The position numbers were made by a program, and so were the translations under genes. DNA of 64,000 nt, taken from positions 544,001-608,000 of the forward strand of contig JBHLNF010000001.1 in assembly GCA_048937405.1 (NCBI GenBank), written 5' to 3'. Shown piece by piece: positions 1-64,000 of the stretch; position 1 is the stretch's first letter, and every line of letters begins with the position of its first letter. Below the pieces are notes generated by a model. It ran no database searches. It was not told the origin of the DNA and saw only the letters and a list, made by a program, of their open reading frames with translations. Origin of the DNA: Promethearchaeota archaeon. Lineage in GTDB: Archaea; Asgardarchaeota; Lokiarchaeia; Sigyniarchaeales; SOKP01.

Positions 1-378
1 TGCAAAGGATGAAATTATAAAGTCAAAATCATTTTCACTTAGACCATTTTCAATTAATTCCTGAAAACTCATATGGACATAATTAATTTTAGATAAATAA
101 CTTAGATTTTGTTCTGCCTTTTTTAACATATTTTTAGAACCATCAATAACAGTTATTTCATTTACAGGATTGTCATTATTGAATAAAGTTTTAATAAGGA
201 TTCCATCTCCAGTTCCTAAATCTAAAATTTTCTTTGGTTCTCCATTAAAGATAAATTTTTGATAAAATGATGTTAATATAGATAATAATGTCTTTCTATA
301 TGGAATGATAATATCTGCGATTTCTAAATAATCCTTATTATACTCTAATTCATCCCAATTTTTTGAATAATCTTTCAT
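1..378 (-). CDS. Class I SAM-dependent methyltransferase (5' part; runs off window edge)
   Basis: Manual translation from ATG 378: MKDYSKNWDELEY...PKKILDLGTGDG (SAM motif I); not in ORF track. Confidence 0.8.
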   Translation of the reverse strand, partial: MKDYSKNWDELEYNKDYLEIADIIIPYRKTLLSILTSFYQKFIFNGEPKKILDLGTGDGILIKTLFNNDNPVNEITVIDGSKNMLKKAEQNLSYLSKINYVHMSFQELIENGLSENDFDFIISSFA

Positions 379-555
379 AAGCAATCTATAATAATAAAAG
401 TACGAGACTATTTTTAAAATTCTTTTAATGCACTAATGTCTAATTGTGCAATAATTTCGCTTTATTTCATTTTTTAAGGATAGAAATAAGATTATTTCAA
501 GAAATTTCAATTATGATAAAAAAGAAATAGATACAATTTCAAATTTAATAAATAA

Positions 556-990
556 TTATATACTAATTTTGTTGAGAAAAGATACTTTTAAACCCAATTC
601 TTGGTGTAATAAGTTAAGATACAAATCAAACTGCTTTTTAACAATTTCATAATGAGTAAATTTTCCTTTTTTAAAGCTTCTTATAAGTCCAACGCTTTCA
701 AGAATTCGAAGATGATGTGATATTGATGGTTGTGATTTATCTAAGATTGCTTCTAGTTCACAAACACAATGGTCATTATCTTTTAAAATCATAACTATTT
801 TTAAACGTTCTTTGTTTCCAATAGCATAACAGAATTCCGAAATATTCTTAAAATTGTCATATTCTTCTAAATTCTTTCCAAAATCTTGTAAATCACGGAA
901 GTAGGAATTAACATCGACTTTATACATATTAACACAACTTTCTAGGGAATTAATAATCTCAATAGTGCGCTTTTTATTAATATTGTTCAC
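556..990 (-). CDS. arsR: ArsR/SmtB family metalloregulator
   Basis: ERLKIV..L, CVCEL arsenite-binding motif, SQPSISHHLRILE HTH; divergent from acr3. Confidence 0.9.
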   Translation of the reverse strand: MNNINKKRTIEIINSLESCVNMYKVDVNSYFRDLQDFGKNLEEYDNFKNISEFCYAIGNKERLKIVMILKDNDHCVCELEAILDKSQPSISHHLRILESVGLIRSFKKGKFTHYEIVKKQFDLYLNLLHQELGLKVSFLNKISI

Positions 991-1187
991 CCAAATCTTT
1001 AAAAGTAGTTAAATTTACATATATTTTTTATATATTAAATAAAAGGTATATAGATTAATATAAATATTTCGCTAATTCTTTTAAATCCAAATATTTTTAT
1101 TTGATGCATTTCATAAATATTTCAACCTGTACAAATAAAGTTTAAGTTTTAAATAATTTAATTTTATACAGAATTTGGTGAAAATGG

Positions 1188-2243
1188 ATGAGTATTTCTG
1201 AAATAGAGGAAATATCTATAAAAAAGGAAACAGAATCCAAAGAACTTGGACTTTTTGAAAAATATCTTACTTTATGGGTTGCATTATGTATCATCATTGG
1301 GATTCTATTATCCCAGATTATTCCTGGAATAAGTCAAGCTATAAATGCTTTAAGTATCGGGCAAATATCAATACCAATTGGTATTTGTTTATTTCTAATG
1401 ATGTATCCAGCAATGTTGAACCTACAAGTTTCTGAATTAAAAAAATTAGGTAAAAACCCTAAACCAATAATCCTAACAATAATCTCTAATTGGTTAATTG
1501 CACCATTTGTTGGTTTGCTTATGGCTCGAATATTTGTACCTGGTTATGAACAATTAATCGTGGCAATCATTTTATTAAGTTCAAGTCCTTGTACAGCGAT
1601 GGTTTTAGTGTGGGGATGGATGGCTAAGGGGAATCAAGAACAGAATGTAGTAAACACAAGCCTTAACACGATTACTATAATATTTGGATATGCTCCTATG
1701 GTAACGCTATTAACTGGCATACAAAATATACCTATAGATTGGGTCTTATTATTGGTTTCGATTTTCATTTTCATTGGACTTCCATTACTATTAGGAATTA
1801 TCAGTAAAAGGCTTCTAATATCTTCCAAAGGTGAAAATTGGTTTAATGATACATATAGACCTACAGTCGGAAAAATATCAATTATTGCCTTACTGACAAC
1901 TTTGATAGTTCTTTTTTCTATGAATGGGGATGTTTTAATAAATAATCCAGATCTCTTATTACTTGTATCAATTCCACTCTTAGTTGGATTTTTTATAGTT
2001 GTTGGTTATAATATCCTTATTACAAAAATTTTTAAATTGAGGTATAAGGAAGCAATTATAACTGTAATAATTGGATCATCAAGCCATTTTGAAATTGCTA
2101 TTGCTACTGCTATTGCTATATACGGAATTGGTTCAATTGCGGCATTAGGAACAACAATGGGGCTTTTTTGGGAGGTACCAGTTATGCTTTCGATAGTATA
2201 TTTAGGTAGATATCTAAAAAAAAGAGGTTTTTGGAAATCCTAA
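1188..2243 (+). CDS. acr3: Acr3 family arsenite efflux transporter
   Basis: FEKYLTLWV, MMYP, PCTAMVLVW, SSHFEIAIA, EVPVM motifs; ~10 TM segments. Confidence 0.95.
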   Translation: MSISEIEEISIKKETESKELGLFEKYLTLWVALCIIIGILLSQIIPGISQAINALSIGQISIPIGICLFLMMYPAMLNLQVSELKKLGKNPKPIILTIISNWLIAPFVGLLMARIFVPGYEQLIVAIILLSSSPCTAMVLVWGWMAKGNQEQNVVNTSLNTITIIFGYAPMVTLLTGIQNIPIDWVLLLVSIFIFIGLPLLLGIISKRLLISSKGENWFNDTYRPTVGKISIIALLTTLIVLFSMNGDVLINNPDLLLLVSIPLLVGFFIVVGYNILITKIFKLRYKEAIITVIIGSSSHFEIAIATAIAIYGIGSIAALGTTMGLFWEVPVMLSIVYLGRYLKKRGFWKS

Positions 2244-2319
2244 TCTTTTTAATTTTAGAGCATATTATTAGATAAAGAATAAAAATCTTGAAAAATCAAA
2301 AAGAATATTGTGAATAATT

Positions 2320-2499
2320 ATGGATGAAAAAGAAATGAATGAGCAAATAGTTAAGATAATAAGTGAAGCTATTGAACAAACCTCTCATTCGAGCTGTATT
2401 CATTCAGATTCTCATTGTATTGAGGAAAAACCAGATTCGGAATCAAAATCTATTCAATGTGGAACCAATAAATGCAAAGGACTGCATAGTGAGAATTAA
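2320..2499 (+). CDS. Small Cys/His-rich protein (59 aa), unannotated
   Basis: ATG 2320 to TAA 2499, MDEKEMNEQIVKIISEAIEQTSHSSCIHSDSHCIEE...QCGTNKCKGLHSEN; fills the gap between acr3 and the next gene. Confidence 0.55.
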   Translation: MDEKEMNEQIVKIISEAIEQTSHSSCIHSDSHCIEEKPDSESKSIQCGTNKCKGLHSEN

Positions 2500-2522
2500 A
2501 ACATTTTTTTGGTGATATCGAA

Positions 2523-2804
2523 ATGAACAATGAAAAAGTTACAGAAAAATTAAAAGTTGATATTTATGTCCCTCTCGATGCGTGTGCATGCGAATGGGAT
2601 AAATTTATGAATCGAGTTTTTGTTGAACTTACGCCTTATATAAAGTACATTGATTTTGACACCAAAAATCTTAATTCAGAGGAAGCAAGAGAACTTAACA
2701 TAAGGAATCAATGCGTAATAATTAATGGAGATAAGAAATTTACGTCAACCTTTACACTTAAAAGAGAACTACCAAATATTCTTAAAGCTGAAGGTCTTAT
2801 TTAG
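2523..2804 (+). CDS. Small thioredoxin-fold/ArsD-like protein with CxC motif
   Basis: VDIYVPLDACACEW, later CVIING; GGTGA SD; ars locus context. Confidence 0.55.
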   Translation: MNNEKVTEKLKVDIYVPLDACACEWDKFMNRVFVELTPYIKYIDFDTKNLNSEEARELNIRNQCVIINGDKKFTSTFTLKRELPNILKAEGLI

Positions 2805-2838
2805 AATTTAATAATACTATTTTTAATATGTTTTTAAG

Positions 2839-3303
2839 GTGATTTTGGAAATTAAGAAAATTAAATTAACGATATTTGCACCAGATCCAGAAAAGAAATT
2901 GTCAAAAGGACTTGATTATGATTTGGAAATAGGCGATAATGGAACTATTATTGACGCATTAAGCTTATTAGATAAAAAAATTTATGATAATATCGAAGAT
3001 ACTATATTCCCAATTTATAAAGGCTTAATTAAAAGTTATCTTCAACTAATTTGGGATGCTGAGGAAAATATAATTTATGAGGATTGTGCTGTAAACGCTT
3101 ATGGTCCTCATAAAGAGTTCATGGCTTTACATGATGATATTAACTTTAATTTATATCCTAATAGTGAAATAACTATCGCTGTCCATGCTGATTGATGAGC
3201 TGATGTAATGAAAGAGAGATTAGATTATGGGACATTTAAAAGGATTATTATGAAAAAATATGGAAAAGATCATAAGAGTTTCGCCCATTATTTTAATTTA
3301 TAA
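2839..3303 (+). CDS. Putative selenoprotein, ThiS/MoaD-like beta-grasp protein with tandem in-frame UGA-UGA (3193-3198)
   Basis: ORF track stops at 3195, but GAT-TGA-TGA is followed by 34 open codons to TAA 3303 and a SECIS 14 nt later. Confidence 0.65.
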
Positions 3304-3316
3304 AAAATTAATTAAG

Positions 3317-3358
3317 TTGGATGAAATCTTTTAATAAAAATTAGTAAAAGATTGACAA
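3317..3358 (+). ncRNA. Eukaryote-type SECIS element (cis RNA hairpin)
   Basis: TTG-g-ATGA-a-ATCTTTTA-at-AAAAA-ttag-TAAAAGAT-t-GA-CAA: AUGA/GA core, 8-bp helix II, apical As. Confidence 0.8.
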
Positions 3359-3409
3359 GAGGATTGCCTCCTTTAAGAATCAAATTTATTCGAAAGAAGA
3401 TATGTCATT

Positions 3410-5866
3410 TTATCCAGTAAACTGTGTTTGTACTTGTTCATACAAGTTCTTCTTATAAATAATTTTCACTCCAGACCTAGCAGCAATAAAGATTATTATA
3501 ATAGGGATCAGAAACGTGCCAAGATATGTAAACATTGTAAACCTCGGAAAGATCGCAAATTCATCTTGATATGCATTAATCATATAGTTTGCTACTAGTG
3601 GTATTGATAAAAGTGCAATCATGACTGCAATAAGGGTCCAGATAAGATTTTCAAATAATATTTGCATATATATTTTCTTTTTCTTGACACCAAGGCTTCG
3701 CAATACTCCATATTCATTTTCATGTTCTGTAATCTTCATTAGTGTAGAATTGATCAATATAAATAATTCAACAATTCCTGCAAATCCTACGACAACACCG
3801 ATAAATGGGATTAATAAATCTCCGTATATCTTTATTTGGTTTATTAAATCTGCCATCGGTTGAACTAATGAGATCTTATCAGATATATTATATATATCAT
3901 TGATAAATTCTGATTCATCATTAGGAGTAGAGGAATAGGATATGAAGAGGACATTTATTTTTTCAAGCTGATTTGAAAAGTGCTGAGCAGAATCCAATAA
4001 AACATAACAAGTTGTCATAATTTCTTTGGTAATTCCAACAATTATGAATTGTTTCTTATTTCCTAAAGGGTTATAAATTGTGATGTTTTCTCCAATATCT
4101 AATCCCAATTTACGTGAAATATGGTCTGAAATTATAATTTCGTCATTACTTTGATAAAGTCGACTGGATCCTCCATTCTTATTAATGAAGTTGAAATTAT
4201 GTAATGATTGATTCGATTTAAGCCCCAATAAAATTCCTGTTTGATTGTCAGCTTCATTTTGGGGATTCTCAAATAGCAGAGTTAATTTAAGTGCTGATTC
4301 TGTTTTTTCAATATCTGGTAAACTACTGATATCTTGCATCTCAGATCCTTTATCATCCATTCCGATTGAAAAAGTTACACTCATATCCCATTTTTCTGTT
4401 AATCTTATTGCATTATTGGTCGTATAGTGTACACTATCCCACATTAAAAGCATTGAGCTTACAATTATTATGGAAAATGTGATTCCGATCATTGTTAGAG
4501 CTGTATTACGTGGATTTTTCCTAAAATTCCTCCAAAATAATTTGGTTGATGGGCGCATCCTGGTTTTATCTCTTCTTGCTAATTTAAATCTTTTTTTATG
4601 ATGTTTAAATCCTTCAGATCCTTGTTGCTTATAAACTAAATCAACCATATTTTTCTTCATCATTTTATAAATGGGAGGAATCATTGATAAAATACCAATT
4701 GTTAAACTTAATAAAAAAGCCTCAATAATTAAAGCAAATGAGAATGGAAAAAGGATTGTTGTCCCTAGAATTCCTGTACCCATTTCAATCATCATTTCTT
4801 CGATTAGTACATAAGCAAACACAATACTAATTACAGTTGATATCAGCGTAATTTGTAATAACAGTACAATAAATGATTTGGATATCTTTTTCTTGGAGTA
4901 TCCCAGGCATCCGAGAATGCCTATTTGTTTTTGTTGGGACGTGATAAATTGTCTATAAATCGACATATTCGCTGTTAGTGCCATTATAATCGCAAGAATT
5001 AAAATTATAAAAAATACTTGCGTACTTCCTTCCAAATCACTCATTACATAATTCCATGCATAACTCTTCTCAAACGGAGTGCTTGAGATTAATTGAATAC
5101 CGAGACTACCAAATTTATCTTCTATTTCCCTATTTATATCATCTTGATTAGCATTCGCATCAAATACAACCTGTAATTGGTTAAATTGATATGACACATA
5201 TGGAAAAAATAATAACGGATTAGAAGCATTAACTATTTGGATTAAATCGTTTACATCTACAAATCCAATACCCATTGACCCTTTTATAGGAAATAATACT
5301 TCAGGTGCGGTATTGGTCATCGTAAATTCAATGCTCCAAAAAACTCCTTTGATCGTAAAGTTAGCATTTCCTAATGATTCAATAGTAAGATTCTCTAAAT
5401 TTTTGAGATTTCGTGCCTTAAAAAATTCTTTTGAAAGTAATATCATATGGTAATCAACAGGTTGCAGATTACTTCCAGACTGTAATTCATAATGATATAT
5501 CGGTAAATTTTCTGTGTCAGAAAAAGATGATGACACATTAATTCCGATTAATCGTATTAGATATGTTTGTGGGTCATCCTTTATCTTAATCGGGAATTGA
5601 AATACAAGTCGGGGTACAATATCTTTTACTCCAGGTATTGATCTAATCTCTGATGCGACACTTGAATTAAATCCTGAAGTAATATATTCATAATCTGCCC
5701 GATCTGCATCTCTATAGAGATCTCCAAACAGCGGTTTAATAGAAGAAAAGATTTGAAAGATTCCAACGGCAAAACCAATACATAGAGATAATATAATAAT
5801 TAAAATTATCCTTCGCTTTCCTAACCTTTTTAAATCTTTCCAAGGTTTTTTATTGATTAATTTCAT
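3410..5866 (-). CDS. FtsX/MacB-like ABC transporter permease (two FtsX repeats)
   Basis: IGILGCLGYSKKKI and YGVLRSLGVKKKKI motifs, two large extracellular domains. Confidence 0.85.
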   Translation of the reverse strand: MKLINKKPWKDLKRLGKRRIILIIILSLCIGFAVGIFQIFSSIKPLFGDLYRDADRADYEYITSGFNSSVASEIRSIPGVKDIVPRLVFQFPIKIKDDPQTYLIRLIGINVSSSFSDTENLPIYHYELQSGSNLQPVDYHMILLSKEFFKARNLKNLENLTIESLGNANFTIKGVFWSIEFTMTNTAPEVLFPIKGSMGIGFVDVNDLIQIVNASNPLLFFPYVSYQFNQLQVVFDANANQDDINREIEDKFGSLGIQLISSTPFEKSYAWNYVMSDLEGSTQVFFIILILAIIMALTANMSIYRQFITSQQKQIGILGCLGYSKKKISKSFIVLLLQITLISTVISIVFAYVLIEEMMIEMGTGILGTTILFPFSFALIIEAFLLSLTIGILSMIPPIYKMMKKNMVDLVYKQQGSEGFKHHKKRFKLARRDKTRMRPSTKLFWRNFRKNPRNTALTMIGITFSIIIVSSMLLMWDSVHYTTNNAIRLTEKWDMSVTFSIGMDDKGSEMQDISSLPDIEKTESALKLTLLFENPQNEADNQTGILLGLKSNQSLHNFNFINKNGGSSRLYQSNDEIIISDHISRKLGLDIGENITIYNPLGNKKQFIIVGITKEIMTTCYVLLDSAQHFSNQLEKINVLFISYSSTPNDESEFINDIYNISDKISLVQPMADLINQIKIYGDLLIPFIGVVVGFAGIVELFILINSTLMKITEHENEYGVLRSLGVKKKKIYMQILFENLIWTLIAVMIALLSIPLVANYMINAYQDEFAIFPRFTMFTYLGTFLIPIIIIFIAARSGVKIIYKKNLYEQVQTQFTG

Positions 5867-5894
5867 TTCAAAAGCCTCTCTCTATTTTTGATTA

Positions 5895-6650
5895 TTATTC
5901 TGAATCAGTTATAATTTTACCATTCCGTATATGAATCTCTCTTGATTGTAATTTTTCTGTCAGTAAAGGATTATGGGTAACAACTATAAAAGTTGCATTA
6001 TAATCTGTTGCTATTTTCTTAATTAATTCAAGAATTTGATCACCCGTCTTCTCATCGATATTTCCAGTAGGTTCGTCCATCAGAATGAGGAGATTACCTT
6101 CTGCAAACTCTTCCTTCGCTAAAGCCCGGGCTATAGTGACTCTTTGTTGTTGACCACCACTAAGTTCAGAAGGGAGGTGATCTAATCGATCACTCAACCC
6201 GACAGCTTCGAGATATTTTAAAGCAATTTTTCGAATCTCTTCTTTCTTTCCAAAAGTTTCAATTGCGATTTCTACATTTTCCAATGCCGTCAAGGAAGGT
6301 AATAAATTGAAGAATTGGAAAACAAAACCTACTTTTTTTTTTCTATACTCCGCGAGTTGATTAGGTGATAATTTACTTATGAGCTCATTAAAAACACTTA
6401 TTTCTCCAGATGTGGGTGAATCAATGCCACCCAATAAATTTAACAAGGTTGTTTTACCTGCTCCAGATGGACCTAGCAATGTTATTAATTCTCCTGATTT
6501 GATTTTTAAATTTATATTATCCAATGCAGTAACCTTATTTTCACCCATAGTATAAATTTTACTCACATTATTCAAGATTAGGGATTGTTCTATCATATTA
6601 ATCATTAAATTTACATTATATATGTCCTTTAATTTATATTTATGAAACAA
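5895..6650 (-). CDS. LolD/MacB-type ABC ATP-binding protein (true start probably ATG 6605 or 6596)
   Basis: GPSGAGKTT, FQFFNLL, LSGGQQQRV, DEPTGN. Confidence 0.93.
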   Translation of the reverse strand: MFHKYKLKDIYNVNLMINMIEQSLILNNVSKIYTMGENKVTALDNINLKIKSGELITLLGPSGAGKTTLLNLLGGIDSPTSGEISVFNELISKLSPNQLAEYRKKKVGFVFQFFNLLPSLTALENVEIAIETFGKKEEIRKIALKYLEAVGLSDRLDHLPSELSGGQQQRVTIARALAKEEFAEGNLLILMDEPTGNIDEKTGDQILELIKKIATDYNATFIVVTHNPLLTEKLQSREIHIRNGKIITDSE

Positions 6651-6889
6651 ATCTTATATTTAATATTACGTGTTATAAAAGTTCAGATTTTAATCATTAT
6701 AGTATATCTTAGGCTTTTTTTCATGAGATATTAAAAGCTCAGAAACCATTAAATAGACTATTAAAAATTTTAAGGATGTTTTAGTGGAATTATTAATCCC
6801 TTTGAATTTAATTTACTGTTAATATATTTAGGACCAATTGTTTATAATTTTATCATTGATTTAATAGTATAAATAAACAGTATTATTCA

Positions 6890-7492
6890 ATGGTAGATAA
6901 GAATTTTATATTAAAAATAAGGCAATTCGCTCTTGATAATTCAGAACAAGATGATATTCATGGTTTCTTACATGTTGAGCGCGTTCTTAACTTATGTCTC
7001 AAATTAGGAAAAAAATTAGATGCTAATTTATTAGTACTTGAAATTGCAGCTTTATTGCACGATATTGGAAGAAAATATAAAGATAAAAAAAATATTAATA
7101 AGAAGCATGCTGAATTATCAGCTGAGATGGCTTCTAAATTCTTAACCGCCCATGACTTTAAACTTTCTCAAGATTCTCTTGATAATATAAATCACTGCAT
7201 TAGAACTCATTCTTTCTCAAATAATATGAAACCTCAAACTCTTGAGGCAAAAATATTGTCCGATGCAGATAAAATAGATGCTCTAGGTGCAATAGGATTA
7301 TACAGGACAATAGGATTCACTATTACAAATAAAGGAGGAATTGACCAAGTTATTCAACATTTGGAAAATAAAATATTAAAATTAAGAGAATTATTATATC
7401 TAGATTTGAGTAAAAAAATCGCAGAAGCAAAACAACAAATAATAGTGGATTTCTACCAGAAAATTAAAGAAGAAATTATGGGTTTATATTAA
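6890..7492 (+). CDS. HD-domain phosphohydrolase
   Basis: HGFLHVERV, AALLHDIGR, SDADKIDALGAIG. Confidence 0.9.
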   Translation: MVDKNFILKIRQFALDNSEQDDIHGFLHVERVLNLCLKLGKKLDANLLVLEIAALLHDIGRKYKDKKNINKKHAELSAEMASKFLTAHDFKLSQDSLDNINHCIRTHSFSNNMKPQTLEAKILSDADKIDALGAIGLYRTIGFTITNKGGIDQVIQHLENKILKLRELLYLDLSKKIAEAKQQIIVDFYQKIKEEIMGLY

Positions 7493-7544
7493 TACAAATA
7501 AATAATTTTCTTAGTAAAAATAATTGATATAGTAAAGGATTTTT

Positions 7545-8012
7545 ATGCCCCAACTTGTTAAAAGTGGAAAATATATATTTGGATGGTCAAAAATAGGAAA
7601 TCAAGGTAAAATTAAAATTCCTCCCGAAGCTTTTCAAGAGTACAATTTATCAATTGATAAATCTGTTATCTTATTTTCAGGTAGTAAAACCTCAGGTGGA
7701 TTTGGATTAAGTTCTATGAGGATATTAAGAAATTCAGTTATGAATGAATTAATAGAAAAAAATCCTTTATTAGCTAATTATGAAATACCTGAGGGTGAAA
7801 TTATTGAATTCAAAAATAAAAAATATTGTTGGTTAAAAATCCAAGAAGATAAAAGTATAATTCTGCCAGAAAGAACTTTAAATGCTTTTGAAATTAATAA
7901 AAATGTTCATTTACTTTCTGGAAGAGGTAGCCATTTAGCGATTGGATTTATTGCAAAAGGATCAATATTTAAGGAAGCACAAAAACATCCTGAAATTGAA
8001 ATTTTTGAATGA
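7545..8012 (+). CDS. AbrB-like (swapped hairpin) protein
   Basis: GKYIFGWSKIGNQGKIKIPPEA resembles the AbrB G.i.IP motif, internally repeated. Confidence 0.55.
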   Translation: MPQLVKSGKYIFGWSKIGNQGKIKIPPEAFQEYNLSIDKSVILFSGSKTSGGFGLSSMRILRNSVMNELIEKNPLLANYEIPEGEIIEFKNKKYCWLKIQEDKSIILPERTLNAFEINKNVHLLSGRGSHLAIGFIAKGSIFKEAQKHPEIEIFE

Positions 8013-8035
8013 AGATTATCAAAATATTTAAATAG

Positions 8036-8085
8036 TATGATTCGTATGATCATATTGGTATGATCATACTAATATGAATTATGAA
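8036..8085. promoter_or_regulatory. Tandem TATGATCATA palindromes, putative AbrB-family operator
   Basis: Perfect palindromes at 8045-8054 and 8059-8068, plus extra TATGA half-sites immediately upstream of the AbrB gene. Confidence 0.5.
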
Positions 8086-8087
8086 AG

Positions 8088-8543
8088 GTGATTAAAATAA
8101 CTGAATTTCCCGATAAAAAAGGAAACTACTTTTTTGGTTCAGTAAAAGTTGGTGAACGTGGTCAAATTGTTATACCTCTTAAAGCAAGAGAGATTTTTGG
8201 GATTAATGCTAAAGATGATATACATATATTTGGAGAATTAAATAAAGGATTAGGTCTTACAAAAATGGAAATTGAGAAAAATGAATTTGAAAAGCATGAA
8301 TATTATTTTGGTACTGCTAAAGTAGGCGAAAGAGGGCAGATTGTTATTCCACAAAACGCTCGGGAGTCTTTTAAAATAAATCCTGGAGACTTAATCCTCG
8401 TATTTGGGGATATTAAAAAAGGACTTGGTCTAATGAAAGCCACAAGATTGAAAAATTTTGCTTTAAAACTATTTCAAGGATTTGGAAGTGGTTTAGGGGA
8501 AATTCAGGAAAATAATAAAGATGATTTAAATGGTGAACAATAA
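8088..8543 (+). CDS. AbrB/MazE/SpoVT DNA-binding protein with two tandem domains
   Basis: KVGERGQIVIP occurs twice. Confidence 0.9.
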   Translation: MIKITEFPDKKGNYFFGSVKVGERGQIVIPLKAREIFGINAKDDIHIFGELNKGLGLTKMEIEKNEFEKHEYYFGTAKVGERGQIVIPQNARESFKINPGDLILVFGDIKKGLGLMKATRLKNFALKLFQGFGSGLGEIQENNKDDLNGEQ

Positions 8544-9063
8544 AAAACAATCAAATTTAGATTTTAGATGTATGTCTTTTTTCTTTAAAATTCGAGATAT
8601 ATTTCATAATCCTATAAAAAAAATCGAAAATGCTGGTATTAAACAAGGAGAAACAGTATTAGATTATGGATGTGGTCCAGGAAGTTATTCTTTAGCTGCT
8701 GCTGAAAAAATAGGGACAATGGGAAAACTTATCGCAGCAGATATTCATCCATTAGCATTGAAAAGGGTGAGAAAGAAAGCAAAAAAAATGGGTTATAACA
8801 ATATTGAAACAATTCAGACAGATTGTGATACTAAATTGGCTGATGAAAGTATTGATCGAATAATTTGTTTTGATGTACTTCATGGAATCTCTAATACAAA
8901 TAACATTATAAAAGAATTTTATAGAGTTCTAAAGCCAAATTCGATACTCAGTCTTGATGATCATCATTATAATGAAGATCAAATAATTGATTTCATTACT
9001 TCTAAAGGACTCTTTAAATTATCTTATAGTAATGATAAACAATACAATTTTATTAAAATTTAA
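8530..9063 (+). CDS. Class I SAM-dependent methyltransferase
   Basis: VLDYGCGPG motif I; overlaps upstream gene. Confidence 0.9.
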   Translation: MVNNKKQSNLDFRCMSFFFKIRDIFHNPIKKIENAGIKQGETVLDYGCGPGSYSLAAAEKIGTMGKLIAADIHPLALKRVRKKAKKMGYNNIETIQTDCDTKLADESIDRIICFDVLHGISNTNNIIKEFYRVLKPNSILSLDDHHYNEDQIIDFITSKGLFKLSYSNDKQYNFIKI

Positions 9064-9121
9064 AAAATACAAAATTTGAGAAATCCCCTATAATCAAGAT
9101 ATTTACTGTGGGAATGTCAAA

Positions 9122-9682
9122 TCATTTTTTTTCTATTTTTCTATAATTTAAAACAGTTCCTTCTTCAATCCCGCTCCAATGAAACATCGGACGTTTAAAT
9201 TGCTCAACTAATTCAAAACCCATTTCTTTTATTAGTTTTTTGACTTTATTTAATTGGATTCCATAAGATCCTATATGAGTAGCAAAATAAGATAGAATAC
9301 CATAATTTATTTTTAAAATCCTATATATTTCGTTCAATAAATTAACTCGGTCATCCTTATCAATTAAATGATAAACATCATACATTAATACAACATCAAT
9401 AGAATTAGAATTCAAAGGAATCGATATCTCTTTCGAAGTTTTTATTATTTCAATATTAGAAATATTTTGATTTTTAATTTTATCAGATAATTCCTCTAAA
9501 ATATCTTCATCGTAATCAAGAGCATAAATTTTACCTTTATCTCCAACTATTTTTGAAGCAATTACAGAATATACACCTGAGCCACATCCAAAATCTAATA
9601 GATGTTGTCCACTTTTTATACCATAATCTCTAAGTATACTATCTCCCTTCAAATTTAGCCATTCTTCCATATGTAATTCCAC
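9122..9682 (-). CDS. Class I SAM-dependent methyltransferase
   Basis: LLDFGCGSG motif I, IYALD motif II. Confidence 0.9.
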   Translation of the reverse strand: MELHMEEWLNLKGDSILRDYGIKSGQHLLDFGCGSGVYSVIASKIVGDKGKIYALDYDEDILEELSDKIKNQNISNIEIIKTSKEISIPLNSNSIDVVLMYDVYHLIDKDDRVNLLNEIYRILKINYGILSYFATHIGSYGIQLNKVKKLIKEMGFELVEQFKRPMFHWSGIEEGTVLNYRKIEKK

Positions 9683-9793
9683 TTTTTCTATTTAATAAAA
9701 AAAAGTTTTTGTAAATTTCTAAATAAAAAAAAATTGTGTAAAATACACTAAAAATGCTTATGAGTTTTAAGATTAAAATTTTTCTTGTTTTCA

Positions 9794-10339
9794 CTAATAA
9801 TCAAGAGAAAAGGTTTGCTTAACCCATTCCTCAATATCTTTTTTTGAATTAGATTGAGGTTGTGCTCCTTTATATAGATCTTTTTTTCTTTGTTCTTCCA
9901 TCATTTTAGAAAGATCCCTTAATGAGATGATTTTTCCATTCCTAATCTCTATTTCAAGAACTGTCTTAAAAGCCATTGGTCTCTGAAATCCCATATGCAC
10001 ATACATCGATTGTATAAAATCTTTTGCAAGAAGGATACTCCCAGTAAAGTTTGTTTGAAGATTTAAATTTATATAATGATATTTAAATAGAGAATTCCCC
10101 TGTTGAGGTTCAATATCATTGATTTTTGGAGGATTATCAACATTTACCTGTAATTCATCAAGGATTAATAAACTTTTTGTAAATACATATTTCATAACAT
10201 AACCACGCCAACAAGCAGTGCAGCTAGAGTATGGTGATATACCTAAATCCTCAGGTTTAGTTAACCCATGACCTTTCAAACCAACTAATGAAAAAACTTC
10301 TCCATTTAATATGAATTCATCAGGAATTTGTGCTGTCAT
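9794..10339 (-). CDS. Conserved hypothetical protein
   Basis: MTAQIPD, CTACWRGY, YVHMGF motifs; 10 nt downstream of the profilin-TrmB gene. Confidence 0.7.
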   Translation of the reverse strand: MTAQIPDEFILNGEVFSLVGLKGHGLTKPEDLGISPYSSCTACWRGYVMKYVFTKSLLILDELQVNVDNPPKINDIEPQQGNSLFKYHYINLNLQTNFTGSILLAKDFIQSMYVHMGFQRPMAFKTVLEIEIRNGKIISLRDLSKMMEEQRKKDLYKGAQPQSNSKKDIEEWVKQTFSLDY

Positions 10340-10349
10340 TATGAAAACC

Positions 10350-11588
10350 TCACAGTTTTAAGATAATACTCAATAATATTGGAAAATGTTCTTCAGATCC
10401 CCATACGACATAAATCTTATCCTCTAGGGGAATTGCTACATGTCTGGCAGCTACGATCCAATCAGTGCCAACATTATTTCCCGTTTCAGTCCCTTCTTTA
10501 AATTTGAAATACATAGTCATTCCCAAATAGTCTTGGATTTTTGTGTCCTCGATTCTAATATCCTCAAGATCAGGAATTGTGTATTCTTTGACATCGAGGT
10601 CAGGTTGTATAGGTTCTCTCATTTTTTCAGATGAAAGTTGTAAGGCAGCTTTAATAATAACTTCTTCCTTCACTTTTTTGTTATATTCAAAAATAATTAA
10701 ACCACAATCCTTTTCCTCACCCGTTACTCCAAGAGTGTTAAAATCAAAAGATTTTTCGCTATACAATTGAAAATCTTTTTTAATTTCTGTCATATCCATC
10801 CAACCATTCTCAAGTGTTTCCCCCATTATATAGCGAAAACTCTTTAAAATCTTTAACTCCTCTTCTTTTTGCTGAATTCGTTCATCGAATATATCATTTA
10901 ATGGTCTAGCAATATATTCTTGTGCACTCCGAGGCATCAACGGCAATTTCAATATCCAACCCTTACTTATCAAACGATCAATTATTCGATATATTGTCGT
11001 TCTTTTAATAGAGAGATCATCATTCAACTCACCAACTTTAGCTCCATTTTTACCTCTTGTTAATAAAGCCAAATAAACTTTTGCTTCTTCAATGCTTAAT
11101 CCAAATTTTAACAATCCAAGCTCTTGTAAATTATTTGTATCGTCAAGGAGTATTCTGGGAGTCGCCCATTTTAATTCTTCTACTTTACCTAAAGGAGTAT
11201 CGAAGTCCATATAAGGTTTCTTTGAACTTAACTTGCTTAAAGTTCGAGAAGCTTCCATCATTCCAAGTCGCTTTAATCCATTCGGAGCGACTTTACATAT
11301 AATCATCCTTTCTTCATCTTTAAATCCTAAAATTCCACCTTTCTCATTTGGTTCTATCCCAACCAATCTTTCAGGAGTAATTTGAATGATAACATATTTA
11401 ATACCCGAGATCATAAGAGACGTATGCTTCTTTGACCTCCAAACTGAAATAATCTCATTAATATCACTACTAATATCCCAATTATCTGTTGAATATTCTA
11501 ACTCTTTTTCTCCTTTTATTATTGCTGCAGCAATGGTTTTTGCTTCAGATTGTATTAATTCATTAAGAGCCTGTATTATTTTTTCCAT
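10350..11588 (-). CDS. Profilin-like domain fused to TrmB-type winged-helix DNA-binding domain plus unknown C-terminal domain
   Basis: N-term AIIKG...YSTDNWDISSD...SLMISGIKYVIIQ.TPERLVG...KGGILG resembles Loki profilins; middle LLKFGLSIEEAKVYLALL...IKRTTIYRIIDRLISKGWI is a TrmB HTH. Confidence 0.75.
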   Translation of the reverse strand: MEKIIQALNELIQSEAKTIAAAIIKGEKELEYSTDNWDISSDINEIISVWRSKKHTSLMISGIKYVIIQITPERLVGIEPNEKGGILGFKDEERMIICKVAPNGLKRLGMMEASRTLSKLSSKKPYMDFDTPLGKVEELKWATPRILLDDTNNLQELGLLKFGLSIEEAKVYLALLTRGKNGAKVGELNDDLSIKRTTIYRIIDRLISKGWILKLPLMPRSAQEYIARPLNDIFDERIQQKEEELKILKSFRYIMGETLENGWMDMTEIKKDFQLYSEKSFDFNTLGVTGEEKDCGLIIFEYNKKVKEEVIIKAALQLSSEKMREPIQPDLDVKEYTIPDLEDIRIEDTKIQDYLGMTMYFKFKEGTETGNNVGTDWIVAARHVAIPLEDKIYVVWGSEEHFPILLSIILKL

Positions 11589-11638
11589 ACTTTAATACCC
11601 TCTCTATTATCTTTTTCAATTTTATAAAAAAAAATTAT

Positions 11639-11836
11639 TTATTTTTCTCCAAATTTCCTTTTTATTTCATCTAATACCTTTTTGTAATACATATTTTCTT
11701 TAGATTCTTGAATTTCCGTGAAATATTCCGGCATTATTAAATTCTTGGATTTTTGTTTTAGATCTTTTTCCGATATAATAATTCCTTCATCCAGTACTAT
11801 GCAAGCAATTCCATCCATTATTCTTATTCTTACCAT
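11639..11836 (-). CDS. Small hypothetical protein (65 aa) between actin and the profilin-TrmB gene
   Basis: ORF with purine-rich GAAGGG upstream, co-oriented in the cluster. Confidence 0.6.
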   Translation of the reverse strand: MVRIRIMDGIACIVLDEGIIISEKDLKQKSKNLIMPEYFTEIQESKENMYYKKVLDEIKRKFGEK

Positions 11837-11872
11837 TATTGTCCCTTCTAATTTAATACTGATAATTCCTAA

Positions 11873-13018
11873 TTAAAAACATCGATGGATAACTTGAGGA
11901 CCTAATTCCTTGTAATCTCGTCTAGTAATCCACATCCTATAAAAAGTCTTTAAAGAACTTAAAATAGATCCGCCAATCCACACCGAATACATTCGTTCAG
12001 GAGGAGCTATTATTTTGACATCAATTGATTCTGGAATTTGTTCTTTGATTTCTCGGGTTAATCTCTCTTTAATACCGGGAAACATTGTAGAACCACCTGA
12101 AAGAACAATATTACTATAAAGATCTCTTCGTAAATCTACATCACACTCAGATATTGCGCCTATTATAACATCATCTAAGGGAGCTAATTCTTTTCCTACA
12201 ACAGAAGGATTAAATAAACATTCCGGAGCTAAAAACCTTTCAAGTCCAATTGTAATAGTTTCACCATCAGGAAGCATAAAATTCTTTGCCATCCCAGCTA
12301 CTTTATTGGAAAGAATAATTTCCTTTTCTGGATCAATAGCAACATAGCATAATTTTTCTTTAATATCTCTTACAATCTCTTTCTCGGCTGAAGTATAAAA
12401 TGAATATCCATTTTGCCTTAATAACCTCTGCAAATATGTTGTAACATCCCTTCCAGCTAGATCAATTCGCTGTATCGCATGACTTAATGCAAATCCCTCA
12501 AATATGGGTACTATATGTGCAACTCCATCTCCGATATCTACAACACATCCCGTCGTTCGACCAGAAGCATAAAGTGATAAGACTGCTTGTGTTGCGATAT
12601 AAAGAGCTGGGACATTGAATGTTTCGAACATTATTTCTGCCATTTTTTCTCTATTTGATCTGGGATTCAATGGAGCTTCTGTTAATAGTACAGGAAATTC
12701 TGATGGATCAATTCTTAGATCTGTATAGAATGTATAATGATATATTCTTTCCATTGCTGGCCAATCTTCAACAACTCCATGTTCGATAGGAAATTGTAGA
12801 TTCATTATCCCTTTTAATTCCATCGCTTCTTCTCCAATATACCATTCTCGACTGTAATCTTTTACATCAGGCATAATGTTACCATATTTTGGTTTTCCAA
12901 TAACAGTTGGAAAAACCGAACGTGGCTGATCTTCACCTCCAAAACCATTTTTTGAGATTCCTGTCCCATTATCTATAACAATAGCTCTATTATTTCTAAA
13001 GTCCCCGTTGACTGAAAT
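11873..13018 (-). CDS. Asgard actin homologue (~381 aa, probable ATT start)
   Basis: IVIDNGTGISKNGFGGEDQPRSVFPTVIG lies upstream of the track ATG; LLTEAPLNP, QAVLSLYASGRTTG, LSGGSTMFPGI, YSVWIGGSIL, IHRCF. Confidence 0.95.
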   Translation of the reverse strand: MSVNGDFRNNRAIVIDNGTGISKNGFGGEDQPRSVFPTVIGKPKYGNIMPDVKDYSREWYIGEEAMELKGIMNLQFPIEHGVVEDWPAMERIYHYTFYTDLRIDPSEFPVLLTEAPLNPRSNREKMAEIMFETFNVPALYIATQAVLSLYASGRTTGCVVDIGDGVAHIVPIFEGFALSHAIQRIDLAGRDVTTYLQRLLRQNGYSFYTSAEKEIVRDIKEKLCYVAIDPEKEIILSNKVAGMAKNFMLPDGETITIGLERFLAPECLFNPSVVGKELAPLDDVIIGAISECDVDLRRDLYSNIVLSGGSTMFPGIKERLTREIKEQIPESIDVKIIAPPERMYSVWIGGSILSSLKTFYRMWITRRDYKELGPQVIHRCF

Positions 13019-13082
13019 TTTAAAACCACCTCTTTTTTTTATATTGAGTTATAGATTAAATAAAAATGATAATATTTAAATG

Positions 13083-13102
13083 TTGTCACGATATGGTGAC
13101 AA
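13083..13102. promoter_or_regulatory. Inverted repeat TTGTCAC-N6-GTGACAA next to the putative TATA box of the actin gene
   Basis: Perfect 7-bp arms; minus-strand TTTAAATA at 13073-13080 directly adjacent. Confidence 0.55.
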
Positions 13103-13177
13103 TTATGTTATGAATTGTAAACAACAAAAAAAAAAATTAATTAACTCAAAATTTCTTTAAATAGATAGAAAAGTATT

Positions 13178-13612
13178 ATGACAAGTTTAACTAGTACTGA
13201 AATAAGTTGTCCTCACTGTAAAAACTCATTTCGGATTATCTGGGAAGCATCAATAAATACGTGGTTAAATCCAGAATTAATTCAAAAAATTCTTGATGAT
13301 AGATATTATTATGAATGTCCAAAATGTACAAAACAAATACATTTTGTGACAAAGATTTTAATAAATTGTCCTAAAGGGATGTTTTGGATATCAAATGATG
13401 AAGAAATAGAAATAAAAAAAAAAATCTTGAAAGATTATGGTGTTATTAACGAGGATGGAAAGATTTTAACTCCAATAAGGGGAGTTGATCTTCCTGCAGA
13501 TGATCACCCCGGTTTGAACTCCAACTTTGATAAGATAATTAGGAACTTTAAAGATGAGTTGTTAACTAACAATAATAATGATTCTTTAGAAAAAAAGAAT
13601 AAGAGTAGATAA
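13178..13612 (+). CDS. CpXC-type zinc-ribbon protein
   Basis: CPHC...WEASINT...CPKC. Confidence 0.75.
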   Translation: MTSLTSTEISCPHCKNSFRIIWEASINTWLNPELIQKILDDRYYYECPKCTKQIHFVTKILINCPKGMFWISNDEEIEIKKKILKDYGVINEDGKILTPIRGVDLPADDHPGLNSNFDKIIRNFKDELLTNNNNDSLEKKNKSR

Positions 13613-13616
13613 AAGA

Positions 13617-14681
13617 TTATTTTTTAAGCAAGTTTATCAACTTTTTTACTATTAGATCCCCCATTTCTTTTGTAGTTAGTGTTTTAAAAGCACTATTCTC
13701 AATATCTATGGTTCTTCCTTCGTTAAGGGCTTCCTCCACAGATTTCTCAATTAAAAAACCTATTTCTGGAGAATTGAATGATTCTTGCAACATTAGCTTT
13801 ACACTTAGAATAGTGCCTATTGGATTAGCTATATTTTTTCCAGCAATATCAGGAGCCGAACCATGTATTGGTTCATACATAGATACATGTCCGGGATTTA
13901 TGTTTCCACTGGCGGCCATTCCTAAACTACCAATCAGAAAAGCACCTTCATCACTAGTAATATCACCAAACATATTGCCTGTAACTACTGTTTCGTAAGA
14001 ATAAGGAGCACGAATTAACCATTGACAAAAAGCATCAATATAAACATCCTCTTTCTCTAAATCGGGATAATCTTCACCAATTTTATGAAAGATATTACGC
14101 CAAAATTGACTTGCTTTTATAACATTTGCTTTATCAACAGAAGTAATTTTTTTATGACCATTCTTCTTTGCAAATTCACAAGCATATCGCATAATTCGTT
14201 CACACCCTTTTTTTGTATAAAACATTACACTTTCTGCGCTCTCATCTGATATTTCTCCGATTCCTTTATATATTCCCTCTGTATTTTCTCTAATAATAGT
14301 GAAATCAATACCTTTTCCTATAAATTCATCTCTAAGTGGACATCTATCACGTAGAGGATAATATAACTTGATTGGCCTCATATTCACGTATAGGTCTAAA
14401 TCTTGCCTTATCTTTAAGATTGCAGATTCAGCAATTCCGGGGGGTAAATCAGGAAGTCCAATAGCACCAAATAATAAAGCATCAGAATTTTTAATAATTT
14501 CAAATGTCTTTTTTGGAAGGCTTTCACCACAATCTTTCCAAACTTTACCTCCAGCTGGAGCGTTTATAAATTCAAAATCAAAATCACTATATTCAGAAAT
14601 AACTTTTAGAATCTTTATCCCTTCTTCTACTACTTCTAATCCACATCCATCACCATGAGTGACTGCAATTTCTTTTTTCAT
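13617..14681 (-). CDS. leuB: 3-isopropylmalate dehydrogenase
   Basis: GDGCGLEV, RENTEG, VDKANV, NMFGDI, EPIHGSAPDIAGK. Confidence 0.93.
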   Translation of the reverse strand: MKKEIAVTHGDGCGLEVVEEGIKILKVISEYSDFDFEFINAPAGGKVWKDCGESLPKKTFEIIKNSDALLFGAIGLPDLPPGIAESAILKIRQDLDLYVNMRPIKLYYPLRDRCPLRDEFIGKGIDFTIIRENTEGIYKGIGEISDESAESVMFYTKKGCERIMRYACEFAKKNGHKKITSVDKANVIKASQFWRNIFHKIGEDYPDLEKEDVYIDAFCQWLIRAPYSYETVVTGNMFGDITSDEGAFLIGSLGMAASGNINPGHVSMYEPIHGSAPDIAGKNIANPIGTILSVKLMLQESFNSPEIGFLIEKSVEEALNEGRTIDIENSAFKTLTTKEMGDLIVKKLINLLKK

Positions 14682-15199
14682 TATGATCCCTCTTCTGAAT
14701 TGGTAATTTGTTCTCTTGCAAAATTTATTAGACCTTGTGCTTTAATTATTTTCTGTAAAAAAGCTGGAAATTTGCTAAAGGAATATGATTTGCTAGTGGT
14801 TATATTTTCTATAATTCCGTTCCCAAAGTCAATATTTAGTAGATCTCCATTATTAAAAGCATCGATGTCAGAAAACCGAAGAATTGGAAGTCCAATATTA
14901 ATGGCATTTCTGAAAAATATACGTGCAAAACTGGGAGCGATAATTAATTCTATTCCCGAAGCTTTTAAAGCAATTGGTGCTTGTTCTCGGCTTGAACCAC
15001 AACCAAAATTTGAGCCTGAGACGAGAATTGTTGCCTGAAGATTATCTTTATTCTTATGAAACTCCCCATCTAAATCTTCCATGCAATGCTCAGCTAAAAA
15101 CTGAGGATTTATGTCTACTAAGTATCGAGCAGGGATTATTAAATCTGTATTGATATTTTCTTGAGCATATTTAATTACTTTTCCTTTTATTTCTATCAC
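14681..15199 (-). CDS. leuD: 3-isopropylmalate dehydratase small subunit
   Basis: NINTDLIIPA, NFGCGSSREQA, SFARIFFRNAINIG. Confidence 0.95.
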   Translation of the reverse strand: MIEIKGKVIKYAQENINTDLIIPARYLVDINPQFLAEHCMEDLDGEFHKNKDNLQATILVSGSNFGCGSSREQAPIALKASGIELIIAPSFARIFFRNAINIGLPILRFSDIDAFNNGDLLNIDFGNGIIENITTSKSYSFSKFPAFLQKIIKAQGLINFAREQITNSEEGS

Positions 15200-15215
15200 C
15201 TTTTATATTTTACCT

Positions 15216-16487
15216 TTATATACTTTCTGGAGATATAATAAACCCTTTTAAAGCGGAAGATGCAGCAATCACTGGATTTGATAAATAGACTTCGCTTTCG
15301 GTGTGTCCCATCCTTCCCATAAAATTTCTATTTGTTGTTGATATTGCTCTTTCACCAGGAGCAAGGATTCCCATATGTCCTCCTAAACATGGTCCACATG
15401 TGGGTGGAGAAACAACCGCTCCAGCTTTAAGAAAAATTTCGATTAATCCTTCTTTAAGAGCATGAAGTTGAATGGTAGGAGTCCCTGGAATAATAATGCA
15501 TCTCACATTTGGATGGACCTTGTTGTTTTTCATTATTTTTGCTGCTAACCGTAGATCTTCCATTCGTCCATTGGTACAAGAACCTATTACCGCTTGGTCG
15601 ATTTCAATATGTAAATCTTGTACTTCAGATATAGGTTTTGTATTGCTTGGTAAGTGTGGAAGAGCTATTTGAGGTTCAATATTACTACAATCAATCTCAA
15701 TACTATCATGATATTTCACATTATTATCATCATATGTTTTAAATTTTGAAATTCCTACACTTTTCATATATTGTTCAGTAATTTTATCTGGAAAAATGAA
15801 TCCTGTTTTTGCTCCAGCTTCTATCGCCATATTACACATAGTAAAACGGTTTGTCATAGAAAAGTTGTTGATAATTTCTCCTGTAAACTCCATAACCTTA
15901 TATGTTGCCCCATCAACCCCAATTTTACCAATGGTATACAAAATTAAATCTTTACCAGAAACCCATTTATTCAACTGACCAGTATATATGAATCTCAAGG
16001 TTTCAGGTACTTGTAACCAACATTTTCCAAGAGCCATGGCTACACCTAGATCAGTCGAGCCAACACCCGTAGAAAAGGCTCCTAATGCCCCATATGTACA
16101 AGTATGAGAATCAGCACCAATAATTAACTCACTTGGAGCAACTAAACCCTGTTCGGGAATAAGACAATGTTCAATGCCTACTTTTCCTATTTCAAAATAG
16201 TGTTGAATGTGGTATTTCTTTGCAAAATCTTTTAAAATTTTGCACTGTATTGCCGAAGCAATATCCTTATTTGGTGTAAAATGATCTGGTGTAATTATTA
16301 TCTTGCTCGGATCGAAAACACTTCTTTCAGTTCCTTCAATAACTTTTTCGAAAACTTCTATAGCTTTTGGTGCAGTTATATCATTACCTAAACATTTATC
16401 GATATTTACTAAAACAAAATCTCCAGCAGAAATGTCCTTTTGATCACAATGATCTCTTATAATTTTTTCACTAATTGTTAGATCCAT
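15216..16487 (-). CDS. leuC: 3-isopropylmalate dehydratase large subunit
   Basis: GADSHTCT, IGSCTNGR, CGPCLG, STTNRNF. Confidence 0.95.
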   Translation of the reverse strand: MDLTISEKIIRDHCDQKDISAGDFVLVNIDKCLGNDITAPKAIEVFEKVIEGTERSVFDPSKIIITPDHFTPNKDIASAIQCKILKDFAKKYHIQHYFEIGKVGIEHCLIPEQGLVAPSELIIGADSHTCTYGALGAFSTGVGSTDLGVAMALGKCWLQVPETLRFIYTGQLNKWVSGKDLILYTIGKIGVDGATYKVMEFTGEIINNFSMTNRFTMCNMAIEAGAKTGFIFPDKITEQYMKSVGISKFKTYDDNNVKYHDSIEIDCSNIEPQIALPHLPSNTKPISEVQDLHIEIDQAVIGSCTNGRMEDLRLAAKIMKNNKVHPNVRCIIIPGTPTIQLHALKEGLIEIFLKAGAVVSPPTCGPCLGGHMGILAPGERAISTTNRNFMGRMGHTESEVYLSNPVIAASSALKGFIISPESI

Positions 16488-16527
16488 AGTTATAATAATT
16501 TTTTTTTTAAATTGAAATTAATTGATT

Positions 16528-18144
16528 TTATGACTGGCTTTTTTTCTTAACAATTAGGTTCAATCCTTTTATCAACGATAAAACAGAGCACATAACAATA
16601 TCTTCATGAATCGCACTAGCTTTAACCACTGTATTAGTTTCAACATCCATGATTTCAAGAGTAACATGCCCTAATGCCTCAGTCCCCCCTGTAATAGCAT
16701 CAATTTGAAAATTTAAAAGCACTATCTTACTCATCGGTTTAAAGCATTTAACAATTGCTTTACAGGAGGCATCTACAGGTCCTACTCCCGTTGCTGATGC
16801 TACTTTTTGCATTATATCTCCATTATTTTTGATGTTTAGTCGAACTGTTGATGTAGGTGTAACTGATCCAGTTAAAACAGTTAACTCCTCAAGCGTTACA
16901 AATTGTTCTTCTTTTGGTATTTCACCCATAACATCTTTCACAATAGCTAAGAAATCCTCTTCAGAAACTTCATGCCCCTTATCACCAAGACTTTTTACAT
17001 GTTCTCTTATTTTCATAAATTGTTCATCATTGGTCTTAATACCTAAGTCATCAATCTTAGCTTTAAGAGCATGACCACCTGTGTGTTTTCCAAGTTTTAT
17101 TGATTGCTTGATTATTGCTTCCACGTCGTCAGTACGGTGAATTCCTATTAATTCTGGAGTAATTGGTTCATATGTTCGTGCATGTTGTATCATTGCATGA
17201 GCATGGATACCTGCTTCATGAGCAAACGCATTCTGACCTATTAGTGGTTGCAATCGTCCGATCCTAACTTTTCCACCACAATAACTCTCAATTAATTTGG
17301 CTGTGGGAAAAATTTTTGTTGTTTTAATATTCATAGGGATCTGGTATAAAGCATAAAGAGACATACAAGTTTCTTCAAAAGATGCATTTCCTGCTCGTTC
17401 ACCCAATCCTAAAATAGTTGTTTGAGCTTCTGAAGCACCATTTTCAAACGCAGCGACAGTATTTGCAACAGCAAGGCCAAAATCATTATGACAATGGGCT
17501 GCAATACGAATATTTTTAGGTAAAGCTTCATGATTCTTCCGAATAATATATCCAAAAGCTACTGGAGATATTGTACCTACAGTGTCAGGTATATTTATTC
17601 GTGTGGCTCCGCTATCAATAGCAGTTAAATTAGCTTTAATTAAAAAGTCTAAATCTGATCTAGTAGCATCCTCTGCTGAAAATAAAACTATAGAATAATG
17701 TTCTTTAGCATAAGAGACAGTTTCTCTTATTCGTTCTATAACTTCATCTTTGGATAATTGAAGTTTTTCTCTCATATGTAATTCTGAAGTGGCGCAAAAT
17801 AAATGTATACTATCCATATCAGCCTCGATAACTTTATCTATATCGGGTTTCGCTGTTCTAGCTAAACCCATCACTTCAGAATCCAAACCCATTTTTGCAA
17901 TATCTCTACAAGCATCAAAATCACCTGGAGATGTTATAGGAAAACCCGCTTCTATAATATCAATTCCCAAATCATTAAGAGCTTGAGCAATAGATAGCTT
18001 TTCTTTATGAGTAAAACTTATACCTGGAGTTTGTTCCCCATCACGGAGTGTTGTATCAAAAAAGTATGCTCTCTCAGGAAGGATAAGTGATCCTCTAATT
18101 TTTTCCATCATGTCGGAAACAGCAATATCGTTTTTATTTACCAT
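16528..18144 (-). CDS. leuA: 2-isopropylmalate synthase (or citramalate synthase paralogue)
   Basis: DTTLRDGEQ, HCHNDFG, GERAGN, C-terminal regulatory domain with GVGPVDA. Confidence 0.88.
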   Translation of the reverse strand: MVNKNDIAVSDMMEKIRGSLILPERAYFFDTTLRDGEQTPGISFTHKEKLSIAQALNDLGIDIIEAGFPITSPGDFDACRDIAKMGLDSEVMGLARTAKPDIDKVIEADMDSIHLFCATSELHMREKLQLSKDEVIERIRETVSYAKEHYSIVLFSAEDATRSDLDFLIKANLTAIDSGATRINIPDTVGTISPVAFGYIIRKNHEALPKNIRIAAHCHNDFGLAVANTVAAFENGASEAQTTILGLGERAGNASFEETCMSLYALYQIPMNIKTTKIFPTAKLIESYCGGKVRIGRLQPLIGQNAFAHEAGIHAHAMIQHARTYEPITPELIGIHRTDDVEAIIKQSIKLGKHTGGHALKAKIDDLGIKTNDEQFMKIREHVKSLGDKGHEVSEEDFLAIVKDVMGEIPKEEQFVTLEELTVLTGSVTPTSTVRLNIKNNGDIMQKVASATGVGPVDASCKAIVKCFKPMSKIVLLNFQIDAITGGTEALGHVTLEIMDVETNTVVKASAIHEDIVMCSVLSLIKGLNLIVKKKSQS

Positions 18145-18180
18145 GTTTTTAACCTTTTATAATTTTATTTAAAATACATA

Positions 18181-18228
18181 GCCCTTATGCTTTCAAGAAG
18201 AAAAATTCGCTCTAGAAAGAATTAGGGC
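18181..18228 (-). terminator. Putative attenuator hairpin in the leu leader
   Basis: mRNA GCCCUAAUUCUUUCUAGAG...UUCUUGAAAGCAUAAGGGC, 16 of 19 positions pair, followed by UAUGUAUUUU. Confidence 0.6.
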
Positions 18229-18231
18229 GCT

Positions 18232-18333
18232 TTATAATAATAAGAGTAATAACAAACTCAATAATTCTAAAGGAAATAAACCTCTCAAACTTATTTTATT
18301 ATTAGAAATAAGTAGACTTTGAGTAGCTTTCAT
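18232..18333 (-). CDS. Leucine-rich leader peptide (LeuL-like, 33 aa)
   Basis: MKATQSLLISNNKISLRGLFPLELLSLLLLLLL*; 14 Leu, 7 consecutive before the stop; directly upstream of leuA. Confidence 0.8.
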   Translation of the reverse strand: MKATQSLLISNNKISLRGLFPLELLSLLLLLLL

Positions 18334-18471
18334 AATTTATAATCCTATTAGAATTTATGATTATTAAAATAGATTGATTATAACCTTATAAATTTTTCTC
18401 TGAATTAGGTTACAATCATTTTAGAAAAGGTCTGAAACTCTTTTGAATATAGGATTACTATTAAAGAATTG

Positions 18472-18680
18472 TCAAACCAATTGATTTTTACTTGAAAAAG
18501 AAAAGATATTTATAATAATTTCTTTTGACCAATACCTATTTTTTCTAATAGTAGAAATTAAAGGTGAATCTGAAAGCCCTACTTCTTCCAAGAAATGGAG
18601 TATATCCTTGAATTTTGTAAAAGTAGTTTGATATTTTCCTTTTTTAAAATAAATTAATCCAATTCTATTATTATATTTGG
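18472..18680 (-). pseudogene. Possible TPR-protein remnant
   Basis: Start-less open frame NNRIGLIYFKKGKYQ..F...L..LEEVGLSDSP resembles a TPR repeat. Confidence 0.3.
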
Positions 18681-18742
18681 ATTTTTTTAATTTTTTGTAT
18701 TTTTTCTAGGTATAAAAAGAATTATCTTAATCTATAAGTAGG

Positions 18743-19105
18743 TTATCTCACTACTTCAAATAGTTCAAGTAGCACATTATCAGGAGCACTAGCCATTACA
18801 TATTTCAAGTTATTAAGACTTTTTATTTCATTACTAAATTGATAACCTATACTTTTCATATGTTCTACAAGAGTTTCTAAATCATTGGTCTCAAATCCTA
18901 AATGCCAAAATGCTCCACTTCCTTTATCTTTAGGTGCTTGATTATAGATAATTATTTTTGATGCTCCAATTTCAATCATTACATTTCGAGTTTCAGCGGA
19001 TCCTCTATCGAACAAAATTTTAGCTTCAAACATATCTTGATAAAATTTGACACTTTCATCAAGATCAGATGCAAATAAATGGATATGATGAAGTGAGGTT
19101 TCCAT
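18743..19105 (-). CDS. VOC/glyoxalase/bleomycin-resistance family protein
   Basis: LHHIHL..SDLDESVKFY, HLGF, APDNVLLELFE. Confidence 0.9.
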   Translation of the reverse strand: METSLHHIHLFASDLDESVKFYQDMFEAKILFDRGSAETRNVMIEIGASKIIIYNQAPKDKGSGAFWHLGFETNDLETLVEHMKSIGYQFSNEIKSLNNLKYVMASAPDNVLLELFEVVR

Positions 19106-19182
19106 AAATATTTTCCCTTTGAAATTTTTTTTTATTGTTATAAAATTTAATTATAGATATTTATCTAAAGCAAATATTATTT

Positions 19183-20217
19183 TTAGAATCTTTTTATTTT
19201 CTTAGGATATGCTTCAAACGACGTCCGAGGTTCTACAGAAATCCAATCCAAATTTTCTTCTAAATGTGAAAGAGATCTTAATAAATCAAAAGTTAACCAG
19301 CGTGTGGCTCTTGGATGTGCTATATAATCCCATAGACCATATTCTCCTTGTTCAGATTTTACAAAGTTGATAAAATCAGAAATCCTTTCATCATTTTTAC
19401 TTCCTCCAACTCTCCAACATAAATTTAATAAATGGGCAATGTCAAATTTTGCCATAAATGTAATAATTCCAAGGTTTCTTTCTAAACCAATTAACCGAGC
19501 TATTATAAAACCAAGATTACTTCTTAACTTTGAATCTGTTCCGAGTATTAAATCAAGAGCTCTCTTAGCTTCATCACTTTTACTATATTTTGGATGATAA
19601 GCAAGACAACTAAGAACAGTTGTAGTATTAGATCGACATCCCCATCTTGAATGGGCAAGACGGCGATATCCCGCAATACCGCCATAATTACCTGCAGATA
19701 TCCCTACAGGCCATGCACCGTCTTCTAAACGTTGTTCCATTAACCAATCAAATGAATTCTTAATTCTTTTATCAGTATAGTATCCACACATAACTAATCC
19801 TAAAAGAGGAATTGCTGTTTGAACAGGCATCATTTGATATCCAATTTCTTCATCAGTAAGTTGTTTCTTGCTTGGCATTGGCCAAGACCCGTCTTCAAGC
19901 TGTTTTGAAAAGAGAAATTCTGCTGCTTTCTGCACCACTGGATGATTTGAATCAAATCCGAAGTAGCCTAATCTCTGTAATGCCATTGAAGTTATTTGAA
20001 GGTTGTCGCTTGAAGATATTCGATTTACACCAAAAGAATCCCATGCTCCATTAGTTTTTTGGAGCTTGAATAATTCATTAACAAGTGGATCTGATTCCCT
20101 TATCTCTGACAATTCAAGCACTTCATTATCATCCTGAGGTAAGTGTAACAATTCAGTTAAGACCAAAAATCGTAAACAATATGATGGATCTGTTAATAAA
20201 AGTGGAATCCAGGTCAT
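19183..20217 (-). CDS. Prenyltransferase/squalene-cyclase-like alpha-alpha barrel protein
   Basis: QW-like repeats LQKTNGAW, KQLEDGSW, QRLEDGAW, EQGEYGLW; 4-nt overlap with upstream gene. Confidence 0.75.
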   Translation of the reverse strand: MTWIPLLLTDPSYCLRFLVLTELLHLPQDDNEVLELSEIRESDPLVNELFKLQKTNGAWDSFGVNRISSSDNLQITSMALQRLGYFGFDSNHPVVQKAAEFLFSKQLEDGSWPMPSKKQLTDEEIGYQMMPVQTAIPLLGLVMCGYYTDKRIKNSFDWLMEQRLEDGAWPVGISAGNYGGIAGYRRLAHSRWGCRSNTTTVLSCLAYHPKYSKSDEAKRALDLILGTDSKLRSNLGFIIARLIGLERNLGIITFMAKFDIAHLLNLCWRVGGSKNDERISDFINFVKSEQGEYGLWDYIAHPRATRWLTFDLLRSLSHLEENLDWISVEPRTSFEAYPKKIKRF

Positions 20218-23200
20218 TTTCCTCCCTCTAATACTTCTTTTAAATATGGTGCTGTAGGAGTGTTTAGTTTAGCTACTTCACTAGGTGGTCCTTGTGCAAT
20301 TACATAGCCTCCTTCTGGGCCTGCTCCTGGTCCTAACTCTATTAGCCAATCACAAGAAGCCAATATATGGGGATGATGTTCAATAACAACTACACTATTG
20401 CCATTATCAACTAATAAATGTAGGGTATTAATTAGCTTAGAAACATCTTCTAAGTGTTGACCAATAGTCGGTTCATCTAGAATATATTGTGTCTCTTTTT
20501 TAGAATTTTTAGATAGTTTTTTTACAATCTTAAGTCTTTGGGCTTCACCACCAGAAAGAGTACGAGCAGGTTGATTTAGTTGTAAATATTGTAGTCCTAC
20601 TTTTTTAGCATAATTTAATTTAGTAGAAATAGATTCATAATCTCCAAATAATTCATATGCTTCCTCAATAGTTAAATTATTAATATCAGGCAAGGAAATT
20701 CCTTTAAAATGAACTTGCCATGCTTCAATTTGATACCCCGATCCATTACAAGTTTCACAAGTCTCAATAATATTAGGAAGAAATTTCATATCTATTTTGA
20801 TATAACCTCCCCCTTGACAAACAGAACATCTCTTTTTTAGTTTTTTTTCATCTAAAGCTAAAATTTTTGCATCTTCAGTCTCAGAAAATATTTTTATTAT
20901 TGGAGATTCTAATCCTAAAAATTTAAGAGGACTTCCGATTTTAGATTTTGTTTGATCGATTAATATTGTCTGAGGTAAGTTACCTTCAATCTTCTCATAC
21001 TCTCCCGGGTCAATAGGTTCTCGAGATACTGATGTTGTATGTTTAATAGGTACCAAGGCTCTTCCCAACGTGTCAATTATTAGAGTACTTTTTCCTGAAC
21101 CAGAAACCCCACATACTCCTACTAATAATTTATGAGGAATCTCAATTAAATCCCCCTTTAAATTGTATTCTTTTGCTCCATAGATCTTTAACCATTTTTT
21201 AGGTTCTCGGTGTTTTTTAGATACTTCAAATTTCTTTTTTCCACTCATCCAATCTCCCGTAATAGTTTTTGCTTTTATTATATCTTCTATAGTTCCTTCT
21301 GCAACAATTTCCCCCCCATTTACTCCCGCTCCAGGGCCCATATCAATTATATAATCCGCATTATTAATAATTAAAGGATCATGTTCAATAACTATGACTG
21401 TATTTCCGTTGTCCCTTAGTGCTTTTAATACATCTAATAAATTTTCAATTTCTGGAGGAGATAAACCTCTACTAGGCTCATCAAGTAAAATTATTAAAGA
21501 TGTCAAATCACTACCCAATAATCCAGCTAGTCGCACTCTTTGAGCTTCTCCAGCAGATAAACTTTCAGCAACACGATTTAGAGTAATATAGCCTAATCCA
21601 ATTTTAAGTAAAAAATCCAAACGTGTTAAAATGATCTTATAACTGTTTTTTACAAGATCAGGAATATAATCTTCAATCTTTACATCTTTTAATATTCCAT
21701 ATAATTTGTTCAAAGAAATGTTACACATCTGAGGTATATTATAACCTTCTAATGAAATTGCTAAGTATTGAGGACGTAATTTTAATCCATTACATTCATC
21801 ACAAGTTTTTTTATCTGTATATGTACCTCCAACATCCCAATCTCTTAACCATTGTCCATAAAAACCTTGATACTGAATTAATTTCCTAGAGATTTGACCT
21901 TTCTTATTTTCAAATTCAACATCTAAAACTTCTTTATCTCCAAATAAAAATGCATCTTTTGCTTCTTTTGACATTTCAATCCAGGGTTTTGAAAAAGGAT
22001 CAAAACCATAACGAGTTGCTAAAGCTTGGACTATATAATATCCACCATTATATGGTTTACATAGATAACCTTTCGGAAAAAAACCTGGAGAGTACATGGC
22101 ACCGTTACATAATGGTTTCTCGGGGTGAATTATTAATTTATTAGGATTAGGAACTTGAAATGAACCAACACCATGGCATTTGAGGCAAGCTGCCGAATAA
22201 TTTGTAGAAATAAAATGTCGTGGTTTAGCAAGAGGTAATGAGATATTACACTTTTTACAATACCATTTTTCCTTTCTTTCCATTTTATGATTACATTTAG
22301 GACATAATATTTCTCCCATATATGAAAATATATTCGCTAAATGGAGTGTTAAACCTGTAACCCTTCCTATAGTATTTCGAAGATTCAAAAACCAACCATG
22401 GATAATCTTTTCTGGTATTATTGATGCTGTTATCCCTAGACCTTGAATCTTTTCTACTAACGCTTCGGTACTTTCTTTAGTACTTTGTCTTTCATACATT
22501 GATAAGGTTTCTAAATATCTACGTCTTGCTTCCATCTCAAGTGTATCCATTATTAGGCTGGATTTCCCTGATCCTGAAACACCTGTGACTACAGTAAATT
22601 TCTTTTTTGGGATTTTGACATCTACATTCTTAAGATTATGAGCATGAGCGTTTTGAATGATAATGTATTCTGAACTTTTTCTTACTTTCTTTTTTTTTTG
22701 GATTAATGGCATAACACGCTCTTCCATTTTTAAGGATTGAGCAGTAAGAGATTCTTCAGTTTCCATAAACTTATCTAAAGGACCTTGATACATAACTTTA
22801 CCACCATTTGGTCCTGAACCCTGACCAAGGTCTATGACCCAATCAGCAGCCCTAATTATATCAATATTGTGTTCTACGATCACAATTGTTGCTCCATTGT
22901 GGAGTAATCTATCTAAAATTGTTAATAATCCCGCTAAATCTTGAGAGTGTAATCCTGTTGAAGGTTCATCAAGAATTATTAAATGATCTTTTAAATTTTT
23001 TTTTCCAAGGTATTTTGATAATTTAATTCGCTGAGCTTCACCCCCAGATAATGTTGGAGAAGGTTGACCTAAGGAGAGATATCCTAAACCTATATCATTA
23101 AGAGCTTTTAACATTTGTCTTACTGATTTAAAATCTCCAACAGTCAATCTTTTTTCTTTATCAAAAATCTTTACAACTTCTGAAATTGGTAGATCATAGA

Positions 23201-25085
23201 ATTCTGCTATAGAATACTCCTTATCCTCAAACTGAACTTTTTCCTCAAGTATCTCTTCAGAAAATCTCTGCCCATTACAGTCTGGACATGTGATCCAATT
23301 AGAGGGTAAATATCTCATCTTAATTTCAAGGGAACCCATCCCGTTACATGTTAGACATTGTCCTTCTGGAGTATTGAATGAAAAGAACGTAGCTTTAAAT
23401 TTAGTAGCTTTGGCAAATAGCTTTCTAATAATATCAGCAATTTTAGTGTAAGTAGCTGGATTTGATCTTGGATTTTTCCCTATAGGTCCTTGATCTACCA
23501 TGATAGGTCTCAATTTTGTTCCGGTAATGTTATTACAACCTATTGGTTCTTTTTTTTTTAATGAACTAAACAAAACATCTTCTACCAATGTACTTTTTCC
23601 AGAACCAGATACACCTGTTATAACCGTTAGTCGGTTTAAGGGAATTTTAACATTAATATTTTTCAAATTATGCTTATAAGCTTTCTCAATTGTTAGAAAG
23701 AGTTGAGGTTTAGCTCTATGCTGGGGAATTATTACTCGTTCTCTCAAGCTAAAAAACTTTCCAGTAGGTGTATCTGATTTCCATAACTCTGCAGGAGTCC
23801 CAGTAAATATAATCTCACCCCCTTCTCTTCCAGCTCCCGGACCAATATCAATAACATTGTCTGCATACATGGCAGCTTGCCGATCGTGTTCAATATAAAT
23901 TATTGGACCAGCAAGATTCTGAAGTATTGGCAGTAATCGCGCAACGTCAGATGGATGTTGACCAATCGTTGGTTCATCAAGGATATGAGTAATATCTTCT
24001 AATTCACTTAATAAGGCAATAGCTAGTCGAACTCTTTGAGATTCTCCCCTAGATAATGTTGGTGAAACACGGTCTAATTCTAAATAATCTAATCCTACAG
24101 AATTTAATGAAAATAACCGTCTTTTTATTTCTTGTAATAACCTAACCGTAATCGAAAGTTCTTCTTTATAGAAATAAGCTACTAGTTCTCCAACTGATTT
24201 TGTTAAAATCTCGGGAAATAACATCCCCTCCCAAGTAACATTAGATGCAAGAGGGTGATATCCTGTTTCATTACATTGCTTGCACCCTTTTCCTTTACAA
24301 TAAGGACAATTTTTCTTAAAATGCATTGGCTCAAGATCTCCGAACCAAGTACCACATTCCACACATGCAGGCACTCGAGAAATAAGAAAATTAGATGTTT
24401 TTCCTTTAATTATTAATGAATTTGACCCTAATGAAGAGATAATTTTAACTATGTCTCGGATCTCATTAATATTAGTGCTTGTTGTTACTTGGCCAATTTG
24501 AATCTGAATATCATGAGGTTCTTTTGGATTTAATTTTGAAATTATGGATTGTCCATCCACCAAGATAGTTTCAGGACTGAATTTCTTCTTCAAAAGGTTA
24601 ATTAAGGTTTGATGACTCCCTTTTAATTTTCTTACTAAAAGAGCTGATATTGTAACTGGCTCGATATGTCTTAATCCTTCAATTTTCGCGATTATTTCAT
24701 CTTCTCTTAAAATGGATAATTTAGAACCGCAAACATGACATGTTCTATCACCAAATCTAGCATAAAGAATTTTTAATAAAGGTATAAGACCTATCGCAGA
24801 TGCCAAAATAGAATTAGGGTTTCGGTTAAGTACATTTTGACTAAGCGCTATTGTAGGTCCTAAACCAGTGATTGACCTTACTTTTGCAGGATTTAGTTTC
24901 ATCTCTTCTTTACTAACTGAAAATGCTTCTAAAAATCTACGTCTAGCTTCTTTATATAATGTATCGAATATTAGTGAGGTTTTTCCCGATCCAGAAACCC
25001 CTGTTACCACAGTAAGTCCGTCCTTGATGGTAACATCAATATCTTTTAGGTTGTTTTCTCTTGCACCTTGAATTTTTATTTCCAT
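20214..25085 (-). CDS. Tandem-fused (double) UvrA-like ABC ATPase, four NBDs
   Basis: Four GVSGSGK Walker A, four LS(R/G/A)GE(S/A)QR signatures, several CxxC zinc fingers. Confidence 0.9.
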   Translation of the reverse strand: MEIKIQGARENNLKDIDVTIKDGLTVVTGVSGSGKTSLIFDTLYKEARRRFLEAFSVSKEEMKLNPAKVRSITGLGPTIALSQNVLNRNPNSILASAIGLIPLLKILYARFGDRTCHVCGSKLSILREDEIIAKIEGLRHIEPVTISALLVRKLKGSHQTLINLLKKKFSPETILVDGQSIISKLNPKEPHDIQIQIGQVTTSTNINEIRDIVKIISSLGSNSLIIKGKTSNFLISRVPACVECGTWFGDLEPMHFKKNCPYCKGKGCKQCNETGYHPLASNVTWEGMLFPEILTKSVGELVAYFYKEELSITVRLLQEIKRRLFSLNSVGLDYLELDRVSPTLSRGESQRVRLAIALLSELEDITHILDEPTIGQHPSDVARLLPILQNLAGPIIYIEHDRQAAMYADNVIDIGPGAGREGGEIIFTGTPAELWKSDTPTGKFFSLRERVIIPQHRAKPQLFLTIEKAYKHNLKNINVKIPLNRLTVITGVSGSGKSTLVEDVLFSSLKKKEPIGCNNITGTKLRPIMVDQGPIGKNPRSNPATYTKIADIIRKLFAKATKFKATFFSFNTPEGQCLTCNGMGSLEIKMRYLPSNWITCPDCNGQRFSEEILEEKVQFEDKEYSIAEFYDLPISEVVKIFDKEKRLTVGDFKSVRQMLKALNDIGLGYLSLGQPSPTLSGGEAQRIKLSKYLGKKNLKDHLIILDEPSTGLHSQDLAGLLTILDRLLHNGATIVIVEHNIDIIRAADWVIDLGQGSGPNGGKVMYQGPLDKFMETEESLTAQSLKMEERVMPLIQKKKKVRKSSEYIIIQNAHAHNLKNVDVKIPKKKFTVVTGVSGSGKSSLIMDTLEMEARRRYLETLSMYERQSTKESTEALVEKIQGLGITASIIPEKIIHGWFLNLRNTIGRVTGLTLHLANIFSYMGEILCPKCNHKMERKEKWYCKKCNISLPLAKPRHFISTNYSAACLKCHGVGSFQVPNPNKLIIHPEKPLCNGAMYSPGFFPKGYLCKPYNGGYYIVQALATRYGFDPFSKPWIEMSKEAKDAFLFGDKEVLDVEFENKKGQISRKLIQYQGFYGQWLRDWDVGGTYTDKKTCDECNGLKLRPQYLAISLEGYNIPQMCNISLNKLYGILKDVKIEDYIPDLVKNSYKIILTRLDFLLKIGLGYITLNRVAESLSAGEAQRVRLAGLLGSDLTSLIILLDEPSRGLSPPEIENLLDVLKALRDNGNTVIVIEHDPLIINNADYIIDMGPGAGVNGGEIVAEGTIEDIIKAKTITGDWMSGKKKFEVSKKHREPKKWLKIYGAKEYNLKGDLIEIPHKLLVGVCGVSGSGKSTLIIDTLGRALVPIKHTTSVSREPIDPGEYEKIEGNLPQTILIDQTKSKIGSPLKFLGLESPIIKIFSETEDAKILALDEKKLKKRCSVCQGGGYIKIDMKFLPNIIETCETCNGSGYQIEAWQVHFKGISLPDINNLTIEEAYELFGDYESISTKLNYAKKVGLQYLQLNQPARTLSGGEAQRLKIVKKLSKNSKKETQYILDEPTIGQHLEDVSKLINTLHLLVDNGNSVVVIEHHPHILASCDWLIELGPGAGPEGGYVIAQGPPSEVAKLNTPTAPYLKEVLEGGK

Positions 25086-25101
25086 ACTATTAAAGATTCT
25101 T

Positions 25102-27609
25102 TTAATTAAGATAGGGACCTGTTTTGGACTTTTTATTCATTTTAATTTCAATTGGAGTTCCCTCTGCGATGACTTCTCCTCCTTTTGGTCCTCCATCAGG
25201 TCCTAATTCGATTATATAATCACAATATGAGAGGATCTCTGGATCATGCTCAATAATTAGAACAGTATTGCCCTCTTGAACTAATTTTTCAAGTAAATCT
25301 ATTAATTTAATTGTATCATAAAACGATAATCCAACAGTAGGTTCATCTAAAATGTAAAGAGATGACCCTTTTCTGATTTTCCCTAATTCTTTAGCCAATT
25401 TTACTCGTTGTGCTTCTCCTCCGCTAAGTGTTGGAGCAGGTTGTCCAAGTTCGATATAACCCATTCCAATCTCATCCAATATCTTAAGTACTTTTGAGAT
25501 ACCTTCTTGCGATTTAAACAACTGTGCTGCTTCATTAACAGTCATTTGAAGTACATCTGATATAGATTTTCCTTTATATTTAACTTCTAAAATTTCAAGT
25601 CTGTATCTTAATCCCTTGCACTCCTTACATGGAATTTCAAAACTAGTAAGAAAAGATACTTGTAGGTCTTGTACACCCTGCCCTTTACAAGCGGGACAAC
25701 GACCACGATCAGAATTATAAGAAAAATGTCCAGCGGTATACTTTCGTTTTTTAGCTTCACCAGTCTTTGCAAATAAGTTTCGAACCTTATCCCATATTCC
25801 TATAAAGGAACAAGGGGTTGAAGTACGAACTCGTGATATGGGTTTTTGATTAACAACAACTACTCCATCAATATTTTCCCACCCTTCTACTTGTCCAGAA
25901 TATTCTAATAAATCTCCGCCATTTTCTTCCTCTTCTTCACCATTTTCTCCCTTTTTATTAATCTTATTTTTTCCTTTTCTTCTAAAATATGGTCTCAATA
26001 AAGGAACTAATGTATCTAATATAAGAGAGCTTTTTCCAGACCCTGATACTCCAGCAATACCCACCATTACTCCTAAAGGAAATTTAATGGTCACATCTTT
26101 CAAATTGTTTGTGGTTGCATTCTTGAGTGTTAGATATTTCATATCACCTCCAATTTTCCTAACAATACTGGAATCTTTCTCAGGCAATGAAATAGTTTCA
26201 GCAAGAAATTGTCCTGTATATGATTCCTTAATCTTTTTAATTCCTTCAATTGTTCCTTGATAAACAATATTACCTCCATCAATACCTGCACCCGGACCAA
26301 TATCGATTATTTCATCTGCAATATCTATGAATCGTTTATCATGTTCAACAACAATAACAGTATTACCTAATTCCTTTAATTGTTGCAAAATATGAACTAA
26401 GGAATCTTTTTCTTTCTCATGCAAACTCATGCTGGGCTCATCTAAGATATAAACCAAGGAATCTAATCCTCCATCTAAATGAGACATTAGTGAGAGCCTT
26501 TGTAATTCTCCTCCACTTAGTGTAGGTAGGGAACGATGTAAATGTAAGTAAGATAATCCAACATTGATCATTCGGTTCAAACCTTGTTTAACATTTTCAA
26601 GCATAAATCTTCCTTGTGGACTTCTAATATCTTCATCTGTTAAATTATCAATGAAATATTTGAGTTCATCAATTGTCATTGTTGCAAGTTCCCCTATATG
26701 TCTATCCGCAATTTTTATTTCCCTTGCTTCTTCATTAATACGAAATCCTTGGCATTCATCACACTTCTTCTTAGACATATATTCTTTAGTAATTTTATTC
26801 TTTCTATATGCACTCTTACCTTCTGTCATCGCACGTTTCATATGGGGGATTATCCCTTCAAATACTCTTTCTAATTCTCCTTGAAATGTTTTTGATTCCC
26901 ACGAAAACTTAAACTTCTTACCTTTACTCCCATAAATATATAGGTCTTTAATTTCTTGTGGCAAATCCTTATAAGGAGTCTTAATGTTAAAATCAAAGAA
27001 ATTTGGAAGTTGTTCAACAAATCTTATTTGATCAGCAAAGCATCCTGATCCAGCTTTAGTAATTTGTAGTAAATTTCTATTATAATCTTGAACAATCATT
27101 TGTTCTGTAAAATGCATCTCATATCCTCGACCTTTACATGCTAAACACATCCCAGAAGGTTCATTAAACGAAAAATGCTTAATTTGCTTACGTTCTACCA
27201 CCATCCCACATAAATCACATTCCAGAGTTGATTGATTTACTGGATCTTTGCAGATTGGACAGATTAGGATTCCTTCTGTAGCATATAACATTCGGATTAG
27301 ACCATATATCCCAGTTTTAGTACCAACTGTAGATCGTGGGTTAAATACTCTTGTAGTCCTCTGCTCAACCGCCACAGTTGGGCTTAAGCCTTCAATCATA
27401 TCAAAAGGTTTTTCATCTTCAAACTTGGGAGGAAATCCAATGGACTGGAGATACCGATTCATTCCCTCATCAAATATTATATCGAATGCTAAGCTAGACT
27501 TTCCTGAGCCAGATACTCCTGTAATAAGGATCATCTTTCCCTTAGGAATATCTACATCTATATCCTTTAAATTATGTATTCTTGCTCCTCTTACTTTTAT
27601 AACATCCAT
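25102..27609 (-). CDS. UvrA-like ABC ATPase, class II (DrrC/Ecm16-like)
   Basis: GARIHNLKDIDV, two NBDs, zinc fingers; short between first CxxC and FSFN, so UvrB-binding domain appears absent. Confidence 0.85.
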   Translation of the reverse strand: MDVIKVRGARIHNLKDIDVDIPKGKMILITGVSGSGKSSLAFDIIFDEGMNRYLQSIGFPPKFEDEKPFDMIEGLSPTVAVEQRTTRVFNPRSTVGTKTGIYGLIRMLYATEGILICPICKDPVNQSTLECDLCGMVVERKQIKHFSFNEPSGMCLACKGRGYEMHFTEQMIVQDYNRNLLQITKAGSGCFADQIRFVEQLPNFFDFNIKTPYKDLPQEIKDLYIYGSKGKKFKFSWESKTFQGELERVFEGIIPHMKRAMTEGKSAYRKNKITKEYMSKKKCDECQGFRINEEAREIKIADRHIGELATMTIDELKYFIDNLTDEDIRSPQGRFMLENVKQGLNRMINVGLSYLHLHRSLPTLSGGELQRLSLMSHLDGGLDSLVYILDEPSMSLHEKEKDSLVHILQQLKELGNTVIVVEHDKRFIDIADEIIDIGPGAGIDGGNIVYQGTIEGIKKIKESYTGQFLAETISLPEKDSSIVRKIGGDMKYLTLKNATTNNLKDVTIKFPLGVMVGIAGVSGSGKSSLILDTLVPLLRPYFRRKGKNKINKKGENGEEEEENGGDLLEYSGQVEGWENIDGVVVVNQKPISRVRTSTPCSFIGIWDKVRNLFAKTGEAKKRKYTAGHFSYNSDRGRCPACKGQGVQDLQVSFLTSFEIPCKECKGLRYRLEILEVKYKGKSISDVLQMTVNEAAQLFKSQEGISKVLKILDEIGMGYIELGQPAPTLSGGEAQRVKLAKELGKIRKGSSLYILDEPTVGLSFYDTIKLIDLLEKLVQEGNTVLIIEHDPEILSYCDYIIELGPDGGPKGGEVIAEGTPIEIKMNKKSKTGPYLN

Positions 27610-27625
27610 TATATAACTCCTATTT

Positions 27626-28297
27626 TCATTTTATTTTTTGCAATACATAAGTTGTACAATCAAAACCGCTTGGATTTTTTTTTACCATTTCTATTTCTCT
27701 TAAATGTCGTCTTATCTCTTCAATCTCATCAATTTTATTATATTTTTCACGTAAAATATTAATTTTTTTTTCTAAGGGAGCATAATATTCCTTCCACCAA
27801 CACTCATCTTCCCAAGGTATTTGTTTCACTATTTTAAAACCGTATTTTGGATACTGCTTTATCTTCTTATCTACCCAATTATTAACCTCCCCAGTAATCA
27901 TATAACCATTTCCTTTTAGAATTCTAATACATTCAGTCATAACTTTCTTGAAATCAAGAAGATGTATTACTCCTTCCTCCCAGAGAATATCAAATGTCTC
28001 ATCTGCGAATTGAGTATCATATGCAGATCGATTAAATATTTTTACTCTATTTTTAAGTCCTTTTTCCTTAATCTTTTGATTTAATTTATCTAAGGCATCC
28101 TGATTGACATCAATCCCGATTATTTCTCCATTGCTTAGCTCGGCTAGCTCTAAGGTGGGCATACCTGTTCCACATCCAATATCAAGGATATGAGGTTTAT
28201 CCATCTCAGGAATACTTTTAAATGCTTCTCTCGTATATTTAAGAAACACTGAACGAAAACCTTCAACATCTAAATCATTCAATATTTCTTCAGACAT
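27626..28297 (-). CDS. Class I SAM-dependent methyltransferase
   Basis: ILDIGCGTG, FDILWEEG. Confidence 0.9.
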   Translation of the reverse strand: MSEEILNDLDVEGFRSVFLKYTREAFKSIPEMDKPHILDIGCGTGMPTLELAELSNGEIIGIDVNQDALDKLNQKIKEKGLKNRVKIFNRSAYDTQFADETFDILWEEGVIHLLDFKKVMTECIRILKGNGYMITGEVNNWVDKKIKQYPKYGFKIVKQIPWEDECWWKEYYAPLEKKINILREKYNKIDEIEEIRRHLREIEMVKKNPSGFDCTTYVLQKIK

Positions 28298-28315
28298 TTA
28301 TATTCACCTTTTCTT

Positions 28316-29482
28316 TTAAATTGCATTTTTTATAATTTCCCAAGCGTTTGTTTCTAAATCACACCATTCCTGAATACCTTTATTTATCTCAGGAATACGT
28401 TGTCTCCATGAATTAGTTTCCTTCAGAGCACCTTTTAAAGCTATTTCAGCTTCTTCATCAATCTTTACTAATTGTTTTTGATAGTCTTTTTCACCTTTTT
28501 CGGTAATATCCCCACTCTTTAGATATAATTCTCTCAATTTTGCTATATTAGGTAAATCATCTGGTAGTATTTGATGCTCTACTTCTCTCAATTTAATTAT
28601 TATATTATCATAAACATCAGCAGCTTTTAGGAGACCATCATTATTTAGGAGTTCTCCCGCCTCTTTCAAGAAATCTCGATATAATATGCGGAACATAGCA
28701 CCTCCAGTACCACCAGTCTCCATATAAATAAACACACTGACTAAGCCATATAATAGATCATTATCATTAAAGCCGGCCCACGTAGGGAGCATTTCACGCC
28801 ATTTCTGAAATCCTTTCAACCCCATATTACGTATAGGGGGATTAAACATAAAATTTGCATTTGCTTTAATTGATGCTGGAATGCTTTTTTTAATATCCTT
28901 CACTTTTTTTGGCAGTATTATTTCAACTAACTTGTTTTTCGCAGGAAATGGTGCATACTTGCTTGCTCTAGCAGTTTTAAGTTGAGAATATGTCATTATA
29001 TGCGGATTAGCATATCTATCCGATATATATGCTTCATCTTTATCTTCATCTATCCCATATATTACAAAAGTATGGGCTCCAAAGTGCCCTGAACCTTCAT
29101 TTGGTATGGGTGTTCCCTCTGCAAAGAAGAAAGGTAAGTATGCAAAATCAACAAACGTTATAGTTGGCTGTCCCTTTTGTAATATACTTACCAAATTATT
29201 GTGTGCTGAATTTATAGAGGCAGTTTCTGTTATTTTCACATTCCCTCCTAAAAGAGGTAGCATCCTTTCAAAAATTTCAGTATTTTTTACACTCATTCCT
29301 AACACCATTGGAAAGGGCATATTTTTCATATAGAAATAAAAAAAACCCAGTCCTGAACACAAACCTAAAATCATTGGTTCAGAAATGTCTATATTATAAT
29401 ATGCAAGCACTTTCCTTAAACTCGATAGCTGACAATTTGCACCAGCCATATGTTTAAAATCGTCTATTACTATTCTAACCAT
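28316..29482 (-). CDS. BtrH N-terminal domain/DUF4872 papain-like protein
   Basis: HMAGANCQLSSLRKVL, SEPMILGL, HFGAHTFVIYGID, ETGGTGGAMFR..Y..FL. Confidence 0.8.
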   Translation of the reverse strand: MVRIVIDDFKHMAGANCQLSSLRKVLAYYNIDISEPMILGLCSGLGFFYFYMKNMPFPMVLGMSVKNTEIFERMLPLLGGNVKITETASINSAHNNLVSILQKGQPTITFVDFAYLPFFFAEGTPIPNEGSGHFGAHTFVIYGIDEDKDEAYISDRYANPHIMTYSQLKTARASKYAPFPAKNKLVEIILPKKVKDIKKSIPASIKANANFMFNPPIRNMGLKGFQKWREMLPTWAGFNDNDLLYGLVSVFIYMETGGTGGAMFRILYRDFLKEAGELLNNDGLLKAADVYDNIIIKLREVEHQILPDDLPNIAKLRELYLKSGDITEKGEKDYQKQLVKIDEEAEIALKGALKETNSWRQRIPEINKGIQEWCDLETNAWEIIKNAI

Positions 29483-29492
29483 TTTTTTACAC

Positions 29493-30629
29493 CTAATTTT
29501 TAATTTTTGATAATTTCTTGAAAGCTTGTTCTTCTTTTTTAGTAATATTTTTTGCTATATTATGCAGTTCAACAAAATCTACATGATTTAAACAATTATA
29601 CTTATGTTGATCACAAGCATTCTTCAAAGTTTGTGCAATAAAAGTCCAGTCTTGTGCTGATTCATTAATAATCGGAATGCATTCTTTAAGAATACCGAAC
29701 TCATCGGAGTTCCATGCTCTTCGACCTTCTTTAAGCTCAGGATAAGAAAGTAATTCTTCTAGGAAATCTTTATATAGCTTGCGAAAAGACCCACCTCCTG
29801 TCCCCCATGTCTCTATGTAGCCAAAAGTAAGTTCAAACATTAAATGCGCTAAAGAGATTTCTTCCCCTTTTGAATTTGTTATGTTTTTATTTAGCTTATC
29901 TTTCCAAGTGGGTATAGAATTTGCAAATTGCTTTAATCCTTGGATACCATTATTATTACTGGAAGGTCTTAACATATTTGTTACTACTTTTTGAATCGCT
30001 AGTTTTACTCCCGCTGATAAAGGTGGGTATTTACCATCGGGACGAGGGGTCATAAAAAACTGAGTATTTTTTGGATGTAAAAACTTAGGTCCATACATAG
30101 AACTCCTTGCTCTTTTTAAAATATCTATAGAGACTTCTTGAAATCCTTCAAATTCAGTGTCTCCTATATACGCTATTCCCTTCTCCTCATTATATCCCCC
30201 TAGTGTTACTGTATGTCCTCCAAAATGAGCTACATCTAGTTCTTCATCAAATCCTTCATAAGGCATATAAGCAATATCTACTCTCAAAATAAGAGGAATA
30301 TCTTGATCTAATATTCTTTTTGATTCCTGCCATGCTTTATCTGGATTTGTAAAAGATTGTTTTCTAAGTGTGATGCCCAACAATCGACAAGCAAGACTAT
30401 TTGGTTCAATTGTACCTTGCTTTCCTCCCAAGAAAAAAGGTATCTCAGATTCAGGAATAAAAGATGCTTGACTGGTTGTATCGAAAAATCCAAAACCCAT
30501 AGTCCCATCTAACCCAAATGCCATGGGTTCAGACATTGGAAATCTGTAATATTCAAAAAGATCTCTCATTGAACTAGACTCACAGTGATAACCAATTCTA
30601 TGGACTAAATTTTTTACCCTATGTGCCAT
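29493..30629 (-). CDS. BtrH N-terminal domain/DUF4872 papain-like protein
   Basis: HRIGYHCESSSMRDL, SEPMAFGL, HFGGHTVTLGGY, IETWGTGGGSFRKLY..FL. Confidence 0.85.
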   Translation of the reverse strand: MAHRVKNLVHRIGYHCESSSMRDLFEYYRFPMSEPMAFGLDGTMGFGFFDTTSQASFIPESEIPFFLGGKQGTIEPNSLACRLLGITLRKQSFTNPDKAWQESKRILDQDIPLILRVDIAYMPYEGFDEELDVAHFGGHTVTLGGYNEEKGIAYIGDTEFEGFQEVSIDILKRARSSMYGPKFLHPKNTQFFMTPRPDGKYPPLSAGVKLAIQKVVTNMLRPSSNNNGIQGLKQFANSIPTWKDKLNKNITNSKGEEISLAHLMFELTFGYIETWGTGGGSFRKLYKDFLEELLSYPELKEGRRAWNSDEFGILKECIPIINESAQDWTFIAQTLKNACDQHKYNCLNHVDFVELHNIAKNITKKEEQAFKKLSKIKN

Positions 30630-31254
30630 TTCTTATTTCCTCATTAGAATTATAATCATCAGGTCCAATTTGACCTCCAATTTTTTTAATATCCTCTAAG
30701 ACCATCTTGAAGAATTTTTCATCAGTTTTTAAGACTTCAATTGGGTGAATAAAAAGACCAGTTACATTAATAGGCATTCCTGCATAACTTCTTATCATGT
30801 CATCTAACATTTTTTCTAATTCCTTTCTATTTTTCTTAACAATTTTTAATGAATTGGAAAATACCTTAACTTGCTCCTCAAGAATAAGAATCGGAAACAT
30901 AGAAAATGCAACATAAAAATCTTCATCATTCTTACCCATGTAATTATATAAAACATTGTACACTTTTTTTTTTAAAATATCATAACCATAGTTTGTGATT
31001 TGATATATTTTTCTGGTTCTTCCATCAATTTTTTCTTCATAGCTTTGGACTAAATCATCGTTCTCTAGGCGATCTAATGTTCGGTATATAGTAGACAATG
31101 AAAAACCTACTCCTATATTTGTCCAATCTCGCATTCCTCTTTCTTCAATTCTCTTATTAATATCATATACATGGCATCCACCCTCGTACATCTTTTCATT
31201 TACTAAGCCTAATAAGACAAATGCTTGATGTTTTAATTCATAATTTTCTCCCAA
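30619..31254 (-). CDS. PadR family transcriptional regulator
   Basis: VLLGL, YDINKRIE..MRDW, STIYRTLDRLE, RKIYQIT..G. Confidence 0.88.
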   Translation of the reverse strand: MGENYELKHQAFVLLGLVNEKMYEGGCHVYDINKRIEERGMRDWTNIGVGFSLSTIYRTLDRLENDDLVQSYEEKIDGRTRKIYQITNYGYDILKKKVYNVLYNYMGKNDEDFYVAFSMFPILILEEQVKVFSNSLKIVKKNRKELEKMLDDMIRSYAGMPINVTGLFIHPIEVLKTDEKFFKMVLEDIKKIGGQIGPDDYNSNEEIRNGT

Positions 31255-31640
31255 TTTACTTCACCATTAAAGACTGATCAAATTCTTCGTAATTTCTATC
31301 TTAGGTCTTCAAGACTTTTTATTCATTTATATTTGCATTTTATTAATTTTGAAAATATTCTATATATGCAAAATATGAATAATGAATATATAAATATTTG
31401 CAAAAAGTGAAATATGACAATATTCATCATTAAAATTATCTATTATATATCAATTTATTTTAATATTGAAGTCGTCATATTAATCCAAGTAAAATTCAAT
31501 TTTAACTAAAAGAAAAAAGCAGGAGATCAAAAATCAAGGAAAGTGAAGAATTAGAGCTTTTAATTAGAAGATTTTATGAAGAAAATCCTTTAGATGTTGA
31601 AATTTATAAAAATGAACATAGAAAAAGAACAAGATCTTAT

Positions 31641-32153
31641 ATGAAAGGTGATCTGATTATTTCAATTATCTTCATAACAATTTTCCTAATTTTACACTTT
31701 ACAATTAGAACAAAAACTCTAAATATTATTACTATAGAAATTTTCTTAGCAATTTTTGGTGTTTTAGGACTTGTGTTTCGTTTCTTGCTTTCCTTCAGAT
31801 TAAGAGAGGATTATGATATGGGAAAATGGGTTTTAAAGGAGATAAAGGGGGCTTGTAAGGGATGCAAAATCAATAAGAATTCTTTCATTCCTAATAAGCG
31901 TGTCACCCCAAAACGAGAGAGAGAACCAATAGCTTGGAGAGAAGTAGAATCCATTGATATTCAAATCTTGTATCAACCTCCTTCCTCTGATGAGGTGTCT
32001 GGTCATTATAATCATTATTTAAAAGTTAATTTAAAGGATGGAAGGACCCCAAAACTTATCTTGATTACATTCAGTTTATCAGATAAAGGTAACAATAATT
32101 TTGTTATTCTAATGAAAAAATTTTGCGAATTTTTAATCGAAATCAATCAATAA
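31641..32153 (+). CDS. Hypothetical membrane protein
   Basis: Two N-terminal hydrophobic helices and a soluble C-terminus. Confidence 0.6.
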   Translation: MKGDLIISIIFITIFLILHFTIRTKTLNIITIEIFLAIFGVLGLVFRFLLSFRLREDYDMGKWVLKEIKGACKGCKINKNSFIPNKRVTPKREREPIAWREVESIDIQILYQPPSSDEVSGHYNHYLKVNLKDGRTPKLILITFSLSDKGNNNFVILMKKFCEFLIEINQ

Positions 32154-32279
32154 TTTAATTTTTTTTAAAGATGAAGTTGCGAAGGATTTATTTATTTTCT
32201 CAGAGATCCAATTAAGAAATTTTTAAAATAAAATAATTTTCAAATTCATTAAAATTTTAAATTTTCTTTAGATATCTGG

Positions 32280-32708
32280 TTAACCTTCTTTCCAATCTCC
32301 TAAAAGTTTTCTTGTAGTAACGATTTGTCCCAAATGATAAGATGTATGCTGAAGAAAAACAAGAAATAATCTAAAATAAGATATATCAGGAGTATTTTCT
32401 GGTCCAATTTTAATTCTATTCATAAAATCAATTTTCTCAAGCTTTTTGGCAGCTAATTCAAGTTTATTCTTAAATATATTAACAAGCTCTATGAAATTGT
32501 CATCTTCAATCAACTTTTCATCAGTGGGCCAATTTTCTTCATTACTAATTTTAGTCCAATCTATAACTTTCCCGTCGAGGTTCTGTAATAAAATATCTTG
32601 CCAAAAAACAGTATGATGTAATAAATCCCAACAGGAGTGATATTTATTTGAAGGTCGTTTTCTTGCAGTTTCTGGGGTTAGTCCTTCAATAGCTTTCATT
32701 GGTTCCAA
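32280..32708 (-). CDS. DinB family protein (N-terminus possibly disrupted)
   Basis: HSCWDLLHHTVFWQ and HTSYHLGQIV motifs. Confidence 0.8.
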   Translation of the reverse strand: MEPMKAIEGLTPETARKRPSNKYHSCWDLLHHTVFWQDILLQNLDGKVIDWTKISNEENWPTDEKLIEDDNFIELVNIFKNKLELAAKKLEKIDFMNRIKIGPENTPDISYFRLFLVFLQHTSYHLGQIVTTRKLLGDWKEG

Positions 32709-32924
32709 GTGAGTTAAAAATCCATTAATACCACTAGTTAGATCTTTTTAAACTGTTCACTCAAAAAATCATCATATTCCTTTAATTATTCAATATTTGT
32801 TTTATTTCTCAATTATATAATATGTTTAAAAATAAAAAATCCTGTTTATTTAGGATCTTTTTGTGGGTAAAAATTTTCGAATTAATTAAAATTTTAAATT
32901 TGTAGTGACATTATACAATCGATT

Positions 32925-33740
32925 ATGCAAAAATCTCTCGAACAACGTGTAGAGATTATATTTCAAGACAATGTAAAAAATATTGAATTACTTAGTTATT
33001 TTAAGAGATCTACAAAAAAGACTCCAGTTTTTTTGGGGGATATTAATAGAAAATATACTGAAATTCGACCTCTATTAGATAGAGGATTAATAATTGATCA
33101 GAAAGCTGTAAAAACTTATATTTTTTATCTTGACAAATTTGAGAATTATTTTTATGAGCAATATCAAGAAAAGATAGATATTCTAAAAGTTGAGATTTGG
33201 AGTAGGAAAAGAAAGAAAAATGAGCTTATTGAACTCACAGAAAACATAACACCAGAAGAAGGATGTGATGATTATGAAGAAAAGCTACGTGCTTGCATTG
33301 ATTTTGCCAAAAAATCGATTGAAAAATTAGATATTATGGAGATTGAAAAAGAAGATTATAATAATATAGTTGGAGAATTACAAGTAAAAAAGCAAAGTGA
33401 TCCCCTTCATAATTTTCTGATGTATATTCGAAATGATAAGGAAATTATTTTTAATAAGAGAACTGAAGATGATGATGGACTCATTCATAAAAAAATACTT
33501 AATTATTTAAATAAAAGTACTAATGGGAAAGGATGGCAATTTTTCACCGAACTAAAAAAAAAAGGTTTTTTTAAAGAATTTTCACCTGCTAAAACCTATT
33601 TCATAACTGAGCTTGGTTTGATGGTTGATAGAAAGTTAAAAGAAATGATGTGGAAACAAGAAGAAAATTTTGAAAAAACTGAAATGGAAAAAGCTCAAGA
33701 AGAAGAATTTAATAAACTAAAAGATTTATGGGGTTTATAA
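32925..33740 (+). CDS. Hypothetical protein
   Basis: 271-aa ORF, charged and helical; no recognised motif. Confidence 0.6.
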   Translation: MQKSLEQRVEIIFQDNVKNIELLSYFKRSTKKTPVFLGDINRKYTEIRPLLDRGLIIDQKAVKTYIFYLDKFENYFYEQYQEKIDILKVEIWSRKRKKNELIELTENITPEEGCDDYEEKLRACIDFAKKSIEKLDIMEIEKEDYNNIVGELQVKKQSDPLHNFLMYIRNDKEIIFNKRTEDDDGLIHKKILNYLNKSTNGKGWQFFTELKKKGFFKEFSPAKTYFITELGLMVDRKLKEMMWKQEENFEKTEMEKAQEEEFNKLKDLWGL

Positions 33741-33971
33741 GAATCCAGAGATAAGATCTCAGATAAGAAAGATTCTTTTTCAAGGTTTTTTGCTTTTTTT
33801 ATGGTTTCTGAGAATGATTATAATTTCCCAATCAGAATAAATTTTAGTAATAACTATTTACTTATAAATAATGCGGACCCGAATAATACGGAACCTTTTT
33901 ATATGATAGTTAATAATCTATACTTGCATAATTATTTTTAAATCTATAATTTAAAATTTATGGAGTGTGAA

Positions 33972-34421
33972 ATGAAGAATATAAATGAGAAGGATAAAAT
34001 AATGTCTTGTTTAATGGAAGGGTTCAACTGATCTCAAGCGATATTTTCAACATATGCTATTAGATTTGGTATAAATCGTGAACTAGCATTAAAAATTTCT
34101 GGAGGTTTCGGAGGTGGCATGGCAGGTTTAGGTAATACTTGTGGGGCTATTACCGGTGCTTTTATGATCTTAGGACTTAAGTATGGTAATGAAAAAATTG
34201 GAGGAGAAGAGCCAAATAAAAAGCTTTTTACTATGATTAGAGAATTTGTCTCGCGATTCGAATTAACTTATAATACCATTAAATGTAGAGACTTAATTGG
34301 TTATGATATTAGCACACCTGAAGGAAGACAACTTGCTAAAGACAAGAATATTTTCAATACTATATGTCCAAAAGTAATTTTAAATTCTGCTGCTATTCTT
34401 GAAGAGATGTTATCTAAATAA
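33972..34421 (+). CDS. C-GCAxxG-C-C family redox protein, selenocysteine form (UGA 34029-34031)
   Basis: GGAG SD, ATG 33972, EGFN-U-SQAIF...SGGFGGGMAGLGNTCGAITGA...IKCRDL...C; UGA sits at the family's conserved first Cys (FNCAQ-type). Confidence 0.85.
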
Positions 34422-34510
34422 TTTTTAAAAAAAGATATAAGAATAAAGAAAAACTGTAGTTTTAAAATTCAAAAAAAGGAATATATAACAATAGAGGCGT
34501 TATCATATAT

Positions 34511-34762
34511 ATGGATAATCGAACCACAGCATTGATAGGTATTGGAGCTACAGTCATTACGCAATGCCAGCCCTGATTTGAGACTATGTTCAATTTTGCT
34601 CAAAAAAGCGGTGTTAATGAACAAGAAATATTAGACGCAATTAAATTAGCAAAAAAAGCAAGAAAACACGCAATTTCGAGGATGGATAAATTTATTTCAA
34701 CATTTTTAGAGTCAAATGAAGGATCTGTGAAGAATTCCGGAAAAAGTGGATGTTGTAGTTAA
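34511..34762 (+). CDS. AhpD/carboxymuconolactone decarboxylase-like selenoprotein (CxxU; UGA 34574-34576), 83 aa
   Basis: MDNRTTALIGIGATVITQ-CQP-U-FETMFNFAQKSGVNEQEILDAIKLA...SGCCS*; absent from ORF track. Confidence 0.85.
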
Positions 34763-34794
34763 ACTTTGGAAATATTATGCCATTAAAAAAATAA

Positions 34795-34840
34795 ATTGAA
34801 TGATATCCTTCAGTAAAAATGATAGTGAGGGATTGACAAT
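34795..34840 (+). ncRNA. Eukaryote-type SECIS element
   Basis: ATTG-a-ATGA-t-ATCCTTCA-gt-AAAAA-tgatag-TGAGGGAT-t-GA-CAAT, 33 nt after the AhpD-like stop. Confidence 0.85.
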
Positions 34841-35053
34841 AGGATAGCTTCCTTTAAGTATCTTTTAAATTTTTCAGTAAGTTAAATTGTAAGTATATAA
34901 TTTTTTATGGTTTGTTTAAGGAATTATCTTGAATAAAGTATAAATTTATCTCGAATAATCAAGAGATAAGATTTCCGATCAGAACAAACATTTTAAAGGA
35001 GAATCTAAAATATAAAAAAGAAAATAAGAATATTCATAAATTTGAATGTCTGA

Positions 35054-35515
35054 TTATACAATAAAAGAGATTGTGTCTACAACATTTCCAAAAATCCCTG
35101 CTGTAAGAACCTTTTCAGGCTTAATAAATATTCTCGTAAATTTTTCCAAACCTCCGGCAGTCAGCTGTTCATAAATTTTTCTTGTCATCTCTCCGTGATA
35201 AGATAAGAATTCATCAAAGGTTTTTTGATTTAAAATTTCTAATTCTGCTTTACCCTTGATATATATAACTTTAGGCATTCCAGACGAATCAGTTGCATCA
35301 AAAGTTAACCAAATATTGTTATTATTTTTGATATTGTTAATCTTTTTTCTTGTGTTTTTTGATAAGATAATACAATTTAATTGGGATGTTATTGAAAATT
35401 GAACCAGAGTTGTGTGAGGTTCACCATTACCACAAGTACTTAGGGAGCAATTTCTAATTTCTTTTAGGATATTTAGGATTTTATCTTTTTGTTCTTCATT
35501 CAGTTTATTTACCAT
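35054..35515 (-). CDS. Pyridoxamine 5'-phosphate oxidase-like (split barrel) protein
   Basis: CSLSTCGNGEPH, TRKKINNIKNNNNI, IKGKAE, IFIKPEK. Confidence 0.75.
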   Translation of the reverse strand: MVNKLNEEQKDKILNILKEIRNCSLSTCGNGEPHTTLVQFSITSQLNCIILSKNTRKKINNIKNNNNIWLTFDATDSSGMPKVIYIKGKAELEILNQKTFDEFLSYHGEMTRKIYEQLTAGGLEKFTRIFIKPEKVLTAGIFGNVVDTISFIV

Positions 35516-35620
35516 ATTCTTTCACATTAAAGTTTTTTTGATTTTCAGGATATATATATTATTACATAAAACATCAGATATATTGGAATAATAATTACTT
35601 TAATTAATGTATTCCACAAT

Positions 35621-37297
35621 TTAAACCATTTTTATTTTTGGTTTGGTTATGATAAACTGACATTTTGGACAGATTTTATAATAGCGGTAACCTTGCATTG
35701 TGCTAAAAAAGTTCGAACCTAAAATACCTGCTGGTAAAATAAAAAGTGATACTCCCAGAAAAGCTAAAGCAATTGTACAAAAACGACCTCCTGTAGTTAT
35801 CGGGTATACATCGCCAAATCCAGTAGTTGTGAACGTGATAATTCCCATCCACAATGTAGTAGGAATATCTGAAAATTTAGTTGGTTGAGCATTTCTCTCT
35901 AAATAATAAATTAATGTAGAAGCAAATATAAGAAAAATACAACAGAGAGTAGTAGTAACTAAAAACTCTCGTTTTGTTTCCTTAAAAATTAATCCTGTAA
36001 CCCTAAACACGTCAATAAAATGACCTATTTTAAAAATAACTAACATTCTTAAAATTTGAAGGTATAAAACTAAAATGCGAATATGATTTAAAAAAAATAT
36101 AAGATACAAAGCAATAAGAATAATAATGTCAATAATAGCTATTGGACTTAAGATATATTTTATTCTTCCTCTAATAGGATTCTTAAATTTCTCTTTTTTT
36201 GAAGCAACGACACACCAGACTCGTAATATATATTCAACGGAAAATACAATGATTGAAAATATTAACAGTGAATTTAATAAAGATTTAAATTCTAAATATA
36301 ATTCTGGATTGGTTCCAACCATTACTGCTAAAATATTTAGTGTGATAATACTTGCAAAGAAAATAAATACAATCTTTTGACCTAATTTAGAGGGAAATCT
36401 AAAATGAATTAGCTTATATATTTTCTTTTTATAATTTCCCTTTGAAGAAATTTTTAAATCTTTTTTCTTGTCTTTCTTTTTTCTTAATTGCATTATAAAC
36501 TCAGATTTTGAAATAACTTCTTGACAATTGGGACAAATTTCTGAGGAAGGTTTCCTCTCTTCAAGTTCCTCAAGGAATCCAGATACAATAACACTAGCGG
36601 GTAATAAGAATAATGTTATTCCAATAAAGGATATAATTCCTGATACAATTTTTCCAAATAGAGTTAAAGGTACAATATCCCCATAACCGATTGTAAAAAG
36701 ATTTATTGCCGTAAACCACATAGAGCTAAATAGATTAGTAATTTTATCAGGTTGGGCATCATGTTCAGCAATATATATGAATATCGCTCCAAAAAACATC
36801 AAAATTAAAGAAAGCATTAAAGTGATTAATAATTCTTCTTTTTTGCGTTTTATTACCGCTAATATAATTTTAAAAGATCCAGAATAACGAGTGAATTTAA
36901 GAAGTACAAATAAACGCAAAAATCGTGTAAAATCCATTACATCAATAACAAAAAAACCTATCAAATAGGTTACAAATGAGATAGCACTTAGAAAATCAAT
37001 TACTCCTATAATACTTGTAAAATAATCCCATCGAGTTGAAATTGAATTTCCCACTCTAATTTTTTGATTATATGTCCAAAAACGGAGAAAATATTCCAAA
37101 TTAAATGTAAAACCAATAATGCAAGATAATAAAATAAAGACTACATAGAATTGTTGTAGTAAATTTTTTTCGGTTTCTAATATTGCGATAGTCCCATATA
37201 CAAAACTTGACATAATCAGCCAAATGGTTATAAATTTTGCTGAAATAGTCTTTACAATTGGAAAATTCAAACTTTTAAAGATTTTCTCTTTTATCAT
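35621..37297 (-). CDS. Internally duplicated potassium channel (2 x 6TM ion-transport domains)
   Basis: Two filters (TIGYGD, TTGFGD), two S4-like segments, each half followed by CPxC. Confidence 0.85.
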   Translation of the reverse strand: MIKEKIFKSLNFPIVKTISAKFITIWLIMSSFVYGTIAILETEKNLLQQFYVVFILLSCIIGFTFNLEYFLRFWTYNQKIRVGNSISTRWDYFTSIIGVIDFLSAISFVTYLIGFFVIDVMDFTRFLRLFVLLKFTRYSGSFKIILAVIKRKKEELLITLMLSLILMFFGAIFIYIAEHDAQPDKITNLFSSMWFTAINLFTIGYGDIVPLTLFGKIVSGIISFIGITLFLLPASVIVSGFLEELEERKPSSEICPNCQEVISKSEFIMQLRKKKDKKKDLKISSKGNYKKKIYKLIHFRFPSKLGQKIVFIFFASIITLNILAVMVGTNPELYLEFKSLLNSLLIFSIIVFSVEYILRVWCVVASKKEKFKNPIRGRIKYILSPIAIIDIIILIALYLIFFLNHIRILVLYLQILRMLVIFKIGHFIDVFRVTGLIFKETKREFLVTTTLCCIFLIFASTLIYYLERNAQPTKFSDIPTTLWMGIITFTTTGFGDVYPITTGGRFCTIALAFLGVSLFILPAGILGSNFFSTMQGYRYYKICPKCQFIITKPKIKMV

Positions 37298-37589
37298 GTG
37301 TACTTCTATATCTTAATTCTGTATCATGATTATTAAACAATTTTAAGAATTTTTAAAAATATTATTATACTTCACATTTTTATAGTTGTTGGCAAAAAGT
37401 AATCCTAAATTAGATTGAAAAAATTGTTAAGTTAATGAAAATGTTCTCAAAAAATAAAAAATAGAAATGCTCTAAGTTCTCAATTTTTAATGATTACTAT
37501 TTAAAATATGATTAAATGTTTTTTTAAATAAAAAAAAGTGGTTAGTATAGAATTTTGGCATAAAAGACAAATTGAAAATTTATTGAAAA

Positions 37590-38105
37590 CTAACTGTTCT
37601 CAGTTTTTGATATCATTTTAGAAATATTATCTATTTCCTTTACATAGTTTGCAGTTAAATCAGTTATTAATAGTTTTGAATTACTAGTCGAAATTAAATT
37701 ACCTTTCATATCATGTATTTTAGCGATTGCATGAAGAACATTGTTACTTTCATTAATTACCTTTCCTTGAACTCTAACTTTTTCCTCAACTTTAACTTTT
37801 CCTATAAAATCAACATGGAAATCCATACTAATTGGAAAGCCTTCATAACCTAAAGTGGCTACTGCCATACCAATAGCATTATCCAACATCCCACACTGTA
37901 TTCCTCCATGGAATAAGTTAACGGGATTTGTCATTTCTGATCTAATGAAAAATTCCAATTCTACAAAACCACGTTCCACATTTATAATTATCCCATTTAG
38001 CCATCTTGCATAAGCAATTTTGGCAAAATTTTTTAATTCAATACCTTTCATAGAATTAAAAAACGATAACATATGTTTTGAACGTTCATCAGTATTTTCA
38101 AGCAT
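37590..38105 (-). CDS. PaaI family hotdog thioesterase
   Basis: MTNPVNLFHGG....LD.A.G. Confidence 0.88.
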   Translation of the reverse strand: MLENTDERSKHMLSFFNSMKGIELKNFAKIAYARWLNGIIINVERGFVELEFFIRSEMTNPVNLFHGGIQCGMLDNAIGMAVATLGYEGFPISMDFHVDFIGKVKVEEKVRVQGKVINESNNVLHAIAKIHDMKGNLISTSNSKLLITDLTANYVKEIDNISKMISKTENS

Positions 38106-38114
38106 ATTTGATTA

Positions 38115-38918
38115 TCACCTAAATCTTTTTTCTAGTGTTTTTTGATGTATAGCGAAAGCTACAAAAAGAAATCCAAATCCAAATCCTAGAAGTACTAAAA
38201 TATCAATTAGTAATCCGAAAGATCCAAATGCACTGACCTCTCCTAAGCCAATGTTTAATACATCAAGACAATATGTAATTGGAGAGATTACTGCAGTTGC
38301 AATTGAATTAATTGGCATAAACAGCGGACTGATAAATAATAATGGAAATTTAATTAAAATTTGTAATATCATTGTATTTCCAGGATTTCTTGTTGGTGGC
38401 GAGGAAATTATCAAACTAAAACTAGAAAAAACTAATGAAGCAAGAATCATACCGGTAATAATTAGAAAATAATTAATAACTAATCCACTTGATAGGAATA
38501 TTACTCCTAAAACCAAAGGAATTGACGAGAATAATAAACCATATATAAATGAACTCCAAATACTACCAATTAATATTGTCTTAATTGAAACTGGACAAGT
38601 AGTTAAACGCTCAAAAGTACCACGAATAGTCTCCCATGGAAAAATGATTGGTCCCAATGAAGTCGAAGTTAAGAAAAGAACCATTGCTATTATTCCAGAA
38701 ATAAGGTAAATTGGTGATATGGTTCTTCCTATTGTAAAAGCAAAAAATAATATTATTGGAAAAAAGATCCCTTGAATTAATACAGGTGGTTTATTATAAT
38801 AAATTCTCAAATCTTTTTTAGTAATTATAAAAGATCTCTTTATTTGAGTTTTAAAAGTACTAAACCTAGATTCTTTAGATAATATAAATTCCTTATTAAT
38901 TTTTATCACCTCTTTCAA
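38115..38918 (-). CDS. ABC-2 type transporter permease
   Basis: WETIRGTFERL..CPVS, SPITY; ~6 TM. Confidence 0.88.
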   Translation of the reverse strand: MKEVIKINKEFILSKESRFSTFKTQIKRSFIITKKDLRIYYNKPPVLIQGIFFPIILFFAFTIGRTISPIYLISGIIAMVLFLTSTSLGPIIFPWETIRGTFERLTTCPVSIKTILIGSIWSSFIYGLLFSSIPLVLGVIFLSSGLVINYFLIITGMILASLVFSSFSLIISSPPTRNPGNTMILQILIKFPLLFISPLFMPINSIATAVISPITYCLDVLNIGLGEVSAFGSFGLLIDILVLLGFGFGFLFVAFAIHQKTLEKRFR

Positions 38919-39885
38919 TGATTTTTAAAAATGCATCTTCTAATTTTGGTTGATGCGTATTTACTTGTTTTATAATTAAATGATTTTGCTTAATGAAATC
39001 TACAATTTCACAAATAGCCTTATGAATATCTTCAACAATTATGTGAAACCCTTCATTTACCTCTTGAACTTCTCTTACAGAACTCAATTCTTCAATTTTA
39101 GTTTTATTTACACCATTAGCAAAATAAAAATCGATTGCTTTATATTCTTGAGTTAATTTTTTTAAGTTTCTAGGAGTATCCAAACTAATTACTTTACCAT
39201 GATTAATAATTGCGATTCTATGACATAATTTATTCGCAACTTCCATGTCATGCGTTGTTAGAAATATTGTTACCCCTTTTTCATTATACTCTCTTATCAA
39301 TTGTTTTATTATACGAGCAGACTGCACATCTAATCCACTTGTGGGTTCATCAAGAAATAAAATTTCTGGATTACTCATTAACGCCATGCATAGCAATAAT
39401 CTTTGTTTCATTCCCTTCGAATATTTCATTGATTTTAAATTGCGCTTTTCGTATAGTTCGAATTTTTTAAGTAAAGTCTCTGCGCGATTTAAGCGAGTTT
39501 TTTTAGGAACACCATAAATTTCTCCAATAAACATTAAATTCTGTAATCCAGTTAGGTCGAAATATACATTAGCTTCTTCAGGAACGTTTCCTGTGATTTG
39601 TTTTACGAGAATTTGATTTTTCCATACATCATGGCCAAAAATAGATACATTTCCCTTTGTAGGTCTTAATACCCCTGTCATCATCCGTATTGTTGTAGTT
39701 TTACCTGCGCCATTTGGACCTAAAAACCCAAAAACCTCCCCTTTTTTCACCTCGAAGCTAATATCGTCAACTGCACGAATATTACCCTTTGTTTTCTGTG
39801 GAGTATTTGGTCCCATCTTCATACCTTTCCCTTTTTTTGGAACATCAAAATATTTAGATAGATGGTTTATCACTATAACACTCAT
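38896..39885 (-). CDS. ABC transporter ATP-binding protein (multidrug type)
   Basis: GPNGAGKTT, YSKGMKQR, LFLDEPTSGLD. Confidence 0.93.
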   Translation of the reverse strand: MSVIVINHLSKYFDVPKKGKGMKMGPNTPQKTKGNIRAVDDISFEVKKGEVFGFLGPNGAGKTTTIRMMTGVLRPTKGNVSIFGHDVWKNQILVKQITGNVPEEANVYFDLTGLQNLMFIGEIYGVPKKTRLNRAETLLKKFELYEKRNLKSMKYSKGMKQRLLLCMALMSNPEILFLDEPTSGLDVQSARIIKQLIREYNEKGVTIFLTTHDMEVANKLCHRIAIINHGKVISLDTPRNLKKLTQEYKAIDFYFANGVNKTKIEELSSVREVQEVNEGFHIIVEDIHKAICEIVDFIKQNHLIIKQVNTHQPKLEDAFLKIIERGDKN

Positions 39886-39911
39886 TATTACACCTCTTTA
39901 AGAAAATCTCC

Positions 39912-40070
39912 TTATTTTTCCTCTTCTTCTAATTGAATGTGTTTTAAAAGTTCATTGATTGGTTGATCTCCATGACATTTAATAATTTGATTTAAAGTAC
40001 ACCCCTGTGGATGCTTCTCTTTTATTTCTGGTTTATCACATTCACATTCTTCCGTTTCTTTAATTTTCAT
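39912..40070 (-). CDS. Small Cys/His protein (52 aa), unannotated
   Basis: MKIKETEECECDKPEIKEKHPQGCTLNQIIKCHGDQPINELLKHIQLEEEEK*; AAGGT SD; heads the ABC operon. Confidence 0.65.
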   Translation of the reverse strand: MKIKETEECECDKPEIKEKHPQGCTLNQIIKCHGDQPINELLKHIQLEEEEK

Positions 40071-40350
40071 TTTATTAATACCTTTAACTTTTTTTTTCCA
40101 TTTTTTTAATTTTCTAAATAATACAGATAAATCCCTCTATTATGTAATATTTCTGTATTCAGTTTGATATCTAAATTATTTTACTGCCATTTTCTTAGTC
40201 TTACATTCATTATCAAAACCTAAATTGAACTACCATAATAAAGGTTTTTATTTGATTTTTAATTAGTTAAATGATAGATTAAACTAATCAAACCATATAT
40301 TTAAATATTTCTAGAATCTTTATATTATAAGATTTTGATGGTTTAAGGAT

Positions 40351-40698
40351 ATGACGAAAGAAATAGATCTTGAAGATATTAGTACATATGTAAAAGCTTT
40401 ACATTGCCAAATTCGATGGGTTATAATAGACATTTTAGGAGATGGCCCAATGTCTTCAGATGATCTTTTTAATCATCTCAAAGATGCTAGTGAAACCATA
40501 GATGATAAAAATCAATGTCATGGAATGTGTGGTAAAGGAGATTTTAAAAATTTGAAGAAAGCAAATTTATATTATCATCTTAGAGAATTAGAAAATGTAG
40601 GTATTATTAAATCGGATTATAAGCCAAGTGAAAATAAAAGAGCTCCTGAAAAGGTATGGAAGTTGAATATGGAAAAATTAACAATAAACCTGAAGTAA
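40351..40698 (+). CDS. ArsR-like winged-helix regulator
   Basis: KALHCQIRWVIIDIL, NLYYHLRELENVGII; CHGMC insertion. Confidence 0.8.
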   Translation: MTKEIDLEDISTYVKALHCQIRWVIIDILGDGPMSSDDLFNHLKDASETIDDKNQCHGMCGKGDFKNLKKANLYYHLRELENVGIIKSDYKPSENKRAPEKVWKLNMEKLTINLK

Positions 40699-40902
40699 TT
40701 AAATCCTATTCTCATTCTCTTATAAAAATAGCATCAACTTTTTACAAGATAAATTATAAATTTTTTTTAATTAATTAGAAAACAATAGAATATAGTGTTT
40801 ATATTCATATTTAGAAAATAAAGGAGATAGGTTTAAATAAGAGAATAGCACTTTTATCCTTAACATTTATTTTAAATATAAAATTATAAAGTTGATATAA
40901 AA

Positions 40903-41325
40903 ATGAGTGAAAAAAGTAAGAAAGATTCAAATGAATTATTAAATATTCTGATGATTATCATCGGGCTTCTCTTTATCTTTAAAGCAGTTATGGAATTTTT
41001 AGCTTGGGCAGACATTCTTACACCAGAATGGGCAATAAATGATGATATACTTGCTGTTTTCGGTGGACAAGCAACAATTTCACTTTTACTAGGATTTTGG
41101 TGTTTAGTAGCGGGTATTGGATTGTTTAGGGAAGAGGAGTACGCATTAGGAATGGGATTGGTTGTATTAAGCATAATGGCGGCATCAGGCATTATGACTA
41201 TAATTTCATGGATCGGAGGAGGTTTTGATGCTTCATATTGGCCTAATTATCTTATAATAGTTGCAACAATAGTAGGCGTCTTAGGATTTTTCTGGTTACT
41301 TTTTACATACAAAAGGTATGATTAA
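40903..41325 (+). CDS. Hypothetical 4-TM membrane protein
   Basis: Four hydrophobic segments. Confidence 0.75.
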   Translation: MSEKSKKDSNELLNILMIIIGLLFIFKAVMEFLAWADILTPEWAINDDILAVFGGQATISLLLGFWCLVAGIGLFREEEYALGMGLVVLSIMAASGIMTIISWIGGGFDASYWPNYLIIVATIVGVLGFFWLLFTYKRYD

Positions 41326-41488
41326 ACTTTTGAAAATTTTTTCTTTTTTTTTCTTTTAATTTTAATTCCTATTCATAACTTTAACAAAGTGAAGGATCAT
41401 TTTAAAATTATTAAAAAAAACTAATTTAAGTCAACAAAAACAATAGTAATTGAGAATTTTCTTTTAATTATCTGTATTAGAATAATCC

Positions 41489-42388
41489 TTAACCTTCAAT
41501 TGCATCAAAAGTCCACATACTAAGAAATTTTTCTCTTAAATCATTAGCAAGATTAGGATCCACGACATTCATGCATGCAAATATTTGGTAAGGTTTAATT
41601 GGATTTTGAAGTTTAAACATTATTCTTTTTTTATCAAATATATCGAATAACGTTGGTGATCTTTGATAAATGTATTTCATATTGCACCCAGGCAACTCCG
41701 GTGATAATCCATACAGTTCGTTCTGAATTTTTTTTAATTCATCGAAAATTTTAGCATTTTCTTCTTTTTGTTCCTTTGTAAGAGGGCGGTTATCATATTC
41801 AAAACTCCAGAGATCTCTTAATTTAACTCCGCGATTAAGCGCTTCTTTAAGCGCATTATAGATTAATTTTGCATAAGGTAAAATTTTTAGAGTATTTTTA
41901 TTGATAAATTCATTAAGAATTATCTCTTCTTTTGCTTCATCTATAAGTTTAACATAAAGAGAAAGGATAGATTTAGTTCCATAAACTGTCGACCAGAAGA
42001 TTTTTGAGGGTTCTTTTTGAATTAATACATCAGAATTATAAAGTTCAGACTCTAGAATTTTAGCCCGATCATATAAATATCCTATTTTTCGTTTACTTTC
42101 TTTGGATTGAAAGCTAATTAAATTATCTAATCCTTTATTCAATGATATTGCCCTATATTTTTTTGGTCGAGATTCAACTATTTCAATTAGTCCTTTCTTG
42201 TTTAAATCATCTAAAATTTCATATATTCTTCCACTTGGAACAGTAGATTCTGAAGATATTTCCTTAGCGGTAGGGGGATTAGTTTTTGAAGAAGTTAAAA
42301 GTACTATATACGCATTGATTTCATAAGTTGAAAGGCTTGCTTCATTAAGAAATTCTTTTAATTCTTCCATTAAGGTTTTAGACATCAC
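41489..42388 (-). CDS. TrmB family transcriptional regulator
   Basis: LSTYEINAYIVLL, TAKEISSESTVPSGRIYEILDDL..KGLI, SRPKKY, C-terminal effector domain. Confidence 0.9.
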   Translation of the reverse strand: MMSKTLMEELKEFLNEASLSTYEINAYIVLLTSSKTNPPTAKEISSESTVPSGRIYEILDDLNKKGLIEIVESRPKKYRAISLNKGLDNLISFQSKESKRKIGYLYDRAKILESELYNSDVLIQKEPSKIFWSTVYGTKSILSLYVKLIDEAKEEIILNEFINKNTLKILPYAKLIYNALKEALNRGVKLRDLWSFEYDNRPLTKEQKEENAKIFDELKKIQNELYGLSPELPGCNMKYIYQRSPTLFDIFDKKRIMFKLQNPIKPYQIFACMNVVDPNLANDLREKFLSMWTFDAIEG

Positions 42389-42435
42389 TATTCATATATA
42401 ATATTTACAACTTAAAATTAGTTGTTTTTGATCGA
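42354..42435. repeat. ~82-bp direct repeat copy 1 (trmB 5' end plus promoter with ACAACT-N7-AGTTGT)
   Basis: Near-identical to 44522-44603. Confidence 0.9.
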
Positions 42436-42482
42436 TTAATCATTATAAATACCATTTATTTTCATAAAATGGTGATTTCAAA

Positions 42483-43583
42483 ATGAATGATAATAACAAC
42501 ATTTATTTTAAATTGCAGCAACACTTTAATAGAATGCCTGTAGGACTTCCAAAATCTCAATCTGGAGTCGAAATTCGTTTATTAAAACTACTATTTACTG
42601 AAGAAGAAGCTCAGTTGGCAATGGAACTAAATTTTAATCCGCAGAAACTTGAAAAAATTTATCGAAGATTAAAGAATAATAACATTTCTTTAGATGAATT
42701 AGATAATAAATTAGAGAAAATGTATGAAAACGGAACTGTTATAAGACTCATAAATAATGATGAAAAGCTATATTCTCTAGCAGCATTAGTTCCAGGTATA
42801 TTTGAATACCAATTAGGGCGTCTTACACCAGAACTAATCGATATAATCTTCCAATATTTTGAAGAAGCTTACTTTGAAAAGGAGTTTAACGTTTCAGGAA
42901 TTCCTCAAGTTCGCACTGTACCTATTGAACAAGCTATTCCTATTGATTTACCGATTGCATCTTATGACAAGATTCGAAAGTTAATAGATATCTCTAGTGA
43001 AATCGGTATTATGGATTGCATTTGTAGAAAGGCCCATGATATGATTGGTGATCCTTGTAAAAGAACAGATCTCAGAGAAACATGCTTAACATTTGGAGGA
43101 ACAGCTAAAATATTCTATGAAAAAGGAGAAGCAAAATTCATATCAAAAGAAAAAGCTTGTGAATTGATAAAAGATTTTGAAGAAGCGGGATTAGTTCCAC
43201 AAGTATCTAACTCCCAACAACCTGATTTTATATGTAACTGTTGTGGTTGTTGTTGTGAGGTACTAACAAATCAAAAACGCTTTGATAAGCCTGCTGAATT
43301 ATTTGCATCAAATTATCATGCAATTATTGATAAGAATTTATGTGTTGGATGTGGAGTTTGTGAAGAACGATGCAATATGGATGCTATTTCCTTAATTGAT
43401 GGAGTTAGTGAGATTAACCTGGGAAGATGTATTGGATGTGGGCTCTGTATTCCTACTTGTTCTGAAAATGCAATAAAATTAGAAATGAATGAGAAAGAGA
43501 CTATACCACCATTGAATATACAAGGAACTTATATAGAGATTATGAATGCAAAAGCAAAATTAGCTCAAACTACTAAAAAATAA
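42483..43583 (+). CDS. 4Fe-4S binding protein (copy 1)
   Basis: CICR, CNCCGCCC, two CxxCxxCxxxC ferredoxin motifs. Confidence 0.9.
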   Translation: MNDNNNIYFKLQQHFNRMPVGLPKSQSGVEIRLLKLLFTEEEAQLAMELNFNPQKLEKIYRRLKNNNISLDELDNKLEKMYENGTVIRLINNDEKLYSLAALVPGIFEYQLGRLTPELIDIIFQYFEEAYFEKEFNVSGIPQVRTVPIEQAIPIDLPIASYDKIRKLIDISSEIGIMDCICRKAHDMIGDPCKRTDLRETCLTFGGTAKIFYEKGEAKFISKEKACELIKDFEEAGLVPQVSNSQQPDFICNCCGCCCEVLTNQKRFDKPAELFASNYHAIIDKNLCVGCGVCEERCNMDAISLIDGVSEINLGRCIGCGLCIPTCSENAIKLEMNEKETIPPLNIQGTYIEIMNAKAKLAQTTKK

Positions 43584-43586
43584 GAG

Positions 43587-44030
43587 GTGGTCTATGTGAA
43601 TGTAAGTAAAGATATGGAAGAAAATATAAAAGAACATTTTGGATATAACGATGAAGAAGTTAAGATTTTTCTTGATAATCCTAGAAACATTGATGTTCTT
43701 TCAAAATCAATGAAGTTGCTTGGAAAAACTATTATCGCTGAAGTTGTTGAATCGCATGGCTGTAATAGTCAGCATAAAGTAGGAGATAAGATCTATTTTG
43801 ATGGAGGAGGAAGTCTCCTGACTAAATTATCCCCTAGTCGAATATGTATCTATGCAATAGCAGATCTTAAAAGATTAATCACCTCAGCTAATGAATTACT
43901 TTTTGCTGGGGTAGATCCAAATGAAATGCGATTTAAACGAATTAGTTGTAGTGATGTAGGATTAAAATGTGGTGGATGGGGACAAATTGTCCTAGAGCTT
44001 AAAGTAGTAGATAGAAATAAATTAAAATAA
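43587..44030 (+). CDS. TIGR04076-like protein (copy 1; start probably GTG 43596)
   Basis: EVVESHGCNSQHKVGDK, RICIYA, CSDVG..CGGWG. Confidence 0.7.
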   Translation: MVYVNVSKDMEENIKEHFGYNDEEVKIFLDNPRNIDVLSKSMKLLGKTIIAEVVESHGCNSQHKVGDKIYFDGGGSLLTKLSPSRICIYAIADLKRLITSANELLFAGVDPNEMRFKRISCSDVGLKCGGWGQIVLELKVVDRNKLK

Positions 44031-44089
44031 TTTTTTTTTTTATTATTTTGAGTTAAATTATAAATTTCTGCCAATTCGAGAAAATCTTC

Positions 44090-44553
44090 TCATCTATTTA
44101 AAATTCTTGTTATTTCCTTTTTGGTTGTGTGTTTATAGAGAGAAATATTGCCATCACAGATTATACAATATGTCCCATAGGGATCTAAACCATTTTCTTA
44201 CGCTTCCTTACGCTCATTGATTTTAATAGCTTTAAATTTTCCTTTTTTATCTGTTTCCATCGTTTTTTCAATAAGATCCGTAATATATAGACATTGGTCA
44301 TTATGAACTATCGTGACCCCTTCTGAATATTCTTTTTGTTTATTCATATTTATTGGATTAAATCTTGGTTTGGGACGTTTTTATTGAAAATTTTTGCATA
44401 TAATAAAAAATATGGGTCAATTTCATCCACTTTTTCAAATCCATGTTTTATTAGGAGTTTCTTCTTTGAAAGCCACCCACCTTTTTCAGCGGACATTTCT
44501 AATATTCCATGCATTACCTGCTCTTTTAAATCTTCAATTAAGGTTTTAGACAT
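44090..44553 (-). pseudogene. Degraded GNAT/YoaP-domain gene with a captured trmB 5' end
   Basis: MSKTLIEDLKE (trmB-like) fused to ..KKLLIKHGFEKVD..; frameshift near 44369; YoaP-like GVTIVHNDQCLY...EA*ENGLDPYG with premature TAA at 44198-44200. Confidence 0.7.
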
Positions 44554-44603
44554 CAGTATTCATATATAATATTTACAACTTAAAATTAGTTGTTTTTGAT
44601 CGA
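44522..44603. repeat. ~82-bp direct repeat copy 2
   Basis: Near-identical to 42354-42435, offset 2168 nt. Confidence 0.9.
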
Positions 44604-44623
44604 AAAATAATTTATTTTAAAAG

Positions 44624-45130
44624 TTGTACTTAAAATTTATGGAAAAAAAAGAATTAAAAGAGCTTTTAATCAAATCTTGGATGATTCATGATGGAATGTG
44701 GTTTTATCATTGCTTAAAAGAATGTGGTATTGATATAGCTAATAAAATTAACAAAGCAGCAATTAAATCCATGTCGAAAATTGAAATTAAACGAATTCAA
44801 AAAATATTTGGAATCAATTCAATTGAAAATTTTAAAGATATAAAAAACATTTTAGAAAAAACACTAGAAGTATTTAAAGCTGATTTTATGGAATTTACTT
44901 ACACTTTTACAGCAAACAACCACATGCATTGTGAAATGAAAAATTGCTGGGCATATGAAGGTGTAAAAGGAATGGGAGTAATAGATCAATATGAATGCGG
45001 GGTATACACAAGAATTGAAGGATGGTTTGAAACTTTAGATATAAAATTTGAAGTAAAACCGCCTATAAATGGGTGTTTAATGAATCGTGTTGGAAATTGT
45101 TCAAGAGATTTTATATTCCAATTAGAATAG
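44624..45130 (+). CDS. DUF6125-like/V4R-like conserved protein
   Basis: KSWMIHDGMWF, NC.AY, YECG, GCLM....C. Confidence 0.65.
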   Translation: MYLKFMEKKELKELLIKSWMIHDGMWFYHCLKECGIDIANKINKAAIKSMSKIEIKRIQKIFGINSIENFKDIKNILEKTLEVFKADFMEFTYTFTANNHMHCEMKNCWAYEGVKGMGVIDQYECGVYTRIEGWFETLDIKFEVKPPINGCLMNRVGNCSRDFIFQLE

Positions 45131-45225
45131 TTAGAAATGAGTCTTTTTCTATTAAAACCTAAATTTAGTTTTTTATGATCGATAAACAATTAAAAATACT
45201 TTTTTTTTATTGTATTTGATCAATA

Positions 45226-46329
45226 ATGACGGAAAACAATAATGAAGTATATTATGATCTACAACTCCATTTGAATAAAATGCCAGTAGGATTTCCAAAA
45301 ACAGATTCTGGTGTAGAATTTAGGGTTTTAAGAGATTTTTTCACTCCAGAAGAAGCTTATATCGCTACCAAACTTGATTTTTTACCACAAAAAATCAGAA
45401 GCATTCATCGTAAACTGAAGAATCGTGATATTCCTCTACAACATTTAGAAAGTAAATTAATTCAAATGTATCGGAAAGGAACAATCAATATGGGTGAAGA
45501 GAATGGTGAAAAAACTTATTCAAATGCTCCAATTGTAATCGGTATGTATGAGTACCGACTGGGAAGGCTCACACCAGATTTTGTAAAAAATGCTTTTCAA
45601 TACTTTGATGAAGCATTTTTTGAGAAAGAGTATAATAAAACTGGTATACCACAATTGCGTACTATTCCAATTGAAAAAGCCATTACGAATGATTTAGCTG
45701 CTGCTACATATGACCAGATTCGAAATTTTATTGATAATTCAAATACCATTGGAATTATGGATTGTATTTGTCGTAAGGCACATGATTTAATTGGTGATCC
45801 TTGTAAAAAAACAACTTTACGAGAAACTTGTATGGTATTTGGTTCTGCTGCCAGACGTTTTAATGAAATGGGAGAAGCAAGATTTATTTCTAAAGAAGAA
45901 GCAATTAGTCTTATAGAAAAATTTGAGACCATTGGATTGGTACCTTCACCGTCAAATTCTCAAAAACCATTTGTTATTTGTAATTGTTGTGGTTGTTGTT
46001 GTGAAGTAATTATAAATCAAAAGAAATTTGACAATCCTGCACAATATTTCGCAACCAATTTTTATGCTGAAATAAATCTTGACGATTGTATAGGTTGTGG
46101 AATATGTGAAGAAAGATGTCAAATGAATGCTATTAGTATTGTTGATGAAAAAAGTATTATTGATCTTGACAAATGTATTGGATGTGGTGTTTGTATACCA
46201 ACATGTCCTGAAAATGCTATTGAATTGAATAAAAAGGAACAGGAAATTATTCCTCCAATCGATACAAGAGCTACATATGTAGCAATAATGAATAAAAAAG
46301 CAAAATTAAATCGAACTAATAAAAAATAA
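45226..46329 (+). CDS. 4Fe-4S binding protein (copy 2)
   Basis: Paralogue of 42483-43583 with the same Cys motifs. Confidence 0.9.
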   Translation: MTENNNEVYYDLQLHLNKMPVGFPKTDSGVEFRVLRDFFTPEEAYIATKLDFLPQKIRSIHRKLKNRDIPLQHLESKLIQMYRKGTINMGEENGEKTYSNAPIVIGMYEYRLGRLTPDFVKNAFQYFDEAFFEKEYNKTGIPQLRTIPIEKAITNDLAAATYDQIRNFIDNSNTIGIMDCICRKAHDLIGDPCKKTTLRETCMVFGSAARRFNEMGEARFISKEEAISLIEKFETIGLVPSPSNSQKPFVICNCCGCCCEVIINQKKFDNPAQYFATNFYAEINLDDCIGCGICEERCQMNAISIVDEKSIIDLDKCIGCGVCIPTCPENAIELNKKEQEIIPPIDTRATYVAIMNKKAKLNRTNKK

Positions 46330-46332
46330 GAG

Positions 46333-46773
46333 GTGGTCTATGTGAATGTAGGTAAAGATATGGAAGAAAATATAAAAGAACATTTTGGATATAATAATGA
46401 AGAAGTTAAGACTTTTCTTGATAATCCTCGAAATATTGATATTCTTTCAAAATCCCTAAAACTACTTGGAAAAACTCTCGTTTTCGAAGTTATTGAATCT
46501 CATGGGTGTAATAGTCAGCACAAAGTAGGAGACAAGATCTATTTTGATGGAGCAGGAAATCTTCTGACTAAGTTATCCCCTAATCGAATATGCATATATG
46601 CATTAGCAGAACTTGATAAATTAGTCTATACTGCCAATGAATTACTGTATGCGGGAATTGATCCAAATGAAATGCGATTTAATCGTGTTAGTTGTGCTGA
46701 TGTAGGATTAAAGTGTGATGGATGGGGACAAATTGTACTGGAACTTAAAATTATAGATAGAAATAAATTATAA
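46333..46773 (+). CDS. TIGR04076-like protein (copy 2)
   Basis: Close paralogue of 43587-44030. Confidence 0.7.
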   Translation: MVYVNVGKDMEENIKEHFGYNNEEVKTFLDNPRNIDILSKSLKLLGKTLVFEVIESHGCNSQHKVGDKIYFDGAGNLLTKLSPNRICIYALAELDKLVYTANELLYAGIDPNEMRFNRVSCADVGLKCDGWGQIVLELKIIDRNKL

Positions 46774-47136
46774 TAAGGCTTTTTTTTTTTAATCTTTTAA
46801 GCTCTAAAATAAGAGATAAAAATATATGAGACACGTTAATTCCTTCCAATAGTAGAAAAAGAAAATTCCTATTGAAATTGTCTTAATTTTTACATCATAA
46901 TTATTCTGAATCTTCAAAAAAGCTTTGTCTGATTTATTCATAGCTTATCAAATAAAATACTAAGGGTACCAACTTAACTTAGATTTGTCATATATATTTC
47001 TATATAGTTAATAATAAATAACAATAAAAGTCTTAAAAATCTTAAAACAAAATAAATCTTAATTAAAATTATTGAATATTCTAATACATTAAATATTATA
47101 ATTAAAAAATAAAAATTAAAATCAAGTGATTATTCA

Positions 47137-47946
47137 ATGGCATGGATTATTAAAATGATTAGTTTTATTATAGGGGGGATTTTATTAGTCTGGTGTATAG
47201 TAAACAGATATAGTAAAAATGGGAAAGTGATAGGAGAACCTTTAGGTATGCCAAAGGGAACTGTTCGAGCTTTAATTACAATTATGCTGGTATCCTTTCC
47301 CTTAGGATATATATTGGAGGAGGATCAAGAAATTCCTGGATTAATAATAAATTCTATATTTGTTGCAGTAGCATTTTATTTTGAAGCAAGGAAAAGTGAA
47401 CGTGAAAAATTACAACAAATTGTTAATGAAATAAAAGATCCAGAAATGGTTACTATTGATTTGCGAAAAGAAAAATTTCCTCTTTATCTACCAAAATACA
47501 CAGTACGATTTTTCTTAATAATAATATTAGTAGCTATCCTAATTGTTAATTATTATCTTTACCAAACTCCTTTTGAAATAACTAATACATTAATAGATCT
47601 ATTGATTATTATCAGTTTATTTATTTTTGGGGGGATTTTTAGATCTATTTCAAAATCTAGGGAAAGAAAAAGGATAGGAGAGGAGGTGAAAAACATGGAT
47701 GCTTCACTTACAGATATCCAAGTTGTAGAGAAATTAATGTTAGAACCAAGTTGGTGGAAAAGTACAGGCAGAAGTATATTATCGATAATAATGTTAATCA
47801 CAATTATAACAGCATTAACTTTTTATATATTTGAGTGGAATTACGAAATATATACCATAGAATTTACAGCAACGGATACCTATGTATTTTCAGTACGTGC
47901 AATATTATTACTGCTTATCAATGCATATTATGGTTTCAGAGCATAG
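47137..47946 (+). CDS. Hypothetical membrane protein with internal repeat
   Basis: PLGMPKGTVRALI and PLYLPKYTVRFFL repeats; multiple TM helices. Confidence 0.7.
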   Translation: MAWIIKMISFIIGGILLVWCIVNRYSKNGKVIGEPLGMPKGTVRALITIMLVSFPLGYILEEDQEIPGLIINSIFVAVAFYFEARKSEREKLQQIVNEIKDPEMVTIDLRKEKFPLYLPKYTVRFFLIIILVAILIVNYYLYQTPFEITNTLIDLLIIISLFIFGGIFRSISKSRERKRIGEEVKNMDASLTDIQVVEKLMLEPSWWKSTGRSILSIIMLITIITALTFYIFEWNYEIYTIEFTATDTYVFSVRAILLLLINAYYGFRA

Positions 47947-48221
47947 TTTAATAACAAAATTTCCTCTTTTTTTTAAACAAACCAATTTCAAAAACTCTAA
48001 TGAAACTTATTAATAGGTTTTGTTTGAAATAATACATTTGTAAGTAGTTATAATTGATGAATTCATAAATGAAAAAAATAGAATTTTATTATTAAGGAAG
48101 GTGATAATGAGGATATCGAGGGATTTTAATTATATATCTTAATTCTGCAGCGTTTTCCGGATTGTATTATATTACACTTCAGGATATTGAATTGAGGCAA
48201 TAAAAAAATGATTATTAAATT

Positions 48222-49241
48222 TTAGAGATGAAATTCTGTTCCAGTTACTCCTAATGTATGTGATGGATGTCCCTTCACACTCATTCTTTTATTAAATTCA
48301 AAACCGGTGCAATGTATACCGCAGGTAACTTCAGGATTTAAATCTTCAATAAATTGGATTGTTTCATCAATCATTGCAATTGGAACATTCGCTTTATGAA
48401 AACCCCCAATGATAGCATACACTTTCTCAATACCAGTCAATTTTTGGGCATGTTTTATTGTGTTGATTATACCTGCATGTGCGCATCCCGTTAGAATTAC
48501 TAAACCCTTGTTTTTAATATTAATATAAATCGAGGTTTCATCTCGAGCAGTATATTTTTTGAAATTATTTTTCTCATCTGAAACTAGACGTCCTTTAGTT
48601 ACTTCATTATCATCAAATATTTCTATTGCTCCACTCGTTATGAATCCTTTTTCTAATTTTTGAGGTTCTCTTGTCTCAATAATTTTTATATTGTGTTTTT
48701 TAGCACGATTAAGAATCAAATTTCTATTTAGTAGTGGATACATTCTATGTTTTATAATAGTTCCGTTTTCTTTAAGTTGTTCTAAGGAAGATTCCAATTC
48801 TTGTATGGTGACTTCTTTATCATCTCTAAATTCTATTTGATGAGTCTGATAAAAACATTCAGGATTTAAATATAACTCACATCCTTCATTTAATTGAGGT
48901 ATAACTTTCATTAATCCACCAAAGTGGTCATAATGACCATGACTTAAGATTGCTTTTTCAATATTGTTTAAATCTATATTAAAAACATCGCAATTCTCAA
49001 TTATTGTCGATTTTAAACTTCCAGTATCAAATAAATAATTATGAGGTATACCATCTTTTAAAAATGTAATTAGAATTGCTAGACCATGTTCACCGATAGC
49101 TTGAATGGCTTCTGCTCTTGGTTGAATAACTTTCCCTAAAAATTTATCTTCTGTAAATAGAGTTACATCAACAGTATTAGTTGTTAAAACTTTTAAGGTT
49201 AAGTTCCCACTTTCTAATCCATCATTAATATTGGCAATCAA
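48222..49241 (-). CDS. MBL-fold metallo-hydrolase
   Basis: EHGL, LFDTG, SHGHYDHFGG, TGCAHAG, GGFH, HCTG. Confidence 0.88.
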   Translation of the reverse strand: MIANINDGLESGNLTLKVLTTNTVDVTLFTEDKFLGKVIQPRAEAIQAIGEHGLAILITFLKDGIPHNYLFDTGSLKSTIIENCDVFNIDLNNIEKAILSHGHYDHFGGLMKVIPQLNEGCELYLNPECFYQTHQIEFRDDKEVTIQELESSLEQLKENGTIIKHRMYPLLNRNLILNRAKKHNIKIIETREPQKLEKGFITSGAIEIFDDNEVTKGRLVSDEKNNFKKYTARDETSIYINIKNKGLVILTGCAHAGIINTIKHAQKLTGIEKVYAIIGGFHKANVPIAMIDETIQFIEDLNPEVTCGIHCTGFEFNKRMSVKGHPSHTLGVTGTEFHL

Positions 49242-49418
49242 ATTAATTTCATCTCAAATAAATCTAATAGTTTATAATGTTTTATTTTTTTAGAATAAAA
49301 AATCTTTTTCCAATAATCATCTTATAAAATTCTAGTCTTTCAACTATACTAATAAAAAATTAATATTGTAAAACTAATCTAATCTAAAAATAAAAACTAA
49401 AGATAATTGGCAAAATAG

Positions 49419-49556
49419 ATGAAAAAAAAATGCGATCATTGTGGAATGATTCGATCAACAAAGGATTTAGTTTTATTAGAAAATAGAAATTATATGTGTT
49501 TCTCTTGCTGGAACAAATTTAAAAAAAGAAAAAGTGAAATAGTTAAAAAAAAGTGA
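49419..49556 (+). CDS. Small C4 zinc-finger protein (45 aa), unannotated
   Basis: MKKKCDHCGMIRSTKDLVLLENRNYMCFSCWNKFKKRKSEIVKKK*. Confidence 0.7.
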   Translation: MKKKCDHCGMIRSTKDLVLLENRNYMCFSCWNKFKKRKSEIVKKK

Positions 49557-49581
49557 GTTTTTAAATCTCCTCCTTAAAGAA

Positions 49582-49803
49582 CTAATCGTAAGAAACTAAA
49601 AATGTATATTTTTCAAGATTAAACTTCTTTATTTTAATCTCGTTTTTTTGTGCTTTTTTAGGAATAAGAGGGATTTTAATTACAATTTTATAGTTCTCTA
49701 AATAAAGATTATTATAAAAAGTATTCTCACATTTATCCCAATCGATGAACTTTTGTATTGGAATTTGATCTTTTTTTACTGATGGAAATAATGACATAGC
49801 CAT
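49582..49803 (-). CDS. Small hypothetical protein
   Basis: 73-aa ORF with ATG; no motif. Confidence 0.4.
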   Translation of the reverse strand: MAMSLFPSVKKDQIPIQKFIDWDKCENTFYNNLYLENYKIVIKIPLIPKKAQKNEIKIKKFNLEKYTFLVSYD

Positions 49804-50198
49804 TTTTCTAATCTTTACATAGATTTATTTTTAATATAATTATATAAAAATCTTATTATTTTACCCCTTTTCGGATGTAATAGCTACTCTTAAATACCAA
49901 ATAATTGGCAATTTATGAATAAGCGCTTTAAATCGTGCCATTTATATTATAATAAAGTGATTATTTAAATGTTTCTCTAATGATAAATAAAGTAAATTTA
50001 AATTCTGAACTACTTTTCAAACCTTTTTATAAAAGATACTCTTTATTCAATTCAATATCATTATAATTTAGATTTTAAAACTCTTAGAATTCTCAATTTA
50101 GAAATAGTTAAATTGATTTATATTAAATCGATATTTCTATTTAACCATAACCAATTAGATTAAGTATTTTAATATAAGGAACACCAGAAAATTAAAAA

Positions 50199-50669
50199 AT
50201 GCACGATTCAACTAAAATTGACCTGAAATCATTCATAAAGAATGAGATTATTAAGGACATTAAAAAGATTAGAGGTAAGCATGCACCAATCTCAGAAATT
50301 TTTCAAAATACAACTAAAATTTTAGTAGTAGATAAAATTTATGATTTAAGAGATAAGAATAAATATTTTTTCCTATTTATTGCTAAAAATTATATGAAAA
50401 TGCCAAAATTCAGATATTTTCTAGTTATCTCCTTAGCAAATAATAGTTCTGATTTCTTGGTTCAGATCGCAAAGGATTATGCAATTAAAAATGATCTTAG
50501 ATTAATTCAATATTCAATTTTCCCTAAGATGTTAAGAATTCAGTTGTTACTAATAAAAGAAATTAATCATTTTGAGGATTATAATAATTTTTTGGAAAAA
50601 TTGATATTAATCAGAAGTAAGTTTCGACATAAATTAGATAAAATTAAGAATTTGTTTGAAAATGAATAA
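50199..50669 (+). CDS. Hypothetical protein
   Basis: 156-aa ORF. Confidence 0.65.
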   Translation: MHDSTKIDLKSFIKNEIIKDIKKIRGKHAPISEIFQNTTKILVVDKIYDLRDKNKYFFLFIAKNYMKMPKFRYFLVISLANNSSDFLVQIAKDYAIKNDLRLIQYSIFPKMLRIQLLLIKEINHFEDYNNFLEKLILIRSKFRHKLDKIKNLFENE

Positions 50670-50765
50670 TTTTTAAGTACATACACAATAATAATATTAT
50701 TCATCACTCAATTATATATGATTTTAGAATCGGAACTATTTAAAAAATAAAAAAAGTGTATTAAA

Positions 50766-52220
50766 ATGTCATTTAGAACAAATACAGTAAAAATTGTTGC
50801 TACATTAGGCCCAGCATCAAGCTCAAAAGAAATGCTCAAAAAACTTATTGATGCAGGAGTAGATATTTTTAGATTAAATTTTTCTCATGGATCTCATGAA
50901 GAAAAACAAGAATTAGTTAAGAGAATTAGAGAAGTAGACGATTACATAGGGATTTTAGCTGATATTCAGGGACCTAAAATTCGAGTAGGGCATTTTAAAG
51001 ATGATATAGCTTATAATCTGGCTATAGGTCAAGAAATAAAAGTATATGAAAAAGAGATTGAAGGAGATCAAAATCAATTTTCCATTCCCCTACCAGGATT
51101 TCTAAAATCTGTAAATGTGGGAGATACCTTTTTTGTTAATGATGGAATTATTAAGATAAAAGTAAAAAATAAAGAAAAAGATTATATTATTGGAGAAGTA
51201 TTAGCAGGAGGAACTATTAGTAATAGAAAAGGAGTGAATATTCCCTCTGGTGAATTATCCCAGAAAGTGCCTACAGAAAAAGACAAAAAGGATTTGGAAT
51301 TTATTGCAAAAATTGATCCAGAATATGTGGCAATTTCATTTGTATCAGGAGGAGATGATGTTCTTCACGTTAAAAGACTTCTTGAAAATTTTAATAATTC
51401 AAAAATTAAATTAATTTCAAAAATTGAACGTCCAGTTGCATTGGAAAAATTTGATCAAATTTTAGAAGTAAGTGATGGAATCATGGTAGCTAGAGGGGAT
51501 TTAGGTGTTGAAATAGATCCAGATAAAGTACCCTTATGGCAAAAAGAAATGATTTACAAAAGCAATCGGGAAGGAAAAGCCATCATTGTAGCCACACAAA
51601 TGCTTGAATCAATGGTTACAAACCCTATTCCTACTAGAGCAGAAGCAAATGATGTTTACAATGCTGTTATGGATGGTACTGATGCTGTAATGCTTTCAGC
51701 AGAGACTGCAATGGGAAAATATCCAGTTAACGCGGTTCAATATATGAATCAAATATCTAAGACAGCAACTGAAAATATGGTAAAAAGAGCTCCAGATGAG
51801 TATGATTCAGACAGGCTAACTCATACTCAAACATTGGGACATGCCATCCATTCTTTAGCTACTGAAATGGAAGAATTGAATTTTAGAGGAAAAATTCTAG
51901 TTATAACTCGAAGAGGATATGGTGCAAGGATGATTGCAAAGTATAGACCTCCATTACCAATAATTGCTATAACACCATATAAAAGAACAGCAAGGGAATT
52001 AAACTTAGTGTGGGCTGTAAAGGCTATTCAAATTGAAAATATTGATTTCTTTAATATGAATGCTGAAGAAATTATTGAGCAGTCTGTCAAACATGCAGTT
52101 GAAAATAATTTGCTAGATGAGAATGAGCATGTTATAATCTTATTAGTTTCAAGAAAGTTTGAGCGCAGAGGAAATCTAGTAGGACTTTATTATGTAGGAG
52201 AAATCTTAGAATCTGAATAG
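50766..52220 (+). CDS. pyk: Pyruvate kinase
   Basis: KIVATLGPAS, RLNFSHG, DIQGPKIR, MVARGDLGVE, ATQMLESM, VMLSAETA. Confidence 0.97.
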   Translation: MSFRTNTVKIVATLGPASSSKEMLKKLIDAGVDIFRLNFSHGSHEEKQELVKRIREVDDYIGILADIQGPKIRVGHFKDDIAYNLAIGQEIKVYEKEIEGDQNQFSIPLPGFLKSVNVGDTFFVNDGIIKIKVKNKEKDYIIGEVLAGGTISNRKGVNIPSGELSQKVPTEKDKKDLEFIAKIDPEYVAISFVSGGDDVLHVKRLLENFNNSKIKLISKIERPVALEKFDQILEVSDGIMVARGDLGVEIDPDKVPLWQKEMIYKSNREGKAIIVATQMLESMVTNPIPTRAEANDVYNAVMDGTDAVMLSAETAMGKYPVNAVQYMNQISKTATENMVKRAPDEYDSDRLTHTQTLGHAIHSLATEMEELNFRGKILVITRRGYGARMIAKYRPPLPIIAITPYKRTARELNLVWAVKAIQIENIDFFNMNAEEIIEQSVKHAVENNLLDENEHVIILLVSRKFERRGNLVGLYYVGEILESE

Positions 52221-52395
52221 ATATAAGGAGCAAATATAAATTAATCTTAATTATTAATGATCTTTACTCATATATGAAAAAATTTTTTACTTAAAAATTA
52301 TATAGATTAAACTCCATTTTAATAAATTAAAGAATTTTTTATACAATATATTAACTTAATCAATTTATAAAAAATTAGTACTTTAGTTTAAATAT

Positions 52396-52836
52396 ATGAG
52401 TGAAGAATGGAAACACGCCTATTGGGTATCAACTCTAGGAAAATGGGCTTGGGTAATAGGTATTATAAATGGAATTATCAATATCATACGGGGTTTTTTT
52501 GGATTTTTTGTAATTGGACTAGGAATATTTGGAATTGGACTTCGTATTTGGTTGATAATCAGTGGTATTATAATAATCTTAATATCGTTTGTTATAATTA
52601 AACCTAAATTTTCCTATAAATGCGCAATTAAAGATTGGGATGGTTTATATAATTGGTTCCTAATCATTGGAGAGGTGAGGATACCATGGATGCTTTTGTG
52701 GGGAATAATTATAGAAATTTTTGGATATGGGTGGGGTGGCTTACCCATTATAATCTGTTCCTTGGCTTTATTAATTGCTGGTCCAAAGAAATATGATTGG
52801 AACGCTGAAAAGAAGCATGAATTGAAAGCTGAATAA
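52396..52836 (+). CDS. Hypothetical membrane protein
   Basis: Hydrophobic Gly/Trp-rich segments. Confidence 0.7.
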   Translation: MSEEWKHAYWVSTLGKWAWVIGIINGIINIIRGFFGFFVIGLGIFGIGLRIWLIISGIIIILISFVIIKPKFSYKCAIKDWDGLYNWFLIIGEVRIPWMLLWGIIIEIFGYGWGGLPIIICSLALLIAGPKKYDWNAEKKHELKAE

Positions 52837-52928
52837 ATAATACTTAATTTTTTTAGTAAATTTTCAGTGTTATATTCTATTAATTAAAGGCTAATTTTTA
52901 GTACATAAAACTCTCAAAGTAATTTAAT

Positions 52929-53348
52929 TTGATAAAATATAATATATACGATTGTCTTAAAACATACAAAAATACAAAATATACTGGTATGAGAGTAGGA
53001 AGCTCTCATCATTGGAATTACAATAATGGTAAATGGCATGAAACTAAAGAAGCACCTGATAAATGGAGTTTTAAGTTTAATTCAATAAAAACTAGAGTTA
53101 ATTCAGCACCAAATAATTCTGGAGCAAAAATTAACACTAAATTTCATTGGTATATAATAGCTGATCAAATTGCAACTAAGATCGATAATAATTCCTATAT
53201 GACTTCCATGAATGGAATTAAATTTAAAATAGGGCATAAACGACCATATTGGAAAGCATTTAGTTATTCATATCCCGAACAAGTACCCTATAAAGAAAGA
53301 ATAATAAAAATATTAGAAGAAACATTAGAAAAATTAAAAAATAAATAG
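52929..53348 (+). CDS. Conserved hypothetical protein
   Basis: YTGMRVGSSHHWNY..GKW.ETK..PDKW, HWYIIADQ, HKRP. Confidence 0.7.
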   Translation: MIKYNIYDCLKTYKNTKYTGMRVGSSHHWNYNNGKWHETKEAPDKWSFKFNSIKTRVNSAPNNSGAKINTKFHWYIIADQIATKIDNNSYMTSMNGIKFKIGHKRPYWKAFSYSYPEQVPYKERIIKILEETLEKLKNK

Positions 53349-53352
53349 AAAT

Positions 53353-53634
53353 TTAACTAATTTTACCTATATCTTTAACATTTACATATTTTATGATATT
53401 TGATTTTATATTATCAACAGATATTTTCTTTTCATCTCGATGAATAATAATCTCTATAATTTCACTTCTTAGAATAGGAGAATTATATCTTTCTTTAAAA
53501 AATATAAACCGATTTGAATTTTTAGATAATTTATTTAGTTGATATATATTAATTATCCCTATTCTACTCGTTGGGACATCTATTTTGTGATCTTTAAAAA
53601 TTATTTCACATAATACTTCTTTTGTGTTTATCAC
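53353..53634 (-). CDS. Hypothetical protein
   Basis: 93-aa ORF. Confidence 0.4.
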   Translation of the reverse strand: MINTKEVLCEIIFKDHKIDVPTSRIGIINIYQLNKLSKNSNRFIFFKERYNSPILRSEIIEIIIHRDEKKISVDNIKSNIIKYVNVKDIGKIS

Positions 53635-53681
53635 GAAATATTTTCTGGATCAAATTATTTAAAGAAAAATAATTAAAAAAA

Positions 53682-54197
53682 TTAATATTTCTCATAATGC
53701 ACTATCTTTTCAATAGGATTTCTATCTTTTACTCCTCCTTTGGGCTTAAGAGGGTATCCTAAAGGCGTTAATCCCATAACTTTATAATTTTTTGGAATAT
53801 TTAATATTTTTTTTATTTCTATTTCATTAAACCAACCAATCCAACAAGTAGCTAATCCTTCTGCTGTTGCAGCTAATATTAGATGTTCAAAGCAAATTCC
53901 AAAATCTACACCATAGTATTTTTCACCATTTTTATTTCTTCCTGAACCCTCTTCACTTATTATACCAACTATAAACATTGGAGCATTATTAAATTTTTGA
54001 TCTTGATCAATTGCTTTCCATATTGCTTTGACATTGTCAGGATTTTGAACAATAATCAGCGATACACCTTGTTTATTAGCCCAAGTAGGGGCTAATCTTG
54101 TTGCCTCCAAAATTTTATCAATCTTCTCTTTTTCAGGCATTTCTGTTCTATAAACCCTATAACTCCTTCTATTTTTTACTACTTCGTAAAAGTCCAT
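53682..54197 (-). CDS. Nitroreductase family protein
   Basis: RRSYR, APTWANKQ, LAATAEGLATCWIG. Confidence 0.92.
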   Translation of the reverse strand: MDFYEVVKNRRSYRVYRTEMPEKEKIDKILEATRLAPTWANKQGVSLIIVQNPDNVKAIWKAIDQDQKFNNAPMFIVGIISEEGSGRNKNGEKYYGVDFGICFEHLILAATAEGLATCWIGWFNEIEIKKILNIPKNYKVMGLTPLGYPLKPKGGVKDRNPIEKIVHYEKY

Positions 54198-54348
54198 TTT
54201 TAAATCTCCTTTTTATTTTAAAAATTCTTTAATTGAATAAGTAAGAAGTTGGGCTATTATTAAATATTTAGTTTGAAAAATATAAATAATAGATATATAC
54301 TTGATTCTATCTTATTTAACTTTAAATTCCAAAATTATAATAAACAAA

Positions 54349-54858
54349 TTATGATTTTCCATTTCTAGTTTTATTCCAAATACTATAAGGAATCCAGTCA
54401 TTCTCCTCACTTGGTTTAACGTAAAAAATCTTACTCCGAAAATCATAGAAAAAATAATTAGTTGGACTAGTTTCAATTCTACCAATTAAATATCTGAAAA
54501 TTAAACTAGAAAAAATAATTAAAAAGCCAATAATGATTATTTTGATACCTAGATCTTCAAATATTTGATGAAAAACAAGGCAAAAAATACCAAAAATAAC
54601 ATTAAAAATTCCAATTGTAAAACTTGAAATGGATATATAAAGATATATTTTCCATTTATAAAACTTATTCTTACAATTAAAACAAATAGGAACTTCAAAT
54701 AAAAACCTTAAGACTTCCTTATTTCTAATTTTTTTTAGTAATTTTCGTTCTGCTAATTGTTTATATTTATATGGCTTAGAATAAGCGTTTACAGTACCAC
54801 AAACTAAACATTTAAATTTCTTTAGAATTTCTGGCACTTCTTTTTCTTTATTTTCCAT
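54349..54858 (-). CDS. Zinc-finger membrane protein
   Basis: CLVC...PICFNC followed by two TM helices. Confidence 0.65.
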   Translation of the reverse strand: MENKEKEVPEILKKFKCLVCGTVNAYSKPYKYKQLAERKLLKKIRNKEVLRFLFEVPICFNCKNKFYKWKIYLYISISSFTIGIFNVIFGIFCLVFHQIFEDLGIKIIIIGFLIIFSSLIFRYLIGRIETSPTNYFFYDFRSKIFYVKPSEENDWIPYSIWNKTRNGKS

Positions 54859-55014
54859 TTTAAATGCAGAATTAGAATTTAGTGTAAAATTTCTATAGTT
54901 TATAAACCAACATTTTTTTGTTTTTTAGTTTATTCTAATAAATTTACAGTTTCCTCTTAAATAAAATTATAACTTTTCGTTAGGTTCTTAAATCAAAAGT
55001 TATAAGACAGGGTA

Positions 55015-56040
55015 ATGGAATCTAAAGAAATTTATATTGCTTATAATGTTGAGTTGGGGAGACTCTTTAAGGTCGGATATGGCCTTCCAAAAAATCCAGA
55101 AAATTATACTTGGATGTGTAGAACTTGTAAAAAACCAGTTTTTTATAACCGATATGAAAAGTGTTTCAAACATCGAGGATTGAAACCAGAAGGCTTTGAA
55201 CCTGAGACTATAGAACATAAAACTATGAAAAATTACTGGTATACAGTATTTCCAAAATTTAATAATATTAAATCACGACAAAGGGAATTCTGGTTAGAAG
55301 ATCAAGTCGCGGATGTATATTTTGAATTACGAGATGGAAAAAAAGTAGCAATTGAGTGCCAAAATTCTCCTATATCTGCAAAAAAATTAATTGAAAGAAC
55401 GAAAAAGTACACTCAAAAGGACATCTATGTTTTATGGGTATTTAACGGATCTGGAACCTGTGTATCGGAAGAAAAAAGACCATTTAATACCGAGAAGATC
55501 CGAGTTTTAAAGGAAGAAAAAAGGGTACATAACCTATATGGGGGTCGAATTTATTATATGAATGTGATTGGTGAAGAAGTTATTGAACCACCATACGCTA
55601 TCCATTTTTCTCCTTATTTTGAAATTAAAAAACTTGAAGCAAATATATATGGATATGAAAAATATTACAAAGAGTTCCAGAGTGCAACTGTAGGGACTAT
55701 TTATTCATATAATGTTTTATGTATAGAGTATAGAGGATATAAATTAGCTCGATTTATGGATAAAAATGTGAGTATCTCATGCACTGAACAACTTGAGGTG
55801 CATTTAAGGGAAATCTGCCGTAAGAAATTTGAAGAGGCCAACTTAACTGAAACACAAGAAATTGAACTCCCTGTCAATCTATTAATTAAACTTGTGTGCG
55901 ATGATTTTGGATATTTTCTCCCTTATTTGATTCTTAAAAGATCAAGGAAAAGGATAAAAAGAGTTAGATTTGAGCGTCAATTGGATGATGGATATAACAT
56001 TCGAGATATAATTGTTGTAAGAATTTCTGATTATCTTTAA
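55015..56040 (+). CDS. CoiA-like PD-(D/E)xK nuclease
   Basis: CRTC, FKH, ETIEH, VADVY....VAIECQNSPIS...ERT..Y.....VLWV. Confidence 0.8.
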   Translation: MESKEIYIAYNVELGRLFKVGYGLPKNPENYTWMCRTCKKPVFYNRYEKCFKHRGLKPEGFEPETIEHKTMKNYWYTVFPKFNNIKSRQREFWLEDQVADVYFELRDGKKVAIECQNSPISAKKLIERTKKYTQKDIYVLWVFNGSGTCVSEEKRPFNTEKIRVLKEEKRVHNLYGGRIYYMNVIGEEVIEPPYAIHFSPYFEIKKLEANIYGYEKYYKEFQSATVGTIYSYNVLCIEYRGYKLARFMDKNVSISCTEQLEVHLREICRKKFEEANLTETQEIELPVNLLIKLVCDDFGYFLPYLILKRSRKRIKRVRFERQLDDGYNIRDIIVVRISDYL

Positions 56041-56371
56041 TCAAAAAATCTTATATAACTCTATTTAGAAAATCACCATGAATCAAACATCTTGAATGAT
56101 CAAATTATAAAAAAATAAAAAATAGAATTCTAAATTAAATAATTTTTATGAGAAATGTGTTTTTTATATTTTTTTTAAAAAATCTTAATTGCTTTTAATT
56201 TCTCTTTAGTTTTGAGAAAAATTATCATCTAATTATAAACATATTCAAGAAAACTCTATAAATTTTTTATTTATTTTTTTGAAATAAAACAGTTTTTTAA
56301 GACTAAACATTGTCTATTCATTTTTGAAAAAATAAACATAAGATTTATATATGTTAATTTACACTTATATA

Positions 56372-56392
56372 TTGTCAATCGAAGGTTGACAA
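56372..56392. promoter_or_regulatory. Inverted repeat TTGTCAA-N7-TTGACAA, putative heat-shock operator
   Basis: Perfect 7-bp arms about 20 nt downstream of TTTATATA (56344-56351), upstream of grpE. Confidence 0.5.
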
Positions 56393-56442
56393 ACACAAGT
56401 TATTACAAAAAAAAAGGGATTTAAAACTCAAAAAACAAAAAA

Positions 56443-57171
56443 ATGGCATATAACATTAAAAATGGAATGGGAGATGTAAAATCTATGACATTTGAAGATT
56501 ATTATGATAGATTTATTAACAACAGAGGATTGTTACAAAGGAAATCAGATCAGATTCTAATTTCTAAAAGCGATTATAGTCGACTTAAAGCGAAATCAGA
56601 AAAGTATGAAGCACTAGTAGAAGAACATAAAAAGATTAAGACTCAGAATGACCGTTTGTTAAAAGAATTAGACGATATGAAAGAAGATGGTCGAAAATTC
56701 AAAGAATTAATGGAAGAGAAAGAGAAATATTTAAATGCCCTTTTAAGAATACGTGCTGATTTTGAAAATTACAAGAAACGCACAGAACGAGAGAATTCCA
56801 AGTATAAGTCATATATTATAGAATCTTTGTTAAGAAAATTAATCAATCACTTTGATGATTTAGTGAGAGCATTTAATTTACTAAAAATGTTTGATGAAAA
56901 AGATGGAATCAAAAAGGGATTTGAAATCATAGTTAAGAATTTTGAAAAGATATTAGATGAAGAGGGAGTAAAACCTATGAATTCAGAAGGTGAGATATTT
57001 GATCCTTATAAGCATGAGGCAGTATTAGTCGAAGAAGGTCGAGATGATCTCCCTGAAAATACAATATTAGAAGAAATAACTAAAGGTTATTATCTTAAAG
57101 ATAAGATTTTAAGACCTGCAAAGGTCAAAATCTCAAAAAAATCAAAATTAACAATATTAAATGAAAATTAG
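56443..57171 (+). CDS. grpE: Nucleotide exchange factor GrpE
   Basis: RADFENYKKR, FDPYKHEAV, GY.L.DKILRPAKV. Confidence 0.95.
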   Translation: MAYNIKNGMGDVKSMTFEDYYDRFINNRGLLQRKSDQILISKSDYSRLKAKSEKYEALVEEHKKIKTQNDRLLKELDDMKEDGRKFKELMEEKEKYLNALLRIRADFENYKKRTERENSKYKSYIIESLLRKLINHFDDLVRAFNLLKMFDEKDGIKKGFEIIVKNFEKILDEEGVKPMNSEGEIFDPYKHEAVLVEEGRDDLPENTILEEITKGYYLKDKILRPAKVKISKKSKLTILNEN

Positions 57172-57217
57172 AAAAAAATCAAAATTGAAAAATAAAATAA
57201 AAATGGAGTGATGAATT

Positions 57218-59131
57218 ATGGGAAAAATAATAGGAATCGACTTAGGAACGTCAAATTCAGCAGCAGCCATACTTATTGGCGGTAAACCAACAATAATACC
57301 TAGTGCAGAGGGCTTAACCTTAGGTGGTAAGGCTTTTCCATCTGTAGTTGCTTTTACGAAGGATGGTCAGAGATTAATTGGAGAACCTGCTCGAAGACAA
57401 GCAATCTCTAATCCAGATCGCACAATTACTGCCATAAAGAGAAAGATGGGTACATCGTATACTGTAAAAATTGATGGGAAGGATTATACTCCTCAAGAAA
57501 TTTCCGCAATGATTCTGAGGAAAATTAAAGAAGATGCTAGTGCTTATTTAGGTGAAGAAGTTACTGATGCTATTATCACTGTACCAGCATATTTTAATGA
57601 TAATCAAAGACAAGCTACTAAAGATGCGGGAAGGATCGCGGGATTAAATGTAAAACGTTTAATTAACGAACCCACTGCCGCAGCTGTAGCTTATGGATTA
57701 GACAAGAAAAATGCAAGGTTAAAGATCGCAGTATTAGATCTTGGTGGGGGTACTTTTGATGTTACGATAATGGAAATGGATAATCAAGTTTTTGAAGTAA
57801 TATCTACAGCAGGTGATACTCAGCTAGGAGGAACAGACATGGATAAGATTCTTGTGGATTATATAGTTTCAGAATTTCAAAGAGATCAAGGTGTAGATCT
57901 TCGAGGGGATTCTATGGCAATGCAAAGAGTCCGGGAAGCCGCAGAAAAGGCTAAGATTGAATTATCTACTTCAATTACGACTGATATAAATTTACCTTAT
58001 ATAACTGCAACTAAAGAAGGACCAAAACATCTTAATATGACACTCACGAGAGCTAAATTAGAGCAACTCATTGAACCTGTGCTAAAAAGATTAGATACTT
58101 CTATATTAAAGGCTCTGCAAGATGCTGGTATGGCTAGAGGAGATGTTGATAAGATTATATTAGTTGGTGGTCCGACAAGAATGCCTGTTATTCAGAAGAA
58201 ATTTGAAACTTTGCTTGGTAAAACTCCAGAAAGGAGTATTGATCCAATGGAGTGTGTTGCTATGGGTGCTGCCATTCAAGGAGGTGTATTAACTGGTGAG
58301 GTCGAAGATTTACTTTTATTAGATGTGACTCCTTTGTCTTTAGGAGTTGAGACATTAGGTGGTGTCTTTACAAAACTGATTGAAAGGAATACTACAATAC
58401 CAACTAAAAAGGCTGAAACATTCTCTACAGCAGCTGATAATCAACCAGCCGTAGAAATTCATGTATTACAAGGTGAAAGACCACGAGCAGCAGATAACAT
58501 CACATTGGGAAGATTTCATTTAAATGGTATACCACCTGCACCTCGGGGAATACCGCAGATTGAAGTAACATTCGATATTGATCAAAATGGAATTTTAAAT
58601 GTCTCAGCGAAAGATAAAGGAACTGGAAAAAGTCAATCAATAACAATTACAGCCTCTACAAAGATGTCTGATGATGAAATTAAGCAAAAAATTCGAGAAG
58701 CTGAAAGTAATGCTGAAGAGGATAGAAAATTCAAAGAATTAACTGAGGTTAAAAATCATGGAGAATCTTTAATTTACCAAACTGAAAAACTTTTGAAAGA
58801 GAATGAAGGTGTAATTGGAGATTTGAAATCGAAAATATTTGATAAAATTGCTGAATTGAGAAGTGCAATGGAATCTGAAGATGTTGGTCGAATTAAGAAT
58901 GCTACAGAAGCCTTACAGAATTCATTACATGAGATTTCTTCTCGAATCTATGGTCAACAACAAGGACCTTCTCAAGGAGCTTATCAGGGTGCTCCACCTG
59001 AAGGTATGGGAGATATCCCACCAGGATCCTCATATGGATATCAAGGAAAAACTCAAGATGAAATTGAAGAAGAACAATTCAGGAAAGCAACAGGCCAAGA
59101 TGATAATGTAGTTGATGCAGAATATGACTAA
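57218..59131 (+). CDS. dnaK: Chaperone DnaK (Hsp70)
   Basis: [32 protein letters not shown]. Confidence 0.98.
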
Positions 59132-59219
59132 GTTTTTTTTTTTTTAATTTTTTTTTATTTTTATAGAAATTCACGATTATTGAATTATTTTTCATTACTA
59201 AAAAAAGGGGTTGTAAACC

Positions 59220-60227
59220 ATGACAAAAGATTATTATAAAATTTTAGGAATAAATAAAGGAGTTTCAAAAGAAGAAATTAAAAGAGCATTTCGTAAGATG
59301 GCTCGAAAATATCATCCTGATGTTAATCCAGATGAACCAAAATCGGGAGAAAAATTTAAAGAGATAAATGAAGCTTATACAATTTTGAGTGATGATAAAA
59401 AAAGAGAGATGTATGATAGATTTGGAGTTGTAGAGGGGGATCCATCCTCATATCAAAATTCGGATGGTTTTCCTGGAGGAGGAAGGGTTCATCGAAGTCC
59501 AGATGGTACAACCTATTATTATACATCCTCAGGATCACCAGGAGGATTTGATTTTAACGAAATTTTTGGAAATCATAATAATTCTCGAAGTAGAAGTGGT
59601 GGTTTTGATTTTTTTAATGATTTAGGAGATATTTTTGATGTATTCTCAAAAAGAGGTAGAAGTTCACGAGTCAGTTCAAGCAATTTTGGAAGTAGACCAT
59701 TAGAGGGCGATGACTTAAGATATGATATTGAAATCGATTTTATGGAAGCTTTCTATGGAGAAGAAAAAAGAATATCATATAAAGATCCAAATACAAATCA
59801 AATGTCTACATTAAAAGTTAGGATTCCAAAAGGAATTAAAGATCAACAAAAGTTACGTCTTAAAGGTAAGGGATTATCTGGTATAAATGGAGGTGCTCCA
59901 GGAGATTTATATATAAATGTAAATATAAAATCTCATCCAACTTTTAAACTTGAAGGGAATGATATTTTTGTTGAGAAAGAAATTCCATTTACAACTGCTG
60001 TACTTGGAGGAAAAATTCAAGTTCCAGGTATTGAAAAAGATTTAACCGTAACTGTACCTCCTGGAACTTCGGATGGATCAATTCTAAGATTAAAAAATCA
60101 AGGATTTTATTTTACAGGATCAGAACAAAGAGGAAGTGAATTAGTTAAAATCAGTATAGATATTCCAAAAAAACTGAATAAATCCCAAAAAGAATTATTA
60201 GAAAAATTAAAACAAACTGGATTATAA
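59220..60227 (+). CDS. dnaJ: DnaJ-class chaperone lacking the zinc finger (class B/CbpA-like)
   Basis: HPD J-domain, G/F region, C-terminal domain, no CxxCxGxG repeats. Confidence 0.88.
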
Positions 60228-60229
60228 AA

Positions 60230-62854
60230 GTGATCTTAACAATGATGAAATTTGATAAATTTACTATAAAAGTACAAGAAGCCTTGTTGGCGGCAAGGTC
60301 TCTAGCTCAAGAAAGAGATCATCAAAAAATTGATCCAGTTCATTTATTAATTGCTTTTATAGATCAACAAGATGGAATTTCAACACCTTTATTGCAAAAA
60401 TTAGGGGTAAGCATAAAAAATATATTGAGTGATCTCTACAGTGAAATGGGGAGGATTCCAAAGGTATCAGGTTCAGGAGCAATGGATGTGGTTTTATCTC
60501 GCGAATCAAGTACATTGTTTGATTTAGCTTGGAAAGAGGCTGATTTATTGAGAGATCAGTACTTAAGTACCGAACATTTATTAATAGCTATGAGTAGTAA
60601 TCATTCATTAACTGTATATTCAATTTTAAACAAAAATGGAATAACAAAAGATAGAATTTTACAAGCATTAAAAACTATTAGAGGGCATCAAACAATTACG
60701 GATCAAGATCCAGAGGGAAAATATCAAGTTGTTGAAAAATACAGCCGCAATTTAACAGATTTAGCAAGAATAGGTAAATTAGATCCCGTAATAGGAAGGG
60801 ATGATGAAATTAGAAGAGTTATGCATATTTTATCTCGCAGAACAAAGAATAATCCTGTATTAATTGGGGAGGCAGGAGTAGGAAAAACAGCAATAGTAGA
60901 AGGATTAGCACAGAGAATAGCAAATGGAGATGTTCCAGAATCATTAAAAGAAAAAGATATTTTAGCTATGGATTTAGCAGCAATGGTTGCAGGAGCTAAA
61001 TATAGAGGTGAATTTGAAGATCGGCTTAAAGCTTTTATAAAGGAAGTTGAAAAAGGTTCAGGAAAATATATACTATTTATTGATGAGCTCCATACATTAG
61101 TTGGTGCTGGTGCAGCACAAGGTGCGATTGATGCTTCAAATATGTTAAAACCAGCATTAGCTCGAGGTGAATTAAGAGCAGTAGGGGCAACAACTTTAGA
61201 CGAATATAGAAAGTATATCGAAAAAGATGCGGCATTAACACGACGGTTCCAAACAGTGTATGTTGATGAGCCTTCAGTGGAAGATTCAATAGCTATTCTT
61301 AGAGGGTTAAAAGAAAAGTATGAAATTCATCATGGAGTAAGAATTACAGATTCTGCAATAATTGCAGCAGTTACATTATCGCATAGATATATTTCAGATC
61401 GCTTCTTACCTGATAAAGCTATTGATTTAATGGATGAAGCAGCCTCAAGATTAAGAATTGAAATAGATTCAATGCCAACTGAAATTGATGAAATTGAACG
61501 AAAAATCATTCAATTAGAGATTCAAAAGGAAGCTCTCAAAAAAGAGGATGATAAATCAAGTAAAGAACATATGAAGAAACTTGATGAAGAACTGCATAAT
61601 CTCAGGGAAGAGAATGATAACTTAAAACTACAGTGGAATAATGAAAAAAATGTAATCTTAAAGATTAATCAGATAAAAAGAAATATGGAAGAAACAAAAA
61701 TTGAAGCTGAAAAAGCTGAAAAACGAGGAGATCTTGGAAAGGCTGCTGAATTAACATATGGAATGCTAAATGAATTGAAAAAAGAACTAGACCACTATAA
61801 TACTGAACTATTAGAAATTCAAAAGAATAAAATTATGTTAAAACAAGAGGTAGATGATGAAGATATAGCCAAAATAATTTCTCAATGGACTGGAATTCCC
61901 GTATCCAGAATGTTGGAAGGCGAAAGGGAGAAATTACTAAAGATGGAGCAAAGATTGAAAAAAAGAATTGTTGGACAAGACGAGGCACTAAACAAAATAT
62001 CAAATGCAATTCGGAGAGCTAGGGCGGGAATACAAGATCCTAATAGACCTATTGGGACTTTTATATTTATGGGTCCCACTGGAGTTGGGAAAACGGAGAC
62101 TGCAAAAGCGTTAGCAGAATTTCTTTTTGACGATGAAAATGCTATGGTAAGAATTGATATGTCCGAATTTATGGAAAAACACAGCATTGCGAGATTGATT
62201 GGTGCGCCTCCTGGTTATATAGGATATGATGAAGGAGGCTACTTAACAGAAGCAGTCAGAAGAAGACCATATTCTGTTATTTTATTTGATGAGATCGAAA
62301 AAGCTCATCTTGAAGTATTTAATATATTATTGCAAATTTTTGATGATGGTAGATTAACAGATGGGCACGGACGTACAGTTGATTTTAAAAATACAATAAT
62401 TATTATGACAAGTAATATTGGGAGTCAATACATTCTTGATTCTAGAAATGATGATCCTTTAAAAAATCGAGAAATGATTTTAAAGACACTTAAAAATTAT
62501 TTTAGACCAGAATTTCTCAATAGAATTGATGAAATTATTATTTTCGATTTCTTAGATAAAAATCACTTAGAAGAAATTGTGGATATTCAAATTAAAAATT
62601 TAAATAAAATCTTATCAGTTCATAAAATCCAAATACTACTTACTCAAAAAGCAAAACAGTTCCTAAGTGAGAAAGGCTATGATCCTGATTATGGGGCAAG
62701 ACCTTTAAAAAGGACAATTCAGAATTATATACAAAATCCATTATCATTAAAAATTTTAGAAGGGGATTTTATGGAAGATAGCACTGTTAGAGTTGATATT
62801 GATAATAAAAAATCATTATCATTTGAAAGAATTGGAAAAATGGATGTGAATTAA
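60230..62854 (+). CDS. clpB: ATP-dependent disaggregase ClpB (start probably ATG 60242/60245)
   Basis: Two AAA modules ([16 protein letters not shown]), coiled-coil M domain, GARPLKR. Confidence 0.96.
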
Positions 62855-62913
62855 TAATTGGTCTACAAATGTTTTATAATTTTAGATAAAATAAATTTAT
62901 TGAGGATATTAAA

Positions 62914-63807
62914 ATGGGCTTAAATACTAAAAATAATATTGTTTTAAATGTATGTCCTGAATGTGGAGGATCAATAATTCCATTATTAGAGACTGGTGAT
63001 GTTGTATGCAATCAATGTGGATTAGTAATTGATGAAAGAAATGTCGATTTTTCACAAAATGGGAGGAGAGCTTATACACATCAAGAAAAAAATAATAGGG
63101 AGCAAACAGGGGCTCCAATTTCAATTTTATTACCCGATATGGGATTAAGCACAGTTATAGACAGAACTAAAATAAGTAATCCAGATTTAAAAAGAGCTGC
63201 TAAATGGAATACCCGTATAACGTGGCAAAAAAGAAATTTATTAATAGCATCAACGGAATTGAAAAGGATTAGTACAAATTTAAACTTACCAATATACGTG
63301 AGAGAAGATGCTATGCGTCTTTATAGGGAAGCTTTCAAAAAAAAATTACTAAGAGGAAGATCTATTAATGCAATGGTTGCGGCATGTTTATACTTGGCGT
63401 GTAGAAGAAAACAACTCCCTAGAACGCTTCAAGAAATAACCAATGAAGCTTCTGCAAATGCTAAAGACGTAAGAAGAAGTTATACAACTTTGATTAAGGA
63501 ATTCAATTTAAAATCTCCTTCTACTGATCCAATTTCTCTTATTCCAAGATATATAAATGATTTAGAATTAGATTCAGAAATAGAAAAATTAACAACTAAA
63601 ATTTTAAACACGTATAAAGCAAGATTTTCTATTAGTGGGAAAGATCCAAAGGGTTTATGTGCGGGTGCAATTTATTTAGCTTCTAAAATTAAAAATAGAG
63701 ATATTACCCAACAAAAAATTGTTGAAAATGTAGGAATAACAGAGGTTACACTTCGGTCTCGTTATAAAGAATTGAAAAATAAACTAAAAATCACATTACC
63801 TATATAA
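62914..63807 (+). CDS. tfb: Transcription initiation factor IIB
   Basis: CPECG...VCNQCG Zn ribbon, LRGRS, GKDPKGLCAGAIY, ITEVTLRSRYKEL. Confidence 0.95.
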   Translation: MGLNTKNNIVLNVCPECGGSIIPLLETGDVVCNQCGLVIDERNVDFSQNGRRAYTHQEKNNREQTGAPISILLPDMGLSTVIDRTKISNPDLKRAAKWNTRITWQKRNLLIASTELKRISTNLNLPIYVREDAMRLYREAFKKKLLRGRSINAMVAACLYLACRRKQLPRTLQEITNEASANAKDVRRSYTTLIKEFNLKSPSTDPISLIPRYINDLELDSEIEKLTTKILNTYKARFSISGKDPKGLCAGAIYLASKIKNRDITQQKIVENVGITEVTLRSRYKELKNKLKITLPI

Positions 63808-64000
63808 AAATATAAAATTCTATTTTTCTTTTAGTTATATAATTTTTGATCGTGTAATCAGAGAATTTCTTTTTTTTACTATTTAGTAATGAATTAAGAC
63901 CTTATTTCGATTTCATAAATGTTAAATATTTTATTTTTTATTATAAGTGAGAGTTAATAAAATCACTAAGTAGGAAATTTTCCAGTAATCATGAAACCAC

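Follow-up and report, generated by a model that had tools for sequence, protein, structure and literature searches.

Two adjacent in-frame UGA codons in a gene of the window (the whole 64-kb stretch of DNA analyzed) are very probably read as selenocysteine (Sec, U), through a 3′ lokiSECIS element and the Sec machinery of the genome. Judging from the sequence comparisons below, the product would be a 154-aa beta-grasp protein that carries Sec119-Sec120 at the position of the Gly-Gly loop of MoaD and CysO, followed by a small helical cap. The gene model found in databases almost certainly stops short at an apparent stop codon, the real product being a small ubiquitin-fold protein with an adjacent Sec pair. 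The gene belongs to the subtype designated below as class A and has the following features.

2839–3303, + strand: complete selenoprotein reading frame, encoding 154 aa when both TGA codons are read as Sec; predicted beta-grasp domain at residues ~5–120, then three short C-terminal helices
3085–3087, + strand: codon of Cys83 at the start of strand beta3, the proposed third ligand; invariant in class A proteins
3193–3198, + strand: TGA-TGA, codons 119 and 120, read as Sec119-Sec120; TGA-TGA in 40/40 class A genes
3199–3300, + strand: helical extension of 34 aa after the UGA codons, with the pattern RL..F..G..YF; open in all homologues
3321–3355, + strand: lokiSECIS, consisting of AUGA-N, an 8-bp stem (3326–3333 with 3345–3352), an A-rich loop of 11 nt with AG at its end, and N-GA
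3359–3373, + strand: small second hairpin directly 3′ of the SECIS, covarying across homologues

The reading frame starts at a GTG (2839) and ends at a TAA (3301–3303). An ORF with adjacent TGA-TGA, a downstream extension and a TAA had been described in the first-pass annotation, and this layout was confirmed, with 34 open codons after the TGA pair. Because TGA-TGA terminates only 8 of the 2,999 long ORFs in the source genome, where TAA accounts for 71% of the stops, its presence here is not a matter of chance. Across all classes, position 120 is TGA in 87 of 87 genes and never TAA or TAG, and neither of these codons occurs in the following 30 codons of any gene. The reading frame of the tail is open in all 87 genes and varies most at third codon positions (0.26 vs. 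0.12 and 0.11), and across homologues the sequence is conserved as coding both before and after the UGA site. These patterns, together with the continuity of the tail in Cys-containing homologues (see below), support the vicinal Sec-Sec pair and tail suggested earlier. The alternative raised with it, a terminal Sec followed by a stop, does not fit a second TGA that is never replaced by TAA or TAG and a conserved tail that is uninterrupted in the Cys homologues.

It is highly improbable that TGA-TGA is a double stop, with the downstream region being either a conserved RNA motif in which UGAUGA serves as box C or a separate 31-aa gene with its start at ATG 3208. An ATG does lie five codons past the first TGA in 39 of the 40 class A genes, and gene callers end nearly all homologues at the first TGA. 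Among the 120 matches listed from a protein search that found 192 homologues, 119 end at this same residue. However, TAA and TAG are never used at the site, and the codons between the TGA pair and the ATG show third-position variation. Since this variation is accompanied by 14 genes that have no ATG, GTG, or TTG within ten codons past the site, the tail is not a separate gene. Moreover, translation runs straight through in the Cys homologues and in P0147, an Asgard-type homologue without UGA in which C-V-S replaces C-U-U and the tail is kept. The double stop with a separate small ORF was rejected on these grounds; the box C/D RNA was also rejected, as the flanking CTGA (box D) is disrupted by synonymous changes. 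A genome-wide reassignment of TGA to Trp was likewise rejected, given that 430 ordinary ORFs end in TGA. The two database entries with WW at the site are products of gene calling under code 4, and the one remaining homologue among the 120 listed, which was called with TGA as Trp, continues into the same tail.

Tandem UGA codons should reduce read-through, and the shorter form would contain the whole beta-grasp domain of the AlphaFold2 model, ending in G-C in class B. These points could suit a selenium-dependent switch, in which translation at low selenium halts at the first UGA to yield a shorter beta-grasp protein with a role of its own, and full-length protein is made only if Sec-tRNA is abundant. 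Such a switch is nevertheless quite improbable: the class A short form would end in H-A-D and have no reactive tail, and no sequence feature requires this explanation.

The AUGA of the SECIS begins 17 nt after the TAA, and the element has the same shape as the lokiSECIS published for Lokiarchaeota selenoprotein genes (PMC4989117), in agreement with the earlier remark that Lokiarchaeota use eukaryote-like SECIS elements in 3′ UTRs. The first-pass annotation was right about the hairpin, although the spacing is 17 rather than 14 nt and the loop starts with AUAAA rather than AAAAA. Its description of the element as almost identical to one at 34795 was overstated; the element at 34800 has 47 of 61 positions identical (77%) and a 13-nt loop. 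The same pattern follows the PrxL gene, two VhuD genes, and one HdrA gene of the source genome, each with an in-frame TGA. By an ungapped score trained solely on these four elements, the window SECIS scores 27.5 bits (background ~20) and ranks 7th among ~8.9 million positions of the source genome, or 3rd once the training elements are set aside. The predicted folding of the isolated hairpin is weak (−5.6 kcal/mol, z −1.05), and the evidence for a SECIS is conservation rather than folding energy. The pattern follows 78 of 88 family genes, against a background rate of 3.3% at the ends of ordinary genes; the genes without it mostly lie at contig ends or come first in a tandem pair in which the second gene is followed by a SECIS. 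Compensatory changes occur in 8/8 stem pairs, with pair counts that lean high given that the elements were chosen by their pairing pattern. The conservation of the hairpin, on which the earlier reading depended, is therefore borne out. An Rfam search returned nothing relevant and no lokiSECIS match. Downstream of nearly every lokiSECIS of the source genome there is a small hairpin whose loop resembles UUGC; it was not found in the available part of the account in PMC4989117. Further SECIS-like elements with the second hairpin are located at C28+548892, C28+496408, and C26-120146 of the same genome.

The Sec machinery, whose presence was proposed as a check, was found in the source genome. Its components include SecS (E 9e-113), a SelD that scores over the cut-off and has one in-frame TGA in the motif G-U-S-C-K, an EFSec-like GTPase (E 2e-68) and a PSTK-like kinase (E 8e-45), the latter two scoring below their curated cut-offs. 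A tRNA-Sec gene with a UCA anticodon, a 9-bp acceptor stem, a G discriminator, and apparent introns adjoins SecS; it was missed by ARAGORN and identified with RF01852 and by eye. It is located at ~230425–230580 of contig C7 (L124:1466–1622), and its D arm and T arm are each interrupted by an apparent intron. For the Loki tRNA-Sec described in the literature, a single intron in the T arm is reported. ARAGORN reported just seven tRNAs in the source genome, and introns may be common. Among the 160 genomes of the class Lokiarchaeia, 150 have SecS.

A profile search found the family in 135 of the 160 Lokiarchaeia genomes and in none of the 239 other genomes of the phylum, and the named homologue records are mostly from Promethearchaeota, i.e., Lokiarchaeia. 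Among 88 distinct genes, the loop falls into three types in exact ungapped register: class A has H-A-D-U-U-A (the window gene), class B has G-C-U-U, and class C has U-G-U-U, such that position 119 in Lokiarchaeia is U, C, or G. In a phylogeny from a quick IQ-TREE run, class B is basal and present in all distant families, and classes A and C are single clades inside the family of the window. In the cultured Promethearchaeum syntrophicum MK-D1, the family is represented by the class B gene DSAG12_01295 (WP_147662378.1), which is annotated as a 119-aa hypothetical protein ending at Cys; U-U, the tail, and a SECIS are found downstream of this annotated end. Several loci have irregularities. The copies at L025/L094, L092, and L093 appear to be frameshifted, with a premature stop that cuts the domain or the tail, which may be due to assembly error or decay. 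L016 (DATKTW010000027.1), on a contig of an actinobacterial MAG, is closely syntenic with the Loki_b32 locus L017 and is probably mis-binned. Because the profile matched no genome outside the class, the labels Odin-, Hermod-, and Hodarchaeota and one actinobacterium attached to some loci are probably depositor labels or mis-binned contigs. A plasmid search gave no family match.

Outside the Sec-using lineage, an exhaustive search recovered Cys homologues, some of which are named Bathyarchaeia. The first-pass annotation had proposed looking for Cys or Sec at the UGA positions of homologues. Cys occupies the position of U119 in 44 of the 44 homologues without Sec, none of which ends there, and in the Sec genes position 120 is invariably TGA, as described above. 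The profile of the Cys homologues matches that of the family with 99.2% probability over 129 columns, tail included. In these alignments, Sec and Cys pair in the way that the standard test for selenoproteins looks for.

The AlphaFold2 model (97 sequences) has a pLDDT of 88.6 and comprises five main strands, two helices, and then three short tail helices at residues 121–126, 130–141, and 149–152. Its best structure matches are the transcobalamin beta domain (Z 7.3), CysO (7.2), HVO_2177 (7.0), SAMP1 (6.6), and MoaD (6.2), and the best 50 VIA-align and Foldseek matches are nearly all beta-grasp proteins. These results agree with the beta-grasp fold suggested earlier, and a Foldseek search of the model, also proposed then, placed SAMP and Urm1 first with weak E-values. 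The Z-scores of about 7 are modest, and the transcobalamin beta domain matches the model equally well. In the CysO alignment, residues 7–120 of the model are placed on residues 2–90 of the chain (rmsd 3.0, 84 aligned). The alignments with CysO and E. coli MoaD both stop at model residue 120, which corresponds to the last residue of those chains; therefore, U119-U120 are placed at the Gly-Gly position, as the first-pass annotation had argued.

The predicted fold and the position of the Sec pair are as expected of a carrier of sulfur or selenium akin to MoaD, ThiS, and Urm1, one that would be activated by an E1 enzyme after cleavage of the tail or would hold a persulfide or perselenide on Sec. 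Additionally, the source genome has five ThiF/E1-type genes, located elsewhere than at this locus, and some Cys homologues read G-G-C. However, the Gly-Gly position is not free at the C-terminus: U-U is followed by 34 residues here, the tail is kept in every homologue, and no homologue ends in GG. E1, JAMM, MoaE, and ThiG were not seen among the conserved neighbors. Searches of Pfam and NCBIfam gave no family match, including PF02597 (ThiS) and PF09138 (Urm1), a sequence search of the PDB found no family, and ThiS clusters were only weak feature neighbors (0.78–0.82). A carrier role of this kind is improbable. Because a free C-terminal Gly-Gly is absent, the protein, as modeled, is related to the MoaD/ThiS sulfur carriers by its beta-grasp fold but falls outside their family; from the earlier label of beta-grasp sulfur carrier, the fold is retained and the canonical carrier is not.

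The selenoprotein gene is the last in a co-oriented series of four genes that begins with an arsenite transporter gene, and the neighboring features are as follows.

556–990, − strand: divergent ArsR/SmtB metalloregulator (NF033788 above cut-off; PF01022)
1188–2243, + strand: Acr3 arsenite efflux transporter (TIGR00832, 292.7 bits; cut-off 282.8)
2320–2499, + strand: uncalled Cys/His-rich ORF of 59 aa, with a homologue after acr3 in 18/58 loci
2523–2804, + strand: thioredoxin-fold C-x-C protein of 93 aa (matches to the Trx fold with Z up to 9.9), separated by 34 nt from the selenoprotein gene downstream

The 59-aa product is a possible metal-binding peptide. The C-x-C protein has invariant C21 and C23, its gene is near the selenoprotein gene in 46 of 58 loci of the window's own family, and it is a candidate reductant or partner. 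Its assignment to the ArsD family was rejected, as the best matches are plain thioredoxins, with a distant link to ArsD being possible.

Within the own family, 56 of the 58 loci have Acr3, ArsR, ArsM, ArsC, or the C-x-C protein, and 42 have Acr3, ArsM, or ArsC; these loci are related and the counts are not independent. In distant Lokiarchaeia, ars-type genes were found in 3 of 20 short loci, for which ~1.5 kb on each side was covered. The Promethearchaeum copy is flanked by genes for L-aspartate oxidase and acyl-CoA dehydratase. The neighbors of the Cys-only homologues, proteins in which a single Cys is conserved, are mixed. The link to the ars genes noted in the first-pass annotation thus holds for the co-orientation with Acr3 and is strong in the own family, but it is weak elsewhere in the class. 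From these gene neighborhoods, the arsenic link may be a specialization of the window's family. Genes similar to hgcAB also adjoin several own-family copies. In L008, L013, L023, L092, L099, and L100, the ars operon includes a Methyltransferase::HgcA-like fusion, whose score does not reach the curated cut-off for HgcA, and an HgcB-like ferredoxin, both encoded ahead of the selenoprotein gene.

The conserved sulfur and selenium residues number three in each Sec subtype, namely Cys83 plus U-U, C-U-U, or U-G-U-U. Cys83 was found in 120/120 and 24/24 class A proteins, compared with 2/35 in class B and 0/7 in class C; it thus occurs in the clade with only two chalcogens in the loop, and on the quick tree this compensation is a single evolutionary event. 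Based on beta-grasp topology, in which its strand would pair with the last strand, Cys83 is predicted to lie near the tail site. ArsD binds As(III) by a vicinal Cys pair and a third Cys (PMC4562236), and CU motifs in other prokaryotic selenoproteins are associated with heavy-metal chemistry (10.1101/2022.07.06.499078). The presence of three such residues in every subtype, together with the ars context of the own family, therefore suggests an ArsD-like binder of As(III) or a soft metal.

In the proposed mechanism, the loop would form a three-chalcogen site (here Cys83, Sec119, and Sec120; C-U-U or U-G-U-U in the paralogues) with a possible affinity for trivalent arsenic or for a different soft metal(loid), of which methylarsenite, Sb(III), and Hg(II) are examples. 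In the manner of ArsD, the protein could act as a high-affinity buffer or chaperone and hand its metalloid on to Acr3 or ArsM, and the adjoining C-x-C thioredoxin might keep the site reduced or free the load. This mechanism as a whole is given an even chance of being correct. The chance that this Asgard family converted the Gly-Gly tail of ubiquitin/MoaD into a metalloid site of two or up to three Sec residues, making the protein a selenium-based arsenic chaperone, may be slightly below even.

The main rival is a redox role, in which the vicinal pair would cycle as a diselenide or selenenylsulfide and pass electrons from the C-x-C thioredoxin to arsenate, methylated As(V), cysteines of ArsM or ArsC, or peroxides. 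The basal subtype A-G-C-U-U resembles the tail of mammalian thioredoxin reductase, Gly-Cys-Sec-Gly, which is a cycling redox pair. The commonest neighbor is the Trx-fold gene, a single conserved Cys is enough in the Bathyarchaeia homologues, as in thiol-redox proteins, and most selenoproteins are oxidoreductases (PMC13188914). However, such a pair needs two residues and all three Sec subtypes keep three, and there is no known oxidoreductase on this scaffold. A redox role is considered rather unlikely, although it and the metal-binding role proposed above are not mutually exclusive.

Other candidate selenoproteins were observed in the same genome. A CMD/AhpD-like protein (34511–34765, + strand; SECIS at 34800) has C-Q-P-U, a CxxU motif with the TGA at 34574, and a weak likeness to GSU3128-family selenoproteins; its close relatives in three other genomes of the class include one with the TGA and two without. 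Directly 5′ of this gene, a C-GCAxxG-C-C-like protein (33972–34421, + strand) has G-F-N-U-S with the TGA at 34029, and probably uses the SECIS at 34800 jointly. Both families are unmarked as archaeal in the 2026 table (PMC13188914). Elsewhere in the source genome (G000), the lokiSECIS of rank 4 (contig C19, ~94900–95150, + strand) follows a small membrane-type ORF with G-G-U-G-C, a candidate new selenoprotein. On contig C16 (~26200–26700, − strand), two near-identical lokiSECIS elements are 460 nt apart; a small membrane-type ORF with K-S-U-G lies between them, and no clear TGA-containing ORF precedes the first.

For novelty, a survey of Asgard archaea listed seven selenoprotein families (PMC11227280), and a 2026 review listed 119 prokaryotic families, 11 of them archaeal (PMC13188914), with no beta-grasp protein and no UU motif among the 119. 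Absent from both lists and without a Pfam model or a model in NCBIfam of June 2026, the family qualifies as new, as the first-pass annotation had supposed. Searches, mostly without subscription papers, for literature on the family, its accession numbers, or an Asgard ubiquitin-like selenoprotein found nothing. As far as could be found, the family is unpublished, and there is no other beta-grasp selenoprotein or prokaryotic protein with adjacent Sec residues.

If correct, this reading would provide the first known case of a selenoprotein with a beta-grasp fold and of adjacent Sec residues in a prokaryote, and Asgard machinery that lacks SBP2 would decode back-to-back UGA codons. Two or three UGA codons within four codons, served by one 3′ SECIS and no SBP2, would provide a sharp test of the ancestral eukaryotic Sec system, and the cultured carrier, Promethearchaeum syntrophicum, makes a direct test possible. 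The family would also extend the Asgard list by a selenoprotein that is among the most widespread in Lokiarchaeia, reveal hundreds of database entries as truncated, connect selenium use in Asgard archaea with the handling of arsenic and heavy metals, and introduce a new chemistry at the functional tail end of the ubiquitin superfamily.

Compared with known systems, the protein shares with MoaD, ThiS, CysO, SAMP, and Urm1 the beta-grasp fold and the placement of reactive residues at the Gly-Gly position. It differs from them in having Sec-Sec or Cys-Sec-Sec in place of Gly-Gly, 34–40 residues after the site, insertions totaling ~30 residues within the domain, no adjoining E1, and no Pfam sequence match. 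Like ArsD, it is a small soluble protein of an ars operon with a vicinal pair and a third chalcogen as the proposed As(III) site. However, the fold is different, selenium replaces sulfur, ArsA is absent from the conserved neighbors, and PF06953 (ArsD) has no match anywhere in the source genome; the likeness is one of analogy only.

The selenoproteins known from Lokiarchaeia and other Asgard archaea (PMC4989117, PMC11227280) are SelD, VhuU/FrhA, VhuD/FrhD, HdrA, PrxL, an AhpF-N-like protein, and a DsbA-like protein. The family shares with these the 3′ lokiSECIS and the machinery, and a single SECIS appears to serve its tandem paralogues, as is the case for hdrA and vhuD. In contrast, its fold is unrelated and its Sec codons are adjacent, and despite its presence in 135 of 160 genomes it appears in neither account. 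A precedent for adjacent Sec residues is the algal PDI_e with its GUGUU motif (PMC7539508), which has two consecutive Sec residues and the same U-G-U-U string as class C; PDI_e is a eukaryotic thioredoxin-fold protein, and homology is not implied. Finally, SaoL, SaoB, SaoC, and HgcA (10.1101/2022.07.06.499078) resemble the family in annotation truncated at the Cys before UGA, in vicinal Cys-Sec, and in a heavy-metal context, whereas they are bacterial, have one Sec at the site, and have unrelated folds.

Follow-up and report, generated by a model that had tools for sequence, protein, structure and literature searches.

A gene downstream of a second lokiactin in the genome of a Promethearchaeota archaeon (assembly GCA_048937405.1) encodes a 412-aa protein in which a profilin domain is joined to a TrmB-type DNA-binding regulator, and a palindrome unique in the genome lies at the promoter of this lokiactin gene. 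The same architecture, gene order, and promoter palindrome recur in related genomes. We tentatively propose, as a reading that falls short of an even chance, that the profilin domain serves as the sensor of a one-component transcription factor, which would autoregulate the actin-2 operon in an actin-responsive manner. The locus lies in a window of 64,000 nucleotides (contig JBHLNF010000001.1, positions 544,001 to 608,000), and the coordinates given here are those of the window.

Locus layout and the actin-2 gene

Open reading frames on the minus strand encode actin, a 65-aa protein, the 412-aa fusion protein, and a 181-aa protein, separated by gaps of 36, 50, and 10 nt, respectively, with the following features:

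13026-13032, minus strand: Shine-Dalgarno-like GAGGTGG, 7 nt upstream of the ATT start codon
11873-13018, minus strand: actin-2, second lokiactin paralog, 381 aa, ATT start (Pfam Actin, E = 6e-113)
11639-11836, minus strand: 65-aa protein, accessory, present in 10 of 21 loci
11619-11634, minus strand: run of nine T followed by TATA-like TTTATAAAAT, between the 65-aa and fusion genes (read from the sequence)
10350-11588, minus strand: fusion gene, 412 aa, profilin head and TrmB-type regulator
9794-10339, minus strand: 181-aa protein, accessory, beginning 10 nt past the fusion gene, present in 7 of 21 loci

The original prediction had described a co-oriented cluster of four genes, which stands as far as the ORFs are concerned but needs correction at the actin start, and the two small genes are not part of the core. 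The automatic ORF for actin begins at an ATG at position 12874 and yields a 333-aa protein that lacks the phosphate-1 loop. Upstream of this ATG the frame stays open and actin-like to position 13048 and contains no ATG, GTG, or TTG, and we therefore place the start at ATT 13018-13016, which gives 381 aa and is preceded by GAGGTGG. The ATT is kept in 17 orthologous loci, in three of which a stop codon lies immediately upstream, and the Shine-Dalgarno-like sequence is kept together with it in the orthologous loci of the same genus. Actin-2 is 85% identical to the main lokiactin of this genome (contig C25), with the 62 differences concentrated in the N-terminus and the D-loop; its orthologs are 80-96% identical, and the main lokiactin is nearly invariant throughout the family. 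These comparisons indicate that actin-2 is a faster-evolving second lokiactin, distinct from the main one.

As the flanking genes vary among loci, we regard actin-2 and the fusion gene as the core of the cassette and the 65-aa and 181-aa genes as accessory. The 65-aa protein had no significant Pfam match, and its Atlas matches were uninformative, falling in clusters without names; the 181-aa protein belongs to no Pfam family, and its Atlas look-alikes are likewise unnamed and mostly bacterial. The T-run and TTTATAAAAT ahead of the fusion gene are possibly a partial terminator and an internal promoter. Rfam searches detected no RNA element in positions 9000-14000 of the window (E up to 0.1) and no match in five orthologous loci with long leaders.

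Profilin domain of the fusion protein

The fusion protein can be divided into four parts, as follows:

11229-11588, minus strand: residues 1-120, profilin domain (sequence matches and predicted fold)
11139-11228, minus strand: residues 121-150, linker, disordered by prediction, carrying the near-invariant motifs SSKKPYMD and KWATP
10821-11138, minus strand: residues 151-256, TrmB-type winged helix-turn-helix and long amphipathic helix (PF01978)
10353-10820, minus strand: residues 257-412, disordered loop (257-294) and conserved alpha/beta C-terminal domain (295-412) in the AF2 model

The original prediction had recognised profilin hallmarks in roughly the first 120 residues and a TrmB winged helix behind them, and both identifications are borne out by homology searches and by predicted structure. 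Searching residues 1-140 against PDB sequences with phmmer, we recovered the Odin profilin 5zza (E = 2.5e-9), Loki profilin-2 5zzb (E = 2.5e-8), Loki profilin-1 5yed (E = 1.7e-7), and the Thor profilin 7pbh (E = 1.2e-5). The match to Pfam Profilin (PF00235) reaches 14.9 bits (E = 0.03), below the gathering cut-off of 25 bits, and the databases consequently label the fusion protein only as "HTH domain-containing". The remaining profilin-like genes of the same genome score about 24 bits with PF00235.

In the profilin fold, the helices at both termini pack on a central sheet. The AF2 model of residues 1-120 has a pLDDT of about 80-87. Its best Foldseek matches are 5zza, 5zzb, and 5yed (E about 1e-9, TM 0.74-0.79), and structure comparison by VIA placed it closest to Loki profilin-2 5zzb (Z = 17.3, rmsd 2.5 Å over 123 residues), with yeast profilin at Z = 16.9, eukaryotic profilins in general at Z = 14-17, and the best Roadblock domain at Z = 12.4. 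DSSP assigns to the model a short helix (residues 40-51) followed by strands at 57-60, 63-70, and 74-78, which correspond to the profilin-specific three-strand insert. This insert replaces half of the central helix, constitutes the actin-binding element, and separates profilin from Roadblock and longin domains (PMC10933270). Sequence matches and modelled fold both indicate that the N-terminal domain is a profilin and not a PAS, GAF, or Roadblock domain, and within the fusion protein it is the least conserved portion.

Linker, winged helix, and C-terminal domain

In the linker, residues 134-150 have a pLDDT below 50 in the AF2 model, and across the linker and its motifs K123, P125, Y126, L133, G134, K135, and P144 are at least 90% conserved in homologs. 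The PYMD motif is common to the fusion protein and a 211-aa "long profilin" paralog.

Residues 159-213, in the winged helix, score 41.9 bits with PF01978 (cut-off 25.6 bits, E = 8.8e-11), and the recognition-helix residues K195, R196, I199, and Y200 are invariant. The VIA-wide best match of this part is TrmBL2 5bpd (Z = 12.5, 22% identity), with TrmB 3qph at Z = 9.8. A long amphipathic helix predicted at residues 230-255 aligns with that of TrmBL2 and presumably serves dimerisation, as the amphipathic coiled-coil helix behind the winged helix does in the TrmB family. Whole-chain alignments with TrmBL2 span residues 150-404 (VIA Z = 12.9; Foldseek E = 2e-4), and the fold of residues 295-412 is assigned solely through these alignments, as VIA-wide matches covered model residues 1-114 only. 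A profile search of the PDB with the C-terminal half returned only winged helices of the MarR/SarX type (E about 1e-3), and neither TrmB nor TrmBL2, which leaves Y200 as no more than a candidate counterpart of Tyr50 of TrmB. Beyond the HTH, Pfam detected no sugar-binding effector domain of the TrmB/TrmBL1 type. Overall, the matches and the model indicate that residues 150-412 are a winged-helix regulator of the TrmB/TrmBL2 type. The full-length AF2 model has a pTM of 0.34 and thus provides no confident inter-domain geometry in which an allosteric route would be visible.

Distribution and synteny

The full-length profilin-TrmB architecture occurs in 164 database proteins. Within one Lokiarchaeial family, 45 of 134 genomes carry the gene, whereas it is absent from all 265 other genomes of the phylum. 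Such recurrence, judged from the sequences, indicates a single conserved gene, far beyond chance. Labels of Thor, Hermod, Hod, and Odin on some homologs would imply a wider range, which we rejected because in a species-level set all full-length copies belong to one family. Closed genomes searched in the neighbouring family encode short or long profilins only and no fusion.

The synteny survey, which reached fusion identities as low as 37%, bears out the linkage to actin that the original prediction required in other Asgard genomes. In all 30 loci compared and in 14 of 15 further ones (44/45), the fusion gene follows immediately after actin-2 in the same orientation, and in about 45 of the roughly 49 genomes with a second lokiactin the fusion adjoins that gene. 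The cassette belongs to the chromosome, where it is found on contigs of 0.3-1.3 Mb, and some genomes carry two divergent cassettes. Its distribution within the family is patchy, with decayed remnants, and the system is dispensable.

The nearest relatives of the profilin module form a clade of "long profilins" of 205-256 aa (40-48% identity). Close relatives of the module also occur in fusions with Ras-type GTPases, SIR2, and an LCM methyltransferase; by analogy with Roadblock and longin domains, which partner with GTPases, the module may bind partners besides actin. Two further TrmB-like relatives, of about 290 aa, stand alone, and neither adjoins actin.

A candidate operator at the actin-2 promoter

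Upstream of actin-2 we identified two promoter features:

13083-13102, minus strand: candidate operator, perfect inverted repeat TTGTCAC-N6-GTGACAA (read from the sequence), with its TATA-proximal half-site at the BRE position
13073-13080, minus strand: TATA box TTTAAATA of the actin-2 promoter, 62 nt upstream of the start codon

The TATA box reads TTTAAATA in 19 of 21 loci and TTTATATA in the remaining two. The palindrome is found 2-3 nt upstream of TTTAAATA (2 nt here) in all 21 orthologous loci and in most of 15 further loci. It has no second match in the window or, even with one mismatch allowed, in the 4.47-Mb genome, and each of five other genomes from four genera contains exactly one perfect palindrome, always at the actin-2 promoter. 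Promoters carry two to three half-sites, with a maximum of three within 60 nt among 36 loci, and such small numbers suggest an operator-like arrangement. The GTCAC/GTGAC half-sites resemble the TGM motif TATCAC-N5-GTGATA of TrmBL1/Tgr (PMC4158304), and from these sequence features we infer that the fusion protein binds the palindrome. TrmB-family regulators activate from sites upstream of BRE/TATA and repress from sites downstream (PMC4158304); here the palindrome and the BRE position overlap, and the placement therefore does not reveal the sign of control.

Predicted contact with actin

Complex prediction for the profilin domain with actin, a check that the original prediction had called for, came out in favour of contact, with an ipSAE of 0.78, the highest-scoring of three controls (an unrelated protein) reaching 0.52, although complexes of Loki and Odin profilins with rabbit actin have been solved and a passing score may reflect likeness or recall rather than prove binding here. 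Of 80 solved complexes, 58 attain the mark applied to this score, as do 2 of 110 mismatched pairs. Individual runs share at least 93% of contacts, with a partner pLDDT of at least 84. The predicted interface brings actin residues 120, 173-180, 292-296, and 358-381 against profilin residues 66-83 and 105-128; residues of the three-strand insert make up much of it, and linker residues 123 and 125-128 also contact actin. We take this to be the canonical barbed-end site of eukaryotic profilin-actin structures, and the profilin domain is accordingly predicted to sit in the barbed-end groove of actin. Actin-2 and the main lokiactin share all but two of the 26 predicted contact residues of actin, and both exchanges are conservative. 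The predicted interface of the profilin domain is not more conserved than the rest (mean entropy 2.03 vs. 1.61), a comparison confounded by buried core residues.

A proposed actin-responsive circuit and its alternatives

In the circuit that we infer, a winged-helix dimer of the TrmB/TrmBL2 type would bind the unique palindrome over the BRE position of the actin-2 promoter, and since the presumed operon behind this promoter also encodes the fusion protein, its binding would amount to autoregulation. Each profilin domain, together with the PYMD extension, would bind an actin monomer in the barbed-end groove. Since actin-2 and the main lokiactin hardly differ in this groove, what the protein senses would be the monomer pool as a whole. 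Occupancy by actin would then alter occupancy of the operator. Our guess is homeostatic negative feedback, in which abundant monomer would close the promoter, and the conserved weak ATT start may hold the output of actin-2 low, nearer to the level of the regulator. Counting against the circuit are the low conservation of the profilin domain, a predicted interface no better conserved than the remainder, the 0.52 that an unrelated control reached with actin, the other fusions of the module, an inter-domain geometry of low confidence, a palindrome position from which no sign of control follows, and the patchy, partly decayed distribution of the system.

It is conceivable, if rather unlikely, that the protein is a local regulator only, which would control its own operon through the palindrome and whose profilin-like head would be a dimerisation module or a binder of a GTPase, another protein, or a ligand, such that the connection to actin resides in the target gene alone. 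The operator and synteny evidence fits such a role, as do the sub-threshold Pfam Profilin score, the lack of preferential conservation at the predicted interface, the occurrence of the same module in GTPase, SIR2, and methyltransferase fusions, and a core fold that profilin has in common with the GTPase-pairing Roadblock and longin domains (PMC10933270). However, the proteins to which the head is homologous are specifically Asgard profilins that bind actin, the head retains the three-strand insert used for actin binding, and its predicted complex outscores the controls at the canonical site. It would, moreover, be a striking coincidence if, in 44 of 45 loci, a head of profilin origin had been joined to precisely the protein that regulates an actin gene.

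We consider it improbable that the fusion protein is a ParR-like adaptor, which on the palindrome would capture or feed the barbed end of actin-2 filaments and couple the DNA locus to the filament, in a chromosomal, ParMRC-like form of positioning or segregation with autoregulation as a by-product, as for ParR. The order of the genes and the site upstream of the actin gene suit this role, and the profilin domain is predicted to use the same barbed-end groove that ParR peptides occupy on ParM. Further points in its favour are the two divergent cassettes of some genomes, the distinct D-loop of actin-2, which might keep its filaments apart from lokiactin, and the nature of the closest structural relative, TrmBL2, a DNA-coating chromatin protein (PMC4158304). 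Yet the promoters contain only two to three half-sites and never a repeat array, the fixed register of 2-3 nt between the site and the TATA box points to transcription, the cassette is chromosomal, and the weak ATT start argues against bulk production of filaments; in this genome, the contig with the cassette has no Orc1/Cdc6 gene, and the three Cdc6-type genes lie on other contigs. Least probable of all, and in our view very much so, is a dedicated profilin that would act as an assembly or nucleotide-exchange factor specific to actin-2, with the DNA-binding part tethering or sequestering it on the nucleoid and no sequence-specific regulation. Conservation of the profilin domain and the PYMD extension is compatible with this function, and TrmBL2-like proteins can bind DNA non-specifically (PMC4158304), but the invariant residues of the recognition helix speak against it, and a unique palindrome at a fixed promoter position is hard to explain without specific binding.

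Comparison with known systems

Solved structures of stand-alone Asgard profilins (Akil & Robinson 2018, cited in PMC12993045 and PMC9433394) include 5yed/5yee, 5zzb, 5zza, 7pbh, and 6yrr. The fusion head is related in sequence to these proteins (Loki-1 and -2, Odin, Thor, and Heimdall) and shares their fold (Z = 16-17, rmsd 2.5 Å, 29-31% identity) and predicted actin site. They are single-domain proteins of about 120-150 aa, however, whereas the fusion protein adds the PYMD/KWATP extension and a DNA-binding regulator of about 260 residues, and its head is nearer to the "long profilin" clade than to profilin-1 and -2. With the TrmB family, the fusion protein has in common a winged helix of PF01978, then a long helix predicted to be amphipathic, and a C-terminal domain, as well as a palindromic site beside BRE/TATA; autoregulation is known in this family, and TrmBL2 is without the sugar-binding part (PMC4158304). 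It differs in that the DNA-binding domain is internal, behind a head predicted to bind protein, in that the presumed signal is a protein (actin) instead of a sugar, and in that there is one target site per genome and not a regulon.

Two further systems resemble the proposed circuit or the locus. In animals, G-actin controls actin genes through MRTF-SRF, in which MRTF binds actin via RPEL motifs and works by nuclear import and export together with a separate DNA-binding partner, SRF. The proposed logic is alike, in that a regulator would bind the monomer and the output of an actin gene would track the pool, but the two are not homologous, and here actin sensing and DNA binding would be united in a single polypeptide of a cell that has no nucleus; no RPEL family was found among the Pfam matches up to E = 1. 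In the parC-parM-parR systems of type II plasmid partition, the adaptor autoregulates and binds the barbed-end-like groove of the filament, and the order of DNA site, actin-fold ATPase gene, and gene for a DNA-binding protein is similar to the order here. The present locus, in contrast, is chromosomal, encodes a eukaryote-like lokiactin, and has a single palindrome in place of an iteron array.

Among known prokaryotes, Asgard archaea are the closest relatives of eukaryotes, and their actin, profilin, and gelsolin are seen as forerunners of the eukaryotic cytoskeleton. To our knowledge, profilins have so far been described only as small stand-alone actin regulators. In keeping with the novelty suspected in the original prediction, we found no description of a profilin-HTH fusion in the full-text literature searched, which leaves aside an article on Asgard profilin diversity (BioEssays 2023, PubMed 36461738), and nothing in the same literature on the genes beside Asgard actin paralogs. 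Standard annotation overlooks the profilin domain. The system is limited to one Lokiarchaeial family and is patchy there. The "long profilin" module with its PYMD motif recurs in fusions to GTPases, a sirtuin, and a methyltransferase, which may point to a broader range of Asgard effectors directed at actin. A ParR-like role, if true, would mean that an Asgard DNA locus is physically coupled to an actin filament through parts of eukaryotic type. If the actin-responsive circuit is true, it would be the first candidate for direct feedback from cytoskeleton to gene in a prokaryote, a task for which animals use the unrelated parts of MRTF-SRF.

Organization of the actin-2 gene cluster

The original prediction described closely spaced, co-oriented genes for actin and for proteins of 65, 412, and 181 aa, and all four open reading frames (ORFs) are present on the minus strand of the window, which has a G+C content of ~30%. 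We refer to the actin gene, a second lokiactin paralog, as actin-2, and to the 412-aa protein as the fusion.

Features of the actin-2 cluster (ORFs from the ORF listing; start region from sequence and ortholog conservation; promoter elements read from the sequence)
9794-10339, minus strand: 181-aa ORF
10350-11588, minus strand: 412-aa ORF (fusion)
11639-11836, minus strand: 65-aa ORF
ATG at 12874, minus strand: actin ORF, 333 aa as listed
13016-13032, minus strand: Shine-Dalgarno-like GAGGTGG and ATT start, 7 nt apart
13080-13073, coding strand: TATA box TTTAAATA, 2 nt after the palindrome
13102-13083, coding strand: palindrome TTGTCAC-N6-GTGACAA, upstream of actin-2

The actin reading frame is open and clearly actin-like upstream of the ATG at 12874. 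Because the phosphate-1 loop is encoded before this ATG, and no ATG, GTG, or TTG occurs from the upstream stop to that loop, ATT at 13018-13016 is the only plausible start, giving a protein of 381 aa. The ATT and the Shine-Dalgarno-like box are kept in 17 orthologous loci (among L004-L021), and in three of these a stop codon immediately precedes the ATT. In L026, a more distant ortholog, the aligned codon is TTG; in six others (L022-L025, L027, and L028) the start is an ATG lying a few codons downstream. Conservation of such a weak start codon suggests that translation of actin-2 is deliberately low. The gap separating the 65-aa gene from that of the fusion contains a T9 run followed by a TATA-like TTTATAAAAT (11619-11634, minus strand), which may act as a partial terminator and internal promoter through which the regulator would be expressed independently of actin-2. 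Divergent from actin-2, across a common 159-nt intergenic region, is a gene for a CpXC zinc-ribbon protein (13178-13612, plus strand; PF14353, E 1.6e-10), a neighbor conserved in close relatives only (6/21 loci).

A profilin domain joined to a TrmB-type regulator

The fusion had originally been read as a profilin head followed by a TrmB winged helix, and sequence and structure searches bear out both parts. The winged helix is matched above the Pfam cut-off at residues 159-213 (E 8.8e-11), and the Pfam Profilin match is sub-threshold (E 0.03). Compared with PDB sequences, residues 1-140 matched Odin profilin (E 2.5e-9), Loki profilin-2 (2.5e-8), Loki profilin-1 (1.7e-7), and Thor profilin (1.2e-5). 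An AF2 model built with 30 homologs as input (mean pLDDT 72) gave the following layout.

Predicted domains of the fusion (AF2 model)
Residues 1-120: profilin-type domain, with a three-strand insert at 57-78
Residues 121-150: disordered linker
Residues 150-227: winged helix
Residues 230-255: long helix
Residues 256-293: disordered loop
Residues 295-412: alpha/beta domain

Foldseek searches with this model placed Asgard profilins on top (E ~1e-9, TM 0.74-0.79) and eukaryotic profilins next, and VIA likewise ranked Loki profilin-2 (Z 17.3) and yeast profilin (Z 16.9) above the best Roadblock (Z 12.4) for the head. TrmBL2 was matched by residues 150-404 in VIA (Z 12.9), was again the best Foldseek match when residues 148-412 were modelled separately (E 2e-4), and was best VIA-wide for the winged helix taken together with the long helix (Z 12.5, 22% identity; TrmB Z 9.8). 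No sugar-binding domain was detected in the fusion. Stand-alone TrmB-like proteins of ~290 aa match the rear part, and in the two cases checked they do not lie beside actin.

Distribution and synteny of the cassette

We found 164 full-length homologs of the fusion, each about 400-430 aa, whose database names, where present, are "HTH domain-containing" only. In a species-level genome set, 45 of 134 genomes from the family to which the window belongs, spanning four genera, have the full-length fusion, as against none of the phylum's 265 other genomes. The linkage to actin envisaged in the original prediction recurs consistently: the fusion gene lies directly downstream of actin-2 on the same strand in 30/30 loci, and the same order holds in 14 of 15 further loci, with fusion identity as low as 37% and a contig edge as the sole exception. 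The flanks of the cassette vary among genomes, with the 65-aa gene present in 10/21 loci and the 181-aa gene in 7/21; thus, its core is actin-2 plus the fusion. In the literature searched, descriptions of Asgard profilins are of stand-alone proteins only; we found there neither a profilin-TrmB fusion nor any mention of the neighbors of Asgard actin paralogs.

Decayed fragments of the fusion in three genomes point to ongoing loss of the cassette in some lineages. Fragments of its C-terminal part and, in one locus, a truncated actin-2 were seen across G223:C4:86025-86372, G199:C1:80511-80819, G247:C132:20995-21321 (genome, contig, positions), and locus L075; internal stops interrupt two of the fragments. 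One genome (G239, contigs C47 and C16) carries two divergent cassettes, the second with a variant distal half-site, and at two other loci (L063 and L072) an additional TrmB-like paralog (28-29% identity) that lacks the profilin head is encoded slightly downstream of the fusion.

A candidate operator in the actin-2 promoter

The palindrome upstream of actin-2 is unique in the 4.47-Mb own genome, one mismatch and alternative spacings included, and its perfect form occurs exactly once in each of five other genomes, always in the actin-2 promoter. The proximal half-site lies 2-3 nt from the TATA box in 21/21 loci from four genera, an arrangement unchanged across leaders of 62 to 200 nt and also seen in most of 15 further loci. 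Each actin-2 promoter has two or three half-sites; an array was never seen at these promoters. In sequence, the half-sites are similar to TATCAC-N5-GTGATA, the TrmBL1/Tgr motif (PMC4158304). Within the TrmB family, activation goes with sites upstream of BRE/TATA and repression with downstream ones (PMC4158304); since the site here overlaps the BRE position, control could be of either sign. In many orthologs (L040, L043, L047, and L050-L057) the distance from the conserved operator and TATA box to the start codon is 170-200 nt, versus 62 nt in the window, which implies long leaders, with some stretches in common; five loci with such leaders gave no Rfam match.

Two lokiactins and the predicted head-actin complex

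The own genome has five actin-family genes. Actin-2 (11873-13018) is 85% identical to the main lokiactin on contig C25 (C25:219072-220199), and the 62 differences are concentrated at the N-terminus and around the D-loop (residues 39-59, e.g., G46E, P50T, and K53E); its polymerization may differ. The C25-type lokiactin is near-invariant across the family; actin-2 ranges from 80 to 96% identity and is essentially restricted to genomes with the fusion. A genome without the fusion (G224) has two lokiactin-type genes on the same strand 1.6 kb apart (C48:2635-3762 and 5381-6490), an actin duplication of another kind.

We predicted the complex of fusion residues 1-128 with actin-2, each supplied as an alignment, together with three controls, using a score mark attained by 58/80 solved complexes and 2/110 mismatched pairs. 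The pair passed, scoring 0.78 versus 0.52 for the best control, an unrelated protein against actin, although, because structures of rabbit actin bound to Loki and to Odin profilin have been solved, the pass may reflect likeness to these rather than binding by this copy. Complex runs agreed in at least 93% of contacts, with partner pLDDT of at least 84. The predicted interface comprises actin residues 120, 173-180, 292-296, and 358-381 and, on the head, residues 66-83 and 105-128, with the PYMD motif among them; this is the canonical barbed-end site of profilin-actin structures. Actin-2 and the main lokiactin differ at only two of the 26 predicted contact residues, leaving the predicted profilin site almost identical, and therefore the head could read either actin. 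Two observations count against binding: predicted interface residues of the head are no more conserved than the remainder, a comparison confounded by core residues, and the unrelated control reached 0.52.

The closest relatives of the head form a clade of 205-256-aa "long profilins" (40-48% identity, PYMD motif in common) that is present in nearly all genomes of the family and is nearer to the head than are canonical short profilins. The own-genome member (211 aa; L003:1474-2109, contig C29) comprises a profilin domain ~40% identical to the head, the PYMD motif, a linker of low complexity, and a helical tail. In other metagenomic or Asgard proteins (P0158, P0177, P0263, P0163, and P0160) the head module is also fused to Ras-family GTPases, a SIR2 domain, and an LCM-type methyltransferase; such fusions might form a family of effectors directed at actin, or might instead indicate that the module has other partners. 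A genome of the same class encodes a 421-aa profilin-LCM protein (L077:643-1908, minus strand).

Candidate mechanism

Several explanations could account for this cassette. The regulator might control the operon in the same way while its head pairs with another partner, which we consider unlikely. The fusion might instead be a ParR-like adaptor joining DNA to an actin filament, with which the gene order is consistent; however, the site is small and keeps register with the TATA box, its location is chromosomal, and actin-2 has a weak ATT start, making this quite improbable. A dedicated profilin tethered to DNA seems the most remote of these.

The best-supported explanation has three steps: the actin-2 operon would be autoregulated through its private palindrome, the head would bind actin, and actin binding would be coupled to DNA binding. 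Autoregulation through the palindrome is likely. We lean towards binding of actin by the head, and if both hold, coupling between them is fairly probable. The full circuit, in which an archaeal actin operon would be controlled by a regulator that reads actin itself, is accordingly put forward as a tentative explanation, somewhat less likely than not as a whole.

Follow-up and report, generated by a model that had tools for sequence, protein, structure and literature searches.

The 33-codon open reading frame (ORF) upstream of leuACDB in this Promethearchaeota genome most likely represents a cis-acting leucine gauge that is read by the ribosome. The position of the ribosome on this leader would set the state of a hairpin located directly behind the leader stop codon, and the state of the hairpin would in turn set the expression of the operon. 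We infer translation of the upstream ORF (uORF), stalling and the output step from sequence. An initial annotation of the region had described a bacterial-style leader sensing Leu-tRNA. The sensing part of this description is strongly supported by the conservation of uORF and hairpin, by selection on the leucine codons and by sister leaders with cognate codons. The bacterial style, in contrast, does not agree with the results on terminator, alternative folds and Rfam models.

The window, i.e. the whole stretch of DNA that was analysed, comprises 64,000 nt (contig JBHLNF010000001.1, positions 544,001 to 608,000) and shows a G+C content of 26-35%, that of the genome being 29%. The closest LeuA loci are found in metagenome-assembled genomes labelled Promethearchaeota, a Loki-type Asgard phylum. 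All coordinates given here are those of the window, and all features described for the leuA locus are encoded on the minus strand, which had been left unstated before. The leader ORF spans 18333..18232 and consists of 33 codons plus TAA, with the ATG at 18333..18331 and the stop codon at 18234..18232. The encoded peptide is MKATQSLLISNNKISLRGLFPLELLSLLLLLLL. Fourteen of its 33 codons specify leucine, and the final seven (TTG TTA TTA CTC TTA TTA TTA; 18255..18235) abut the TAA. They are part of a Leu-dense putative sensing tract formed by the last 16 codons (18282..18235). A hairpin of 48 nt (18228..18181) starts 3 nt past the stop codon and covers positions +4 to +51 behind it. The initial description of a 33-codon uORF with 14 Leu codons, seven of them consecutive, ending 3 nt before a 48 nt hairpin is thus confirmed from the sequence.

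The hairpin is followed by a spacer of 36 nt (18145..18180), which is A-rich, poor in C and carries a Shine-Dalgarno (SD)-like AGGT (18155..18152) 8-11 nt upstream of the leuA start codon. leuA was indeed correctly placed downstream of the hairpin in the initial annotation, but the distance from the leader stop to the leuA ATG (18144) is 87 nt and not 88 nt. The leuA gene (18144..16528) is supported by the Pfam domains HMGL-like and LeuA_dimer as well as by the NCBIfam model for 2-isopropylmalate synthase. It is followed by leuC (16487..15216, Pfam Aconitase), leuD (15199..14681, Pfam Aconitase_C, with an uncertain start) and leuB (14681..13617, Pfam Iso_dh). The four genes make up the operon leuACDB (13617..18144), which is presumably controlled by the leader.

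To assess conservation, LeuA orthologues including their flanking regions were taken from relatives (species-level genome collection and further genera). A uORF with a Leu-rich tail precedes leuA in about 55 species-level Promethearchaeota genomes belonging to two families, here called f1 and f2. This number is approximate as two of the sequence retrievals overlap. In family f1 (genera g1, g12, g14, g15 and g16) the uORF is present at every locus with enough upstream DNA, in family f2 at nearly all such loci. A single f2 genome (G037) has no leader ORF. A second seeming outlier (G039) is accounted for by an assembly gap and a duplicated leuA start. The leader ORFs of the relatives comprise 25-75 codons and stop 86-131 nt upstream of leuA. 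In 48 of 52 leaders the gap between stop codon and leuA ATG falls into the narrow range of 86-101 nt. Families f3 and f4, which belong to the same order, showed no Leu-tailed uORF in front of leuA, and neither did the five other Asgard families nor the Hadarchaeota, methanogen and deltaproteobacterial loci sampled. Within f1 and f2 the nucleotide sequences of the leaders are strongly diverged, and the peptides differ between relatives except for the leucines. The N-terminus often reads MK.LQ in many lineages, and the start codon is ATG in 37 of 42 leaders. Start, frame, stop position and hairpin are retained throughout the ~55 genomes. The Leu-rich uORFs that the initial annotation proposed to look for before Asgard leuA genes thus exist in both families with one exception, and the lack of conservation that it regarded as damaging to its reading is not what was found in these families, where uORF and hairpin are kept together.

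Codon statistics were calculated for 42 leaders dereplicated at 80% identity. Leucine accounts for 62% of the last 16 residues and for 15% in the rest of the peptide. At the last four positions it reaches 86%, 95%, 98% and 93%, at codons -7 to -13 it amounts to 50-60%. Within this stretch of 16 residues phenylalanine reaches 3%, while isoleucine stays below 2% and does not belong to the eight most common residues there. This is so even though Ile and Phe codons are plentiful in this A+T-rich genome. The leaders contain 283 TTA, 62 TTG and 72 CTN codons, and at least two different Leu codons occur in 41 of the 42 tails. Counting the copies of one residue in the last eight codons gives an average of 6.2 in frame, the residue always being leucine, but only 3.8 and 3.2 if the other two frames are read. 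Based on these sequence comparisons, selection acts on leucine identity and not on a nucleotide repeat. The earlier argument that mixed synonymous codons speak for selection on the peptide and against a TAA microsatellite is supported, as regards leucine identity, by the mixed tails and by the excess in frame. TTA and TTG together represent 83% of the Leu codons in the leaders, compared to a genome average of 62%.

The same data bear on the trivial reading, according to which the uORF would be a chance ORF or a functionless low-complexity tract of the (TTA)n type. This reading can point to the 29% G+C of the genome, to TTA as its most common Leu codon (51%) and to the many Leu runs in ORFs that lie out of frame within its genes. 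However, among 10,246 mostly intergenic small ORFs of the 4.47 Mb genome only two have at least six leucines in the last eight codons, the leuA leader being one of them. Together with the mixed codons and with start, frame, stop position and hairpin being kept in ~55 genomes despite diverged nucleotides, this leaves the chance reading a negligible probability. To the extent that sequence analysis allows, it is refuted by the comparative data.

If codons are the sensing element, leaders with other cognate codons could be expected in front of other pathways. The initial annotation had likewise suggested to look for cognate leaders. For an unbiased ranking, 4,415 intergenic small ORFs were ordered by single-residue enrichment and only then the downstream genes were annotated. 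Pairs of matching leader and gene are present in the genome for tryptophan, histidine and isoleucine. One Trp leader with the tail MATVRNFCWQWPWRWR (WQWPWRWR, followed by the stop) precedes the gene for a TrpB-like enzyme (trpB2) with a gap of 149 nt. Another one with the tail IIPFRWHWFWRA (RWHWFWRA, followed by the stop) is located 186 nt upstream of the anthranilate phosphoribosyltransferase gene trpD. A His leader ending with NSYLHHWLHHE lies 81 nt before hisIE. An Ile leader with the tail MKLKLKPIIGIIAIFIIIIGIII (IIIIGIII, followed by the stop) is found 105 nt before the citramalate synthase gene cimA (TIGR00977). Citramalate synthase catalyses the first step of the isoleucine branch. Inspection of the class I synthetases revealed a further Ile leader ending with MIMIISTIIII in front of ileS (TIGR00392). 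A weaker tail ending with KLHAVLLLS was seen before one of two class-I synthetases that were both tentatively read as LeuRS from their N-termini.

The conservation of these sister leaders differs. All 24 relatives with enough upstream DNA have the Trp tail in front of trpB2, among them members of families f2, f3 and f4. Three or more Trp were additionally found in the tails before trpB2 of five further Asgard families and of a second f1 genus, and two Trp in those of one more family. The Trp tail of trpD is kept in 8 of 8 relatives, the His tail of hisIE in 3 of 3 and the Ile tail of cimA in 3 of 10. In all sister leaders the cognate codons are located at the extreme C-terminus, and a hairpin starts from the stop codon or at most 12 nt away. 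In the case of tryptophan, the final cognate codons themselves form the 5’ arm of the hairpin, placing the stop codon in the loop. The trpB2 leader has a conserved hairpin followed by CUCUUUUU. The ranking also returned weaker enriched tails without a cognate gene, which were discarded as noise. They comprise a Val tail in front of a molybdopterin oxidoreductase gene, Ile8 in front of a ferredoxin gene, Leu6 in front of DUF362 and PAS kinase genes, His tails in front of genes for an M50 peptidase and a hydrolase, a Trp tail in front of a GNAT-methyltransferase gene and an Asn tail in front of a serine-tRNA ligase gene. Five or six conserved cognate pairs among the top tails of one genome leave little room for a reading other than ribosomal amino-acid sensing.

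This also concerns the possibility that the peptide itself matters, either as functional hydrophobic micro-protein produced together with LeuA or as nascent chain that senses free leucine and causes ribosome arrest at the stop codon, similar to TnaC or the arginine attenuator peptide (AAP). In TnaC and AAP the regulatory residues abut the stop codon. The leucines of the leader are in a comparable position, the tail is hydrophobic and the N-terminus MK.LQ is conserved in many lineages. Still, the remainder of the peptide is poorly conserved, and the tail is nearly pure leucine with hardly any Phe or Ile although codons for both are abundant. Moreover, the sisters carry Trp, His or Ile before genes of the matching pathway, which fits sensing at the level of codons. 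We thus consider a role of the peptide itself highly improbable.

Putative signals for transcription and translation initiation precede the uORF. A promoter-like box resembling BRE and TATA elements (AGAAAAA followed by TTTATAA, 18399..18386) is located 59 nt upstream of the uORF ATG. A TATA-like motif at -64 to -53 relative to the uORF start is present in 29 of the 42 dereplicated relatives, compared to 10% of control windows. It appears as TTTATAA or TTTTTAA after A-rich bases and forms a conserved block in the alignment. The transcription start is therefore predicted ~30 nt before the uORF. An SD-like AGGA (18346..18343) is found 10-13 nt upstream of the uORF start codon, and GG[AGT] occurs at -13 to -9 in 29 of 42 relatives versus 25% of controls. 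In front of leuA, AGG stands out at -12 to -10 in the consensus of the 42 relatives, within a spacer of 50-60% A and at most 6% C. These sequences suggest a separate SD for the uORF and independent SD-dependent initiation at uORF and leuA. The 3’ end of the 16S rRNA, which would show the anti-SD of the organism itself, was not found in the assembly. A second TATA-like element (TTTTAAAT) is located 23-30 nt before the leuA ATG in the genome of the window, its position not being conserved. It could give rise to a separate leaderless leuA transcript, but the conserved SD argues against this.

The leader contains a single structured element, namely the hairpin directly behind the stop codon. In the leuA leader it has a predicted energy of -17.4 kcal/mol with z = -2.5 compared to dinucleotide shuffles. 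A hairpin represents the minimum-energy fold of the 75 nt following the stop in all 52 leaders. It begins 1-7 nt (median 3) past the stop codon, spans ~54 nt and consists of 13-25 pairs in each of them. The median z is -3.3 and 75% of the leaders fall below -2. The whole leader of 206 nt, on the other hand, does not fold better than shuffled sequences (z -0.6).

The sequence of the hairpin varies by lineage while its layout is kept. Positions +6 to +15 consist of 77-94% pyrimidine with ~1% G, +21 to +25 are purine-rich, +31 to +40 pyrimidine-rich and +46 to +55 again purine-rich. The purine-rich base of the 3’ arm is SD-like. RNAalifold gave no consensus structure for 40 hairpins aligned with MAFFT. 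For a subgroup of 14 sequences it returned a basal stem of 7 bp with 3 compensatory pairs. Covariation was weak since the hairpin arms differ by indels, and an alignment-free arm-swap test was used for this reason. Here fixed windows (+1 to +26 versus +32 to +64) of 42 leaders were combined. The arms of one and the same leader pair with -18.9 kcal/mol, compared to -11.7 kcal/mol for foreign arms, and none of 10,000 permutations reaches the observed mean. In 18 of 42 cases a 5’ arm pairs best with the 3’ arm of its own leader. The arms of the hairpin hence co-vary. Constraining the fold by masking 12 nt after the stop leaves only the apex of the hairpin, with a mean of -8.5 kcal/mol instead of -19.4 kcal/mol. 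The freed base of the 3’ arm is then 71% unpaired, and with these first 12 nt masked no second or alternative fold was found that would capture it. A pairing of four regions inside the hairpin (Y1:R1 plus Y2:R2) was also tried and rejected as weak and inconsistent.

A leader ORF with consecutive cognate codons followed by a hairpin would suggest the classical bacterial attenuator, in which hairpin and U tail act as intrinsic terminator, in alternation with an antiterminator. In the window a stretch of four U is in fact located 8 nt past the stem. The U-rich tail named by the initial annotation is however weak (UAUGUAUUUUA, only U4) and not conserved in the relatives: runs of at least five U after the hairpin occur in only ~10% of 52 leaders, and an intrinsic terminator was rejected as general mechanism on these grounds. 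In archaea intrinsic termination depends on oligo-U and not on hairpins. Folding for alternative structures, as had been proposed, did not reveal a pair of terminator and antiterminator; the mutually exclusive 1:2, 2:3 and 3:4 folds are absent. The hairpin remains the minimum-energy fold with or without a ribosome modelled on the Leu tract. Searching positions 18050..18800 against Rfam with cmscan (E up to 10) gave only chance matches to one sRNA and one miRNA family and none to Leu_leader. A classical attenuator is thus very unlikely.

How could a ribosome then control the hairpin? As the hairpin begins 1-7 nt past the stop in the 52 leaders, a ribosome terminating there would have to open the base of the stem. 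We propose the following course of events for the leucine gauge. If charged tRNA-Leu is scarce, the ribosome would stall with a Leu codon of the tail in the A site. Its front edge would remain short of the stem and the full hairpin of 48 nt could fold during synthesis. Given the assumed footprint size, this should apply to a ribosome waiting at any Leu codon but the last. If leucine is plentiful, the ribosome would reach the stop codon and its mRNA channel would open the first ~6-7 G+C-rich pairs at the base of the stem. Downstream expression would then depend on whether the hairpin is folded or opened.

The opposite logic has to be weighed here. It regards the hairpin as OFF signal, namely a structure-dependent terminator or a site of processing or decay. 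By stalling at the last one or few Leu codons, the ribosome would cover the 5’ arm, while its quick release at ample leucine would allow the hairpin to fold and switch expression off. Such an arrangement is consistent with leucine being most conserved at codons -1 to -4 (86-98%), directly adjoining the hairpin, with the overlap of the last Trp codons and the 5’ arm in the Trp leaders, and with the CUCUUUUU behind the conserved trpB2 hairpin. Assuming the same footprint, however, only a ribosome with the last sense codon in the A site has its front edge in the stem. Stalls at -7 to -13, where leucine still makes up 50-60%, leave the hairpin free, resulting in the wrong sign. In addition, ~90% of the relatives lack a U-tract after the leuA hairpin. 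Overall we regard the hairpin as OFF signal as rather unlikely.

The output step of the leucine gauge could act on translation or on the transcript. In the case of translational attenuation, the ribosome on the leader would alter the access to the leuA start, by masking or unmasking the ribosome binding site (RBS), a mode known from ermC and the Cys sORFs of mycobacteria, or by the SD-like 3’ arm acting as a decoy. The tight spacing between hairpin and leuA (gap of 86-101 nt in 48 of 52 leaders) would be needless for a purely transcriptional switch, the base of the 3’ arm is purine-rich and SD-like, and a bacterial precedent has been described (bioRxiv 10.1101/834739). To evaluate the accessibility of the leuA SD-AUG region, partition functions of the complete leader were calculated for three states, in which the modelled ribosome occupies the Leu tract, occupies the stop codon or is missing. 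The unpaired probability hardly responds: it is 0.52 for the free leader, 0.61 with the stalled ribosome and 0.57 with the ribosome at the stop (p = 0.08). A direct duplex of Leu tract and RBS, following the mycobacterial Cys model, was rejected since the cognate duplex is no better than non-cognate ones: the Leu tract pairs with its own RBS at -8.0 kcal/mol and with non-cognate ones at -8.4 kcal/mol. The duplex with the leuA RBS is also weaker than that with 95% of the other gene starts of the genome. Moreover, no alternative partner was found for the freed 3’ arm. Translational attenuation consequently has a low probability in our view.

Control at the level of the transcript is favoured because the leuA RBS is located in an A-rich spacer that is always open. 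By analogy to Rho-dependent leaders of bacteria, the folded hairpin may shield most of the untranslated gap of 90 nt from termination or cleavage of the FttA/aCPSF1 type in a polarity-like manner. FttA/aCPSF1 is the archaeal machinery for termination and cleavage. The start of the hairpin 1-7 nt past the stop and the pyrimidine-rich, nearly G-free stretch at +6 to +15 would suit such a mechanism. An opened hairpin behind a polymerase uncoupled from the ribosome would then allow premature termination. We suggest this output tentatively, its chance being somewhat below even.

Ribosome-mediated attenuation is a textbook mechanism of bacteria, whereas the known control of archaeal amino-acid synthesis relies on protein regulators such as TrpY, LysM and Lrp-type proteins. 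Full-text searches of the literature for leader-peptide attenuation in archaea, Asgard archaea included, brought up no archaeal case, the matches being bacterial work or unrelated uses of the term. Going by the leader sequences, Asgard archaea very probably gauge their amino-acid supply via the ribosome. This is a known sensing principle in a domain for which no earlier description was found, with an expression platform that appears to be different. A wider reading would be an Asgard-wide regulon of cognate-codon leaders for Leu, Ile, Trp and His in front of biosynthetic and tRNA-synthetase genes, whose stop-abutting hairpins would, in place of the bacterial terminator/antiterminator pair, gate factor-dependent termination of the FttA/aCPSF1 type in the untranslated gap, as first case of ribosome-mediated attenuation in Archaea. 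Taken as a whole this is conceivable but rather doubtful. If it is true, regulatory coupling of transcription and translation would exist in the closest prokaryotic relatives of eukaryotes.

If the leaders work as their anatomy and conservation indicate, archaea, specifically the Asgard lineage, would read amino-acid supply through ribosome stalling, and many unannotated small ORFs of Asgard genomes would have a defined regulatory role. The output device would be unlike the bacterial one, so that a compact natural switch would be available to test how translation and RNA folding interact with termination in archaea (FttA/aCPSF1, Spt4/5). The order of cognate tail, stop codon and hairpin might also serve as annotation rule that flags regulated amino-acid genes and helps to infer prototrophy in uncultured Asgard archaea.

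Several known systems resemble the leader. It shares a short ORF in front of the operon and a run of cognate codons with leuL-leuABCD, trpL and hisL of E. coli, with Rfam RF00512 and with actinobacterial leaders (PMC1262725). As in bacterial attenuators of the leuL type, a hairpin is located beside the leader stop and the design is repeated at several operons, the codons in each leader matching the pathway. Apart from its occurrence in Archaea, the Asgard leader differs by cognate codons that run up to the stop at the very C-terminus, by a single long hairpin with neither a terminator/antiterminator pair nor a conserved U-tract, and by the use of the common Leu codon TTA instead of a rare one. 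It also has no Rfam match. Membership in the classical family fails on the terminator, the alternative folds and the Rfam model.

The polycysteine leaderless sORFs of mycobacteria, the ‘Cys ribulon’, are similar in being a regulon-like set of small ORFs with runs of one cognate codon in front of genes for the metabolism of the respective amino acid (Canestrari et al., bioRxiv 10.1101/834739). In both sets stalling is the common signal, for the Asgard leaders by proposal, and neither uses a classical intrinsic terminator as output. In the ‘Cys ribulon’, stalling of the ribosome prevents the downstream RBS from being sequestered in a duplex (bioRxiv 10.1101/834739). Such a duplex is not predicted for the Asgard leader, where the hairpin at the stop is the sole structure.

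A similar logic is known from tnaC of E. coli with Rho and from other Rho-dependent leaders (PMC12360218, PMC13675443), in which ribosome cover past the stop codon gates a termination factor. By analogy this is the logic we favour for the Asgard leader, with FttA/aCPSF1 in place of Rho. TnaC senses free Trp via the nascent chain, stalls at the stop codon and blocks Rho. In the proposed Asgard model, in contrast, a stall upstream at a hungry codon would let the hairpin and not the ribosome close the RNA.

Finally, eukaryotic uORFs such as those of GCN4 and ATF4 or the one encoding the arginine attenuator peptide likewise tie amino-acid supply to a downstream coding region by an upstream small ORF. 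They act via cap-dependent scanning, reinitiation and eIF2, whereas the Asgard uORF and leuA each have an SD-like motif and sensing would occur by cognate codons. A link between the Asgard leader and eukaryotic uORF control is a conjecture.

In the relatives (loci L031-L089), the Leu leader peptides have a common M-K-x-L/T-Q motif at the N-terminus. The distance from their stop codon to leuA stays within 86-101 nt, though the sequences diverge strongly. Neither the N-terminal motif nor the restricted distance is accounted for by the sensing model, in which the ribosome stalls on cognate codons when the charged tRNA is scarce and the hairpin state sets downstream expression. The Leu leader of one relative, G039, seemingly lies 359 nt upstream of leuA, which would imply a different architecture. 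This was rejected as a scaffolding artefact because contig C95 of that genome holds a run of N (assembly gap) and a duplicated leuA 5' end at this site (L009/L073). In the genome of the present study (G000), the TATA-like element TTTTAAAT is located 23-30 nt upstream of the leuA ATG (window 18170..18163, minus strand) and might give rise to a second, near-leaderless transcript of leuA; the relatives do not have this element at a conserved position.

Elsewhere in the same genome, small ORFs with cognate tails precede trpD (tail FRWHWFWRA; contig C11, 2501..2400, minus strand; L101/L110), hisIE (HHWLHHE; C7, 728539..728703, plus strand; L104/L119) and citramalate synthase (IIIIGIII; C20, 77277..77348, plus strand; L102/L125), each kept in at least some relatives. 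The hisIE leader is followed by two hairpins, the second of which is adjoined by a GGGGG SD sequence. Two genes for known or putative tRNA ligases have small upstream ORFs as well. An Ile-tailed one (MIMIISTIIII) is located upstream of isoleucine-tRNA ligase (C28, about 237381..237470, minus strand; L190), and a weaker Leu-rich one (KLHAVLLLS; C22, upstream of 51226, minus strand) precedes one of two class-I synthetase genes, both read as putative leucine-tRNA ligases by N-terminal sequence alone.

A 71-residue ORF on C2 (16286..16501, plus strand) carries Cys-x-x-Cys pairs and 17 consecutive Asp at its C-terminal end; a 558-residue gene begins 175 nt downstream. It is probably a real small zinc-ribbon protein with an acidic tail and not a leader. 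A rough ORF call also returned a giant gene on C13 (86445..148304, plus strand), a single ORF of about 20,600 codons (62 kb).

Outside the window, the Trp leader MATVRNFCWQWPWRWR (C7, 23793..23743, minus strand; L100/L135; relatives L136-L159) is located 149 nt upstream of a TrpB-like gene (trpB2). Trp-rich tails such as SWHPWHSWRWQ, LFWAWRWLLWP and DGWPWRGPWQ, all running to the stop codon, also precede trpB2 in the Asgard families f5, f6, f9, f18, f20 and f24 (L191-L210). The Trp version of the device extends through the phylum, whereas the leuA version is seen in two families only.

Within the genus the trpB2 leader region is strongly conserved. Its final Trp codons base-pair with the nucleotides right after the stop codon, and two or three oligo-U tracts are located 3' of the leader. 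The downstream region also holds a conserved A/U hairpin, followed by CUCUUUUU, and two further hairpins before the trpB2 start. With this arrangement the trpB2 leader seems to resemble classical multi-hairpin attenuators more closely than its leuA counterpart does.

Follow-up and report, generated by a model that had tools for sequence, protein, structure and literature searches.

Two adjacent genes, each with an in-frame TGA codon, lie on the plus strand of a 64,000 nt stretch of DNA from a Promethearchaeota archaeon (GCA_048937405.1, JBHLNF010000001.1:544001-608000) and are followed by a single SECIS-like hairpin. The whole of this stretch is referred to below as the window, and positions are counted from its first nucleotide unless a contig is named. 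The features of the locus, with the basis for each main assignment in brackets, are as follows.

33972..34421, plus strand: gene 1, C_GCAxxG_C_C protein, 149 codons (Pfam PF09719, TIGR01909, alignment with 11 homologues)
34029..34031, plus strand: UGA 1, codon 20 of gene 1, EGFN-U-SQA, at the family's first invariant Cys (alignment)
34422..34510, plus strand: spacer, 89 nt, AT-rich (sequence, fold)
34511..34762, plus strand: gene 2, AhpD/CMD-core-like protein, 83 codons, with a CQPU motif and a GCCS tail (Pfam PF02627, PDB 2cwq, homologues)
34574..34576, plus strand: UGA 2, codon 22 of gene 2, TQCQP-U-FET, at the second Cys of CxxC (alignment)
34790..34860, plus strand: predicted Loki-type (eSECIS-like, type I) SECIS (model R1, MFE fold)
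34795-34798 paired with 34837-34840, plus strand: SECIS helix I
34800-34803, plus strand: SECIS AUGA
34834-34836, plus strand: SECIS UGA
34805-34812 paired with 34826-34833, plus strand: SECIS helix II, 8 bp
34813-34825, plus strand: SECIS apical loop, GUAAAAAUGAUAG
34841-34853, plus strand: small second hairpin 3' of the SECIS

Both UGA-containing genes described in the original prediction, one with GFN-UGA-SQA and the other with CQP-UGA and a GCCS tail, are present. Gene 1 begins with the ATG at 33972, which has an SD-like GGAG just before it, and ends with the stop codon at 34419-34421. It covers the full Pfam profile PF09719 (E=3.7e-31; 108 bits, cut-off 27) and also exceeds the cut-off of NCBIfam TIGR01909 (75.4 bits, cut-off 47.4), which is named 'C-GCAxxG-C-C family (seleno)protein' by NCBI. 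The four signature Cys positions of the family correspond to U20, C57 (in TCGAITG), C105 and C132, and the family-invariant residues other than U20 are all kept. In the public annotation, gene 1 is shortened to a 126 aa product that starts after the TGA (P0003, P0014).

The U20 column of the MAFFT alignment contains Cys in 11 of 11 gene 1 homologues. A six-frame search recovered the family from 247 of 399 genomes of the same phylum, and Cys is aligned with U20 at all 30 of the best loci, in the context GF[SNR]-C-[SA]Q. Every other homologue inspected in the Asgard genomes that carry the family (these 30 loci and the one in G064) has Cys, and gene 1 is the sole Sec form seen for the family among them. 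The homologues in G123, G189 and G064 had been flagged as containing one TGA, which proved to be the terminal stop codon in each case. The nearest relatives of gene 1 are Asgard Cys forms that are 51-56 % identical, and a close orthologue was not found among 5.8 billion proteins. Protein searches with the C-terminal part of gene 1 and with gene 2 returned only the shortened products of the window itself and distant Cys forms.

Gene 2 is less readily classified. Its match to the Pfam CMD profile PF02627 is marginal (25.3 bits, cut-off 23) and limited to profile positions 21-65 of 84, and it also matches an AhpD-like protein in the PDB (2cwq, E=6e-4). Public annotation cuts this gene at the TGA, leaving a 58 aa product. 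Homologues were found in 12 of 399 Asgard genomes; they contain CxxC, are 80-105 aa long and carry CGC[SH] or CCS at the C-terminus. In the MAFFT alignment, the column of U22 is occupied by Cys in eight of nine homologues and by U in the ninth, L045. The claim that both UGAs fall on family-conserved Cys positions was therefore borne out by the alignments of both families. L045 is the G173 orthologue, a Sec form from another genus within the same GTDB family. It has its own SECIS (68.9 bits) about 20 nt past the stop codon, and its upstream neighbours are genes for an ArsR-family regulator and a DUF166 protein; a relative of gene 1 is not present there.

The hairpin behind gene 2 starts 37 nt past the stop codon, within a non-coding gap of 291 nt (34763-35053). 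The lokiSECIS is reported to have a stem preceded by AUGA and followed by GA (or AA), and an apical loop that begins with about five A and ends in G, usually AG (PMC4989117). In the element examined here, the AUGA and the UGA are each one nucleotide away from the 8 bp helix, and the loop GUAAAAAUGAUAG includes an A5 run and a terminal AG, with the A-run offset by two extra nucleotides (GU). The HdrA SECIS at C19:133238 has a loop identical to the AAAAAUGAUAG stretch.

When the whole genome was scanned by pattern, a group of closely similar elements was obtained, with the layout AUGA-N-8 bp-AAAAAUNNUAG-8 bp-N-GA. The covariance model R1 was made from eight SECIS, namely seven from the host genome and the one behind L045, and the element to be tested was left out. 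The R1 consensus structure consists of a short helix I, a kink-turn core, an 8 bp helix II and a small second hairpin on the 3' side. In this structure, 91.7 % of cells are paired and 12 of the 14 pairs have changes on both sides; a structure as good was obtained in none of 500 shuffles, and every slid control was beaten. Relative to R1, the segment 34790-34860 scored 50.2 bits (E=6e-9 for the window with filters off, E=4.5e-7 for the genome), confirming the SECIS-like hairpin that had been noted at this position. Over the whole genome (4.47 Mb), 10 places reached at least 50 bits, and the next match, at 22 bits, is not a SECIS. The remaining strong matches sit behind genes for HdrA, FrhD/MvhD and VhuU and behind several small UGA-containing genes. 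R1 is not exhaustive, and misses two real variant SECIS, those of SelD and of the FrhD on contig C13.

The MFE fold of the trimmed element reproduces the SECIS structure; 34760-34900 folded as one piece was no better than shuffles. A search of 33000-36000 with all Rfam families (E up to 10) returned only noise (mir-90 and snoRNA models), and the eukaryotic SECIS model RF00031 had no match at the locus and none above threshold in the genome. As in the eukaryotic SECIS (RF00031), there is an AUGA...GA kink-turn core, an A-rich apical loop and a location in the 3' UTR. However, helix II is shorter (8 bp), there is an extra small hairpin on the 3' side, and the element is not matched by any Rfam model. 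Judged by its sequence and predicted fold, the hairpin is a genuine Loki-type SECIS, with a presumed Sec-directing role. R1 matches were not found at the loci of Cys-form homologues that were checked (five for gene 2 and two for gene 1). As the Sec orthologue of gene 2 has its own SECIS and the Cys forms do not, we regard it as nearly certain that gene 2 is a selenoprotein recoded via the lokiSECIS on its 3' side.

The locus was found in contigs from five sediment or metagenome runs belonging to two studies. In a variant strain that is approximately 4 % diverged (X4 record 17), there are 10 differences over 33919-34287; none is in the TGA, and UGA 1 is kept. The corresponding protein in a second Promethearchaeota MAG, P0014, carries substitutions at 7 of 126 positions and is annotated, from just past the UGA, as 'C-GCAxxG-C-C family protein'. 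Downstream of the UGA, gene 1 differs between the two strains by 6 synonymous and 9 non-synonymous changes; the synonymous share expected by chance is about 21 %, and omega is approximately 0.4. This comparison suggests that gene 1 is under constraint past UGA 1, though it is not statistically strong. The strain variant 34805 A>G falls inside helix II, where the pair is kept as G-U. An approximate reconstruction of the 3' half of gene 2 in a divergent haplotype (X4 record 24), made from only 22 of its 29 differences, gave a frameshifted tail that carries no weight for this reason. Spikes in contig depth and loose ends from other SECIS loci or organisms were seen on 34815-34853, and stretches 79-87 % identical are found at the own SECIS loci of many congeners.

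The Promethearchaeota host, with a genome of 4.47 Mb and 29 % G+C, uses Sec. In profile searches, the genome was found to encode SepSecS (377 bits), and its SelD gene has an in-frame TGA and a SECIS of its own. An EFsec-like GTPase encoded near SepSecS (232 bits) and a PSTK-like kinase (154 bits) scored below the cut-offs of models that were built from bacterial and methanogen sequences. The genes for HdrA, FrhD and VhuU also contain in-frame UGA. An Asgard host with Sec machinery had been proposed, and the absence of such machinery, which would have removed the case for recoding, is not what the genome shows. TGA closes 14 % of the long open frames of the host, hence the code is standard and TGA has not been reassigned. 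A tRNA-Sec was not found in the whole assembly by ARAGORN with default or intron settings, nor was there anything above the cut-off of Rfam RF01852. Lowering the ARAGORN threshold gave 6718 calls that were pure noise, and a scan for GC-rich islands was also empty. This absence is uninformative, given that no more than 14 tRNAs could be detected in the assembly altogether. The closest relatives of a neighbouring gene in the window are in Promethearchaeota archaeon MAGs (95 % identity).

The spacer between the two genes has a T5 run directly past the gene 1 stop codon, TATA-like stretches and a GAGG 12 nt before the ATG of gene 2. T5 runs occur approximately 6 times per kb in this DNA, and the run says little as a terminator for this reason. 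As originally reported, the 89 nt gap (34422-34510) has no AUGA, and its fold is not significant (z=-0.15). The distance from UGA 1 to the AUGA of the SECIS, given earlier as about 760 nt, was measured as 771 nt, with one full ORF between; UGA 2 is 226 nt away. When 33000-34790 was searched with R1, the best match, in the spacer, scored 10.3 bits (E=5.3), and partial matches of this kind occur approximately 30 times in the window. A relaxed kink-turn pattern gave matches only at background level (0.8-2.3 per kb), the best being AUGA-UA-UUAGCA-(19 nt)-UGCUAA-A-GA at 34303-34342, a 6 bp hairpin inside the coding region of gene 1. A second SECIS for gene 1 is not detectable, which agrees with the earlier failure to find any other SECIS near this gene.

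An arrangement of this general type has been described previously. Mariotti et al. 2016 (PMC4989117) reported one lokiSECIS for HdrA and VhuD, the mRNA being presumed polycistronic, and the sharing of a SECIS by HdrA-VhuD was likewise reported by Huang et al. 2024 (PMC11227280). In M. maripaludis (Methanococcus), the distance between UGA and SECIS is not strictly limited (PMC9622424). The host genome also includes an hdrA-frhD pair (C28 546443-548925) with a spacer of 9 nt, in which the first UGA of hdrA is 2.4 kb from the sole SECIS, located behind frhD. Hence, presenting the polycistronic use of one SECIS as a new principle was an overstatement.

The pair studied here resembles HdrA-VhuD (FrhD/MvhD) of Lokiarchaeia in that two adjacent UGA-containing genes are co-oriented and only the distal one is followed by a Loki-type SECIS, and in UGA-SECIS distances that lie between hundreds of nt and about 2 kb. 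However, the protein families are different and the spacer is 89 nt rather than approximately 10 nt. In addition, HdrA and VhuD always co-occur, whereas the present pair is not conserved and the proximal Sec form is unique to the host species.

Bacterial selenoproteins provide a further comparison. Gene 1 belongs, above HMM cut-offs, to the same family as the bacterial Sec C-GCAxxG-C-C proteins ('form 1', PMC13188914), but its host is an archaeon and recoding would use a SECIS of the Loki type, distal on the 3' side, unlike the bacterial SECIS just past the UGA. Gene 2 shares the AhpD-core helix pair, and Sec in place of the second Cys, with bacterial AhpD/CMD-like CxxU selenoproteins (PF02627, NF041047 GSU3128, NF041537 ArsM/AhpD fusion). 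It differs from them in its length (83 aa, about half of the CMD profile), its Cys-rich C-terminal tail and its archaeal 3' SECIS. Scores against the named NCBIfam selenoprotein families were 21.3, 18.9 and 16.4 bits, for which the cut-offs are 110, 510 and 120, respectively (GSU3128, 21 against 110). By these profile scores, gene 2 resembles GSU3128, ArsM-AhpD and other named bacterial families, and would not be classed as a member of any of them.

Gene 1 is graded as a probable selenoprotein because its UGA is located at an invariant Cys, the frame is intact, and the gene is co-oriented and directly upstream of a gene that bears a SECIS. If gene 1 is decoded with Sec, a bicistronic mRNA that extends to the distal SECIS is the only visible route, as no SECIS was found for gene 1 itself. 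The reading we favour, with a probability of roughly 0.6, is that the two genes form a selenoprotein unit in an Asgard archaeon of the Loki type that uses Sec, with gene 1 served by the distal SECIS of gene 2. Under this reading, the UGA of gene 2, a predicted CxxU thiol/selenol oxidoreductase, would be recoded by the lokiSECIS 37 nt past the stop codon. The first invariant Cys codon of gene 1 would have become UGA by a single change at the third position. Gene 1 would be co-transcribed with gene 2, placing the 3' SECIS in cis, 771 nt downstream, and Sec insertion would follow by the reasoning applied to hdrA in hdrA-vhuD/frhD pairs. By analogy with those pairs, one SECIS common to both genes is plausible. 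Points that weigh against sharing are the AT-rich 89 nt spacer, its T5 run, the lack of conservation of the pair, and metagenome contigs with other neighbouring Sec genes, each of which has a SECIS to itself (L084).

These same adjacent genes with individual SECIS, and the spacer with its T5 run and possible promoter-like AT boxes, would also suit the reading that only gene 2 is a selenoprotein, and that gene 1 either became a nonsense pseudogene recently or yields an N-terminally truncated product, with its UGA acting as a stop codon. Further points in its favour are that gene 1 lacks its own SECIS and is the sole UGA form of its family among the Asgard genomes searched, and that the 126 aa product was called by two annotations. 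However, 25 codons of gene 1 are one step from TGA and only one of the 25 is that of the first invariant Cys, which is exactly the TGA codon. A product without this Cys would probably be inactive. The 19 N-terminal codons, the start codon, the SD-like motif and the remaining invariant residues are intact, and the UGA and the open frame are kept in the approximately 4 % diverged strain, with an omega near 0.4 past the UGA. In addition, the host uses Sec, and gene 1 immediately precedes, in the same orientation, a gene that has a SECIS. We consider this reading the less likely one. Were it correct, the finding would come down to a single selenoprotein family new to archaea, that of the small AhpD-like CxxU protein.

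Recoding of gene 1 by a non-canonical element of its own, either the hairpin at 34303-34342 or something in the 5' leader, is much less probable. The relaxed kink-turn match, and the failure of R1 to recover two real variant SECIS of the host genome (SelD and C13 FrhD), leave some room for it. However, relaxed matches of this type occur at background frequency, and the hairpin has no A-run, loop-terminal AG or second hairpin; it falls within a stretch conserved at the peptide level (DISTPEGR), is not scored by R1, and Rfam was empty there. Least probable of all, and close to negligible, is an artefact, whereby errors in the reads or the assembly created the TGAs, or TGA specifies a standard amino acid in this host. 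The one observation in its favour is that both TGAs were read as Trp in one automatic gene call, made on a short contig (P0015, P0016). Read errors had been named at the outset as a possible explanation, but the TGAs are present in contigs of several runs and two studies and UGA 1 recurs in the variant strain, represented by a second MAG. In addition, TGA ends 14 % of the long frames and terminates homologous genes in relatives, and a SECIS is present.

For the favoured reading, the history of the two genes can be considered. Since L045 has its own SECIS and no relative of gene 1 upstream, the SECIS is native to the gene 2 lineage, and gene 1 is the newcomer. The closeness of gene 1 to Asgard Cys forms suggests a local Cys-to-Sec switch. 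The simplest reading is that a TGY codon changed to TGA locally once gene 1 had acquired its position in front of gene 2 and the SECIS. We tentatively suggest, at slightly less than even odds, that gene 1 is a newborn selenoprotein that arose by 'SECIS piggy-backing', in which one TGY-to-TGA change converts a Cys codon to a Sec codon and no new RNA element is needed. This would apply to any Cys codon in a gene that precedes an existing SECIS on the same transcript, provided that the SECIS of the organism acts from the 3' end of a polycistronic mRNA. The gene pair is absent from 53 congeners and was seen only in the host species and its strains. In three congeners, the site of the cassette is occupied by an ABC-transporter cluster, directly past a conserved gene of 271 aa. 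A metagenome scan with a SECIS-flank pattern did not recover a further copy of the two-gene unit. The same scan recovered a Loki-type SECIS behind a UU protein and another behind a 4-U CPHC protein, together with chance matches in GC-richer contigs.

The published Asgard selenoproteome consists of seven families from more than 400 genomes (PMC11227280), and neither of the present families is included. Both are also missing from the archaeal list of a 2026 review, in which they are given as bacterial selenoprotein families (PMC13188914). The suggestion that these genes are possible additions to the Asgard selenoproteome agrees with both lists. The SECIS type, the use of Sec in Lokiarchaeia and the sharing of a SECIS are already published; what would be new for archaea are Sec forms of PF09719 and of the small AhpD-like family. 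This would be the second gene pair proposed for one Loki-type SECIS and the first outside HdrA-VhuD, and its architecture is much looser. If the proposal is confirmed, a eukaryote-like SECIS could serve an upstream cistron in general, and there would be a testable scenario for the birth of a selenoprotein in the lineage closest to eukaryotes. If piggy-backing is correct, the lokiSECIS would work across an 89 nt spacer and a complete translated downstream cistron, and a cheap and general route for growth of the Asgard selenoproteome would be available. Together with the other small UGA-containing genes of this host, the pair also suggests that catalogues based on homology list too few Asgard selenoproteins, as genes are cut short at the UGA during annotation.

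Both families are candidates for a thiol-redox role. Two of the Asgard homologues of gene 2 adjoin a Methyltransf_31 (ArsM-type) gene, and gene 2 is faintly similar to the ArsM/AhpD fusion selenoproteins. These observations, with the ArsR-family and DUF166 genes next to L045, provide a lead, and no more than that, to metalloid or thiol-stress chemistry for gene 2, and any redox function of the pair may possibly be metalloid-related. The neighbouring genes in the window, which include a DinB/MST-like gene, a PNPOx-like gene and one for a PadR regulator, have a loose redox theme.

In every SECIS element of the type described by R1, the covariance model built from eight SECIS elements (alignment A3) other than the one after gene 2, a small second hairpin stands immediately 3' of helix I. 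It consists of a 2-4 bp stem with a loop around U(U/C)GCA, and three of its three pairs were changed on both sides in the alignment. Its positions are:

Window 34841-34853, second hairpin of the cassette SECIS
Alignment A3, columns 52-64, second hairpin
L054-L060, SECIS loci of the same genome (G000), second hairpin

The site occupied by the selenoprotein cassette was compared with three congeners (L068, L069 and L070) over window positions 33741-40000. In the congeners, the conserved 271-aa gene precedes an ABC-transporter cluster and a flavodoxin-like gene, all on one strand. In the window, the cassette comes after the 271-aa gene, and an ABC transporter is inverted:

38115-39885, ABC transporter, inverted

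This gene order suggests that the site of the cassette was rearranged.

A second haplotype of the 3' half of gene 2 (window 34595-34897) was present in run X4 (contig record 24). It is approximately 10 % diverged and carries a 1-nt deletion at 34658, whereas gene 1 of the variant strain is only approximately 3-4 % diverged. Judged from 22 of its 29 differences, this haplotype could carry a frameshift in gene 2 or encode another C-terminal tail, or it could be an artefact of the alignment. Members of the gene 2 family repeatedly adjoin a methyltransferase of the ArsM type (Methyltransf_31), a regulator of the ArsR family or a DUF166 gene in other Asgard genomes (L043 in G002, L046 in G397, L045 in G173 and L049 in G123), and the recurrence of these neighbours hints at a metalloid-related role for the family.

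Further genes with in-frame TGA codons (U) or lokiSECIS elements were found in the window and elsewhere in its genome:

Window 2827-3303, +, UU protein ORF, 158 codons, two adjacent in-frame TGAs near the end
Window 3311-3379, +, lokiSECIS of the UU protein gene, R1 score 66 bits, 7 nt past the ORF
G000 contig C16, 26156-26222 and 26617-26683, -, two lokiSECIS copies, R1 genome scan
G000 contig C28, 495942-496464, +, further stand-alone FrhD/MvhD-like gene, two U, own SECIS

The UU protein, which ends in ...SEITIAVHAD-U-U-ADVMKERLDYG..., has no Pfam match. This family and its SECIS are frequent in metagenome contigs (L072, L074, L075, L077, L082, L084 and L086). The two C16 elements are 460 nt apart, on either side of a small membrane ORF containing ...IKS-U-GM...; no clear Sec ORF was found before the upstream copy.

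Only 14 tRNA genes, 7 of them without introns, were identified by ARAGORN in this genome, the assembly of which is rated 100 % complete; either the tRNA genes are largely unassembled or their structures are unusual.

Three metagenome contigs, L083 (~1740-1960), L084 (~4300-4540) and L078 (~60-380), include a gene for a ~75-aa protein with four in-frame TGAs (...CPHCGHIN...DQ-U-LMWT.CQGC...HG-U-D-U-IFCTYGDVP-U-L...). This gene has its own lokiSECIS and adjoins the UU protein gene, whose SECIS is separate.
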